Source: Eledone cirrhosa (lineage: Eukaryota). Taken from it: a stretch of 64,000 bases of DNA. Positions 1 through 64,000 of the stretch are shown piece by piece (the first letter of the stretch is position 1; the number at the start of each line of letters is the position of its first letter). The stretch is taken from NCBI GenBank assembly GCA_964016885.1, contig OZ024741.1:32612001-32676000 (forward strand), read 5' to 3'. Position numbers and translations under genes: made by a program. Below the pieces are notes generated by a model. It was given only the letters and a program-made list of their open reading frames with translations. It was not told the origin of the DNA and ran no database searches.

Positions 1-3000
1 ACAACATGGCCGTATAATATTTGTAATTATTCCAGATGTAATAAGCCTACATATCTCAGTTGTTATACAACATGGCTGTATAATATTTGTATTTATTCCA
101 GATGTAATAAGCCTACATATCTCAGTTGTTATACAACATGGCTGTATAATATTTGTATATATTCCAGATGTAATATGCCTACATATCTCAGTTGTTATAC
201 AACATGGCTGTATAATATTTGTATTTATTCCAGATGTAATAAGCCTACATATCTCAGTTGTTATACAACATGGCTGTATAATATTTGTATTTATTCCAGA
301 TGTAATAAGCCTACATATCTCAGATGTTATACAACATGGCTGTATAATATTTGTATTTATTCCAGATGTAATAAGCCTACATTTCGCCGTTGTTATACAG
401 CATGGCTGTATAATATTTGTATTTATTCAAGATGTAATAAGCCTACATATCTCAATTGTCATACAACATGGCTGTATAATATTTGTATTTATTCCAGATG
501 TAATAAGCCTACATATCTCAGATGTTATACAACATGGCTGTATACTATTTGTATTTATTCCAGATGTAATAAGCCTACATATCACAGATGTTATACAACA
601 TGGCTGTATAATATTTGTATTTATTCCAGATGTAATAAGCCTACATATCTCAGATGTTATACAACATGGCTGTATCATATTTGTATTTATTCCAGATGTA
701 ATTAGCTTACATATCTCAGTTGTTATACAACATGGCTGTATAATATTTGTGTTTATTGCAGATGTAATAGGCCTACATATCTCAGTTGTTATACAACATG
801 GCTGTATAATATTTGTATTTATTCCAGATGTAATAAGCCTACATATCTCAGTTGTTATACAACATGGCTGTATAATATTTGTATTTATTCCAGATGTAAT
901 AAGCCTACATATCTCAGATGTTATACAACATGGCTGTATACTATTTGTATTTATTCCAGATGTAATAAGCCTACATATCTCAGATGTTATACAACATGGC
1001 TGTATAATATTTGTATTTATTCCAGATGTAATAAGCCTACATATCTCAGATGTTATACAACATGGCTGTATCATATTTGTATTTATTCCAGATGTCATAA
1101 GCCTACATATCTCAGTTGTTATACAACATGGCTGTATAATATTTGTATTTATTGCAGATGTAATAAGCCTACATATCTCAGTTGTTATACAACATGGCTG
1201 TATAATATTTGTATTTATTCCAGATGAAATAAGCCTACATATCTCAGTTGTTATACAACATGGCTGTATAATATTTGTATTTATTCCAGATGTAATAAGC
1301 CTACATATCTCAGTTTTTATACAACATGGCTGTATAATATTTGTAATTATTCCAGATGTAATAAGCCTACATATCTCAGTTGTTATACAACATGGCTGTA
1401 TAATATTTGTATTTATTCCAGATGTAATAAGCCTACATATCTCAGTTGTTATATAACATGGCTGTATAATATTTGTATTTATTCCAGATGTAATAAGCCT
1501 ACATATATCAGATGTTATACAACATGGCTGTATAATATTTGTATTTATTCCAGATGTAATAAGCCTACATTTCGCAGTTGTTATACAGCATGGCTGTATA
1601 ATATTTGTATTTATTCCAGATGTAATAAGCCTACATATCACAGATGTTATACAACATGGCTGTATAATATTTGTATTTATTCCAGATGTATTAAGACTAC
1701 ATTTCGCAGTTGTTATACAGCATGGCTGTATAATATTTGTATTTATTCCAGATGTAATAAGCCTACATATCTCAGATGTTATACAACATGGCTGTATAAT
1801 ATTTGTATTTATTCCAGATGTAATAAGCCTACATATCTCAGATGTTATACAACATGGCTGTATAATATTTGTATTTATTCCAGATGTAATAAGCCTACAT
1901 ATCTCAGTTGTTATACAACATGGCTGTATAATATTTGTATTTATTCCAGATGTAATATGCTTACATATCTCAGTTGTTATACAACATGGCTGTATAATAT
2001 ATGTATTTATTCCAGATGTAATAAGCCTACATATCTCAGTTGTTATACAACATGTCTGTATAATATTTGTATTTATCCCAGATGTAATAAGGCTACATAT
2101 CTCAGTTGTTATACAACATGGCTGTATAATATTTGTATTTATTCCAGATGTAATAAGCCTACATATCTCAGATGTTATACAACATGGCTGTATACTATTT
2201 GTATTTATTCCAGATGTAATAAGCCTACATATCTCAGATGTTATACAACATGGCTGTATAATATTTGTATTTATTCCAGATGTAATAAGCCTACATATCT
2301 CAGATGTTATACAACATGGCTGTATCATATTTGTATTTATTCCAGATGTCATAAGCCTACATATCTCAGTTGTTATACAACATGGATGTATAATATTTGT
2401 ATTTATTGCAGATGTAATAAGCCTACATATCTCAGTTTTTATACAACATGGCTGTATAATATTTGTATTTATTCCAGATGTAATAAGCCTACATATCTCA
2501 GTTTTTATACAACATGGCTGTATAATATTTGTAATTATTCCAGATGTAATAAGCCTACATATCTCAGTTGTTATACAACATGGCTGTATAATATTTGTAT
2601 TTATTCCAGATGTAATAAGCCTACATATCTCAGTTGTTATACAACATGGCTGTATAATATTTGTATTTATTCCAGATGTAATAAGCCTACATATCTCAGA
2701 TGTTATACAACATGGCTGTATAATATTTGTATTTATTCCAGATGTAATAAGCCTACATTTCGCAGTTGTTATACAGCATGGCTGTATAATATTTGTATTT
2801 ATTCCAGATGTAATCAGCCTACATATCTCAGATGTTATACAACATGGCTGTATAATATTTGTATTTATTCCAGATGTATTAAGACTACATTTCGCAGTTG
2901 TTATACAGCATGGCTGTATAATATTTGTATTTATTCCAGATGTAATAAGCCTACATATCTCAGATGTTATACAACATGGCTGTATAATATTTGTATTTAT

Positions 3001-6000
3001 TCCAGATGTAATAAGCCTACATATCTCAGATGTTATACAACATGGCTGTATAATATTTGTATTTATTCCAGATGTAATAAGCCTACATATCTCAGTTGTT
3101 ATACAACATGGCTGTATAATATTTGTATTTATTCCAGATGTAATATGCTTACATATCTCAGTTGTTATACAACATGGCTGTATAATATTTGTATTTATTC
3201 CAGATGTAATAGGCCTACATATTTCAGTTGTTATACAACATGTCTGTATAATATTTGTATTTATCCCAGATGTAATAAGCCTACATATCTCAGTTGTTAT
3301 ACAACATGGCTGTATAATATTTGTATTTATTCCAGATGTAATAAGCCTACATATCTCAGATGTTATACAACATGGCTGTCTACTATTTGTATTTATTCCA
3401 GATGTAATAAGCCTACATATCTCAGATGTTATACAACATGGCTGTATAATATTTGTATTTATTCCAGATGTAATAAGCCTACATATCTCAGATGTTATAC
3501 AACATGGCTGTATCATATTTGTATTTATTCCAGATGTCATAAGCCTACATATCTCAGTTGTTATACAACATGGCTGTATAATATTTGTATTTATTGCAGA
3601 TGTAATAAGCCTACATATCTCAGTTTTTATACAACATGGCTGTATAATATTTGTATTTATTCCAGATGTAATAAGCCTACATATCTCAGTTGTTATACAA
3701 CATGGCTGTATAATATTTGTATTTATTCCAGATGTAATAAGCCTACATATCTCAGTTTTTGTACAACATGGCCGTATAATATTTGTAATTATTCCAGATG
3801 TAATAAGCCTACATATCTCAGTTGTTATACAACATGGCTGTATAATATTTGTATTTATTCCAGATGTAATAAGCCTACATATCTCAGTTGTTATATAACA
3901 TGGCTGTATAATATTTGTATTTATGCCAGATGTAATAAGCCTACATATCTCAGATGTTATACAACATGGCTGTATAATATTTGTATTTATTCCAGATGTA
4001 ATAAGCCTACATTTCGCAGTTGTTATACAGCATGGCTGTATAATATTTGTATTTATTCCAGATGTAATAAGCCTACATATCTCAGATGTTTTACAACATG
4101 GCTGTATAATATGTGTATTTATTCCAGATGTAATAAGCCTACATATCTCAGATGTTATACGACATGGCTGTATAATATTTGTATTTATTCCAGATGTAAT
4201 AAGTCTACATATCTCAGATGTTATACAACATGGCTGTATAATATTTGTATTTATTCCAGATGTAATAAGCCTACATATCTCAGATGTTATACAACATGGC
4301 TGTATAATATTTGTATTTATTCCAGATGTAATAAGCCTACATATCTCAGATGTTATACAACATGGCTGTATAATATTTGTATTTATTCCAGATGTAATAA
4401 GCCTACATATCTCAGTTGTTATACAACATGGCTGTATAATATTTGTATTTATTCCAGATGTAATATGCTTACATATCTCAGTTGTTATACAACATGGCTG
4501 TATATTATATGTATTTATTCCAGATGTAATAAGCCTACATATCTCAGTTGTTATACAACATGTCTGTATAATATTTGTATTTATCCCAGATGTAATAAGG
4601 CTACATATCTCAGTTGTTATACAACATGGCTGTATAATATTTGTATTTATTCCAGATGTAATAAGCCTACATATCTCAGATGTTATACAACATGGCTGTA
4701 TACTATTTGTATTTATTCCAGATGTAATAAGCCTACATATCTCAGATGTTATACAACATGGCTGTATAATATTTGTATTTATTCCAGATGTAATAAGCCT
4801 ACATATCTCAGATGTTATACAACATGGCTGTATCATATTTGTATTTATTCCAGATGTCATAAGCCTACATATCTCAGTTGTTATACAACATGGATGTATA
4901 ATATTTGTATTTATTGCAGATGTAATAAGCCTACATATCTCAGTTTTTATACAACATGGCTGTATAATATTTGTATTTATTCCAGATGTAATAAGCCTAC
5001 ATATCTCAGTTTTTATACAACATGGCTGTATAATATTTGTAATTATTCCAGATGTAATAAGCATACATATCTCAGTTGTTATACAACATGGCTGTATAAT
5101 ATTTGTATTTATTCCAGATGTAATAAGCCTACATATCTCAGTTGTTATACAACATGGCTGTATAATATTTGTATTTATTCCAGATGTAATAAGCCTACAT
5201 ATCTCAGATGTTATACAACATGGCTGTATAATATTTGTATTTATTCCAGATGTAATAAGCCTACATTTCGCAGTTGTTATACAGCATGGCTGTATAATAT
5301 TTGTATTTATTCCAGATGTAATAAGCCTACATATCTCAGATGTTATACAACATGGCTGTATAATATTTGTATTTATTCCAGATGTATTAAGACTACATTT
5401 CGCAGTTGTTATACAGCATGGCTGTATAATATTTGTATTTATTCCAGATGTAATAAGCCTACATATCTCAGATGTTATACAACATGGCTGTATAATATTT
5501 GTATTTATTCCAGATGTAATAAGCCTACATATCTCAGATGTTATACAACATGGCTGTATAATATTTGTATTTATTCCAGATGTAATAAGCCTACATATCT
5601 CAGTTGTTATACAACATGGCTGTATAATATTTGTATTTATTCCAGATGTAATATGCTTACATATCTCAGTTGTTATACAACATGGCTGTATAATATTTGT
5701 ATTTATTCCAGATGTAATAGGCCTACATATTTCAGTTGTTATACAACATGTCTGTATAATATTTGTATTTATCCCAGATGTAATAAGCCTACATATCTCA
5801 GTTGTTATACAACATGGCTGTATAATATTTGTATTTATTCCAGATGTAATAAGCCTACATATCTCAGATGTTATACAACATGGCTGTATACTATTTGTAT
5901 TTATTCCAGATGTAATAAGCCTACATATCTCAGATGTTATACAACATGGCTGTATAATATTTGTATTTATTCCAGATGTAATAAGCCTACATATCTCAGA

Positions 6001-9000
6001 TGTTATACAACATGGCTGTATCATATTTGTATTTATTCCAGATGTCATAAGCCTACATATCTCAGTTGTTATACAACATGGCTGTATAATATTTGTATTT
6101 ATTGCAGATGTAATAAGCCTACATATCTCAGTTTTTATACAACATGGCTGTATAATATTTGTATTTATTCCAGATGTAATAAGCCTACATATCTCAGTTG
6201 TTATACAACATGGCTGTATAATATTTGTATTTATTCCAGATGTAATAAGCCTACATATCTCAGTTTTTGTACAACATGGCCGTATAATATTTGTAATTAT
6301 TCCAGATGTAATAAGCCTACATATCTCAGTTGTTATACAACATGGCTGTATAATATTTGTATTTATTCCAGATGTAATAAGCCTACATATCTCAGTTGTT
6401 ATACAACATGGCTGTATAATATTTGTATATATTCCAGATGTAATATGCCTACATATCTCAGTTGTTATACAACATGGCTGTATAATATTTGTATTTATTC
6501 CAGATGTAATAAGCCTACATATCTCAGTTGTTATACAACATGGCTGTATAATATTTGTATTTATTCCAGATGTAATAAGCCTACATATCTCAGATGTTAT
6601 ACAACATGGCTGTATAATATTTGTATTTATTCCAGATGTAATAAGCCTACATTTCGCCGTTGTTATACAGCATGGCTGTATAATATTTGTATTTATTCAA
6701 GATGTAATAAGCCTACATATCTCAATTGTCATACAACATGGCTGTATAATATTTGTATTTATTCCAGATGTAATAAGCCTACATATCTCAGATGTTATAC
6801 AACATGGCTGTATACTATTTGTATTTATTCCAGATGTAATAAGCCTACATATCACAGATGTTATACAACATGGCTGTATAATATTTGTATTTATTCCAGA
6901 TGTAATAAGCCTACATATCTCAGATGTTATACAACATGGCTGTATCATATTTGTATTTATTCCAGATGTAATTAGCTTACATATCTCAGTTGTTATACAA
7001 CATGGCTGTATAATATTTGTGTTTATTGCAGATGTAATAGGCCTACATATCTCAGTTGTTATACAACATGGCTGTATAATATTTGTATTTATTCCAGATG
7101 TAATAAGCCTACATATCTCAGTTGTTATACAACATGGCTGTATAATATTTGTATTTATTCCAGATGTAATAAGCCTACATATCTCAGATGTTATACAACA
7201 TGGCTGTATACTATTTGTATTTATTCCAGATGTAATAAGCCTACATATCTCAGATGTTATACAACATGGCTGTATAATATTTGTATTTATTCCAGATGTA
7301 ATAAGCCTACATATCTCAGATGTTATACAACATGGCTGTATCATATTTGTATTTATTCCAGATGTCATAAGCCTACATATCTCAGTTGTTATACAACATG
7401 GCTGTATAATATTTGTATTTATTGCAGATGTAATAAGCCTACATATCTCAGTTGTTATACAACATGGCTGTATAATATTTGTATTTATTCCAGATGAAAT
7501 AAGCCTACATATCTCAGTTGTTATACAACATGGCTGTATAATATTTGTATTTATTCCAGATGTAATAAGCCTACATATCTCAGTTTTTATACAACATGGC
7601 TGTATAATATTTGTAATTATTCCAGATGTAATAAGCCTACATATCTCAGTTGTTATACAACATGGCTGTATAATATTTGTATTTATTCCAGATGTAATAA
7701 GCCTACATATCTCAGTTGTTATATAACATGGCTGTATAATATTTGTATTTATTCCAGATGTAATAAGCCTACATATATCAGATGTTATACAACATGGCTG
7801 TATAATATTTGTATTTATTCCAGATGTAATAAGCCTACATTTCGCAGTTGTTATACAGCATGGCTGTATAATATTTGTATTTATTCCAGATGTAATAAGC
7901 CTACATATCACAGATGTTATACAACATGGCTGTATAATATTTGTATTTATTCCAGATGTATTAAGACTACATTTCGCAGTTGTTATACAGCATGGCTGTA
8001 TAATATTTGTATTTATTCCAGATGTAATAAGCCTACATATCTCAGATGTTATACAACATGGCTGTATAATATTTGTATTTATTCCAGATGTAATAAGCCT
8101 ACATATCTCAGATGTTATACAACATGGCTGTATAATATTTGTATTTATTCCAGATGTAATAAGCCTACATATCTCAGTTGTTATACAACATGGCTGTATA
8201 ATATTTGTATTTATTCCAGATGTAATATGCTTACATATCTCAGTTGTTATACAACATGGCTGTATAATATATGTATTTATTCCAGATGTAATAAGCCTAC
8301 ATATCTCAGTTGTTATACAACATGTCTGTATAATATTTGTATTTATCCCAGATGTAATAAGGCTACATATCTCAGTTGTTATACAACATGGCTGTATAAT
8401 ATTTGTATTTATTCCAGATGTAATAAGCCTACATATCTCAGATGTTATACAACATGGCTGTATACTATTTGTATTTATTCCAGATGTAATAAGCCTACAT
8501 ATCTCAGATGTTATACAACATGGCTGTATAATATTTGTATTTATTCCAGATGTAATAAGCCTACATATCTCAGATGTTATACAACATGGCTGTATCATAT
8601 TTGTATTTATTCCAGATGTCATAAGCCTACATATCTCAGTTGTTATACAACATGGATGTATAATATTTGTATTTATTGCAGATGTAATAAGCCTACATAT
8701 CTCAGTTTTTATACAACATGGCTGTATAATATTTGTATTTATTCCAGATGTAATAAGCCTACATATCTCAGTTTTTATACAACATGGCTGTATAATATTT
8801 GTAATTATTCCAGATGTAATAAGCCTACATATCTCAGTTGTTATACAACATGGCTGTATAATATTTGTATTTATTCCAGATGTAATAAGCCTACATATCT
8901 CAGTTGTTATACAACATGGCTGTATAATATTTGTATTTATTCCAGATGTAATAAGCCTACATATCTCAGATGTTATACAACATGGCTGTATAATATTTGT

Positions 9001-12000
9001 ATTTATTCCAGATGTAATAAGCCTACATTTCGCAGTTGTTATACAGCATGGCTGTATAATATTTGTATTTATTCCAGATGTAATCAGCCTACATATCTCA
9101 GATGTTATACAACATGGCTGTATAATATTTGTATTTATTCCAGATGTATTAAGACTACATTTCGCAGTTGTTATACAGCATGGCTGTATAATATTTGTAT
9201 TTATTCCAGATGTAATAAGCCTACATATCTCAGATGTTATACAACATGGCTGTATAATATTTGTATTTATTCCAGATGTAATAAGCCTACATATCTCAGA
9301 TGTTATACAACATGGCTGTATAATATTTGTATTTATTCCAGATGTAATAAGCCTACATATCTCAGTTGTTATACAACATGGCTGTATAATATTTGTATTT
9401 ATTCCAGATGTAATATGCTTACATATCTCAGTTGTTATACAACATGGCTGTATAATATTTGTATTTATTCCAGATGTAATAGGCCTACATATTTCAGTTG
9501 TTATACAACATGTCTGTATAATATTTGTATTTATCCCAGATGTAATAAGCCTACATATCTCAGTTGTTATACAACATGGCTGTATAATATTTGTATTTAT
9601 TCCAGATGTAATAAGCCTACATATCTCAGATGTTATACAACATGGCTGTCTACTATTTGTATTTATTCCAGATGTAATAAGCCTACATATCTCAGATGTT
9701 ATACAACATGGCTGTATAATATTTGTATTTATTCCAGATGTAATAAGCCTACATATCTCAGATGTTATACAACATGGCTGTATCATATTTGTATTTATTC
9801 CAGATGTCATAAGCCTACATATCTCAGTTGTTATACAACATGGCTGTATAATATTTGTATTTATTGCAGATGTAATAAGCCTACATATCTCAGTTTTTAT
9901 ACAACATGGCTGTATAATATTTGTATTTATTCCAGATGTAATAAGCCTACATATCTCAGTTGTTATACAACATGGCTGTATAATATTTGTATTTATTCCA
10001 GATGTAATAAGCCTACATATCTCAGTTTTTGTACAACATGGCCGTATAATATTTGTAATTATTCCAGATGTAATAAGCCTACATATCTCAGTTGTTATAC
10101 AACATGGCTGTATAATATTTGTATTTATTCCAGATGTAATAAGCCTACATATCTCAGTTGTTATATAACATGGCTGTATAATATTTGTATTTATGCCAGA
10201 TGTAATAAGCCTACATATCTCAGATGTTATACAACATGGCTGTATAATATTTGTATTTATTCCAGATGTAATAAGCCTACATTTCGCAGTTGTTATACAG
10301 CATGGCTGTATAATATTTGTATTTATTCCAGATGTAATAAGCCTACATATCTCAGATGTTATACAACATGGCTGTATAATATGTGTATTTATTCCAGATG
10401 TATTAAGACTACATTTCGCAGTTGTTATACAGCATGGCTGTATAATATTTGTATTTATTCCAGATGTAATAAGCCTACATATCTCAGATGTTATACAACA
10501 TGGCTGTATAATATTTGTATTTATTCCAGATGTAATAAGCCTACATATCTCAGATGTTATACAACATGGCTGTATAATATTTGTATTTATTCCAGATGTA
10601 ATAAGCCTACATATCTCAGATGTTATACAACATGGCTGTATATTATTTGTATTTATTCCAGATGTAATAAGCCTACATTTCGCAGTTGTTATACAGCATG
10701 GCTGTATAATATTTGTATTTATTCCAGATGTAATAAGCCTACATATCTCAGTTGTTATACAACATGGCTGTATAATATTTGTATTTATTCCAGACGTAAT
10801 AAGCCTACATATCTCAGTTGTTAAACAACATGGCTGTATAATATTTGTATTTATTCCAGATGTAATAAGCCTACATATGTCAGATGTTATACAACATGGC
10901 TGTATAATATTTGTATTTATTCCAGATGTAATAAGCCTACATATCTCAGATGTTATACAACATGGCTGTATCATATTTGTATTTATTCCAGATGTAATAA
11001 GCCTACATATCTCAGTTGTTATACAACATGGCTGTATAATATTTGTATTTATTGCAGATGTAATAAGCCTACATATCTCAGTTGTTATACAACATGGCTG
11101 TATAATATTTGTATTTATTCCAGATGTAATAGGCCTACATATCTCAGTTGTTATACAACATGGCTGTATAATATTTGTATTTATTCCAGATGTAATAAGC
11201 CTACATATCTCAGTTTTTATACAACATGGCTGTATAATATTTGTAATTATTGCAGATGTAATAAGCCTACATATCTCAGTTGTTATACAACATGGCTGTA
11301 TAATATTTGTATTTATTCCAGATGAAATAAGCCTACATATCTCAGATGTTATACAACATGGCTGTATAATATTTGTATTTATTCCAGACGTAATAAGCCT
11401 ACATATCTCAGTTGTTAAACAACATGGCTGTATAATATTTGTATTTATTCCAGATGTAATAAGCCTACATATCTCAGATGTTATACAACATGGCTGTATA
11501 ATATTTGTATTTATTCCATATGTAATAAGCCTACATATCTCAGATGTTATACAACATGGCTGTATCATATTTGTATTTATTCCAGATGTAATAAGCCTAC
11601 ATATCTCAGTTGTTATACAACATGGCTGTATAATATTTGTATTTATTGCAGATGTAATAAGCCTACATATCTCAGTTGTTATACAACATGGCTGTATAAT
11701 ATTTGTATTTATTCCAGATGTAATAGGCCTACATATCTCAGTTGTTATACAACATGGCTGTATAATATTTGTATTTATTCCAGATGTAATAAGCCTACAT
11801 ATCTCAGTTTTTATACAACATGGCTGTATAATATTTGTAATTATTGCAGATGTAATAAGCCTACATATCTCAGTTGTTATACAACATGGCTGTATAATAT
11901 TTGTATTTATTCCAGATGTAATAAGCCTACATATCTCAGTTGTTATACAACATGGCTGTATAATATTTGTATTTATTCCAGATGTAATAAGCCTACATAT

Positions 12001-15000
12001 CTCAGATGTTATACAACATGGCTGTATATTATTTGTATTTATTGCAGATGTAATAAGCCTACATATCTCAGTTGTTATACAACATGGCTGTATAATATTT
12101 GTATTTATTCCAGATGTAATAAGCCTACATATCTCAGTTGTTATACAACATGGCTGTATAATATTTGTATTTATTCCAGATGTAATAAGCCTACATATCT
12201 CAGTTTTTATACAACATGGCTGTATAATATTTGTATTTATTCCAGATGTAATAAGCCTACATATCTCAGTTGTTATACAACATGGCTGTATAATATTTGT
12301 ATTTATTCCAGATGTAATAAGACTACATATCTCAGTTGTTATACAACATGGCTGTATAATATTTATATTTATTCCAGATGTAATACGCCTACACATCTCA
12401 GATGTTATACAACATGGCTGTATAATATTTGTATTTATTCCAGATCTAATAAGCCTACATATTTCAGTTGTTAAACAACATGGCTGTATAATATTTGTAT
12501 TTATTCCAGATGTAATAAGCTCTACATATCTCAGTTGTTATACAACATGGCTGTATAATATTTGTATTTATTCCAGATGTAATAAGCCTACATATCTCAG
12601 TTGTTATACAACATGGCTGTATACTATTTGTATTTATTCGAGATATAATAAGCCTACATATCTCAGTTGTTATACAACATGGCTGTATAATATTTATATT
12701 TATTCCAGATGTAATACGCCTACACATCTCAGATGTTATACAACATGGCTGTATAATATTTGTATTTATTCCAGATCTAATAAGCCTACATATTTCAGTT
12801 GTTAAACAACATGGCTGTATAATATTTTTATTTATTCCAGATGTAATAACCCTACATTTCCCAGTTGTTATACAGCATGGCTGTATAATATTTGTATTTA
12901 TTCCAGATGTAATAAGCCTACATATCTCAGTTGTTATACAACATGGCTGTATAATATTTGTATTTATTGCAGATGTAATAAGCCTACATATCTCAGATGT
13001 TATACAACATGGCTGTACACTATTTGTATTTATTCCAGATGTAATAAGCCTACATATCTCAGATGTTATACAACGTGGCTGTATAATATTTGTATTTATT
13101 CCAGATGTAATAACCCTACATTTCCCAGTTGTTATACAGCATGGCTGTATAATATTTGTATTTATTCCAGATGTAATAAGCCTACATATCTCAGTTGCTA
13201 TACAACATGGCTGTATAATATTTGTATTTATTGCAGATGTAATAAGCCTACATATCTCAGATGTTATACAACATGGCTGTACACTATTTGTATTTATTCC
13301 AGATGTAATAAGCCTACATATCTCAGATGTTATACAACGTGGCTGTATAATATTTGTATTTATTCCAGATGTAATAAGCCTACATATCTCCCATTGTTAT
13401 ACAACATGGCTGTATAATATTTGTATTTATTCCAGATGTAATAAGCCTACATATCTTAGTTGTTATACAACATGGCTGTATAATATTTGTATTTATTCCA
13501 GATGTAATAAGCCTACATATCTCAGTTGCTATACAACATGGCTGTATAATATTTGTATTTATTGCAGATGTAATAAGCCTACATATCTCAGTTTTTATAC
13601 AACATGGCTGTATAATATTTGTATTTATTCCAGATGTAATAAGCCTACATATCTCAGTTGTTATACAACATGGCTGTATAATATTTGTATTTATTCCAGA
13701 TGTAATAAGCCTACATATCTCAGTTTTTGTACAACATGGCCGTATAATATTTGTAATTATTCCAGATGTAATAAGCCTACATATCTCAGTTGTTATACAA
13801 CATGGCTGTATAATATTTGTATTTATTCCAGATGTAATAAGCCTACATATCTCAGTTGTTATATAACATGGCTGTATAATATTTGTATTTATGCCAGATG
13901 TAATAAGCCTACATATCTCAGATGTTATACAACATGGCTGTATAATATTTGTATTTATTCCAGATGTAATAAGCCTACATTTCGCAGTTGTTATACAGCA
14001 TGGCTGTATAATATTTGTATTTATTCCAGATGTAATAAGCCTACATATCTCAGATGTTATACAACATGGCTGTATAATATGTGTATTTATTCCAGATGTA
14101 TTAAGACTACATTTCGCAGTTGTTATACAGCATGGCTGTATAATATTTGTATTTATTCCAGATGTAATAAGCCTACATATCTCAGATGTTATACAACATG
14201 GCTGTATAATATTTGTATTTATTCCAGATGTAATAAGCCTACATATCTCAGATGTTATACAACATGGCTGTATAATATTTGTATTTATTCCAGATGTAAT
14301 AAGCCTACATATCTCAGATGTTATACAACATGGCTGTATATTATTTGTATTTATTCCAGATGTAATAAGCCTACATTTCGCAGTTGTTATACAGCATGGC
14401 TGTATAATATTTGTATTTATTCCAGATGTAATAAGCCTACATATCTCAGTTGTTATACAACATGGCTGTATAATATTTGTATTTATTCCAGACGTAATAA
14501 GCCTACATATCTCAGTTGTTAAACAACATGGCTGTATAATATTTGTATTTATTCCAGATGTAATAAGCCTACATATGTCAGATGTTATACAACATGGCTG
14601 TATAATATTTGTATTTATTCCAGATGTAATAAGCCTACATATCTCAGATGTTATACAACATGGCTGTATCATATTTGTATTTATTCCAGATGTAATAAGC
14701 CTACATATCTCAGTTGTTATACAACATGGCTGTATAATATTTGTATTTATTGCAGATGTAATAAGCCTACATATCTCAGTTGTTATACAACATGGCTGTA
14801 TAATATTTGTATTTATTCCAGATGTAATAGGCCTACATATCTCAGTTGTTATACAACATGGCTGTATAATATTTGTATTTATTCCAGATGTAATAAGCCT
14901 ACATATCTCAGTTTTTATACAACATGGCTGTATAATATTTGTAATTATTGCAGATGTAATAAGCCTACATATCTCAGTTGTTATACAACATGGCTGTATA

Positions 15001-18000
15001 ATATTTGTATTTATTCCAGATGAAATAAGCCTACATATCTCAGATGTTATACAACATGGCTGTATAATATTTGTATTTATTCCAGACGTAATAAGCCTAC
15101 ATATCTCAGTTGTTAAACAACATGGCTGTATAATATTTGTATTTATTCCAGATGTAATAAGCCTACATATCTCAGATGTTATACAACATGGCTGTATAAT
15201 ATTTGTATTTATTCCATATGTAATAAGCCTACATATCTCAGATGTTATACAACATGGCTGTATCATATTTGTATTTATTCCAGATGTAATAAGCCTACAT
15301 ATCTCAGTTGTTATACAACATGGCTGTATAATATTTGTATTTATTGCAGATGTAATAAGCCTACATATCTCAGTTGTTATACAACATGGCTGTATAATAT
15401 TTGTATTTATTCCAGATGTAATAGGCCTACATATCTCAGTTGTTATACAACATGGCTGTATAATATTTGTATTTATTCCAGATGTAATAAGCCTACATAT
15501 CTCAGTTTTTATACAACATGGCTGTATAATATTTGTAATTATTGCAGATGTAATAAGCCTACATATCTCAGTTGTTATACAACATGGCTGTATAATATTT
15601 GTATTTATTCCAGATGTAATAAGCCTACATATCTCAGTTGTTATACAACATGGCTGTATAATATTTGTATTTATTCCAGATGTAATAAGCCTACATATCT
15701 CAGATGTTATACAACATGGCTGTATATTATTTGTATTTATTGCAGATGTAATAAGCCTACATATCTCAGTTGTTATACAACATGGCTGTATAATATTTGT
15801 ATTTATTCCAGATGTAATAAGCCTACATATCTCAGTTGTTATACAACATGGCTGTATAATATTTGTATTTATTCCAGATGTAATAAGCCTACATATCTCA
15901 GTTTTTATACAACATGGCTGTATAATATTTGTATTTATTCCAGATGTAATAAGCCTACATATCTCAGTTGTTATACAACATGGCTGTATAATATTTGTAT
16001 TTATTCCAGATGTAATAAGACTACATATCTCAGTTGTTATACAACATGGCTGTATAATATTTATATTTATTCCAGATGTAATACGCCTACACATCTCAGA
16101 TGTTATACAACATGGCTGTATAATATTTGTATTTATTCCAGATCTAATAAGCCTACATATTTCAGTTGTTAAACAACATGGCTGTATAATATTTGTATTT
16201 ATTCCAGATGTAATAAGCTCTACATATCTCAGTTGTTATACAACATGGCTGTATAATATTTGTATTTATTCCAGATGTAATAAGCCTACATATCTCAGTT
16301 GTTATACAACATGGCTGTATACTATTTGTATTTATTCGAGATATAATAAGCCTACATATCTCAGTTGTTATACAACATGGCTGTATAATATTTATATTTA
16401 TTCCAGATGTAATACGCCTACACATCTCAGATGTTATACAACATGGCTGTATAATATTTGTATTTATTCCAGATCTAATAAGCCTACATATTTCAGTTGT
16501 TAAACAACATGGCTGTATAATATTTTTATTTATTCCAGATGTAATAACCCTACATTTCCCAGTTGTTATACAGCATGGCTGTATAATATTTGTATTTATT
16601 CCAGATGTAATAAGCCTACATATCTCAGTTGTTATACAACATGGCTGTATAATATTTGTATTTATTGCAGATGTAATAAGCCTACATATCTCAGATGTTA
16701 TACAACATGGCTGTACACTATTTGTATTTATTCCAGATGTAATAAGCCTACATATCTCAGATGTTATACAACGTGGCTGTATAATATTTGTATTTATTCC
16801 AGATGTAATAACCCTACATTTCCCAGTTGTTATACAGCATGGCTGTATAATATTTGTATTTATTCCAGATGTAATAAGCCTACATATCTCAGTTGCTATA
16901 CAACATGGCTGTATAATATTTGTATTTATTGCAGATGTAATAAGCCTACATATCTCAGATGTTATACAACATGGCTGTACACTATTTGTATTTATTCCAG
17001 ATGTAATAAGCCTACATATCTCAGATGTTATACAACGTGGCTGTATAATATTTGTATTTATTCCAGATGTAATAAGCCTACATATCTCCCATTGTTATAC
17101 AACATGGCTGTATAATATTTGTATTTATTCCAGATGTAATAAGCCTACATATCTTAGTTGTTATACAACATGGCTGTATAATATTTGTATTTATTCCAGA
17201 TGTAATAAGCCTACATATCTCAGATGTTATACAACATGGCTGTATAATATTTGTATTTATTCCAGATGTAATAAGCCTACATATCTCAGATGTTATACAA
17301 CATGGCTGTATCATATTTGTATTTATTCCAGATGTAATAAGCCTACATATCTCAGTTGTTATACAACATGGCTGTATAATATTTGTATTTATTCCAGATG
17401 TAATAAGCCTACATATCTCAGTTTTTATACAACATGGCTGTATAATATTTGTAATTATTCCAGATGTAATAAGCCTACATATCTCAGATGTTATACAACA
17501 TGGCTGTATAATATTTGTATTTATTCCAGATGTAATAAGCCTACATATCTCAGATGTTATACAACATGGTTGTATAATATTTGTATTTATTCCAGATGTA
17601 ATAAGCCTACATATCTCAGTTGTTATACAACCTGGCTGTATAATATTTGTATTTATTGCAAATGTAATAAGCCTACATATCTCAGATGTTATACAACATG
17701 TCTGTATACTATTTGTATTTATTCCAGATGTAATAAGCCTACATATCTCAGATGTTATACAACATGGCTGTATAATATTTGTATTTATTCCAGATGTAAT
17801 AAGCCTACATATCTCAGTTGTTATACAACATGTCTGTATAATATTTGTATTTATTCCAGATGTAATAACCCTCTATATTTCAGTTGTTATACAACATGGC
17901 TGTATAATATTTGTATTTATTCCAGATGTAATATGCCTACATATCTCAGTTGTTATACAACATGGCTGTATAATATTTGTATTTATTCCAGATGTAATAA

Positions 18001-18083
18001 GCCTACATATCTCAGTTGTTATACAACATGGCTGTATAATATTTGTATTTATTCCAGATGTAATAACCCTACATATTTCAGTT
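1..18083. repeat. 66-bp satellite DNA array (~274 monomers; continues off the left edge)
   Basis: Consensus ACAACATGGCTGTATAATATTTGTATTTATTCCAGATGTAATAAGCCTACATATCTCAGTTGTTAT repeated head-to-tail with few substitutions per monomer; ends abruptly at ...TTCAGTTG|AATTTAAG (~18083). Confidence 0.99.
9832..17227. repeat. 3698-bp tandem duplication (56 monomers + 2 nt) within the satellite
   Basis: Identical ORF pairs 10193/13891 and 12464/16162 are offset by 3698; diagnostic 1-nt insertions (AAGCTCTAC ~12520/16218; ATCTCCCATTG ~13388/17086) occur in both copies. Confidence 0.93.
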
Positions 18084-18189
18084 GAATTTAAGAACATAGT
18101 TTTTATGTGGAATATAGAATTGCATTTTTGATTTTCCTAAAATCAGATGTTTAATGTACTGCTACCATTATTGGGAGAGTTAGAGATGT

Positions 18190-19125
18190 TGTCAATGATG
18201 ATGATGATAATGACCAAAATGGCGATGATAATGATGAATATTTTAGTAACGCTTATGATTATTATCTTGATAAGGATATTAATAATGATGATGATATATG
18301 ATAATGATGATGATGATGTTGATGACGATGATAACTAATGGTGATGATGTTGATGTTGATGATGGTGGTGTTGGTGTTGGTGACGGTAGTTATGGTGGGG
18401 TTGGTAGTTGGTGTGGTTGTTGTAAGGGTGGTGGTGGTAGTGATGATAATGGTGGCGGAGGTAGTTGGTGTGGTGGCAGTGGTAATGGTGATGATAATGG
18501 TGGTGGTGATGATGATGGTGGTGGTGGTGATTGTGATGATAATGGTGGTGGTGTTGATGATGGTGGTGAAGGGGGTAATGGTGATGATGGTGGTGGTGAA
18601 GGGGGTAATGGTGATGATAATCGTGGTGGTAATGATGATGGTGGTGGTAGTAGTGATGATGGTGGTGGTGGTGGTGGTGATGGGGTTGATAGTTGGTGTG
18701 GTTGTTGTAGTTGTGGTGGTAATGGTGATGGTAGTGGTTGTTGTGGTGGTGATTGTGACGTTTATGGTAGTGTTGGTGATGCTGGGTTTAATCGTTGGTG
18801 CGGTTGTTGTAGGGGTGGTAGTGATGATGGTGGTGATGGTGGTCGTCGTGTTGGTGCTGGTGTTTATGGTCGGGTTGTTGTCATGGTGATTGTGGTGGTG
18901 GTGGTTGTGGTAGTGGTTATGTTGGTGGCGGTTATGGTGTGGTTGTTGTCGTGGTGGTGGTGGTGTTGGTGCTGGTATTTATAGTATGGTTGTTGACGTG
19001 GTGATGGTCGTGTTGGTGTTGGTGCTGGTGATTATGGTGTGGTTGTTGTCATGGTGACGGTGGTGGTGGTTATGCTGTTGCTGTTGTCGTGGTGGTGGTG
19101 GTGGTGGTGGTGGTCCTGATGCTGA
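18190..19125. repeat. Degenerate (GAT)n/(GGT)n trinucleotide low-complexity tract
   Basis: GAT/GGT/GTT triplets dominate; ORFs in several frames are poly-G/D, poly-V/M or poly-P/H. Confidence 0.9.
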
Positions 19126-19375
19126 TGATAAAATAGGGATGACGTGTACAGATCCATCAGCATTCATTGCTCTTGTGTTGTTTAAACTACATTTGATCCT
19201 CTATATAGAAAGAAAAGACGATAAATTCAAATAGAATTTCCAGATATTTCGGATTGATAAAACACACACAGAGAATGTTAGAAAATTCTAATCTACATTG
19301 AATAATATATATTTTTTCTTTCTAATTTTTCTTGTATTTAGATAACGAAATCGGGAGTTTGCGAGGTTTATAGGA

Positions 19376-20600
<1,225 letters not shown>

Positions 20601-21439
20601 ATGTAGCATCATCTTGTGTATGTAAATTTCGAAAAGATAATTGAAATAACCCAAGGTGAACATTGACTTGGATTTAGAAACAATATGTAGGTGTGGATAT
20701 AATGTATGAGTTTTGCCATAAAACTTTCAATGGATTTAAATTTGACTGTCAGTCGGAGAAAAGAAACGAAATACTATCGACATTATCTTCAATGAACAAA
20801 GGAGAAAGGAAGATAATTAAAAAGAATTACGATTTAACTTCGAAGAAATTGAAAAAATGTTAATACTAGCGGAAAGTTTATTGTTTGTTAGCTAGCACTT
20901 TAACTACCAAGGTTAAGTTTCGTTTGTATTGTACACTGAAATATTTCTAGATAACTTGTATAAAATGTTATGAGTAAAAGATGAATTATATATGTTTTTT
21001 CCAGTAATAATTCGCATAATTTCATAACATACTAAGAATAATAATTCAGTTATGCTAATGGCATAAATTAATATGAATCAGGCTATTGGTTGTTGAATGA
21101 AGCACACACATATTTCTCAAAGAATTGCTATTTGCCAATATGATGATAATGTACTAATCGACTTAATATTCCAAACATTCAATTGTTGTTTATCTAAAGG
21201 TCAACCATGGTCGAATAAAGCTGAATAAAACTGGTGATATCAGATCTCTTATATTTCAAGGAATATAGTGCATAGTAAGAATGACCAGTCGGTTATAAAT
21301 GGAGCTCCCACACATATCTAAATTTTACATACGCCAACAACAGGCGAATGATGCATTCTACAAGCTACCGAGGAATAGGGTAAAGGGTAAAGACACCCTT
21401 CCGTCACGAAGAAAGTTCCCTTCCGATGTACAGGTCTGG

Positions 21440-21650
21440 AAAATGTTGTTTGTGGAATACCAGCGGTCAACCATGCATACCAGCCTCCCCTCTCTACGCC
21501 ACCGATGTCGTCCAAGGGAAAGGCAAATGCCGATACAACTAGGCACTAGTGAAATAAAGTGTTTTGCTCATGAACACAACGCAAATCCCGGTCAGAGATT
21601 CGAACTCACAACCTCAGAATTGTAATCCCGACGCTCTAACCACTAAGCCC
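21440..21650 (-). mobile_element. tRNA-derived SINE (degenerate)
   Basis: Minus strand GGCTTAGTGGTTAGAGCG (A box) ... GAGTTCGAATC (B box), then GTTGTGTTCATGAGCAAAACACTT, the same post-head motif as at 33840. The 3' boundary is approximate. Confidence 0.7.
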
Positions 21651-22019
21651 AGTATTTACAGCCGATTCTAATTTTTTTTGGAGGGGTGGGTGTTATAAAT
21701 ACTTAAGACACATTTAGAATAAGACACAGGTTCTTCATCTCACGAGTTTAGCAAGTCAGGGTAATGTTTTTGTTTTTTTTGTTTTCTCTTCTTAAAGGGT
21801 GGTGGAATTTAATTTGGGAGAAATTTAGCCGCCATGTTCTGGCTATATGTAGAGGCCCTGTCGCTTGGCTCGTCTTCAACTCTATAATGATGATATTTTT
21901 ATGACACCAAAATGTAATACAGCATTTATATATATATTGTTTTCTTGTTTCTTGTCTTTGATTCGCTAGGTCCACCTCCCTACTCGCCACCATCGGCACA
22001 GAGTTGGCTACCTGCAGTT

Positions 22020-22100
22020 GAATGGCTCTTCCAACGCGTATAACTGACCATCGGGGGAAACGCCTTCTCTATTCTGTCCGCCGGGGCCGCAGTGCGGCCA
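22020..22100 (-). repeat. Dispersed GC-rich repeat, copy 1 (core CCCGGCGGACAGAATAGAGAAGGCGTTTCC)
   Basis: Reverse complement matches plus-strand copies at ~23480-23540, ~26440-26540 and a diverged copy at ~26960-27058. Confidence 0.75.
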
Positions 22101-22946
22101 ACGCTTGGGCCCCTATTTGCTCATAATAGAGAGAGATGGGGAGCGCGGGAGAGACAGAGGCATGGATAGTGGGAGTTTGGTTCCTTTGTGAAAGATCTGG
22201 TGTATATGTATATATTTATTTACCACACAACTATATACTGTAAGAAATACACACATATAGTTACTGCTCTTCGTATTTCTTAGCATATAGAAAAATCTTT
22301 AGTGACTTTATATATCAAAAAACCTATTGATTCAAAGGCGTCATATATCATCACCATCATCACTCGTCGACTACTGTCGAGATGATGGATCTCACTCTCA
22401 TGCCCCAGAATCCCCTGTCCCCCATCTCTGCCCCCAGGTCATGTCTGCTGATTCCCGTATCCCTAGAGATAACGTCAGGGAATGACAGCTTCCTACTCCT
22501 AGTCAGGCTGGAGTCAGGGTTCCAGAGCAAGAGAGCGTCATATATAAATAAACCAATTATATTAGAAATACTAGCAGAAAAACCACACGTCGGGTGGTTT
22601 TCTGCTAGCATGTGTAGTGTGTATATTAATATTATACGCAGGTATATATACATGTAGATATGATACATGAAATAAAATCGTAATTGACAATACATAATAC
22701 ATAGAAATTGGACGAAGACTGCGTTACACTGTCATATTTAATCTGTAACGTAATCCATGATACATTAAAAAAGACGATATTATATATGAACTGCATTAGG
22801 AGAAAATGTGTATGTTTATTTAAGCGATAGCCACCGGAAGTGTTGACATTTCAGAAATTTTAAAGAAGTGAATCTTTAAATAAAAAAAATATATTTAATG
22901 AACAGCCACGAAATTTAGTAGATAAATTATGTAATATTCATTCATT

Positions 22947-23262
22947 AGAGGGTCGGACGCCATGCTTTCCAGCATAGTTACGTCCCTTTACGATCTGAGT
23001 TCAAATCCCGCCGAGGTTGACTTTGCCTTTCATCCTTACGGGGTCGATAAAATAAAGTACCAGTAATGCACTGGGTAATTGCTGGCCTTGTGCCTAAAGT
23101 AGAAACAATTATTTATCAAAGTAATAGTTACGTCTCTTTACGATCTGAGTTCAAATCCCGCCGAGGTTGACTTTGCTTTTCATCCTTACGGGGTCGATAA
23201 AAAAAGTACCAGAAATGCACTGGGTAATTGCTGGCCTTGTGCCTAAAGTAGAAACAATTATT
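22947..23262 (+). mobile_element. Two tandem copies of an octopus-type tRNA-derived SINE (second copy 5'-truncated)
   Basis: CTGAGTTCAAATCCCGCCGAGGTTGACTTTGCCTTTCATCCTTACGGGGTCGATAAAATAAAGTACCAG (B box + conserved body) at ~22995 and ~23145; resembles the abundant Octopus SINE body. Confidence 0.85.
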
Positions 23263-24008
23263 TATTCAAAGAAATCCAACTTATTTTACAAACGAGATAA
23301 AAAAAAAAAAAAAAACCGTATGCAATCCCGCAGACCTTCCTTTATTATAGTTTAGATATGTTGTACTGATTCCTACAATTGACTATATTTCAATTGAGTC
23401 AATAATGGAGAAAAGTTTACAACTTTGCCTATTAATCCGTATGTTGAGCAAATGGGGTCCCACGTGATGGCCTCCCCACAGCCCCGGCGGACAGAATGGA
23501 GAAGGCGTTTCCTTGGATGATGGTAAGGGAGAAGCGCTGGAAGTATTTTCATTCATTCAGTGGCTATTATTTTATCGTCTTCTTCTTCGTGTTGTAGTAC
23601 AATTCTTGTTTTAATTTCGGGAGTGATGTTCGTCTTTCCACACTCTTTATTATATTTTAATGTGAATATTGATTTATAAATTTGGTGTGGCCCTTTTCAT
23701 TAACGTAGCTGTTTTGTTTTCTTTGGTATACTTTGTTTGTTTTTATTCGATGTAATTTGTTATGTTTACTGTTGCAGCTGGTGGTGACTGTGGGATTGCC
23801 GTTATTGTGATATTTGTTGTTGTTGTTGTTGTTGTGGTAGTGATAGTTGTGTTGGTGGTGGCGGTGATTGTAAAATTCCTTTTTAGGAAAGCCATTTATT
23901 TCGGAAAAGTGTAATGGCATTTAGATATGAGATGATAACATCCATCATATACTGCATCTGTTATTATGGCAATTATCATTGTTGTTATTATGTTATTATT
24001 ATCATTAA

Positions 24009-24048
<40 letters not shown>

Positions 24049-24119
24049 ATTATTGTCATTATTAGTAAACCCGTGTGGTTAATAAAGAAATCATTATTAG
24101 TATTGTTGTTGTTGTTATT

Positions 24120-24800
24120 AAGGCTGGTGCATTGGCAGTATCAGTAGAGAGTCGGATAGCATGCTTTGCAACATAGAGTTACGGTCTTATACGGTCTTAT
24201 ACGGTCTGAGATCAAATCCCGCCGAGGTTAACTTTGCCTTTCATCCTTATGGGGTCGATAAAATAAAGTACCAATCATGCACTGGAGTCGATTTAATCGA
24301 CTTTCCTCTCCCCCCAAATTACTGGCCTTGTACCTATATAAGAAACCATTATTATTACTGTTGTTGTTGTTATTGTTATTAAGGTTGGTGCATTGGCAAT
24401 ATTAGTAGAGTATAGGACAACATGCGCTGGGGCACCAACATACAACCCTAACAGTCCTGAGTTCAAATCCCGCTGAAGTTAGCTTTGCCTTTCGTCGTTA
24501 CGGGGTCGATGAAATAAAGTACCAGTCGGGCACTGGGGTCAATTTAATCGACTTTCCCATCCCACAAAATTGCTGGCTTTGTGCCTATATAAGAAATCAT
24601 TATTATGGTGGATTGGCAGTATCGGTAGAGGATCGGACGCCATGCTTTGCAGCAAAGAGTTACAGTCCTTTGTGGTCTGAGTTCAAATCCAGCCGAGGTT
24701 AACTTCTCCTTTCATCCTTACGGGGTCGATAAAATAAAGCACCAGTAATACACTGGGATAATTTTTGGCCTTGTGCCAAAAGTAGAAACAAATATTATTA
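24120..24800 (+). mobile_element. Three tandem SINE copies (same family) separated by (ATT)n/(GTT)n tails
   Basis: Same B box/body motif at ~24205, ~24457 and ~24676, each ending AGAAAC(C/A)ATTATT. Confidence 0.85.
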
Positions 24801-26134
24801 TTGTTGTTGTTTCTGAGTCTCTCTAGACTTGATGATGGCAGTCCCTTGTTTGTTTCCCTAATTTTCTAACATTTTGTCTGAACATTATATATTGTTTTGT
24901 CCCTAAACCAGCCAGCTTCTTGCGGAGTTGGTCGATTTCCCCCAATGTGGAGCCCTTAATGGCTATATTTGTGTTTTTTTTACAAATAGACTACTCATCT
25001 TTGGCGGACTATCCACAAGCCAGGTTTATCACCCAACCTCTCTGTTTTACATGAGGTGGAAGTTGTCATGAAAAGATTTGTACCCGATGGCACATGTCAG
25101 CGCTTCCCTGAATACATTTATCGAGAAGTACCAACTTCTTTGCTATTACATTGGTAGAAATCTTAAGTCGCCGTTCAGCATGTCTACGGACTGGACATTC
25201 TCTGTTATGTCTTGATCACTTATTTCCTGAGCAGCACTACGAATTCCGGGCTCAAATACCTGGGGATTCTTCTGTTCTCTCCTTACTTTCGTGAGATGAC
25301 GTCTCGATTTCAGAGAAATCAGAAAAGTGTTCTTTACCCATAATATTTCTTGTTTTTATACAGGTTCCTGGCATATCTTCTCTGAAAATTGTTTCGGGTA
25401 GCATATGTGTGTTATTCTCTAGTGCACTGGGCTTAAATGTAATATTTTTTAGGATCCCGATGAGTTCTAACACAAGCTCATCAAGACTAATTTTGTCCCA
25501 TAAGTTGTTCAGTGTTAAATCTTGACTTCCATTGCAGGTTCATGTGGGTTCCGTTCGAAATGGTATGCTATAAATTTCATTCTGCGTGAGAAAGAAATTC
25601 TCTTTAGGATACGTATCGTTTAGTGACGAGTCTATATAGAATCTCTCCATCTCTAGTCTCATAAATAATATAAATATATCAAACTAGTCACATATATATC
25701 TACAACGATTCATAAATCTCAACAAAGAAATTTCAGCTAACTTCCAAACATTCAGATCTATTAGGAGAGAAGCTTGGCTGAGGCAGGGGAGACTTTGGAA
25801 GGTATATAAGAGTTTCTGCATGGCAACATTTCCTTAAAAGGAAGAATGACGGGTGGCGGCAATCAAAATCAGTCTGCTCGTCAGATTTTGTAGCTGGTCT
25901 GTAGCGTGGCCAAAATGGTAGAATGAATGCCAGACAGGAAGATCAGTGAACCAAGAAGGAGGATGTCTTCTCTAGAGGTCACCTTCACCTGATGCTGATC
26001 GCACACTCGAAACTAGGCCGCACAGCCCTTTGTGTCGTAATTGACGTTTACGACCATGGATATGTTGATCGTGAGGCTGTTTCTCGCCAAAGCGGGTATC
26101 ATTGATTGGATCTCTCGCTCTCTCTCTCTCTCCC

Positions 26135-26225
<91 letters not shown>

Positions 26226-26429
26226 GTGCATAGATAGTGGAATATATAACCAGGATCGTGACGCCTCCTGGTTTCAGCTTGTATGTAGCAAGCCTTCGCT
26301 GGGGTATACTGAGGTATGAAGAATATTTCTCGAACTTAAGTAGGGAGTGATTTGGGGAATGTGTGGAATTAGGTGAGTTGTAAACTATTGACGTATATAA
26401 CAACTGACTGATAAAATGACAAGTCAGCC

Positions 26430-27060
26430 AATCCCCACAGTCCCGGCGGACAGAATAGAGAAGGCGTTTCCCCGGAGGACGGCAAAGGAGACGCGCTGGG
26501 AAAGCCATTCCAGCTCGCGTGGCTCACACCTGCGGCTGGACAGCTCAGCGCTTATGGTGGTGAGTAGGGAGGTACCCCTAAGGGCAAGGACACGAGAAGT
26601 CTCCACTGCCAACGGTACAACCGCAAACCTGTCGGAGAGCGATCGGTATTTGAAGAGACTTTTTATGTCTGGTCAGTTCTTCCAGCCACTGGTAGTAGGA
26701 GGTTGTCAGGAGTGTCATAGTTAAAAGTTAGGGAATGAATGTATGGAAGAAGAGGAGGGGAGAAGTGGTACGGAAATCGTGACATTAGAATGTATATACG
26801 GGGTAAGAGATGAAAAGAGAGAATAGAAGGTACATGAAAAATAAAGAAAAAACCATAGGGGGTGGGGTTCACAGTGGTATAAATGTAAATATACTGTAGA
26901 TGTAGAAGTGACGTCGGAACGAGTATCCTTCACCACAAACTAACTTGTTTTCCGCCTCTGGAACCCGGCCGATAGGTAGGAGAATGCAATGCCCTGGAGG
27001 AAGGCGAGGGAAACGCGCTGAATCAGCCACTCCATCTCGCGTGGCTCACACCTGCGTGCA
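26430..27060 (+). repeat. Two copies of the dispersed GC-rich repeat (possible LTR-derived remnants)
   Basis: CTCGCGTGGCTCACACCTGCG is shared at ~26514 and ~27036; upstream core matches 22020 and 23480. LTR origin is inference only. Confidence 0.6.
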
Positions 27061-27203
27061 AACGCCACCCCGATAGGGAAAACGAAGTTAGAGAAGCCTA
27101 GTCTGCGCGAGAGTCTCTTACTGTTTTTCCCAACATTATTTTCTGACTTTCTCGCAGACTGGGCTAATATATATAAATGGCTGTCAATTATATAAGGGAT
27201 GTC

Positions 27204-27275
<72 letters not shown>

Positions 27276-28181
27276 AGAGAGAGAGAGAGAGATCGTTTGA
27301 GAAACCCATGATAGTGAGCAGGGATTTGATCCGGGGGCCAAGAACCGAAATCTCCATTGCTACAGATTCAACTAGAAACCTATCTGAGTGTAGCCGATAC
27401 TTGGATAGCTAGACCGCTTCGGCTTGGCGGACAGCAGAGCCTAGGCTGGTAGCAGACCACGCCTGGTTGCTACATGAGTAAGTGTCAAACCATGTGGCAA
27501 GCCTCTCAGCACACGCGTATACATAGAAACAAAAACAAGCTAAAAGGAAAAGAAAAAAAGACTTGTATTCTATACGTATACTATATTTACATATCCTACA
27601 TATATACTTATATATATGCTTATATATACTTATATATATATACATATATACATATGTAACTACATAAACGGAGAAAGTTTTTAGCGATACTCCGACCAAT
27701 TTCCAACTCACTCAACAAACATTAGGAAATACCGGAGTATATTCCCAATTAAACGTTTAGAGTGCTAACTATATTGTATTGTGTGGACAATTGGCTGTAT
27801 TATTTTATATGAGATATATTAAAGATCTCATTTCCCAAACGAATCGTTTCATTGTAAGATTTCTACATGGTGGGTGAAATTATACCAGGGTATGTAGAAG
27901 CTTGCCTAAGATTAATGGATTCTTATGCAAGTGGGCTCTTATAAATGTTCAGTGGGTGCCCAATAATATCAATATTGATAACTAAATCAACATCAATATA
28001 GCGACAATCTCCATCAGTGCTAGAAGGAGCTGTTAAGATGGAAGTCCAGCAGTTCGAAAGAAAATCTCACACTGTCCCCAACATGGGAGGAGGAGGCTAC
28101 CGTGAAAAATAATACACACGCAGGTGATTGAACTCTGACAAGAATTCAAGCCTCGTGCTATATATATATATAGGAAAATGT

Positions 28182-28363
28182 ATGACCCCGGCGGCAGAGC
28201 TCAAACTGTTTCGACGGCTATTTCTGGACCAAAATATTTCTAACAAAACGGCTTTAGCTCTGCCGTCGGGGACATACTTGCACCTATTACCCACTCTAAT
28301 ACACCAAGTATTGAGTACTTTGGTGCGTTATGGTCCATCTGGTTCTTTACCACATTTCCTTCG

Positions 28364-28365
<2 letters not shown>
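28182..28365. mobile_element. Small (TA)n-flanked element with internal inverted repeat; partial copies at 30705-30810 and 32458-32505
   Basis: CCCCGGCGGCAGAGCT...AGCTCTGCCGTCGGGG inverted repeat; terminus TGCGTTATGGTCCATC(T/A)GGTTC(T/C)TTACCACA is shared by three loci, each bounded by TA runs. Confidence 0.7.
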
Positions 28366-28419
<54 letters not shown>

Positions 28420-28450
28420 CAAATGGAAACTATATTTATAAAACCATATT

Positions 28451-28516
28451 TATTTCATTATATATATTTCAGGGATACCATATTAAAAATATGGTATGCC
28501 TTCCTCAGACAAAATA
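28451..28516 (-). ncRNA. Minimal type I hammerhead ribozyme (mirror copy)
   Basis: Reverse complement of 28650-28715. Confidence 0.72.
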
Positions 28517-28649
28517 CAATATATAAACCGTTTTATAAATAAATTTGACATATCTAGAACAGTGCAACTTCCATTTAAAAAGTTGATTTAAATGAAAGTT
28601 GCACTGTTCTATGTATGTCAAATTTATTTATAAAACGGTTTATATATTG

Positions 28650-28715
28650 TATTTTGTCTGAGGAAGGCATACCATATTTTTAATATGGTATCCCTGAAAT
28701 ATATATAATGAAATA
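28650..28715 (+). ncRNA. Minimal type I hammerhead ribozyme
   Basis: Stem I TATTTTGT/ATGAAATA, core CTGAGGA (28658), stem II ATACCATATT-TTT-AATATGGTAT (with unpaired flanks), GAAA (28696), palindromic TATATA, cleavage triplet ATA. Confidence 0.75.
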
Positions 28716-28846
28716 AATATGGTTTTATAAATATAGTTTCCATTTGTTTAATATCGTAAACCTACTCCAAAATCTGTTGAGTGCTTTTATATCAGTTATA
28801 AAATATTTACTCGTTGTAACCCTACAATTTTAAATAAAACTTTTGC

Positions 28847-28877
<31 letters not shown>

Positions 28878-28917
28878 AAAGAATAGAGGTGTAACACACA
28901 AGTTATTATATACTGGT

Positions 28918-29223
28918 AAACGGAATATAAAATGCTGACAAATTGTTCACAGTGAAAAATAGTCTAATTAGGAATAAATGAGAATTAGTAATTGTATTGG
29001 TTAGTATTCAGTTTTGGTTTTAAGTTTTACCGGTTGCGCAGATCAGAGCAAACATCACGGACGCTCTATCTCAAAATTATTTTTGAAAAGCATCTAGAAA
29101 TGCGCAACCGGTAAAACTTAAAACCAAAACTGAAGACTAACCAATACAATTACTAATTCTCATTTATTCCTAATTAAACTATTTTTCACTGTGAACAATT
29201 TGTCAGCATATTCTATTCCGTTT
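28918..29223. mobile_element. Fold-back element (~123-bp arms, 60-bp spacer) between TA tracts
   Basis: 28918-29040 is the near-exact reverse complement of 29101-29223. Confidence 0.8.
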
Positions 29224-29225
29224 GG

Positions 29226-29299
<74 letters not shown>

Positions 29300-29382
29300 A
29301 TACATATACACATAAAAATATACACACTTACACGATATGTATAAATATATATAAATATATTTATATACATATATATGTGAGT

Positions 29383-29449
<67 letters not shown>

Positions 29450-30077
29450 CGTGCGTGTGTTTGCGTGAGCATATATATATATCATACTTATATTAAAATT
29501 ATAAATTAAATATATCCTCACTGTGAAATGAAAGTTCAGAGGGAAATGTATTCTATTTCAAGAAAGAAATTTCATTACAATAAATATTTATATAAAACAT
29601 ATCCCTGAAAATAATGGAGGTTAAAGTTATCATTTTTATAGAATTGTATTATTTTATATTAAAAATGATATACGAGGGAAAGCCGTGCATTGGAATATAT
29701 ATCATTTGATCAAAATAAAATTCAAAAATAAAGAAATATCACCAATTTCTTCAAGGTTCAAGAATAAACGTATTTGAATATGCTGGAAACTAAAGAGAAT
29801 GTGACAAAGAAGGATATAAATTAGGTTGTCAAATGTTTCCTATGTGATCGAAATATCAGTAATTCCAAGGAAAACATTGGAAATAATTGGAAATGGTTCA
29901 TGCTTTCCATCGATTGCAGGAGGAGTGTTAAATGGAATGAAGTTTGTTTTCTCAAAGGAACACAGTAGTAATGTGTCGTTTGCAATATAGGGAAAACGAA
30001 GGTAGAGAAGAGCAGTCTGCGAGAGAGTCAGAAAATAAGATTGGGAAAGACAGTGAGAGGAAGATTAATATATATAA

Positions 30078-30165
<88 letters not shown>

Positions 30166-30808
30166 AAGAGAAAGAGCGATATATCGTTTGAGGAACCCAT
30201 AATATTTTGTACATATATATAAAGCACATAATATTTAGGAAAAACTACATATTATATATATATATATATATGTGTGTGTGCTCGTGTGTGTGCGTGTGTG
30301 TGCGTGAGTTTGTGTGTGTGCATGTATATGGATCTGTGTGTGTGTACTCATACATATATTTATAGAAGTGTGAGTCAAACAATCAACACATGAGGCTGAG
30401 GTAGAGAATATTTATACTAACAGCCTGACTTCCAGGCTGTAATGTTTCGATAAATTATGTAATGTTACACTATATTGAATGAAGCCAAGAAAATAAGCTA
30501 GACATATTCAGGTTAATATATATGTATGTTGAATTTAAGACAAGGTTGTGTAGTTTAAGAAGTTGAAATTGCAACCATGTCGTCCAGGGTTAGTTTTCGG
30601 TGCTTGATACATATGCCAAATGTTTTCTAGTATAGTTCTGTCTTGATTAATGCCTTCGTAAATGTCATACTTTTTCCTATATATATATATATATATATAT
30701 ATATAGGAAAAAGTATGACCCCGACGGTAGAGCTCTAGCCGTTTCAACGGTTATTTCTGGACTGGTTATGCGTTATGGTCCATCTGGTTCCTTACCACAA
30801 TTCCTTTG

Positions 30809-30840
<32 letters not shown>

Positions 30841-31565
30841 TATAAAATGTCAGGACCCAACAACTGAGCTCTTGCCGTTTTAACTGCTAGTTCCAGATAT
30901 ATATGGTGGGGTAGGGGTGAAATCTGTGTGTGTGTGTAATTATATTCACCCGTGTCTGTGTTTATGCCCTGTAACAAAATGGGAACGATGAAATAAGTAC
31001 TGGACTTGAAAAATTAAGTACTGGTCTCGATATGATAAACTAAATCAAGGTGATGCTCCAACATGGCCGCAATTTAATGTCTGGACCGGTAAAATATGAA
31101 ATAATGCAATATCCATTTTATAAATACCCATTTTACGTTAAATTTTGCCTTTCTAATTCCGCGGAAGTAGGCCCCACATCCGGGATAATATATGCTGTGA
31201 CACCTTCTCTTGTGGCAACCTGGTTAGTTCGGCTAAAAGCCGAGGCTTTTGCTGCCCGACTGTCAGAAGAGGGCAGACTGTCCTATTCAAGATTGTATAT
31301 ATTTATTAGTTTTAAATGACTTATATGACATTGGTAAATAAAATGCCCTATGCTACATGCTGTGACAACCTGGTGCGTTCGGCTAGTAGCCCAGAGCAGG
31401 GCTTCGCCTCACGCTAGGCCGAAGAGGCCACACTGTCTGATGACTGATTGTCTGAGTAAATTAGTTTTGAATGACTCATATGACATTAGTAAATACTCTA
31501 TAAATATCTCGACATTAAACATGAGCGATAGATGAAAGCACTAAATATTAGATACAACACTATGT

Positions 31566-31639
31566 ATTGGGTCGTCAATTTGTAGACATTTCTAGAAAAA
31601 AGAAAAATGTCTACAAATGTCATAATTGACGACCCAATA
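31566..31639. repeat. Short imperfect palindrome
   Basis: TATTGGGTCGTCAATT-TGTAGACATTT...AAATGTCTACA-...AATTGACGACCCAATA. Confidence 0.8.
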
Positions 31640-31784
31640 TATGAATTATTTCACAGATATTCTTTTTTACCTTTTCAAATTTACTCTTCAGCCGGATCAG
31701 TTGGAGACGGTTGCTTCTTACAGGACCCGCTGGAGGGATGGTTTGAGGACTCTACCCCAACGAACCTCACATGAATAAGTGGGA

Positions 31785-31880
31785 TGAGGAGGAGGAGGTG
31801 GAGGAGATGGAGGAGGCGAAGAAGAAGAAGAAGAAGAAGAAGAAGAAGAAGAAGAAGAAGAAGAAGAAGAAGAAGAAGAA
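31785..31880. repeat. (GGA)n/(GAA)n microsatellite
   Basis: About 21 perfect GAA units. Confidence 0.97.
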
Positions 31881-32422
31881 TTCCTCCCACCTGGAAACAA
31901 CCAAAACACTAGCTGCTATATACGGTAAGTCTTGTAATTTTAGGCAAATTTCTGAATACTTCGAAAACCAACCAAAGTTTACAACAGAAGAAAATAATTG
32001 AAAATATGAATTAACCACTGGCTACATCGCCATCATCATCATCATCATTCTCATTATAATCATCATCATCATCAGAAGAAGAAGAAGAAGGAGAAGAAGT
32101 AGATATTATTATATTATAACAAAATATTAATTCCATAATTCAAGTACTATTTAAAAAGCCAAACTAGCTATCTTCAATTCAGTATTCTTGCGAACTTTTA
32201 CCTACGGGTAATAACCGAAAAAATACGATCGTGAATACAGGCGGCCTTAAAGGGGTTCATCCGAAGGGTCTTTGGTGTAACATTATTTGATAATGTGCGT
32301 AGCTCGGAGATCAGATCACAGGGCCAATACTTCGGACATGTGTTAGAGCAGAATTAGACCAAAAGAGATCTTTATTCAAATTGATTATATGAATGAAAAT
32401 AAGTATACATATTTTTATATAA

Positions 32423-32459
<37 letters not shown>

Positions 32460-32502
32460 TGCGTTATGGTCCATCAGGTTCCTTACCACATCTCCTTCGT
32501 TG

Positions 32503-32543
<41 letters not shown>

Positions 32544-33787
32544 ACAAGTATATACATATATGCATATATAAATATATATCTACTGTCATACACGCACAAA
32601 CACACATAGACACACACACATTCATACACACAGACACACACACACATACATACACGCACAAGCACATACATATATATGTATGTGTGTGTGTGTGCGTGTA
32701 TAGGCAATAAATGTCTGACGATCACGCACGATTGCTGTTGAAACTCCAGAGTTACAAGGCTCCCCGCTTAGCCATGAATTGATATTGACACTCTGCTTCC
32801 GTACTTCGGTACCATATCTGTGTGTGCGTGTGTGTGTGTGCGTGGGTGTGTTTGTGTGTGTGTATTACCATCTGATAGAGAGTGAATGAATGAGAAAGCG
32901 ACAGCGACAAAAGAGAAAAATAGAGAGAGAACAAGCAGGATACTTCTTGACTGTTTTGTAGAGTTTCTTTTCTGATTTTGCCACTCCTCTCTAGTTTCCC
33001 CAGGAAATGGTTGCTAGGGATCAAATCAATCAATACGGGATGACGACACCCGATATATATTTGAATCTTTCGAACGAATTAATATGTCATAGATCAATGT
33101 AAGTACTTGGGGTTGAATTGAAATATAAGAAATACAGATTGGTGTTCTGTTGTAAACGAAAGTAAAAGCCTGGAGCAAAGATACATAGTTAAATGATGTT
33201 TTTTTACATGGAAAGAAGATAAGAAAAGGAGATATATGGAGATGTGTGAAAAAGTAAAGAAGGTAATGCACCATGCTGCCTTGTTGAGACGAAAGCCAGG
33301 GAGAATTGCATTAACAGATTACGTAGGATAGAGAATACGAGAGAATAAGTGGAACAAAAAGAAGGAAAGGAACAGAAACTGAGTCATAATTGGTTGGGAA
33401 AGAAAGTGAAATCATGCTAAAATTTGATGATAAACAAGAAAGAAAATGATAGCATTGCAGACATAGAACGGTAAAAACAACTTAATGTAGGGAAAATTCT
33501 ACGTGCATTAATATTCATAATATAATACACAATAATAACAAACTTGCATATAGATAAATATAAACTTACCACAATAAGTCCATGAATTGCTAGTGTTTAA
33601 GACCAACAAAACACAAAACCTCCACTTCTTCCAAATACTTGCAAACACATAGTTACGGCTATCTTAACTAATACACTGATAAAACGTGAACGACCATTCT
33701 TATTAAAACATAATTACTAACTAGGATTACTAATCAGAGAGAAAAACATACAGACAACCACTAAAACTGTGGAGGTGCGTTGCCTCT

Positions 33788-34012
33788 TGATAAGCATGTT
33801 GGACTTTTGATCATAATGTCATGGGTTCTGGATTGTGGGTTGTGTTCTTGAGAAAAACACTTCAATTCACGTTGCTCCAGTATAATCAGCTGACAATAAG
33901 TACCAGCTATAACTGGGAAGATAAGCCTTCCGTGGACTGGCGTCGTGTCCAGGGGGAAGTATTGTACTCTCAGTCGTCTAACGCCATGGAAACCGGGATA
34001 ATCTGGCCTCGA
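33788..34012 (+). mobile_element. SINE with MetaSINE-like body (degenerate)
   Basis: TTGTGTTCTTGAGAAAAACACTT...GTGGACTGGCGTCGTGTCCAGGGGGAAG...GCCATGGAAACCGGGA resembles the MetaSINE central domain and 3' body. Confidence 0.6.
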
Positions 34013-34669
34013 GACAGACTTTAGACATTTCATACACAAGAACTAAACAAATATATGAAAATGCCTCACCACCAAACATTCATTAAATATCCATGAAAAC
34101 ATATCATTAAGGTTCGTTTGCTCATCAGGTCACTGTGATGTTATATGAAGAGTCAGCCGAAAGTAGTAAATATGATGATTACCATTGTGGAGGTTCGTCA
34201 ATTTTCGGCAGTTCTTTTTACAATTGTGAGATTTTGTAATAACACCTGAATGTGTGTGTCAGTTTTGGTTGGGGTACAAATATAGTTTACTAGATAACAG
34301 AAGGGAATATCAATCAAAACCAATGACGAATAGTAGCTTCTGTTAAAATATACAGTGTCTCAGGTGTAATGAAAGCGAACATTTCCAATTGATCTCTTTA
34401 CCTGCAGACACCAAAGGAAATACATTTACCTACCGATTATGAAAGGTGAGTTCTCAATATGGCTTTCTTATAACCGGGGGTGATGAGTTGGTATTTTTGT
34501 TTCCATGTGAATCTGAACGTATTACACCAGCCTGTTGTATAACATTTCAATAAGGCTGAACCTTCATAAAACTGCCTCCAACGGATCTCCTTGTAAAACA
34601 ATTTGAAGCTATTATTTGTAGAAATTCTTCTTGTGACGCTAAACTCCGCCAGTTGCAGACTGCGAATTA

Positions 34670-35170
34670 ACATGTTCGATCACAGGCACAAAGTTCGATC
34701 ACAGACAGCAGAGTTCAAAGAGCAAAGATCAAGTCCAGTCCATGAATTGACATTGTCAACCCATCGTTTTGGCTGCTGGCCTCTGCTTTTCATACCAGCC
34801 AACCTTCCTTCCAGGCATAACCTACTCACACCACGAGTTGATCTTTTTATATGGCCGTATAGTTTGAATACTTGAAGACTTGACAATTGATGTAATTGGT
34901 CTAAGTTTGGTAATGTTGAGCAGCTCACTGATACAGATACGGTCGCTGAGCTGCTTCCCAGTCACAAATCTCATTATATGTGGTTCTGGAATGTAGAGAG
35001 CTTCTGAAGTGATCTTGTCGTCCAATTAACACAGTCAAGACCATATAACACAACTGGTAGGAATGTAAATATCAAAGATCTTAGCCTTCAAATAGTAGGA
35101 CACTCGTTTTGATGTTAGTATTTCCTTATTCTTGTTGAAAGCTGCCCAACCTAGCGCGATTCGATATTGC
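34670..35170 (-). mobile_element. RTE-clade LINE 3' fragment (pseudogenised RT C-terminus)
   Basis: Minus-strand peptides RIALGWAAFNKNKEIL... and KLYGHIKRS...LEGRLAGMKSRGQQPKRWVDNV...DR match the RTE C-terminal pattern (GHxxR...EG...RGRPxxRWxD); frameshifted. Confidence 0.8.
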
Positions 35171-35861
35171 GCAGCAACAATTCCATTGTTGTTTGTAGGA
35201 ATTATTCTAAGATTATTCCTTACATATTTGATAAATTGTTGTATTTATCATGAAAGTATGGGATATTACAACACATGTAATCGCTAAAACTATGGATTAC
35301 ATCATACAGTGACATACAACTAGATTCAGAACTTGTGTGTGTCTGACTTCACAAACTCTGAATCACAACGATTACACGCATTCAGGTCTAACACATCAAC
35401 AGTCAGTAGAAATATATTTATGCGTATGTACATGTATCTGCATATATACAAGAATGTATGCGTGCATATATGTGAGTATAGATGTATGTATTATATACAT
35501 ACATATACTGTATATATATGTGTGTCCATGAGCATGTGAGTGTGTGCTTGTGTGCGTCCATGAGGTTGTGATTGCGTGTGTTTATGCATAGTTATGAATC
35601 TAGTTAAAAATAATTTAAACATGCCTGTTAGGCATTATATTACAACATAAATAGATTTAATTATTTGATATTTAACTTTCCAGCATCATAGCATAAGGCG
35701 AATGACTGACGGCCGTTTCAAATATTAAAAAAACGTAATCATTAAATCTGACGTATAGTCTAGCATTCTTACATACTAACACAGATATAAATATACTGAC
35801 ATACTGACAGATACAACTGAACATGGAGACAGACACACAAAACACTCACGCATACACACAC

Positions 35862-35910
<49 letters not shown>

Positions 35911-36011
35911 AATATCATACATATATATATTATAATATATATATATATGTGTGTATATAAATATCATATATACATATATATGTATACATATATGTGTATA
36001 TATATATCATA

Positions 36012-36048
<37 letters not shown>

Positions 36049-36521
36049 CTATATATATATATATATATGTAATTATATATATGTAGGTATGTGGCAGTGT
36101 ATTTGCATTAAAAAAGACGGTATGTAAATATATATTTGTGTGTACTGTATTGTGTATTGGTGTAGAATAAGAATCGCTTGAATATCACGGCGTTCCACTT
36201 ATACGTCTGTTACTATAAGGCATGTATACCATAATGCAAATATGAACATTATTGATCAAAATTTAGAAAGTTGCGATCTGATGTTTACCATTAGTGCATA
36301 AAACGATGTTGTTTTGTAATTGAATTTTAGTGAATAGCTTCAGGCCCCTCTGCTTAACTTTCTACTATGTCTCAATATATGTCTTTTGGCATACATGCAG
36401 AACTATATATTCTGAGACTTAGAAGACACACACACACATATAATGTATATATGTGTGTGTGAGAGAGAGAGATAGTCTGCTGTTTGAACTCTCTTTCTAA
36501 CTCTTTCTCTCTGTCTCTCTG

Positions 36522-36657
<136 letters not shown>

Positions 36658-36725
36658 TATATATATAGGTTTATATATAGATATTTACACATATATATAT
36701 ATATATATATATATGTGTGGATATG

Positions 36726-36776
<51 letters not shown>

Positions 36777-38126
36777 ATGTGTGTAAATATATTTATGTAT
36801 GTATATACATATGTGTGTATGTATATGTAGAATGTATGGTATGTGTTTCGTTGTCTTGTTCCCTGCTGCAATGTCTCTCCTAATACCCAATATTCACCCC
36901 GTCAACAACAATACGAATATTGAGCCAACAAGAAAGATGCTGCATGGTCGTTGTGGTTGCTAGAAATACCAGCTAAATCTACCACCCACAACAACTTCAC
37001 GAAAAATTAATCTTGTCTAGTTTATTATATTTCTGAGAAAATTATGAACGTGGCTTCAATGTTCTTGTATTATAACTGGCTCATAAACATGAACATCAAT
37101 GTAATTGCAAAAGTAACAGTTGTTTCATTTATTAGATTTGCAGAAATCACACCATCAAGGACATTAAAATCTGCTCTCCAAATATTACGATATGCAAGAA
37201 TATGAAATATTCTCATAATTATTATTCTCAACCATTGTTACCCAAAGAGAAAACCTCTCCCAGCTGTTGTCAGTCTTTCTCAACCTGCGTCTCTTTTCGC
37301 CAGGTTACATTCAACTCTTCTTCTCATCATCTCTGCTCCACTATACCTTGAATCTGTTTGCCTCGGTCTCTATCCTACACACAATATTTGTTTGATGTAC
37401 GTTCCATTCCCATATGCATTTTCTCTTCTTAATATGATGATATATAATGAATTTTACTTTTGTTAGCACCGTTATCTAATGTAATTTTCCAAATTTCTAC
37501 CACGTACCATTCCATATTTATTCATGCTGATCAAACTGTGTGTTCCATATATTAAGTCATTGCTGGCAGGTTAAACTGGGTAAATACTCTACACTTTATA
37601 TGAGTTGAACAAGACAATGCACTGAGAAGTGTCATTACAAATATTTAAATATAATACCACAAACATCACCCGTAGCTGTAGGAATACAAGCTAATAGCAG
37701 TTGCAGCAAGAACTAATAAAACACGTCAATGGTTGATCCAATCCAAAGTTTGTCGATGTGATACACATAGCAGCTAAATCTCAATCAAGTTACATCCTAT
37801 TGAAAATGAGAACTGCAAATGGGATAATATACTAATAAATATGTCTTAGAGAAAAACGGAGCGAATATGCTTAGATTGGCTTCTTCAGGGATAAACTATT
37901 AATAGTTGGTTAAAAGACCCAATAAACATTAAATTAATTCATTTTAATGCAGTTCCCCCCCCCCGCCCCCTTACTTGTATCTTTTATATATAAAAGCTCT
38001 TATTTTCACCCCTCAGCCATATTTTATAAATTTACAATGGTATAATTCACTACTACACACACATGCACACATATATACATATAAATATATATATATAATG
38101 AGGAAAATTGAAATCGAGCCCTTTAT

Positions 38127-38295
38127 TATATTTCCACGACGATGGATATCGTGATTTCTTCAGTCAGCAAAAATTGATTAAAAGGTAACATTTTTTATTT
38201 AAGTGTCCACACCCTTCCACCAAAAATAGCCTCGGAAATGTTACCTTTTAATCAATACTTGCTGTCTGAAGATATCACGATATCTATCGTTATGG

Positions 38296-38302
<7 letters not shown>
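38127..38302. mobile_element. Mini fold-back (67-bp arms), each arm with a hammerhead-like core
   Basis: Arms 38127-38193 / 38236-38302; right arm CTGAAGA (38266)-ACGATA/TATCGT-GAAA (38295)-TATATA-TA running into (TA)n. Stem I partner is unclear. Confidence 0.6.
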
Positions 38303-38358
<56 letters not shown>

Positions 38359-38361
<3 letters not shown>

Positions 38362-38960
38362 CGCTCTACATGGCTGAATACAATAAATGTAATCTGAGTG
38401 TTTCGAATATTAATAATAACATTCAATTCGTTTGCAATTATGCAAACAAGCCTCAATTTTATAGCCATGTCAGTAGAATGAACACTTCATCCTTGCTTTT
38501 GTGTTGGCATGTGAACAGAACTGCAGACACTAATGTTTCTGGGTATCACCCTTCATCAGTACAGCTCACTGTTCACCTGCCAAACTGTCAGAGCTAGTGA
38601 AAATATAAGCTATTTTCAAAAATACACAGTGATTGATCGGCCTGATTTGCATATTAGCAGACTGGCTGATCAGTCAGATCTGCATATTAGCAGATCCAGT
38701 GATCAGCCAGAGTTGCATATCAGCAGACTGGCCAGTCAGTTTCCTGTATACGAGCGGTAAATGGCCGGCTTTGCCAAATTCAAATAAAAAATACATTTTC
38801 GCTCTACATGGCTGAATACAATAAATGTAATCTGAGTTTTTCCAATATTAATAATAACATTCGATTCGGTTGCAATTATGCAAAAAAGCCTCAATTTTAT
38901 AGCCATGTCATTAGAATGATCACTTCATTCTTGCTCTTGTGTTGGCATGCGAACAGAACT
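38359..38960 (-). mobile_element. Partial-tandem (pLTR-like) element with ~163-bp direct repeats, an internal HHR and a 33-bp x3 repeat
   Basis: 38359-38522 is repeated at 38797-38960 (period ~438); 33-mers at ~38633, 38666 and 38699; starts at a (TA)n tract. Confidence 0.7.
38518..38567 (-). ncRNA. Canonical type I hammerhead ribozyme
   Basis: Minus strand GAGCTGTA-CTGATGA-A-GGG-TGATA-CCC-A-GAAA-CA-TTAG-TG-TC^TGCAGTTC: 8-bp stem I (two G-U), intact core, GUC cleavage triplet. Confidence 0.85.
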
Positions 38961-38964
38961 AAGG

Positions 38965-39620
38965 TAAACACGAGAATAAAAGTATCCCTTCATCAGCTGT
39001 TTACCACAAATCATAGATGTTTCGGTGCTTAATACAGAACATCGATTTGTAGCGCGCAAAACTCCATGAGGGAAAGAGGTGCTAGTGAAGAGAGAGGAAG
39101 AAGAAAAAGGGTTTTACGACGTTTTCGGTCTGGTCTCACGTGTCCTAAAACCCTTTTGGATTAACTCCCTTTCCCTTCTCCTCCCTCATTCTCTGTCCCG
39201 CTTGCTCACTCCTTCTCACTTCCGGTTTCTCCGTCTTTCTCTTTCTCTCTCTACCCTCACTTTACTGAGATTGCCACGGTAAAACCTTGCTCCGCAGTTA
39301 TCACTGCCAACGGGCTTATACCCATCGGCTTATTATCATTTATTCCACTTTCTCTTCGGTTACTTACACACATGTGCCATTGTCCTGTGTCCCAACTTCT
39401 ATCGGTATGTCAACTTCGCTTTTTCCTCTTTTCCTTTTTTCTTCTTCCTCTCTCTTCACTATCACTTCTTTCCCTCATAGTTTTTGATGGATAAAAGACC
39501 ATGGGCGCGCTACAGATCGATGTCCTGTATTAAGTACTGAAACATCTATGATCTGTAGTAAACAGCTGATGAAGGGATACTTTTCTTCTCTTGTTTACGT
39601 CCCGTTTACCTTCTAACACT
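38965..39620. mobile_element. Fold-back element (arms ~38965-39110 / 39432-39600)
   Basis: AAGTATCCCTTCATCAGCTGTTTAC...GCGCGC and ATGAGGGAAAGA...GAAAAAGG are both mirrored on the right side; ends at (TA)n. Confidence 0.75.
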
Positions 39621-39661
39621 ATATATATATATATAGATACACACACGCACACACACATATT

Positions 39662-39801
<140 letters not shown>

Positions 39802-40997
39802 GAGAGAGAGATGCATACTTACATAGATGGATTGATGCAAAGTTGTAGTATGTGAAGGCTGTATTGGAAGGTGAATTGCTGTTTGTAGGGGTCCTTCTGA
39901 CATCCCTCATTGGGTAAGGGGAAGAACATGTTCCTGATTGTTCTCATAATCCCGTGGGAAGAATTCTATAAGCAAACCTTTGAGCGGTATTCTGTCATGT
40001 ATGTAGACTCTGTGCAGTTGCACAGCAAGAAATTATGACAGGCATGGCTATTTCTAGTTGAAATGAGTTGCATGGGATTGCCGGTTCAATAGTTATTCTG
40101 AATGCTCACTGCTATTGGAATGACAGAAGGTAGAGGGCAAAATAATATTTCCATTCATCCTGAAACCTGAAATAGGTTACGAAGAAATAAATTTAAACCA
40201 TATTTAAACATCTCAAAAGATAGACGATAATACAAAGAGTAACCCACCATATAAATCCTGATATGATAGATCCATCAGGCCATAATCACTATCAATGTCT
40301 TGGAACCGTCAAACGTTTTGGCTTCTGGATAAATTAGCATCATATACTCTGCAGGGCACTTAATCATACACTTACCAAACTATAAACATGCAACCTTCAT
40401 ACTCCATCGTGATCGTACATGCATCTTAAAACTCACTATCCACCAAGAAAATAAATTTAAATTAAATGTATCGGAGCTCGAAGTAACCATTCCATAAACC
40501 ATGCAAAGATAACATAATTCACATTAAATTATTGAATTTAAAACCAGCAATAGCAGGTAATTTACCACACTAACTCTAGCATCCAAATACACTGCTCAGA
40601 TACGCTAGATTCATCATATAAACAACAAATTGAAAAATAGACTAATTAGAAAAAGAAATGGAAAATAAAATAAGCAAAAAATATTCAATTTATAAAATCA
40701 TTATAGGGCTTGACATCCAAACACCACTGTGCAACAATCCGAACGACAGACCTACATCTTCCCACGGTAATAGTCGAAACTATGGCACGATGAAGCCCAA
40801 ACCTCTGCCAATACACTCACTCCGAGAAACTACTTATTACACCCATTACACACACGAATATACATTACATTTCTAATCAGCTTAACACGCATTAAACTGA
40901 ATAAATTATGAACTATATGTGTCTCCCAATGTATATTCAACATAACATAATCATCTACACCTAATCCTTTAAATATTATATAATACTTATCATAACC

Positions 40998-41275
40998 ATC
41001 ATCATCATCATCATCATCATCCCTTAACCCTTTTCAGGGTCGTTGGGACACTGCAGTGTTGGATGCTGCACCAACTGCCTTCACCTCTGGCAGCCATGGG
41101 CGAGTGCTTGGGTTGTGGCAAAGTTCTTTCCTGTCCACTCAGCTATGTTGTGTATCTGCCGCTTCCTCTGTGTGTCCTCCTTCTCTTTCTCCGCTCTCTT
41201 CCTTGGATAATTGTCTTAGAGAGTCCACCCAATCGTGTTATATGCCCATACCGCCTCATATTCCTCCTCATAATA
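40998..41275 (-). mobile_element. RTE-clade LINE 3' end with (ATG)n tail
   Basis: Minus ORF RRYGHITRLGGLSKTIIQGRERRKRRR matches the RTE C-terminus; (CAT)n run at 40998-41020 marks the 3' tail. Confidence 0.75.
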
Positions 41276-41689
41276 AATATACTAATGCACAAACACATTA
41301 GAAAAATGCAATATCCTAGACAATGTATTATACTTTCCAATTCAAAACAATAATACCCTTAAATCAAAAATTATTCTTAAAAGAAAAAGAACAACATTCA
41401 ACAATGACGAAACAAAGTTTTATATATATTAATTTGCAACAACTAATCTCCCCAACAGAGTAACCATTAGAGACCTTTCAACGGTGATTTTAGTCCACTC
41501 AGTGTCGGGGGGCATGCTAAAATATATGAAACCTCTTCTCCTGCATCCCCAACCAATATCTTAATAAAGGTGGAGGAATACAATAAAAAAAAACAAAAAA
41601 ACATGATTCAGCAGACGAAATACAACTAATCCGCTGCAAATACTCCGATTAACTCAATTAATTAACCATATTTAACAATATATCTTACA

Positions 41690-41890
41690 TATCCGATGGT
41701 GTGCTGAAAATTTATGGCCGTGTGGAAAATAAATACAGCAGAATCAGTTAAAAGACAATACAGGAGGATCAGTGAAAAGACAATACTGGAGGATCAGTTA
41801 AAAAGAAAATACAGGAGGATCAGTTAATTATGATTTTATTCAACATATTTCCCTGTCATATTCACACACTTATTACAGCGGTCCTACATC
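41690..41890 (-). mobile_element. Mariner-like transposon 3' end remnant
   Basis: Minus strand ...CGCTGTAATAAGTGTGTGAATATGACAGGGAAATATGTTGAATAA encodes RCNKCVNMTGKYVE*, matching the mariner terminus RWxKCVxxxGxYVE; TIR-like CGATGGTGTGCTGAAAA at 41693; three ~30-bp internal repeats. Confidence 0.55.
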
Positions 41891-42202
41891 CAATGTAAAG
41901 GTAATCAGCTGTACCCTTTTGCGATAAACTTAAATACATGAACCTTTATGATTCCTCTCCCTCCGTATTAACAAACTAATCAGTGCAGAGGAATCCAAAA
42001 TTTAATGCAGCCAATGTATTATACTTTCAGTAGAAAAGAAAACAGCTTTAAAAATAAGAAAGCCAATCGACACTTCCCTCGATTAAAACCTTAGATATAC
42101 TAAATCTACACCAAACTAATGATATCAAGAGAGAAGCCTGTCCTACCCGAGTCATTTCAACAGGGATTGTAGTCCACCCAGCATCACGGACACGGTACTA
42201 TG

Positions 42203-42248
<46 letters not shown>

Positions 42249-42354
42249 AATTAGTATATCTACCAACATATGTATACAGATGTATACTTACGCTAGCAAA
42301 GATATAGGTTTTGTCTTAATAACTTTGTGGTTCAATACAAAGAGATGTAGAACA

Positions 42355-42434
42355 ATTATATAAAAGACGTAAAATAAGAAAATTATAGTAATTAACTTAC
42401 TTACTTAAATTTACTATAATTTTCTTATTTTACG

Positions 42435-42443
<9 letters not shown>
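42355..42443. repeat. Perfect ~34-bp inverted repeat abutting (TA)n
   Basis: ATAAAAGACGTAAAATAAGAAAATTATAGTAA ... TTACTATAATTTTCTTATTTTACGTCTTTTAT. Confidence 0.85.
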
Positions 42444-42514
<71 letters not shown>

Positions 42515-42520
<6 letters not shown>

Positions 42521-43223
42521 ATACTTGGGGAGGGTCATATTTGTTTGCCAGCAGATAGGCAAATCAGAGAGGCCAGTGAAATAGAACTTAGAAGGCCAAG
42601 ACTAAACAGAAAGAATGAATGGAATAACAACAACACCCAAACAAACAACACTGACCTTAGAGAAGTATAAATAAATTAATAGATAAATAAATAAATACAT
42701 ACACAAGCACAATAACAACAAACACATATAAACACACACTAGTAAAGGTAGACTACAACCAATACCCATTCACCCAATCACGAACACGCATCAAACAAAA
42801 CACTATACACACACGCAAACGCATGCACAAAGAAAACAAAATAAAATAAACAAATAAAAAAATATATAAACAGACTAAATAAAGATTACGTAGAAAATAC
42901 AATGCAACGGGAGGAAACAATAGCCCCACTGACGATGTTGCAGATGTGCAACGAAAGAACTTTGATAAACTATATATATGCGTTTGTGTCTATATTGTAT
43001 CTGTATTATTTTTTACCGTTGGTCAGTCAATGGCAACAGTGAGGACCAAATAAATTAGATTACCGATATAAAAGACACACAAGCGAAAAGCGAAAACCAA
43101 CCAAACAGTGAGTGTGTTCTGTTATTAATTCTGGCAATATTACACAAATATGACCCTCCCCAAGTATAACAATATTTGTTTCGACACACGTTTTCATATC
43201 AAAAACCTCGCAAAACTAATTCA
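42515..43223 (+). mobile_element. Severely 5'-truncated PLE with 30-bp inverted cap; diverged relative of the 58-60 kb element
   Basis: 42551-42670 encodes ADRQIREASEIELRRPRLNRKNEWNN..., versus FRQITEAVSIKELKPKLNRKYEWNS at 59.9 kb; HHR core at 42929; terminus ATGACCCTCCCCAAGTATAACAATA at 43150 is mirrored at 42515-42545. Confidence 0.85.
42925..42966 (+). ncRNA. Hammerhead ribozyme motif (stem I degenerate)
   Basis: CTGACGA-T-GTTGCA-GATG-TGCAAC-GAAA-GAAC-TT; same position and GAAC loop as the 60280 HHR. Confidence 0.6.
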
Positions 43224-43231
43224 TCGCGGTT

Positions 43232-43413
43232 ATTGGATTGGTAGTATCGGTAGAGGGTCGGACGCTATGCTTTCCAGCATAGTTACGTCCCTTTACGATC
43301 TGAGTTCAAATCCCGCCGAGGTTGACTTTGCCTTTCATCCTTACGGGGTCGATAAAATAAAGTACCAGTAAGGCACTGGGTAATTGCTGGCTTTGTGCCT
43401 AAAGTAGAAACAG
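43232..43413 (+). mobile_element. Octopus-type SINE copy
   Basis: Nearly identical to 22947-23112. Confidence 0.85.
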
Positions 43414-43469
<56 letters not shown>

Positions 43470-43471
<2 letters not shown>

Positions 43472-43714
43472 AGTAAGGTTGCTTCGAAGCGTCCACAGGT
43501 GGTATGCCGGTTGAGCACTCTATGCTCATTTGGAGCAGAGTATGATAATATGGAAAACGAAGAATCAGCGATGCATCGAAACACAATTTATTAACGTATT
43601 ACAATTGTTTCTCCGGTGAACAGCTCGAGGTGCGATCTGTTTGTAGATCTCGAACCTGACTCTGGATTTGCAAGTTCCTCAGATACGTCTAGTGATTTCG
43701 AAGCAAATCCACTT

Positions 43715-43718
<4 letters not shown>
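43470..43718 (-). mobile_element. (TA)n-flanked mini-element, same family as 63142-63515
   Basis: Shares GTTGAGCACTCTATG, AATCAG(C/T)GATGCATC, ACAATTGTTTC and CAGCTCGAG blocks with the 63 kb element. Confidence 0.8.
43594..43688 (-). ncRNA. Type I hammerhead with expanded (64-nt) stem II domain
   Basis: Minus strand ACGTAT-CTGAGGA-[64 nt]-GAAA-CAATTG-TA^ATACGT: 6-bp perfect stem I, palindromic stem III, GUA triplet. Confidence 0.75.
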
Positions 43719-43772
<54 letters not shown>

Positions 43773-43806
43773 AGATTTGAATGAATACAGTTTAGTTGAA
43801 AGGAAT

Positions 43807-43926
43807 TTATTGACACGTGTTTCTATAACAGTTACATAACCTGAAACACCTGCTATCTACAAAGTATTAGTTATGCAGACATTCAATATTTCAATGTTAT
43901 TATTTACTGTCATTTCATCAGAATAA
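43807..43926 (-). ncRNA. Expanded-stem-II hammerhead in pLTR (copy 1; another at ~47350-47469)
   Basis: Reverse complement of 50290-50409. Confidence 0.72.
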
Positions 43927-44479
43927 TATTACTGAGGACCTGTTTGATTTTTATAGAGAATATTAAGAGGGAGGGGTGAAGTTGTTAGAAGAATAGTTGA
44001 GGGAATGGTTTTTTGATAGCAGTGAGAATGTTTGGTGGCAGTGAGTAATTAGATTCCCATCTGTTGTTTTGACATTTTTATACAATATATTATTGGTTAT
44101 TTTTCTAAATCTATAGAGAGATTAGAGATAGTAAAGATATGCGTGGCTGGTTTTGTGTTTGCACTTAATTAACATTCAGACTTAAATTTTTCTTTCAAGT
44201 GTACGTATCCTTTCACCCACGCATTCACACACAAACATATTTGCACACCTCTACAAAATACATATACTCACATTCATATAGTAACATGTTCATACTTACA
44301 TACATATACACATGCATATATATATATATACACACATGTATTCATGTACATACATAGGCGTTCATGTGTATACATTTTCATACTCAACTTATCTTTATAT
44401 ACACACGTATAGACACACACATATATACATACATACTCTAGTCTATGTGTATATATATATACATATACATATATATCTA

Positions 44480-44547
<68 letters not shown>

Positions 44548-44823
44548 CACTTTAATACATGAATACACTTACATCTAACTATACACATCAAACATATATA
44601 TATATTTACTTATTTATATACATTTTCACATATATATACATACTTATGGTCGCTTTTAGACACATTCATTATCGCATTTTTGCACCTATTCTCATCAGCA
44701 TATCTTTCCATTATTAGTGTTGTTATTTGAGGTTATTAATATACATATATATGTTGAGAAGAAATTGTTTTTATATTTTTCTAACTAGATTGAGGTTTAT
44801 ATAGTTGGGGGGATGTCCCTCTT

Positions 44824-47145
44824 TTATGTAATATTCGGCTTATAGTGGAAAAAAAGGGTTTTAGTTCGGTGACGGCAGAATAATGTTCGTTCAAATCTGT
44901 TATTCAGCAATTTCTTCTTGTGTGTGATTATGTAATAAATCTCAAGATTACACAATTTGCAGAAATTTTGGCTCCTGGAAAAGCTTTGGGTTTTAGCTAA
45001 TTTCTCCCATTTTAGGGTAAACTTTTGATCGCTATCCCTGAGCGTCCAAGCTATTTCTGCTAAAGTTGTTACATTTCTTTGGCTCTGGTGTTTTATTGAG
45101 TATGAATGCCTATATAATCGAGATTTAAACGATGTTGCCGTTGATCCCACGTAATACCACTCGTTGCCTCCGGATTTAATGGTACACTTATAAATAATAT
45201 TTTTTTCCAGGCAGTTATTGCCGAGGGGGCAGTTGTCAGGATAGGTGCAGTTACAGTTGTGTACGTTGGGTTTTCTCTGGAGTAGTATTGCGGACGAACT
45301 TAGGTGTGGTTTATTTATGTTCTGTAGTGTATTGTCTACTGTTTTTTTTGTGTTCTTTGTACTTAAGTTTTTAGTGTTATCGTTTAACCTTCTAGTATTG
45401 ATCTTTTTTATGTGTTGTTCAAGGTTTAACGCTGTAGAGTATGACAGTCTTATAGTGGTAGGGTTTAGGATGTTGTGGTATTTGTGTGATGTAGGAAAAT
45501 GTCTCTTAATTATTTTAAAGAAGAGTACTGGTAAATGTGTACTAATGGAACTATTGTATTCGGGGTTATACCATAAGTACTCTTTGCATCGCTTTCTATT
45601 AGTTTTGTTTGTTGGTTTAGTGGTGTGCATACTATGGTAGTAAGTGTGGTTTGGTGTTGTGTTATTATATCTACCTATGTGGGATTTATTTGGGGTGTTT
45701 TGATTGTTCCCATCTATATACTCTATTTTGTTGAGGTGGCCTGCTTTACTAAGGGCGTTATCGTAGTACTCGGCGTCTTCCTTAAATACTTGTATGTTAG
45801 AAGATAGACCCGAGATTCTAAGGGAAATAATTTTAGGGATAGATTTAATTATAGAGATGGGGTGGTTAGACCCAACATTTACGTATTTGAGATTTTCATT
45901 CAATTTATGAAACGGTTTAATCAGACCAGAGTTTAAATTGAGTCTGACATCCAGGAAGTTAACTATTTTAAGGTTGTATTCATATGTTATAGTTAGTCCT
46001 ATTTCGAGTAGTTGTTTTCTCGTATCTTTGCGTAATTTTTCTAGTTTTTGGTTATTTAGGTTTTTAACTAGGAGGAGAACATCGTCGCAGTATATTCCGC
46101 CGTGGAGATTGCTGAATTTTTCCTGGAGTCTAAAGGCGATAAATAACCCCACAATATCAGTTATTTCCGCCGAATCGTTAGAGCCCATTGTTATGTCAAA
46201 GTTAGAGGGTCTATCTTTACGTACCCAATAACTGTTCTCAAATTTGACTATAGTTTTCCTAACTTCTAATATAATCTTAATTTCATCGTTTGTAAGGTCA
46301 GAGTTATCCTTAGCAAACGTAATGGCTCTATTCAAAGTTTCAGGTGATATCGATGATTAATATTCATCGATATCAAACTGGATAAACTTAGATTTGTTCT
46401 TATTGCTAATGCTATTATACTATCTTATTGCTTCTTGGGTCTTCCCCCAGAGTTTAATGTTAACCTTAGCCTTAATTTGGGGGATGATTCTATCTAAGAT
46501 ATATTTGCTTATTTTACCTATATCTGATTTAGAGGGTCAGATTAATCTAATTTTAGGGTCATTATCAAAGTTTACCTTATGGTCCTTAAGATTGAAGGTG
46601 GGTACCGCCGGTAAGAGTGGTCGTGTCCTATCTTCGATTCCGAGATTTTTCACTATTTCGCATACCTCATCATTGATGTGCTTAAGAGTTACTTCATTCG
46701 TTTTTCTATATTTTTTATGTAATTCTTTTCGATTGAAGTTGTTGTATGTAGTGAAATCCATAGTATACAGGTTTGATGTTTTGTCAGCTTTTACTACAAT
46801 TCCTTTGGTGTTTTTAAGGTCGTCCAGTAGTTTTTTAATATCTTTCTGTAATTTGTTGTTGGTGTTACGTCCTTTGAATTTTATTTTAAGGAATAAGTTC
46901 ATAAGGTCCTGCTCAAATGCATCTAATAGTGGGTTGGTGGGTGGGTTTTTACACGTTCTAAAACCGAATTTGTTGTTTACACCACTTTCTAATGGTGAGT
47001 TCATACGGTTTCTATCATAGTGGAACGTTTTCCCCCTGCCACGTCGAATGAATTCATTAGTTTTTTTAATCATACTCAATAAGTATTCCTTTTTACCTTG
47101 GGTTGGTATGTTTTTGAGTGACATATCCAGGTAGTGTTTTTCCAT
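44824..47145 (-). pseudogene. PLE polyprotein (RT + C-terminal GIY-YIG endonuclease), 773 codons, three in-frame stops
   Basis: Single frame from MEKHYLDMSLKNIP; motifs VKADKTSNLY, QFDIDEY, MGS, YCDD (YRDD in the twin), FLDV, CNCTYPDNC linker, IIYKC...YYVGST...FKSRLYRH; stops TGA 46537-39, TAG 46420-22, TAA 46357-59. Confidence 0.92.
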
Positions 47146-47596
47146 TGTTGTGGTTGCGTTTGCTGTGTGTGTTGCTCGACTTTACAGGAGGTAAATATAC
47201 AGTATTTTCCGTTGTGTTGTAATATAAATATTACACACAGTAGATTGACAGCTCACGTAGAGTTTTCTCGACGGTTCCAGTTGTAATTGCAAAAGTAATC
47301 CGGAGAAAAATAGAAAGATTTGAATGGATACAGTTTAGTTGAAAGGAATTCATTGACACGTGTTTCTATAACAGTTACATAACCTGAAACAGCTGCTATC
47401 TACAAAGTATTAGTTATGCAGACATTCAATATTTCAATGTTATTATTTACTGTCATTTCATCAGAATAATATTACTGAGGACCTGTTTGGTTTTTATAGA
47501 GAATATTAGGAGGGAGGGGTGAAGTTGTTAGAAGAATAGTTGAGGGAATGGTTTTTTGATAGCAGTGAGAATGTTTGGTGGCAGTGAGTAATTAGA

Positions 47597-49436
47597 TGCG
47601 AAATAGTGAAAAATCTCGGAATCGAAGATAGGACACGACCTCTCTTACCGGCGGTACCCACCTTCAATCTTAAGGACCATAAGGTAAACTTTGATAATGA
47701 CCCTAAAATTAGATTAATCTGCCCCTCTAAATCAGATATAGGTAAAATAAGCAAATATATCTTAGATAGAATCATCCCCCAAATTAAGGCCAAGGTTAAC
47801 ATTAAACTCTGGGGGAAGACCCAAGAAGCAATAAGATGGTTTAATAACATTAGTAATAAGAATAAATCTAAGTTTATCCAGTTTGATATCGATGAATATT
47901 ACTCATCGATATCACCTGAAACTTTGAATAGAGCCATTAAGCTTGCTAAGGATAACTCTGACCTTACAAACGATGAAATTAAGATTATATTATAAGCTAG
48001 GAAAACTATAGTCAAATTTGAGAACAGTTATTGGGTACGTAAAGATAGACTCTCTAACATTGACATAACAATGGGCTCTAACGATTCGGCGGAAATAACT
48101 GATATTGTGGGGTTATTCATCGCCTTTAGACTCCAGGAAAAATTCAGCAATCTCTACGGCGGAATATACCGCGACGATGTCCTCCTCCTAGTTAAAAACC
48201 TAAATAACCAAAAACTAGAAAAATTACGCAAAGATACGAGAAAACAACTACTCGAAATAGGACTAACTATAACATATGAATACAACCTTAAAGTAGTTAA
48301 CTTCCTGGATGTCAGACTCAATTTAAACTCTGGTCTGATTAAACCGTTTCATAAATTGAATGAAAATCTCAAATACGTAAATGTTGGGTCTAACCACCCC
48401 ATCTCTATAATTAAATATATCCCTAAAATTATTTCCCTTAGAATCTCGGGTCTATCTTCTAACATACAAGTATTTAAGGAAGACGCCGATTACTACGATA
48501 ACGCCCTTAGTAAAGCAGGCCACCTCAACAAAATAGAGTATATAGATGGGAACAATCAAAACACCCCAAATAAATCCCACATAGGTAGATATAATAACAC
48601 AACACCAAACCACACTTACTACCATAGTATGCACACCACTAAACCAACAAACAAAACTAATAGAAAGCGATGCAAAGAGTACTTATGGTATAACCCCGAA
48701 TACAATAGTTCCATTAGTACACATTTACCAGTACTCTTCTTTAAAATAATTAAGAGACATTTTCCTACATCACACAAATACCACAAAATCCTAAACCCTA
48801 CCACTATAAGACTGTCATACTCTACAGCGTTAAACCTTGAACAACACATAAAAAAGATCAATACTAGAAGGTTAAACGATAACACTAAAAACTTAAGTAC
48901 AAAGAACACAAAAAAAACAGTAGACAATACACTACAGAACATAAATAAACCACACCTAAGTTCGTCCGCAATACTACTCCAGAGAAAACCCAACGTACAC
49001 AACTGTAACTGCACCTATCCTGACAACTGCCCCCTCGGCAATAACTGCCTGGAAAAAAATATTATTTATAAGTGTACCATTAAATCCGGAGGCAACGAGT
49101 GGTATTACGTGGGATCAACGGCAACATCGTTTAAATCTCGATTATATAGGCATTCTTACTCAATAAAACACCAGAGCCAAAGAAATGTAACAACTTTAGC
49201 AGAAAAAGCTTGGACGCTCAGGGATAGCGATCAAAAGTTTACCCTAAAATGGGAGAAATTAGCTAAAACCCAAAGCTTTTCCAGGAGCCAAAATTTCTGC
49301 AAATTGTGTAATCTTGAGATTTATTACATAATCACACACAAGAAGAAATTGCTGAATAACAGAATTGAACGAACATTATTCTGCCGTCACCGAACTAAAA
49401 CCCTTTTTTTTCCACTATAAGCCGAATATTACATAA
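47597..49436 (+). pseudogene. 5'-truncated inverted copy of the PLE RT-EN ORF
   Basis: ORFs 47606-47995 and 48071-49420 are in one frame, split by TAA at 47993; intact YRDD; extra T near 49410 alters the C-terminus (LFFPL vs LFFHYKPNIT). Confidence 0.92.
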
Positions 49437-50289
49437 AAGAGGGACATCCCCCCAACTATATAAACCTCAGTCTAGTTAGAAAAATATAAAAACAATTTCT
49501 TCTCAACATATATATGTATATTAATAACCTCAAATTACCACACTAATAATGGAAAGATATGCTGATGAGAATAGGTGCAAAAATGCGATAATGAATGTGT
49601 CTAAAAGCGACCATAAGTATGTATATATATGTGAAAATGTATATAAATAAGTAAATATATATATATGTTTGATGTGTATAGTTAGATGTAAGTGTATTCA
49701 TGTATTAAAGTGCTTATATATATATATATATATATATATAGATATATATGTATATGTATATATATACACATAGACTAGAGTATGTATGTATATATGTGTG
49801 TGTCTATACGTGTGTATATAAAGATAAGTTGAGTATGAAAATGTATACACATGAACGCGTATGTATGTACATGAATACATGTGTGTATATATATATGTAT
49901 GCATGTGTATATGTACGTAAGTATGAACATGTTACTATGTGAATTTGAGTATATGTATTTTGTAGAGGTGTGCAAATATGTTTGTGTGTGAATGCGTGGG
50001 TGAAAGGATACGTACACTTGAAAGAAAAATTTAAGTCTGAATGTAAATTATGTGCAAACACAAAACCAGCCACGCATATCTTTACTATCTCTAATCCCTC
50101 TATAGATTTAGAAAAATAACCAATAATATATTCTATAAAAATGTCAAAACAACAGATGGGAATCTAATTACTCACTGCCACCAACAATTCTCACTGCTAT
50201 CAAAAAACCATTCCCTCAACTATTCTTCTAACAACTTCACCCCTCCCTCCAAATATTCTCTATAAAAACCAAACAGGTCCTCAGTAATA

Positions 50290-50409
50290 TTATTCTGATG
50301 AAATGACAGTAAATAATAACATTGAAATATTGAATGTCTGCATAACTAATTCTTTGTAGATAGCAGCTGTTTCAGGTTATGTAACTGTTATAGAAACACG
50401 TGTCAATAA
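50290..50409 (+). ncRNA. Type I hammerhead with 73-nt structured loop II
   Basis: TTATT-CTGATGA(50295)-A-ATGACAGT-[73 nt]-ACTGTTAT-A-GAAA(50393)-CACGTG-TC^AATAA: stem I 5 bp, stem II 8 bp, palindromic stem III, GUC triplet. Confidence 0.78.
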
Positions 50410-50555
50410 ATTCCTTTCAACTAAACTGTATCCATTCAAATCTTTCTATTTTTTCCGGATTACTTTTGGAATTACAACTGGAACCGTCGAGCAAACTCTA
50501 CGTGAGCTGTCAATCTACTGTGTGTAATATTTATATTACAACACAACGGAAAATA

Positions 50556-50650
<95 letters not shown>

Positions 50651-51749
50651 CCGAGGTAAATCGGGGTTAACCACAGTAAATATGCCATTTCTATATTACA
50701 TTTCGTTATATATAATTTTATCGCGCAATTATATTCAGAAACATAATAGTAGTAGACGTATACCAGAAACTTAAACCAACCAAAACTCATCATATACATT
50801 TTCTCAGCCATAAATCACAGCTTTGAAAATAATTACTTAACGTCCTCCTCCATATATTTCATGCCTAATCAACAATCCATGAAACCTATAACCGAAAACG
50901 AAATCTAAACCAAATTGCAGCATTTCAAAGATGTACAATAACGAAATAAAAACCAACCCACTATACTGGCATTAAGAGGACAATCTCTATGAGACTAAAA
51001 CCTCCCGCTATATGTGTATGAATGTGTGCGTGTAAGTGTGTGCATGTGTGTACATATGTGGGTGTAGTTAAATTTGAAAGCCAAATAATGCAAGATTTTT
51101 TTTCAAAAAGAAATTAACAATGATCAGAAAGAAGACCTGGCATAGTGGAGGGCTGGAATAAAAAAAATGATTATGTGAATGGTCAAAGCCAACTGAGAAA
51201 GTTAAAGTGTTAGCAGCATTAGAAGCAGCAGCATGTCGAAGTGTTCCGTTACTCGGACAAGTCAATAGATTAAGGAGGTGATTACAACAATCTGTTGCAT
51301 AACCCAAATTCCAAATATTACTTCGAATTCATCTTGCTTGATATGACTGTTGTTATAAATCTGTTTAAATCTTCATTTGAAGCAGGTCTTTAAAGTAATC
51401 TCATATAAAGTGCTAAATCCCAGGTACATACATCCAGATAATGCTGGTGTAATGTTTGTCAATGTCTTTCTTCAAACCATTGATTTTGTCATGACGCTAA
51501 ATCGAAAATTTCTCGCATTGTTCTGCGTTGAAATCAGTTAAAATTTCATTGAATACAGTGCGACAATTTCACCTCAATCGATATGTTCTACGCATACATG
51601 AAACAATACACAAAAACACATATAAACATTATATACAAAAGTGTATATGTGCATGTCAATGTGTATTAGATACACGCATATAAATGTATACCTGCGTGAA
51701 TTAAGGCGTATTGGGACAATATGAATGTGTGTCGCTATATAAACGTCCA

Positions 51750-51912
51750 TAATAATTGTTTCTACTTTTGGTACAAGGCCAGCAATTACCCAGTACATTA
51801 CTGGTACTTTATTTTATCGACCCCGTAAGGATGAAAGGCAAAGTTAATCTCGGCAAGATTTGAACTCAGACCGTAAAGGGACGTAACTATGCTGGAAAGC
51901 ATGGCATCCAAC
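51750..51912 (-). mobile_element. Octopus-type SINE copy
   Basis: Reverse complement of the 22947 family. Confidence 0.85.
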
Positions 51913-52121
51913 TCTATTCATTCATTATAAGTATTAGTTACCCCAGAGTCAGAATTAGGTGGAAGCACTACTCCGCAACTAATAGCACCCGTATCTTTCG
52001 GATACCAGGCAAGTAGGTTAATCCCTATGCAAAATCACGCTGGCCACCAATTCCAAAGTGAGTTTTCACACACATATAAATCTATATAGCTGTATATATA
52101 TTTCTTCTAAGTTATTGCCGC

Positions 52122-52165
<44 letters not shown>

Positions 52166-52167
52166 TA

Positions 52168-52946
52168 GATATGAATGTATATATAATGTATTTTGCAATA
52201 CACTTTATTCTTAATTAAAAGCATTTTGAAGACCGTATGCTATTGTTTTAGAGTAGTGACAAACTCACTTACTTTAATCTCAGCAAACAGGGGGAGATAA
52301 AGCCGACAAGGCCTTGTTTCTCATTTGTTTATGCTTATCAAGGCTAACTACTCCTTCCTGTCTACTGAGATCACCGATGTTATATTCTTATAGAATTCTA
52401 GTAAATAATCAGGGACTGATCATACAGAGCGGGTGCCGGTCAGGCAGAAATTAAAAATTAGAATTGGACTTCTGATATAGCTCTGAAATAGTTTGTCACT
52501 ACTCTAAAACAATAGCATGCGGTCTTCAAAATGCTTTTAATTAAGCATAAAGTGTATTGCAAAATACATTATATATACATTCATATATATATTGCTATTT
52601 CAGAGGTCCAATTCTAATTTTTAATTTCTGCCTGACCGGCAACCGCTCTGTATAATCAGTCCCTGATTATTTACTAGAATTCTATAAGAATATAACATCA
52701 GTGATCTCAGTAGACAGGAGGGAGTAGTTAGCCTTGATAAGTATCAAAAAATTCGAAACAAGGCCTTGTCGGCTTTATCTCCCCCTGTTTGCTGAGAATA
52801 AAGTAAGTGAGTTTGTCACTACTCTAAAACGGTCTTCAAAATACTTTTAAAATACGGTCTTCAAAATGCTTTTAATTAAGCATAAAGTGTATTGCAAAAT
52901 ACATTATATATACATTCATATATTTATTGCTATTTCAGAGCTCCAA

Positions 52947-52951
<5 letters not shown>
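52168..52951. mobile_element. Retrozyme-like element: ~320-bp HHR unit, one inverted copy plus ~1.4 tandem copies, in (TA)n
   Basis: GTTTGTCACTACTCTAAAAC at 52491 and 52811; GCTATTTCAGAG at 52594 and 52929; 52168-52480 is the reverse complement of the unit. Confidence 0.8.
52730..52774 (+). ncRNA. Hammerhead with U3-A8 core (mirror at 52301-52345, minus strand)
   Basis: AGCC-TTGATAA-GTAT...ATTC-GAAA-CAAGGCCTTG-TC^GGCT; mirror has GCAT...ATGA, implying ancestral stem II GCAT/ATGC. Confidence 0.72.
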
Positions 52952-53031
<80 letters not shown>

Positions 53032-53156
53032 CGGCAATAACTTATAAGAAATATCCTTATTGTTTACATATGCATGTACCATTTTCACCTGTATAGGAAC
53101 GAACGTAAACATTATAAAAAATCGATTTAATTTGATGAACTTGGTTTTCTCCATTT

Positions 53157-53203
<47 letters not shown>

Positions 53204-53219
53204 GTCCACTATATTATTG

Positions 53220-53325
53220 GCTTTCTGATGAAGTGTAGTAATTAATTATGTATTGTATATGATTGAACATAAGCAGTCAGTATATGTAGGCAAATGACAA
53301 TAGATACAGAAACATACGTTAAAGC
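53220..53325 (+). ncRNA. Type I hammerhead with 77-nt stem II region
   Basis: GCTTT-CTGATGA(53225)-[77 nt, with TGTA/TACA, TATTGT/ACAATA and GATTG/CAGTC pairings]-GAAA(53309)-CATACG-TT^AAAGC; just downstream of a TA run. Confidence 0.6.
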
Positions 53326-53390
53326 AAATAAATTCTTAATCTTATCACGCCAACGTTTTATTTTTCTTGGTGCAATATTTGCTTATTTTT

Positions 53391-53497
53391 TCTGACCTAT
53401 ATACTGTCTGGACCTATATACTGGACCTATATACTTCTGACCTATATACTGGACCTATATACTTCTGACCTATATACTGTCTGGACCTATATATTGT
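53391..53497. repeat. Minisatellite of 14-19-bp GACCTATATACT units (~7 copies)
   Basis: Directly visible. Confidence 0.85.
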
Positions 53498-54536
53498 CTT
53501 TCCAGGGTTTGATATCTTTGCCATCCTATTCAAAGTATATCTTTAAGTCAAACTCTCTGGTCAGCAGTTTTCTTGTTTAAGCCTTCATTCCTGATAAACA
53601 TAGCACAATAGACAAATATTTATTAATAAACGCTCGGAGATTTTTAGTTCTTGTCTTCAGCAAGACATTTCATAGGGTATTTAGGTACAATGTAAATAAA
53701 GCTAACTAGACTATGAAATAAGTACTAAGTGAATTACATAAAATGATAAAATAGTCTACAATAGATACATCTTTTTTTAAACTAATGATACTCTAGCGAG
53801 TTCAAAAAACAAAGTAGCTACGCCAACTGTTAAATATGTTTCCATTCATATCATATCTACTTTAACAAAATTGTAAATGTAAACAATGATAAATTGATTG
53901 CAAAAGTAGTATTTTAATATTTTCTTTAATATATAGTTACATTATAACTTTAGCAAAGTACCAGTAATACACTGGGATAATTGCTAGCCTTGTGCCTTAA
54001 GAAGAAACAATGATAACTTTAGCATACTTGAATAAATATCTAGAATTTCTAAAATGTTCGATATAGTATCTAATTTAGTCTAACATAAGTGTTAAATAAA
54101 TAGACTAACGGTCCATACTTGTTTTCTTTTTACCTATTTGACCAAACCGGTAACCTCAGTTCAAAAACGCCAACCCCAACTGTAAAACTTTTTTCCTACT
54201 CATAAATTATCTTTTGTGTGGATTTTTTTCCTGGCATAAGATTGCCGACCACCGAACTGAATAGCTTGTCTGGCCGCCTGTATATCAAATAATATCTACA
54301 CTTGCTGTGGATTTTACCTGAAGAGAACGTGTTTTGACTTAATTTATACATAAACCATACATCTTCGAAATACGTATAATAAAATAAATAGGGATGGATT
54401 AAAGTAACTGTCTCTTTTGTTTATTATTACTATAACAATACTCTGGATAACAATACTCTGGATAAGCATCTACCGTTGAGTGCTTATCTAAACCTCTACC
54501 GTTGAGTGCTTATATAAAAGTCAGCTGATTCTAAAT

Positions 54537-54854
54537 CAGGGGCTTGCAACAGGCGGTTGGGGCGCCACAATCTGGTCTGCCGGACCAGTCAGTGTGGCCC
54601 GCGATGACCGTTTTTAATTTTTACCTTGTAGGCTTATTTAGAATTGTTTTCGTAACCGTTATACAATTTCCTGTTAGTTGACCTATACTAAAGGGTTTCA
54701 TTGAGAGGGTTATGTGTGTTATAATTTCCCAGTTTCATGTAATGGAAAGAAGTTGTGGTGAATCTTTAAACAGTGCTTAATAAATATTAATGGCGGTAAT
54801 AGTTGTTTCAATGTTCATAAGTGGCCCGTCAATGGAATATGTTGCACACCCCTG
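54537..54854. mobile_element. hAT-superfamily MITE (318 bp) with 8-bp TSD
   Basis: TIRs CAGGGGCTTGCAAC / GTTGCACACCCCTG, subterminal GTGGCCCG motifs, exact TSD TTCTAAAT at 54529-54536 and 54855-54862. Confidence 0.9.
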
Positions 54855-54899
54855 TTCTAAATCAACTAACTCTTGAACAAATATATATATATGTATATA

Positions 54900-54945
<46 letters not shown>

Positions 54946-54979
54946 TATATATATATATGTGTGTGTGTGTGTGTATATA

Positions 54980-55046
<67 letters not shown>

Positions 55047-55047
55047 G

Positions 55048-55091
<44 letters not shown>

Positions 55092-55504
55092 TACATAATG
55101 TCACCCAGAGCCAATTAAGCTGGTCAATTACTTTCTTACATATTCTAATGAATAAGTCTCCGATGCATAACGTTTGACAGCTGCAGCCAATGATTTATGT
55201 TATGTACCTTACTATGCTGTTAAGAGTAATTTAATTTCTTTTCAAACCACACATATGCGATATCAATCGTTGGACCAATTGAAAGTAATCAATATCCGCG
55301 AGTAAGAACAATGTGTCCCTTTCATATAGATAAACATATATCAATCTCTATAAATTTTGAACAATACAAGATTTATTGAACACTTTTATCGTTTTGTACT
55401 ACAAAACACAATAAAGCTACATATACATATGTGAAAGTGTATATGAATGTATGTATATACGAGTAAATAAATATGTATGTGTATTAATGCTATGTATATA
55501 TATG

Positions 55505-55536
<32 letters not shown>

Positions 55537-55565
55537 TATACAGATATATATATATATATATATAT

Positions 55566-56025
55566 GAAAAGTGTAATTTTCTACACAAAACGAAGGTTAT
55601 AGAGAAAATTGAGGTTGGTAATGGCACATGGAATATATAAGAGACAGAATACTTTTTTGTGAAAAAACATAATTTTATAAGGTAAGGAAATAATAAAGGG
55701 TATAAAAAATGACCGGTTTCGATGGGTCTGCAAAAGCCATCTTTTCAAATGTTGATTAATATTAAGAAAAATTAATAATACGAAGAGTTAAAATTTGAGA
55801 CTTGAAAATTCAAGTATAAAATTCATTGTGGGATTTCATAGCAGTTTTCATCTAGGTAGCAACAACAGGTTGACTGCTGTGTCCCTTTCTGGTAGTGAAT
55901 GAGAAGTTATTTGGGGTGTGGGTTATTTTATAAAGGTCAGATTTAGCAATAGCCAGCTGCTGGTCAGTGAGGGGGTGGAAGCAATATACACACACATACC
56001 TTCATCCACACATACATACACATAC

Positions 56026-56068
<43 letters not shown>

Positions 56069-56129
56069 CACACATACATACACACACACATACATATACA
56101 TACACACACACACACACATATATACACAT

Positions 56130-56186
<57 letters not shown>

Positions 56187-56217
56187 TATACATACATACA
56201 CATACATCCAGATACAC

Positions 56218-56315
<98 letters not shown>

Positions 56316-56415
56316 CCCCACACATACATACACACACACATATATATATATACATACACACATACAAACATACACACACACACACACACACATATATATA
56401 CACACATACACACAC

Positions 56416-56446
<31 letters not shown>

Positions 56447-57321
56447 TGCATATATATATATATATACACATACGCATACATCCAGATACCCACATACATA
56501 CACACACACACACACACACGCACACACAATACATACATCCACATGCACACACATACTCACACACACACACACACACATACATACACCCACACACAGAGAA
56601 ATGGCCTTCAAATATATATATATATATATACATACAGACACATATATTTTTTCCATAATATAAGAAGTTGGGGCAGTGAAATTAAAATAATTCTGTGTGC
56701 GCATATATATATAGATATACGTGTGTGCACGTGCAGGGTTTAACATGGATGTGTTGGTCACACAAAGGCATGGTCTGTCAATGAATAAACCTGATTCTAC
56801 AGAATTGGTCTCTGGTCTTTAATAGTAGTGATTCCGTGCGTATGTGTGTTTATATTTTATGACAATTCTATTGGGGTGATATATATATATATATATATGT
56901 ATATGTATGTGTATGTATGTGTGGATGAAGGTATGTGTGTGTATATTGCTTCCACCCCCTCACTGACCAGCAGCTGGCTATTGCTAAATCTGACCTTTAT
57001 AAAATAACCCACACCCCAAATAACTTCTCATTCACTACCAGAAAGGGACACAGCAGTCAACCTGTTGTTGCTACCTAGATGAAAACTGCTATGAAATCCC
57101 ACAATGAATTTTATACTTGAATTTTCAAGTCTCAAATTTTAACTCTTCGTATTATTAATTTTTCTTAATATTAATCAACATTTGAAAAGATGGCTTTTGC
57201 AGACCCATCGAAACCGGTCATTTTTTATACCCTTTATTATTTCCTTACCTTATAAAATTATGTTTTTTCACAAAAAAGTATTCTGTCTCTTATATATTCC
57301 ATGTGCCATTACCAACCTCAA

Positions 57322-57328
<7 letters not shown>
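55566..57328. mobile_element. Large fold-back non-coding PLE-like element (~430-bp arms, ~35-bp tail)
   Basis: 55601-56030 is the reverse complement of ~56890-57328; centre is a (CA/TA)n tract plus unique sequence; extra tail 55566-55600; microsatellite flanks. Confidence 0.88.
57177..57224 (+). ncRNA. Minimal hammerhead with U3-A8 core (mirror at ~55706-55753, minus strand)
   Basis: AACAT-TTGAAAA-GATGG-CTTTTGCAGAC-CCATC-GAAA-CCGG-TC^ATTTT; stem I has one mismatch. Confidence 0.7.
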
Positions 57329-57396
<68 letters not shown>

Positions 57397-57398
<2 letters not shown>

Positions 57399-57770
57399 CT
57401 AAGGGATATTTAATTGGTTGATAATTAAACAAATATATATAATTATAACAGATTCGAAGCACTCGAGAGGTTTTCTGGAGTATAATATCAATGATATTTA
57501 TAAATGAAAACTATATTTATAAAACCATATTTATTCTATTATATATATTTCAAGGGTACCAAAACTTTGGTACGCTGTCATCAGATATTTAAAATACAAG
57601 TATCCAGGTTAAACTTGAACCATTAAGGTCTCATTCCTGGATATGTCAATATTTATAAAACAAACTTTGTATGTTATCTGATGAGGGCGTACCAAAGTTT
57701 TGGCACCCTTGAAATATAGATAATAGAATAAATATGGTTTTATAAATATATTTTCCATTTATTTAATATC

Positions 57771-57775
<5 letters not shown>
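57397..57775. mobile_element. Fold-back mini-element with two outward-facing HHRs; same family as 28414-28847
   Basis: Arms ~57495-57600 / 57665-57772; HHR CTGATGA at 57678 (+) and 57578-57584 (-), stem II GTACCAA/TTGG(T/C)AC, GAAA-TATA(G/T)A-TA; homologous tail 57397-57490. Confidence 0.82.
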
Positions 57776-57837
<62 letters not shown>

Positions 57838-57918
57838 GATAGATAGATAGATATACACACACAATACACACGCACAACTATATATATTTATATATATACA
57901 CACATATATATATATATT

Positions 57919-57979
<61 letters not shown>

Positions 57980-58470
57980 ATACTTTGGGAGGGTCATGTT
58001 GCCAATAAGAAACACACGCAGCAGTTGCTTTCACTTCAATTTAATTTAATATATATTTATAAATTTACAAATTTATAAATTTCTGGTTGGTTGGTTGGTT
58101 CCACAACCAGATAGTTGTTTATATATATATAGTCATAGTTCTTTCGTCACACACTCTGTGACCTCTTCAGTGACTGGGGATTTCTTTCTTCGTTTCTGTG
58201 CCTTTCCTTTCTTCTATCCTACGCCATTTTGTTTGTGTGTGGGTTGCGTGCTCAGTTTGCGCATGCGCCACATCCGGGTGTCTGTGTGTGTTTGTGTTCA
58301 TTTTCTATTTTTCTATTTATATTTGTTTGTTTATTTATTTATTTATTGTTGGTTGGTTGTTTGTTCTATGTGTGTGTGTGTTTTCATTTTGTCTTGTGTG
58401 TGTTTTCATTTTGTGTGTGTTTTCAATTGTAAGTTGTTTATATATGTGTGTGTGTGTTTTCATTTTGTCC

Positions 58471-59187
58471 TTAATTGTAAGTTGTGATGTTGCTGTTCCA
58501 CTCATATTTTCTATTTAATTTTGGTTTTAATTCTTTTATGCTTACTGCCTCTGTAATTTGCCTAAACATTGCGTCTTTCTTGTGTGTGGATTCTATTTTT
58601 ATTTCTATGCTCTCTAATTTACCCCTGTGTTCTATCTTAGCATGTTGGTAGAGCACAGATGATTCTTTACTATCTTGGAGGTCTCGCCAGTGTTCATTTA
58701 TTCGTTCCCCTATACTACGAGCTGTCTCACCTATGTACACTATATTTTTGTTTCTACATTGTCCCTCAGTACATCTTATGCTATATACTACATTTCTAGT
58801 TTTACAGTTAATATGGGGGCTTATTTTACAGGTTATACATTTCTTATCTATACATGAGGGTCTTTGGAACGGGTATGTCTTGCTAATAAGTGTTTTTACG
58901 GAGGTACCAGGTCTTTCTACTATCTTAATATTGAGATTATGTTTCTTTAGGGCCCTTCTAAATTTGTAGGCTAGTTCACCTCTAGGGGTTGTATTGATGA
59001 ACATTACACTCTGGTATTTATTGCTATCATACCATGAGTTTATTCTATTGGCCTTGTTCTTAGTTCTTTCTATTCTATTCCAAAATTTGCTCCTATACAA
59101 GGGGCAGGTCCCATTTATGTCATTATTTACCATTTTTTCCCATTTGGTTCTGGCTCCTTTATACACTCTGATTCTATCTCTCTGATT
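58471..59187 (-). pseudogene. PLE ORF C-terminal fragment (GIY-YIG endonuclease), mirror copy
   Basis: Identical 231-aa translation to 59284-59979. Confidence 0.9.
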
Positions 59188-59253
59188 CTATCTCTCTGAT
59201 TCTATCTTTATACACTCTGATTCTATCTCTGATTCTATCTCTGATTCTATCTC

Positions 59254-59979
59254 TCTGGCTACAATCAGAGAGATAGAATCAGAGTGTATAAAGGAGCCAG
59301 AACCAAATGGGAAAAAATGGTAAATAATGACATAAATGGGACCTGCCCCTTGTATAGGAGCAAATTTTGGAATAGAATAGAAAGAACTAAGAACAAGGCC
59401 AATAGAATAAACTCATGGTATGATAGCAATAAATACCAGAGTGTAATGTTCATCAATACAACCCCTAGAGGTGAACTAGCCTACAAATTTAGAAGGGCCC
59501 TAAAGAAACATAATCTCAATATTAAGATAGTAGAAAGACCTGGTACCTCCGTAAAAACACTTATTAGCAAGACATACCCGTTCCAAAGACCCTCATGTAT
59601 AGATAAGAAATGTATAACCTGTAAAATAAGCCCCCATATTAACTGTAAAACTAGAAATGTAGTATATAGCATAAGATGTACTGAGGGACAATGTAGAAAC
59701 AAAAATATAGTGTACATAGGTGAGACAGCTCGTAGTATAGGGGAACGAATAAATGAACACTGGCGAGACCTCCAAGATAGTAAAGAATCATCTGTGCTCT
59801 ACCAACATGCTAAGATAGAACACAGGGGTAAATTAGAGAGCATAGAAATAAAAATAGAATCCACACACAAGAAAGACGCAATGTTTAGGCAAATTACAGA
59901 GGCAGTAAGCATAAAAGAATTAAAACCAAAATTAAATAGAAAATATGAGTGGAACAGCAACATCACAACTTACAATTAA
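59254..59979 (+). pseudogene. PLE ORF C-terminal fragment: RT thumb end, Cys linker, GIY-YIG endonuclease with CCHH
   Basis: SGYNQRDRIRVY...CIDKKCITC...NCKTRNVVYSIRCTEGQC...VYIGETARSIGERINEH...LYQHAKIEH...RQITEA...PKLNRKYEW; no RT core and no authentic start. Confidence 0.9.
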
Positions 59980-60274
59980 GGACAAAATGAAAACACACAC
60001 ACACATATATAAACAACTTACAATTGAAAACACACACAAAATGAAAACACACACAAGACAAAATGAAAACACACACACACATAGAACAAACAACCAACCA
60101 ACAATAAATAAATAAATAAACAAACAAATATAAATAGAAAAATAGAAAATGAACACAAACACACACAGACACCCGGATGTGGCGCATGCGCAAACTGAGC
60201 ACGCAACCCACACACAAACAAAATGGCGTAGGATAGAAGAAAGGAAAGGCACAGAAACGAAGAAAGAAATCCCC

Positions 60275-60319
60275 AGTCACTGAAGAGGTCACAGAGTGTG
60301 TGACGAAAGAACTATGACT
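60275..60319 (+). ncRNA. Minimal type I hammerhead in PLE 3' UTR (mirror at 58131-58175, minus strand)
   Basis: AGTCA-CTGAAGA-G-GTCACA-GAGTG-TGTGAC-GAAA-GAAC-TA^TGACT. Confidence 0.85.
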
Positions 60320-60532
60320 ATATATATATAAACAACTATCTGGTTGTGGAACCAACCAACCAACCAGAAATTTATAAATTTGTAAATTTATAAATATATA
60401 TTAAATTAAATTGAAGTGAAAGCAACTGGTGCGTGTGTTTCTTATTGGCAACATGACCCTCCCAAAGTATAACAATATCGGTTTCAACACACGATTTCAG
60501 ATAAAGAATCTTGCTAAACAAATTCAGAAACG

Positions 60533-60590
<58 letters not shown>

Positions 60591-60639
60591 GTATATATAT
60601 ATGTATATAAATATATATGTATATATATATGTATATATA

Positions 60640-60673
<34 letters not shown>

Positions 60674-60676
<3 letters not shown>

Positions 60677-61093
60677 CGTCTTTGAATTTGTTTAGTAAGA
60701 TTCCTTATCTGAAAACGTGTGTTGAAACCGATATTGTCATACTTTGGGTGGGTCATGTTGCCAATAAGAAACCAATATGAAACACACGCACCAGTTATTT
60801 TCAATTCAATTATAATAAATTTCCGCTTTCTGTGTGTATTATACACAAAAACAAGATGACGTAGGACAGAACAAAGGAGAGGCACAAAATAAAAAATAAA
60901 GAAAAGAATCCCCAGTGACTGAAGAGGTCACAGAATGCGTGACGAAAGAACTTTGACAATATTTGAACAACCGTCCGTTCATAGAACCAACCAACCAACC
61001 GGAAATTTATAATAAATTGAAGTGAAAACACTTGGTGCGCGTGTTTCTTATTGGTTTCTTATTGGCAACATGACCCTCCCAAAGTATAACAAT
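60674..61093. mobile_element. Short fold-back derivative of the 58-60 kb PLE family (3' UTR only, degenerate HHR at ~60914-60958)
   Basis: Minus-strand terminus plus tail at 60674-60825; plus-strand 3' UTR ending ATGACCCTCCCAAAGTATAACAATA(TA)n at 61093. Confidence 0.85.
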
Positions 61094-61104
61094 ATATATA
61101 TATA

Positions 61105-63080
61105 TATTTTACTCTTGATTTGGCCAGATGTATTTATTTCCAGGTACCTTATAAACATGACTTTCCGTATTTGTTACTGTTATGAGATATGGAGGTTTTT
61201 TGGTTGTCACTTCTCTGTCTTTAGCCTAAGAAAATATATATATGCGTGTGTAAATAATGACATGCATACATTTATTTTTTTAAAATTAATTGAGTTCTTA
61301 ACACGTGGAATTGATAATAGTTATGAAATGACTAATTAACCCGCGTGTATTAAATATTTTACTCTTAATTTAGCCAGAGATTTACATTCCCAATCGCCTT
61401 TTAAAGCGTACTTTCCGTATTTACTGCGTTTATGAGATGCGGTTTGTTATTTAGGTATTCACTTCTGTTTTTAGCCTAAGAAAATATCTATATGCGTGTG
61501 TAATTAATACACGCATACATTTATTTTTTCAATTCCAATTGAGTTCTTAACACGTTGGATTTATAATGTTTTTGAAAAAACTAATTAACCCACGTGTTTA
61601 TTATTTTCTTTTCTCGTGAATCGTGGTTGTCTCCCTTTCCCGCTTCGTGACGCTATGAAACTTCCTCAGTCTAAAGACTGCTGGAATTTCAAATTTGGCG
61701 GTCATTCGATGCGTGAGGGAGCAGCTTAGCAGACACGATTTTTAACTGCGGTAAGAATGTTTTCTTATATCAAAGTTTAATGGGCTTCCACTGAAGATTT
61801 ATAAGTGCCCACCTAAATATATTCTTACATGAATGTATGTTAGGCTTCTACATAAACTGGAAACATTCTCCCAATTTGTAGAAAACTTATAATGAAACAA
61901 TTGTTTGGAAAGAGAGATACATTTTAACTTTAATTATATCTCATAAAATAATACAACTGGCTTTCCACAAAATACATATAGTTAGCACCCCAAACACTTA
62001 AATTGGGTTTATACTAACATATAGCCTAATGTTTGTTGAGTGAGATGGTTACCAGTCGGAGTTTAGCTTTAAGCTATCTCTGTTATTGTATTAAATATTT
62101 TACTCTTGATTTGGCCAGTGGTATTTATTTCCAGGTACCTTATAAACATGACTTTCCGTATTTGTTACTGTTATGAGATATGGAGGTTTTTTGGTTGTCA
62201 CTTCTCTGTTTTTAGCCTAAGAAAATATATATATGCGTGTGTAAATAATTACATGCATACATTTATTTTTTTTAATTAATTGAGTTCTTAACACGTGGAA
62301 TTGATAATAGTTATGAAATTACTAATTAACCCGCGTGTATTAAATATTTTACTCTTAATTTAGCCAAAGATTTACATTCCCAATCGCCTTTTAAAGCGTA
62401 CTTTCCGTATTTACTGCGTTTATGAGATGCGGTTTGTTATTTAGGTATTCACTTCTGTTTTTAGCCAAAGAAAATATCTATATGCGTGTGTAATTAATAC
62501 ACGCATACATTTATTTTTTTAATTTCAATTGAGTTCTTAACACGTTGGATTGATAATATTTTTGAAAAAACTAATTAACCCCCGTGTTTATTATTTTCTT
62601 TTTTCGTGAATCGTGGTTGTCTCCCTTTCCCGCTTCGTGACGCTATGAAACTTCCTCAGTCAAAAGACTGCTGGAATTTCAAATTTGGCGGTCATTCGTG
62701 CGTGAGGGAGCAGCTTAGCAGACACGATTTTTAACTGCGGTAAGAATTTTTTCTTATATCAAAGTTTAATGGGCTTCCACTGAAGATTTATAAGTGCCCA
62801 CCTAAATATATTCTTACATGAATGTATGTTAGGCTTCTACATAAACTGGAAACATTCTCCCAATTTGTAGAAAACTTATAATGAAACAATTGTTTGGAAA
62901 GAGAGATATATTTTAACTTTAATTATATCTCATAAAATAATACAACTGGCTTTCCACAAAATACATATAGTTAGCACCCCAAACACTTAAATTGGGTTTA
63001 TACTAACATATAGCCTAATGTTTGTTGAGTGAGATGGTTACCAGTCGGAGTTTAACTTTAAGCTATCTCTGTTATTGTAT

Positions 63081-63085
<5 letters not shown>
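61105..63085. repeat. ~990-bp tandem duplication, each unit starting with two diverged ~250-bp subrepeats
   Basis: TTACTCTTGATTTGGCCAG at ~61109 and ~62100; subrepeat TTACTCTTAATTTAGCCA at ~61359 and ~62349; TA-flanked. Confidence 0.92.
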
Positions 63086-63141
<56 letters not shown>

Positions 63142-63146
<5 letters not shown>

Positions 63147-63515
63147 GAAAAAAATCAGTGATGCATCTGGACTCAATTTATTGTGTGTTACAATTGTTTC
63201 GCCGGCAGACAGCTCGAGACATGATGATTGTATGGATCTGTTTGATTCTAGAACTGCGAGTTCGTCGGACAGTTGTATTAATTTCGGAGAAAATTTGTTC
63301 CGAAATTATTGCAAGTGTCCGACGAACCTGCAATTCTAGAATCAGACAGATCCATACAATGATCATGTCTCGAGCTGTCTGCCCGAGAAACAATTGTAAC
63401 ACACAATAAATTGAGTCCAGATGCATCACTGATTTTTGGTTTTATATTATATCACACTCTACTCTGTAAAAACATAGAGTGCTCAACTGGCCTATGGAAG
63501 CATCATAGCTATCTT
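63142..63515. mobile_element. Fold-back mini-element (~130-bp arms + ~70-bp tail)
   Basis: 63142-63271 mirrors 63316-63443; tail is homologous to 43480-43550. Confidence 0.88.
63315..63402 (+). ncRNA. Hammerhead with C4 core variant and 61-nt stem II region (mirror at 63185-63271, minus strand)
   Basis: GTGT-CCGACGA-[61 nt incl. CAGACAG/CTGTCTG]-GAAA-CAATTG-TA^ACAC. Confidence 0.68.
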
Positions 63516-64000
63516 TAAACACACACACACATATATATATAAAAAAAAAAAACTAAAAAAAAAAACAATAATAAAATGTTACTTTTCAAATCTGCGTTAA
63601 AAGCTGATGTAACAATGATGGTTATAACGGCACTCCCGAGTTGTCATCTGTAACAAGCATCATATCATTAATCATTTTTTTATTCCAAAATATTTCGTTA
63701 TAGTCAAATGATTTACGATATCATATGTGGAAATTATATGTTGCTACTAAATTATAGAAGCGTTTTTATTTCTTTGCCTGTTGCTACATTTTAGAATTAC
63801 ACAGGTTTAACTTCTTTAACATAGGTTAGTATCCGTAGACTACTAACTGTAATATTTTGGTGTGTAGTGCTTCCCATCATAATTACTTCGGTATATTGTA
63901 TTCTATTTTATAAAATATAACTGACGACTTTACAATTATGAATAGAATGTAACCAGGTTTTAAAGCATTTGTTGTGGCACATGTCAGTGGCTTGATAAAT

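Follow-up and report, generated by a model that had tools for sequence, protein, structure and literature searches.

The 43.6 kb motif and its relatives in the window

The 64,000-nt stretch of Eledone cirrhosa DNA analyzed here (the window) contains a hammerhead motif on the minus strand at 43593-43689, which belongs to a repeat family designated family A. In the reading direction, the 43.6 kb copy begins with the 5' strand of stem I, GACGTAT (43689-43683), as located by sequence and alignment, and proceeds through the canonical core box CUGAGGA (43676-43682), a 64-nt domain II (43612-43675) and the GAAA, CAAUUG and UA elements (43600-43611), of which CAAUUG forms a palindromic stem III, to the 3' strand of stem I, ATACGTT (43599-43593). 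Stem I consists of 7 bp, including one G-U pair, and is one base pair longer than the ACGTAT/ATACGT helix that an earlier sequence-only reading reported together with the CTGAGGA core; the letters of both are present as reported. Domain II comprises a basal helix of eight positions, inner helices and an apical GAUC/GAUC hairpin. It measures 62 nt in most family A copies versus 64 nt at 43.6 kb, and the basal helix of the family carries mismatches at 10.1/11.1 and 10.4/11.4. CUGAGGA is found in 35 of 36 family A motif copies, which were extracted with CYGANGA as a required element. Immediately 3' of stem I lies AATAAA (43587-43592), a putative polyadenylation signal that families A and B retain and that differs in position or letters in others. 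Hammerhead numbering places the predicted cleavage site 3' of GUA, between 43600 and 43599.

A homologous stretch (70% over 259 nt, blastn E-value of 1e-27) lies on the plus strand at 63.3 kb and represents family B. Its motif (63315-63402) combines stem I strands GTGT (63315-63318) and ACAC (63399-63402), the core CCGACGA, in which C replaces U at position 4 (U4C), a 61-nt domain II and GAAA-CAATTG-TA, in agreement with the earlier report of these letters and of a GAAA-CAATTG-TA block and a domain II of 61-64 nt in the two copies. The surrounding family B pseudo-LTR fragment (63293-63540, plus strand) includes a tail and ends in (CA)n(TA)n. An inverted, tail-less partner at 63136-63294 on the minus strand (71% over 165 nt), which the earlier reading did not mention, holds a third motif that matches the family model at 63179-63274 with 73 bits and has a stem I reduced to 3 bp.

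The 43.6 and 63.3 kb motif is real and is not a product of chance. A type I descriptor that allows a domain II of up to 120 nt yielded 15 matches in the 18.2-64 kb part of the window versus a mean of 0.3 (maximum of 3) in 100 dinucleotide shuffles of this part, and the additional requirement of a palindromic stem III left 9 matches versus none in the shuffles. In an Rfam scan, no hammerhead family appeared among the best 150 of 196 matches at E<=5, and these 150 were exclusively microsatellite-driven miRNA matches.

A further long-armed motif, with a 91-nt arm and CACGTG, is located at 50290-50409 on the plus strand, with additional copies at 47350-47469 and 43807-43926 on the minus strand, and belongs to Penelope-like elements (PLEs) of a different Hydra-clade family. 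It had been described as unrelated to the 43.6 kb sequence. At the DNA level this holds, given that blastn detected no similarity between the 43.6/63.3 kb motifs and the 50.3 kb motif and that the family model matched only the first 33 nt of the latter (12.9 bits, E-value of 1.5). In kind, however, the motifs correspond, because the 50.3 kb motif occupies the equivalent position in another Hydra-clade element, approximately 210 nt upstream of the start codon (ATG) of a further Hydra-type ORF within the window. The reverse transcriptase (RT) of the 50.3 kb element is approximately 45% identical to that of family B. The inverted pair of broken Hydra-clade RT and GIY-YIG ORFs at 44824-49420 belongs to the 50.3 kb motif family and not to families A and B. 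The region 43767-50449 consists of nested inverted repeats of one Hydra-clade element, with arms of 1815, 778, 411 and 292 nt. This element shares its (TA)n insertion run with the 43.6 kb fragment, and a SINE-like repeat (43230-43400) lies just before the run.

The host element

Genome copies delimit the 43.6 kb repeat as a 5'-truncated pseudo-LTR fragment of family A at 43470-43715 on the minus strand, inserted in (TA)n. The 3.0-Gb genome gave 3199 first-look candidates for family A and 3633 for family B. Among the 40 copies scored per family, the main copies of the two families are 90-95% identical, and the best family A copies are 90-93% identical across the whole 246 nt. Family A copies have a fixed 3' end at a microsatellite; copies of both families are variably truncated at the 5' end and stop at a single site within (TA)n or (CA)n. 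An inverted upstream copy was observed at 12 of 30 family A loci, and 11 of these 12 copies end at query position 163-172 of 246. These end points define a tail of approximately 75 nt (43470-43545, minus strand) that is absent from the inverted partner copies. An inverted repeat combined with a tail is a signature of PLEs (PMC8557442; PMC3846280; here and below, published work is cited from the portions of each source available to us), although the published tails are shorter, at 30-40 bp (PMC8557442). A pseudo-LTR, an inverted 5'-truncated partner and a 3' tail are thus all present.

The coding part of the element was identified at loci extended to 6.4 kb. RT and GIY-YIG sequences lie upstream of the motif on the same strand at two of six family A loci and four of 12 family B loci (L061, L063, L068, L069, L075 and L078), with the RT followed by a C-terminal GIY-YIG endonuclease (EN) as in EN+ PLEs. 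The motif is located 1.5-3.8 kb downstream of this ORF and is collinear with it through a common GT-rich 3' region. At locus L077, the upstream repeat runs without a gap through the motif, AATAAA, tail and a short microsatellite into the ORF, and the ATG lies approximately 180 nt after the predicted cut. The proteins carry a CxCX5C linker, DKT and RWR motifs, and CxxC and CxH motifs around E and N. The Hydra clade is defined by CxCX5C, DKT, an RWK-type motif, CxxC plus CxH, and insertion into (TA)n (PMC8557442), and these signatures are present with RWR instead of RWK in family B; they were read mainly from family B loci, and the EN of family A is 72-77% identical to them in DNA. Pfam returned no family for three ORFs of the window, and the domain assignment therefore rests on the motifs and on similarity among these proteins. 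An initial assignment to the Nematis clade was dropped in favor of Hydra on the basis of the protein signatures. A non-LTR retrozyme, which would form short tandem head-to-tail repeats without an ORF, does not fit copies that are solo or inverted and attached to ORFs. Judged by sequence, the 43.6 and 63.3 kb stretches are truncated pseudo-LTRs of two high-copy Hydra-clade PLE families. The earlier reading recognized the hammerhead fold and overlooked this host.

Several features accompany the element. TTACAG is conserved 9 nt before the ATG in two families (L077 at approximately 1280-1295, and L102) and is a putative 3' splice site; if it were used as an acceptor, the hammerhead, AATAAA and tail might conceivably reside in a 5' UTR intron, as in Penelope. 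In families A and B, CCAAT-like and TGACGT-like boxes precede the motif by 100-250 nt (L004, L010, L033 and L034), and we take them to be a possible internal promoter. Relative to the Hydra ORF of the window, the RT region of the family B ORF is enlarged by a long T/R/H-rich stretch of low complexity (L075, 2114-3755; L078, 2090-2750), which recalls the N-rich inserts of rotifer Penelope ORFs (PMC3846280).

Conservation of base pairing

The claim of compensatory stem I changes between the 43.6 and 63.3 kb copies was correct for pair 1.2, which changes from A-U to G-C, and was otherwise overstated: pairs 1.1, 1.3 and 1.4 are unchanged, and pairs 1.5 and 1.6 are unpaired in most copies of the 63.3 kb family, leaving a stem I of only 4 bp in most family B copies. 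The two-copy argument is consequently thin on its own. A wider alignment nevertheless supports the reading that the fold is like that of a type I hammerhead, has an expanded domain II and is constrained in its pairing, since it bears out stems I, II and III. Stem I is kept, with 90.7% of cells paired and double changes at four of five pairs. When 17 pairs were placed at fixed core offsets in 30 sequences, 86.9% of cells were paired and 10 pairs showed double changes, compared with 21-50% paired cells in slid-partner controls. The alternative register with a bulged N9.1, which is usual in PLE hammerheads, gave no pairing in families A, B and C (slid controls, 21-50%).

At the level of majority letters in five families, eight of the 14 pairs that are canonical in family A changed in a compensatory manner versus 3.0 under a null of 20,000 draws matched for variability (P=0.0011), with such changes in each of stems I, II and III, five of them in stem II, and 54 of 56 cells were paired versus 39.3 expected; the five sub-families are related, so that these covariation tests are not fully independent, and rows picked by pattern carry the core by construction. 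RNAalifold, applied to 23 sequences, recovered the domain II rod unaided, with 16 pairs of which eight are compensatory, and did not include stem I in its prediction. In the full 31-pair model, 87.7% of cells are paired. Three helical segments of domain II covary, and hardly any variation is seen in the arm's inner loop. Next to the core, six of eight stem II positions are paired in families A and B and all eight in family C. Stem III remains self-complementary through a swap between CAAUUG and CAUAUG. In these alignments, the comparison between element families shows stems I, II and III kept paired via compensatory changes.

Two processes other than selection on an RNA fold could have been responsible for the conserved letters. 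An upstream reading frame or the N-terminus of the ORF might explain them, with the hammerhead appearance being incidental. Consistent with this idea, an ATG-started frame of approximately 85 codons runs through the motif in some family B copies, U4C, N7, 10.1 and 11.1 all fall at third codon positions, and spacer lengths of 58, 61 and 64 preserve the frame. However, differences between families are spread as 71/70/63 over codon positions 1/2/3, most family B and typical family C copies contain an in-frame stop, and most family A copies contain a frameshift. The compensatory stem changes are mostly non-synonymous, and the main ORF begins approximately 180 nt further on. Given the even spread and the stops or frameshifts typical of the three families, we reject coding constraint as a very improbable explanation.

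Alternatively, hairpin correction at the DNA level or template switching during PLE copying could generate pairing, and the motif would be a neutral relic. PLE copying indeed produces inverted structures throughout the window, and the copies decay neutrally. Such a process, however, would preserve neither the unpaired core boxes and two fixed mismatches nor the sense-strand orientation seen in 54 of 54 metagenome motifs, which lie on the ORF strand, and it would not keep a palindrome that swaps among four hexamers. We regard this origin as scarcely credible and favor selection on the folded RNA.

The catalytic core and the state of the copies

The hammerhead core, consisting of C3-U4-G5-A6-N7-G8-A9, G12-A13-A14-A15.1, U16.1 and H17, is found in the 43.6 kb copy and in families A, C and F. 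Family B departs from it by U4C in 30 of 33 motif copies, as do family D and others. The G10.1-C11.1 pair is lacking in both flagged families, with A.A in 32 of 36 family A copies and A.C in 28 of 33 family B copies; the earlier reading gave the letters of the 63.3 kb core correctly but overlooked its U4C nature and this missing pair. G10.1-C11.1 is present in 26 of 26 family C copies, most of which were found with a search pattern that required it. Family C combines a 58-nt domain II and a perfect stem II of 8 bp with a canonical core, and its pattern has 132 exact matches in the genome (control, 0). Additional sister families from pattern searches are D, E, F and H. The CAATTG pattern has 2,460 exact matches in the genome (control, 0) and its palindrome-swapped version 1,562 (control, 5), the latter mostly CATATG by eye. 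U4C is not confined to the Eledone cirrhosa genome, because a short-armed metagenome motif (L241, 2928, plus strand) also has a U4C core.

These departures raise the possibility that families A, B, D and F lost the chemistry and that a catalytically dead fold was kept as a scaffold, with the element protein bound to the long arm or to the dimer so as to serve packaging or to position the start of reverse transcription at the tail. Such a role would fit with U4C being fixed in family B and frequent in further sub-families whose copies nonetheless run into the thousands, with the absence of pairing at 10.1/11.1 in most family A and B copies and in 27 of 30 longer-armed loci, and with the nearly invariant inner loop of the arm. 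It would also fit with the Anolis PLE, whose cleavage is dispensable for insertion in vitro and for which no RNA ends were mapped to the site in the available text (PMC11167929). On the other hand, no variation occurs at C3, G5, A6, G8, A9, G12-A15 and U16 in alignments of 30 and 23 sequences, in part as a consequence of the pattern searches from which some of the rows came, and copies picked without bias by BLAST never have G at H17. U.U or another mismatch at 10.1/11.1 is usual in published Hydra hammerheads, with U.U common in the metagenome motifs as well; U.U is described as the best tolerated mismatch at this position and supports cleavage (PMC3088659). According to the same source, U4C "considerably decreases activity in vitro" yet is viable as a natural viroid variant. 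Loss of catalysis is thus, in our judgment, an improbable account.

The two flagged copies themselves are a different matter. Although their motif letters are those of hammerheads, both are decayed in stem II, which the earlier reading missed: the predicted stem II probability is 0 in both versus approximately 1 in a family C copy. Changes private to the 43.6 kb copy, at 43669 and 43617, disrupt its pairs 10.7 and 10.6, and the other letter at these positions amounts to 95% and 92% of the contig depth, respectively (run X1; DNA reads from one sample). As monomers, the flagged copies fold no better than shuffles (z-scores of -0.61 and -1.36), and the 50.3 kb motif gives a z-score of -2.77. The basal helix exceeds a probability of 0.5 in 17 of 36 A, 21 of 33 B, 14 of 28 C, four of 21 F and none of three F3 copies. 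In family A, the core sites drift at much the same rate as the insert (0.021 versus 0.025), which indicates that individual copies are not under selection; the corresponding values in family B are 0.000 versus 0.038. Judged from the aligned copies, constraint acted on the parent elements and not on individual insertions. Lacking a promoter, truncated and disrupted in stem II, the flagged copies are both predicted to have no activity. The 43.6 kb motif is a decayed end-fragment, and its value lies in the family series to which it points.

Distribution of long arms

The earlier reading presented the motif as a second family with an expanded stem II; pattern searches instead place it among many long-armed families in this genome. 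A pattern with a 50-75 nt spacer has approximately 4,000 exact matches, and one with a 76-105 nt spacer has 21,620 versus 202 for a reversed control. Among the first 30 loci of the latter, the hexamer is palindromic in 28 (chance, approximately 1 in 8) and four different palindromes occur; 20 loci have a stem I of at least 4 bp, 27 lack pairing at the first stem II position, and several adjoin Hydra-type ORFs. Short arms are found in the same genome, with 11,275 matches to a 10-39 nt pattern versus 2,186 in the control and Hydra-type ORF pieces at four of 20 loci examined. A family with an 83-nt arm and one with a 20-nt arm share stem I by eye, which hints that arm length changed repeatedly.

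In marine metagenomes, a single-protein search gave no match, and an alignment-based search yielded Hydra-like loci, 45 of 80 of which carry the motif. The arms of the 54 metagenome motifs are short (53 of at most 30 nt and one of 39 nt; reversed control, 1). An unrooted EN tree separates 13 rows of this genome from 36 metagenome rows by one branch (100/95); the tree includes no short-armed element of this genome and thus cannot separate "long arm" from "same host". The EN of L087 groups with another family and probably belongs to a nested element.

Arms of other shapes were also noted. Two long-armed motifs (61786-61910 and 62775-62899, plus strand), with 96 nt, CAATTG and a predicted cut after GUU, lie approximately 990 bp apart in a tandem repeat, and in their relatives (L171, L172 and L191) the arm folds into a two-hairpin branch and not a rod. 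A motif at 53220-53325 (plus strand) has a 77-nt arm and a near-palindromic CATACG.

Relation to known hammerheads

Hammerheads in Penelope terminal repeats are already known, and what is new here is the long structured arm. In the literature consulted, no description of long-armed Hydra hammerheads was found. Examples may be contained in Repbase/Dfam, in the 2017 work of Luense et al., which reportedly describes small PLE hammerheads cleaving as dimers, and in the 2017 work of Arkhipova et al. on Terminons, which is said to use relaxed hammerhead descriptors. The available text of a retrozyme preprint (10.64898/2026.07.22.740005) and that of the squid genome paper describe none.

The closest relatives are the Hydra-clade PLE hammerheads of Craig et al. 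(2021; PMC8557442, File S2), which include Hydra-1_oBim from Octopus bimaculoides. They share with the present motifs the type I topology, the sense-strand position in the pseudo-LTR, a CUGANGA/GAAA core, a short self-complementary stem III, a stem II base that is often non-G-C or has extra nucleotides, and a (TA)n-targeting host with identical protein signatures. By eye, stem II of Hydra-1_oBim resembles the basal helix of family C. However, all 26 Hydra rows in the part of File S2 available to us have a loop 2 of 3-10 nt and a domain II of at most 26 nt, so that the Eledone cirrhosa domains, at 57-64 nt and at 80-105 nt in other families, are more than twice as long, and U4C cores, present in family B, are absent from those rows. 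The arm of canonical hammerhead geometry is likewise far shorter.

Metazoan minimal PLE hammerheads (Cervera and de la Pena, 2014; PMC4209133) also reside in the pseudo-LTR and resemble the present motifs in their palindromic stem III, which implies dimers, short stem I, inverted motif pairs and thousands of solo truncated copies. The descriptor given there (stem II of 3-7 bp, loop 2 of 3-10 nt and CUGANGA only) leaves the present 57-64 nt motifs outside, and the 56 aligned examples in that source are all short-armed with a consensus G10.1-C11.1. The nearest long-loop PLE examples in the print available to us are the spike-moss elements PLE-X1_sMoe and PLE-X1_sTam (PMC8557442), with loops of 35 and 29 nt, respectively, a domain II of approximately 54 nt in sMoe and a flag as deviating from canonical. 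They are nevertheless single examples, presented there without covariation analysis, from plant, endonuclease-less, Chlamys-related elements of unrelated sequence. Poseidon PAc of Anolis carolinensis (Frangieh et al., 2024; PMC11167929) shares the pseudo-LTR hammerhead near the ORF start and a protein-assisted cleavage model. It belongs to a different clade, however, and its motif overlaps the start codon, whereas the Eledone cirrhosa ATG lies approximately 180 nt downstream; its activity has been demonstrated, whereas that of families A and B is a prediction.

Proposed mechanism

We consider it likely that the 43.6 kb locus is a decayed end-fragment of a Hydra-clade PLE with a type I hammerhead whose domain II is a 57-64 nt rod, and that intact elements self-cleave slowly as a double hammerhead. 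A transcript through two repeats, or two RNAs, would pair the self-complementary AACAAUUGU tracts into a stem III shared by two active sites. Cleavage would occur after GUA, 7-8 nt before AAUAAA and approximately 180 nt before the ATG, and the cut would release unit-length element RNA from tandem or read-through transcripts. By analogy with the Anolis PLE, whose hammerhead needs the PLE protein for cleavage (PMC11167929), the element's protein probably assists. In the simplest view, the long arm would be helix II lengthened at its distal end, which the core can accommodate; its conserved inner loop may bind a protein or make a tertiary contact.

Weak cleavage, in dimeric form, has been described for metazoan PLE hammerheads (PMC4209133), and predicted dimers of families A and C are consistent with this mode for stem III. 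Cofolding of two typical copies of family A (L019) or family C (L123) gave the double-hammerhead arrangement with an 8-bp intermolecular helix, in which stem III forms next to A15.1-U16.1. Cofolds of family F and B copies gave no clean double hammerhead. We would on balance expect measurable cleavage from family-typical family C dimers; for family A dimers it appears possible, with the chances somewhat against it, and for family B (U4C) dimers it is doubtful.

A bolder proposal is that helix II has turned into a 60-105 nt domain with its own job, such as protein binding or cleavage gating, and that several very successful families later let the core decay, through U4C and loss of the 10.1-11.1 pair, while keeping the fold. 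We think this unlikely; on this view, a ribozyme would have been caught becoming a protein-binding scaffold, with more than 25,000 copies invisible to published descriptors. In such a genome, tens of thousands of motifs escape Rfam and published descriptors (loop 2 of at most 10 nt). The role of PLE hammerheads is treated as an open question in the available parts of PMC4209133, PMC11167929 and PMC8557442. The Eledone cirrhosa families offer a natural series on one scaffold, with arms of 11-20, 57-64 and 80-105 nt and both canonical and U4C cores. All families of the series were amplified to high copy number, which makes it directly testable whether cleavage is needed and what the arm does.

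Other features of the window

Inverted hammerhead pairs with a domain II of 26-31 nt and a TATATA-type stem III occur at 28451-28516 (minus strand) and 28650-28715 (plus strand) and at 57530-57590 (minus strand) and 57674-57726 (plus strand). A perfect inverted repeat of 1219 nt at 57972-60478 carries a different PLE endonuclease ORF (59245-59979, CX4CxxC linker) and contains a hammerhead motif with an 18-nt arm at 60275-60319 and 58131-58175. The first approximately 18,200 nt of the window form a tandem satellite with a 66-bp unit in approximately 272 copies that are 94-98% alike. Finally, the minus strand at 38518-38567 holds a compact type I hammerhead of canonical appearance, whose stem I has 8 bp and whose domain II has 13 nt; to judge from its sequence, it is possibly the best candidate in the window for activity as a monomer.
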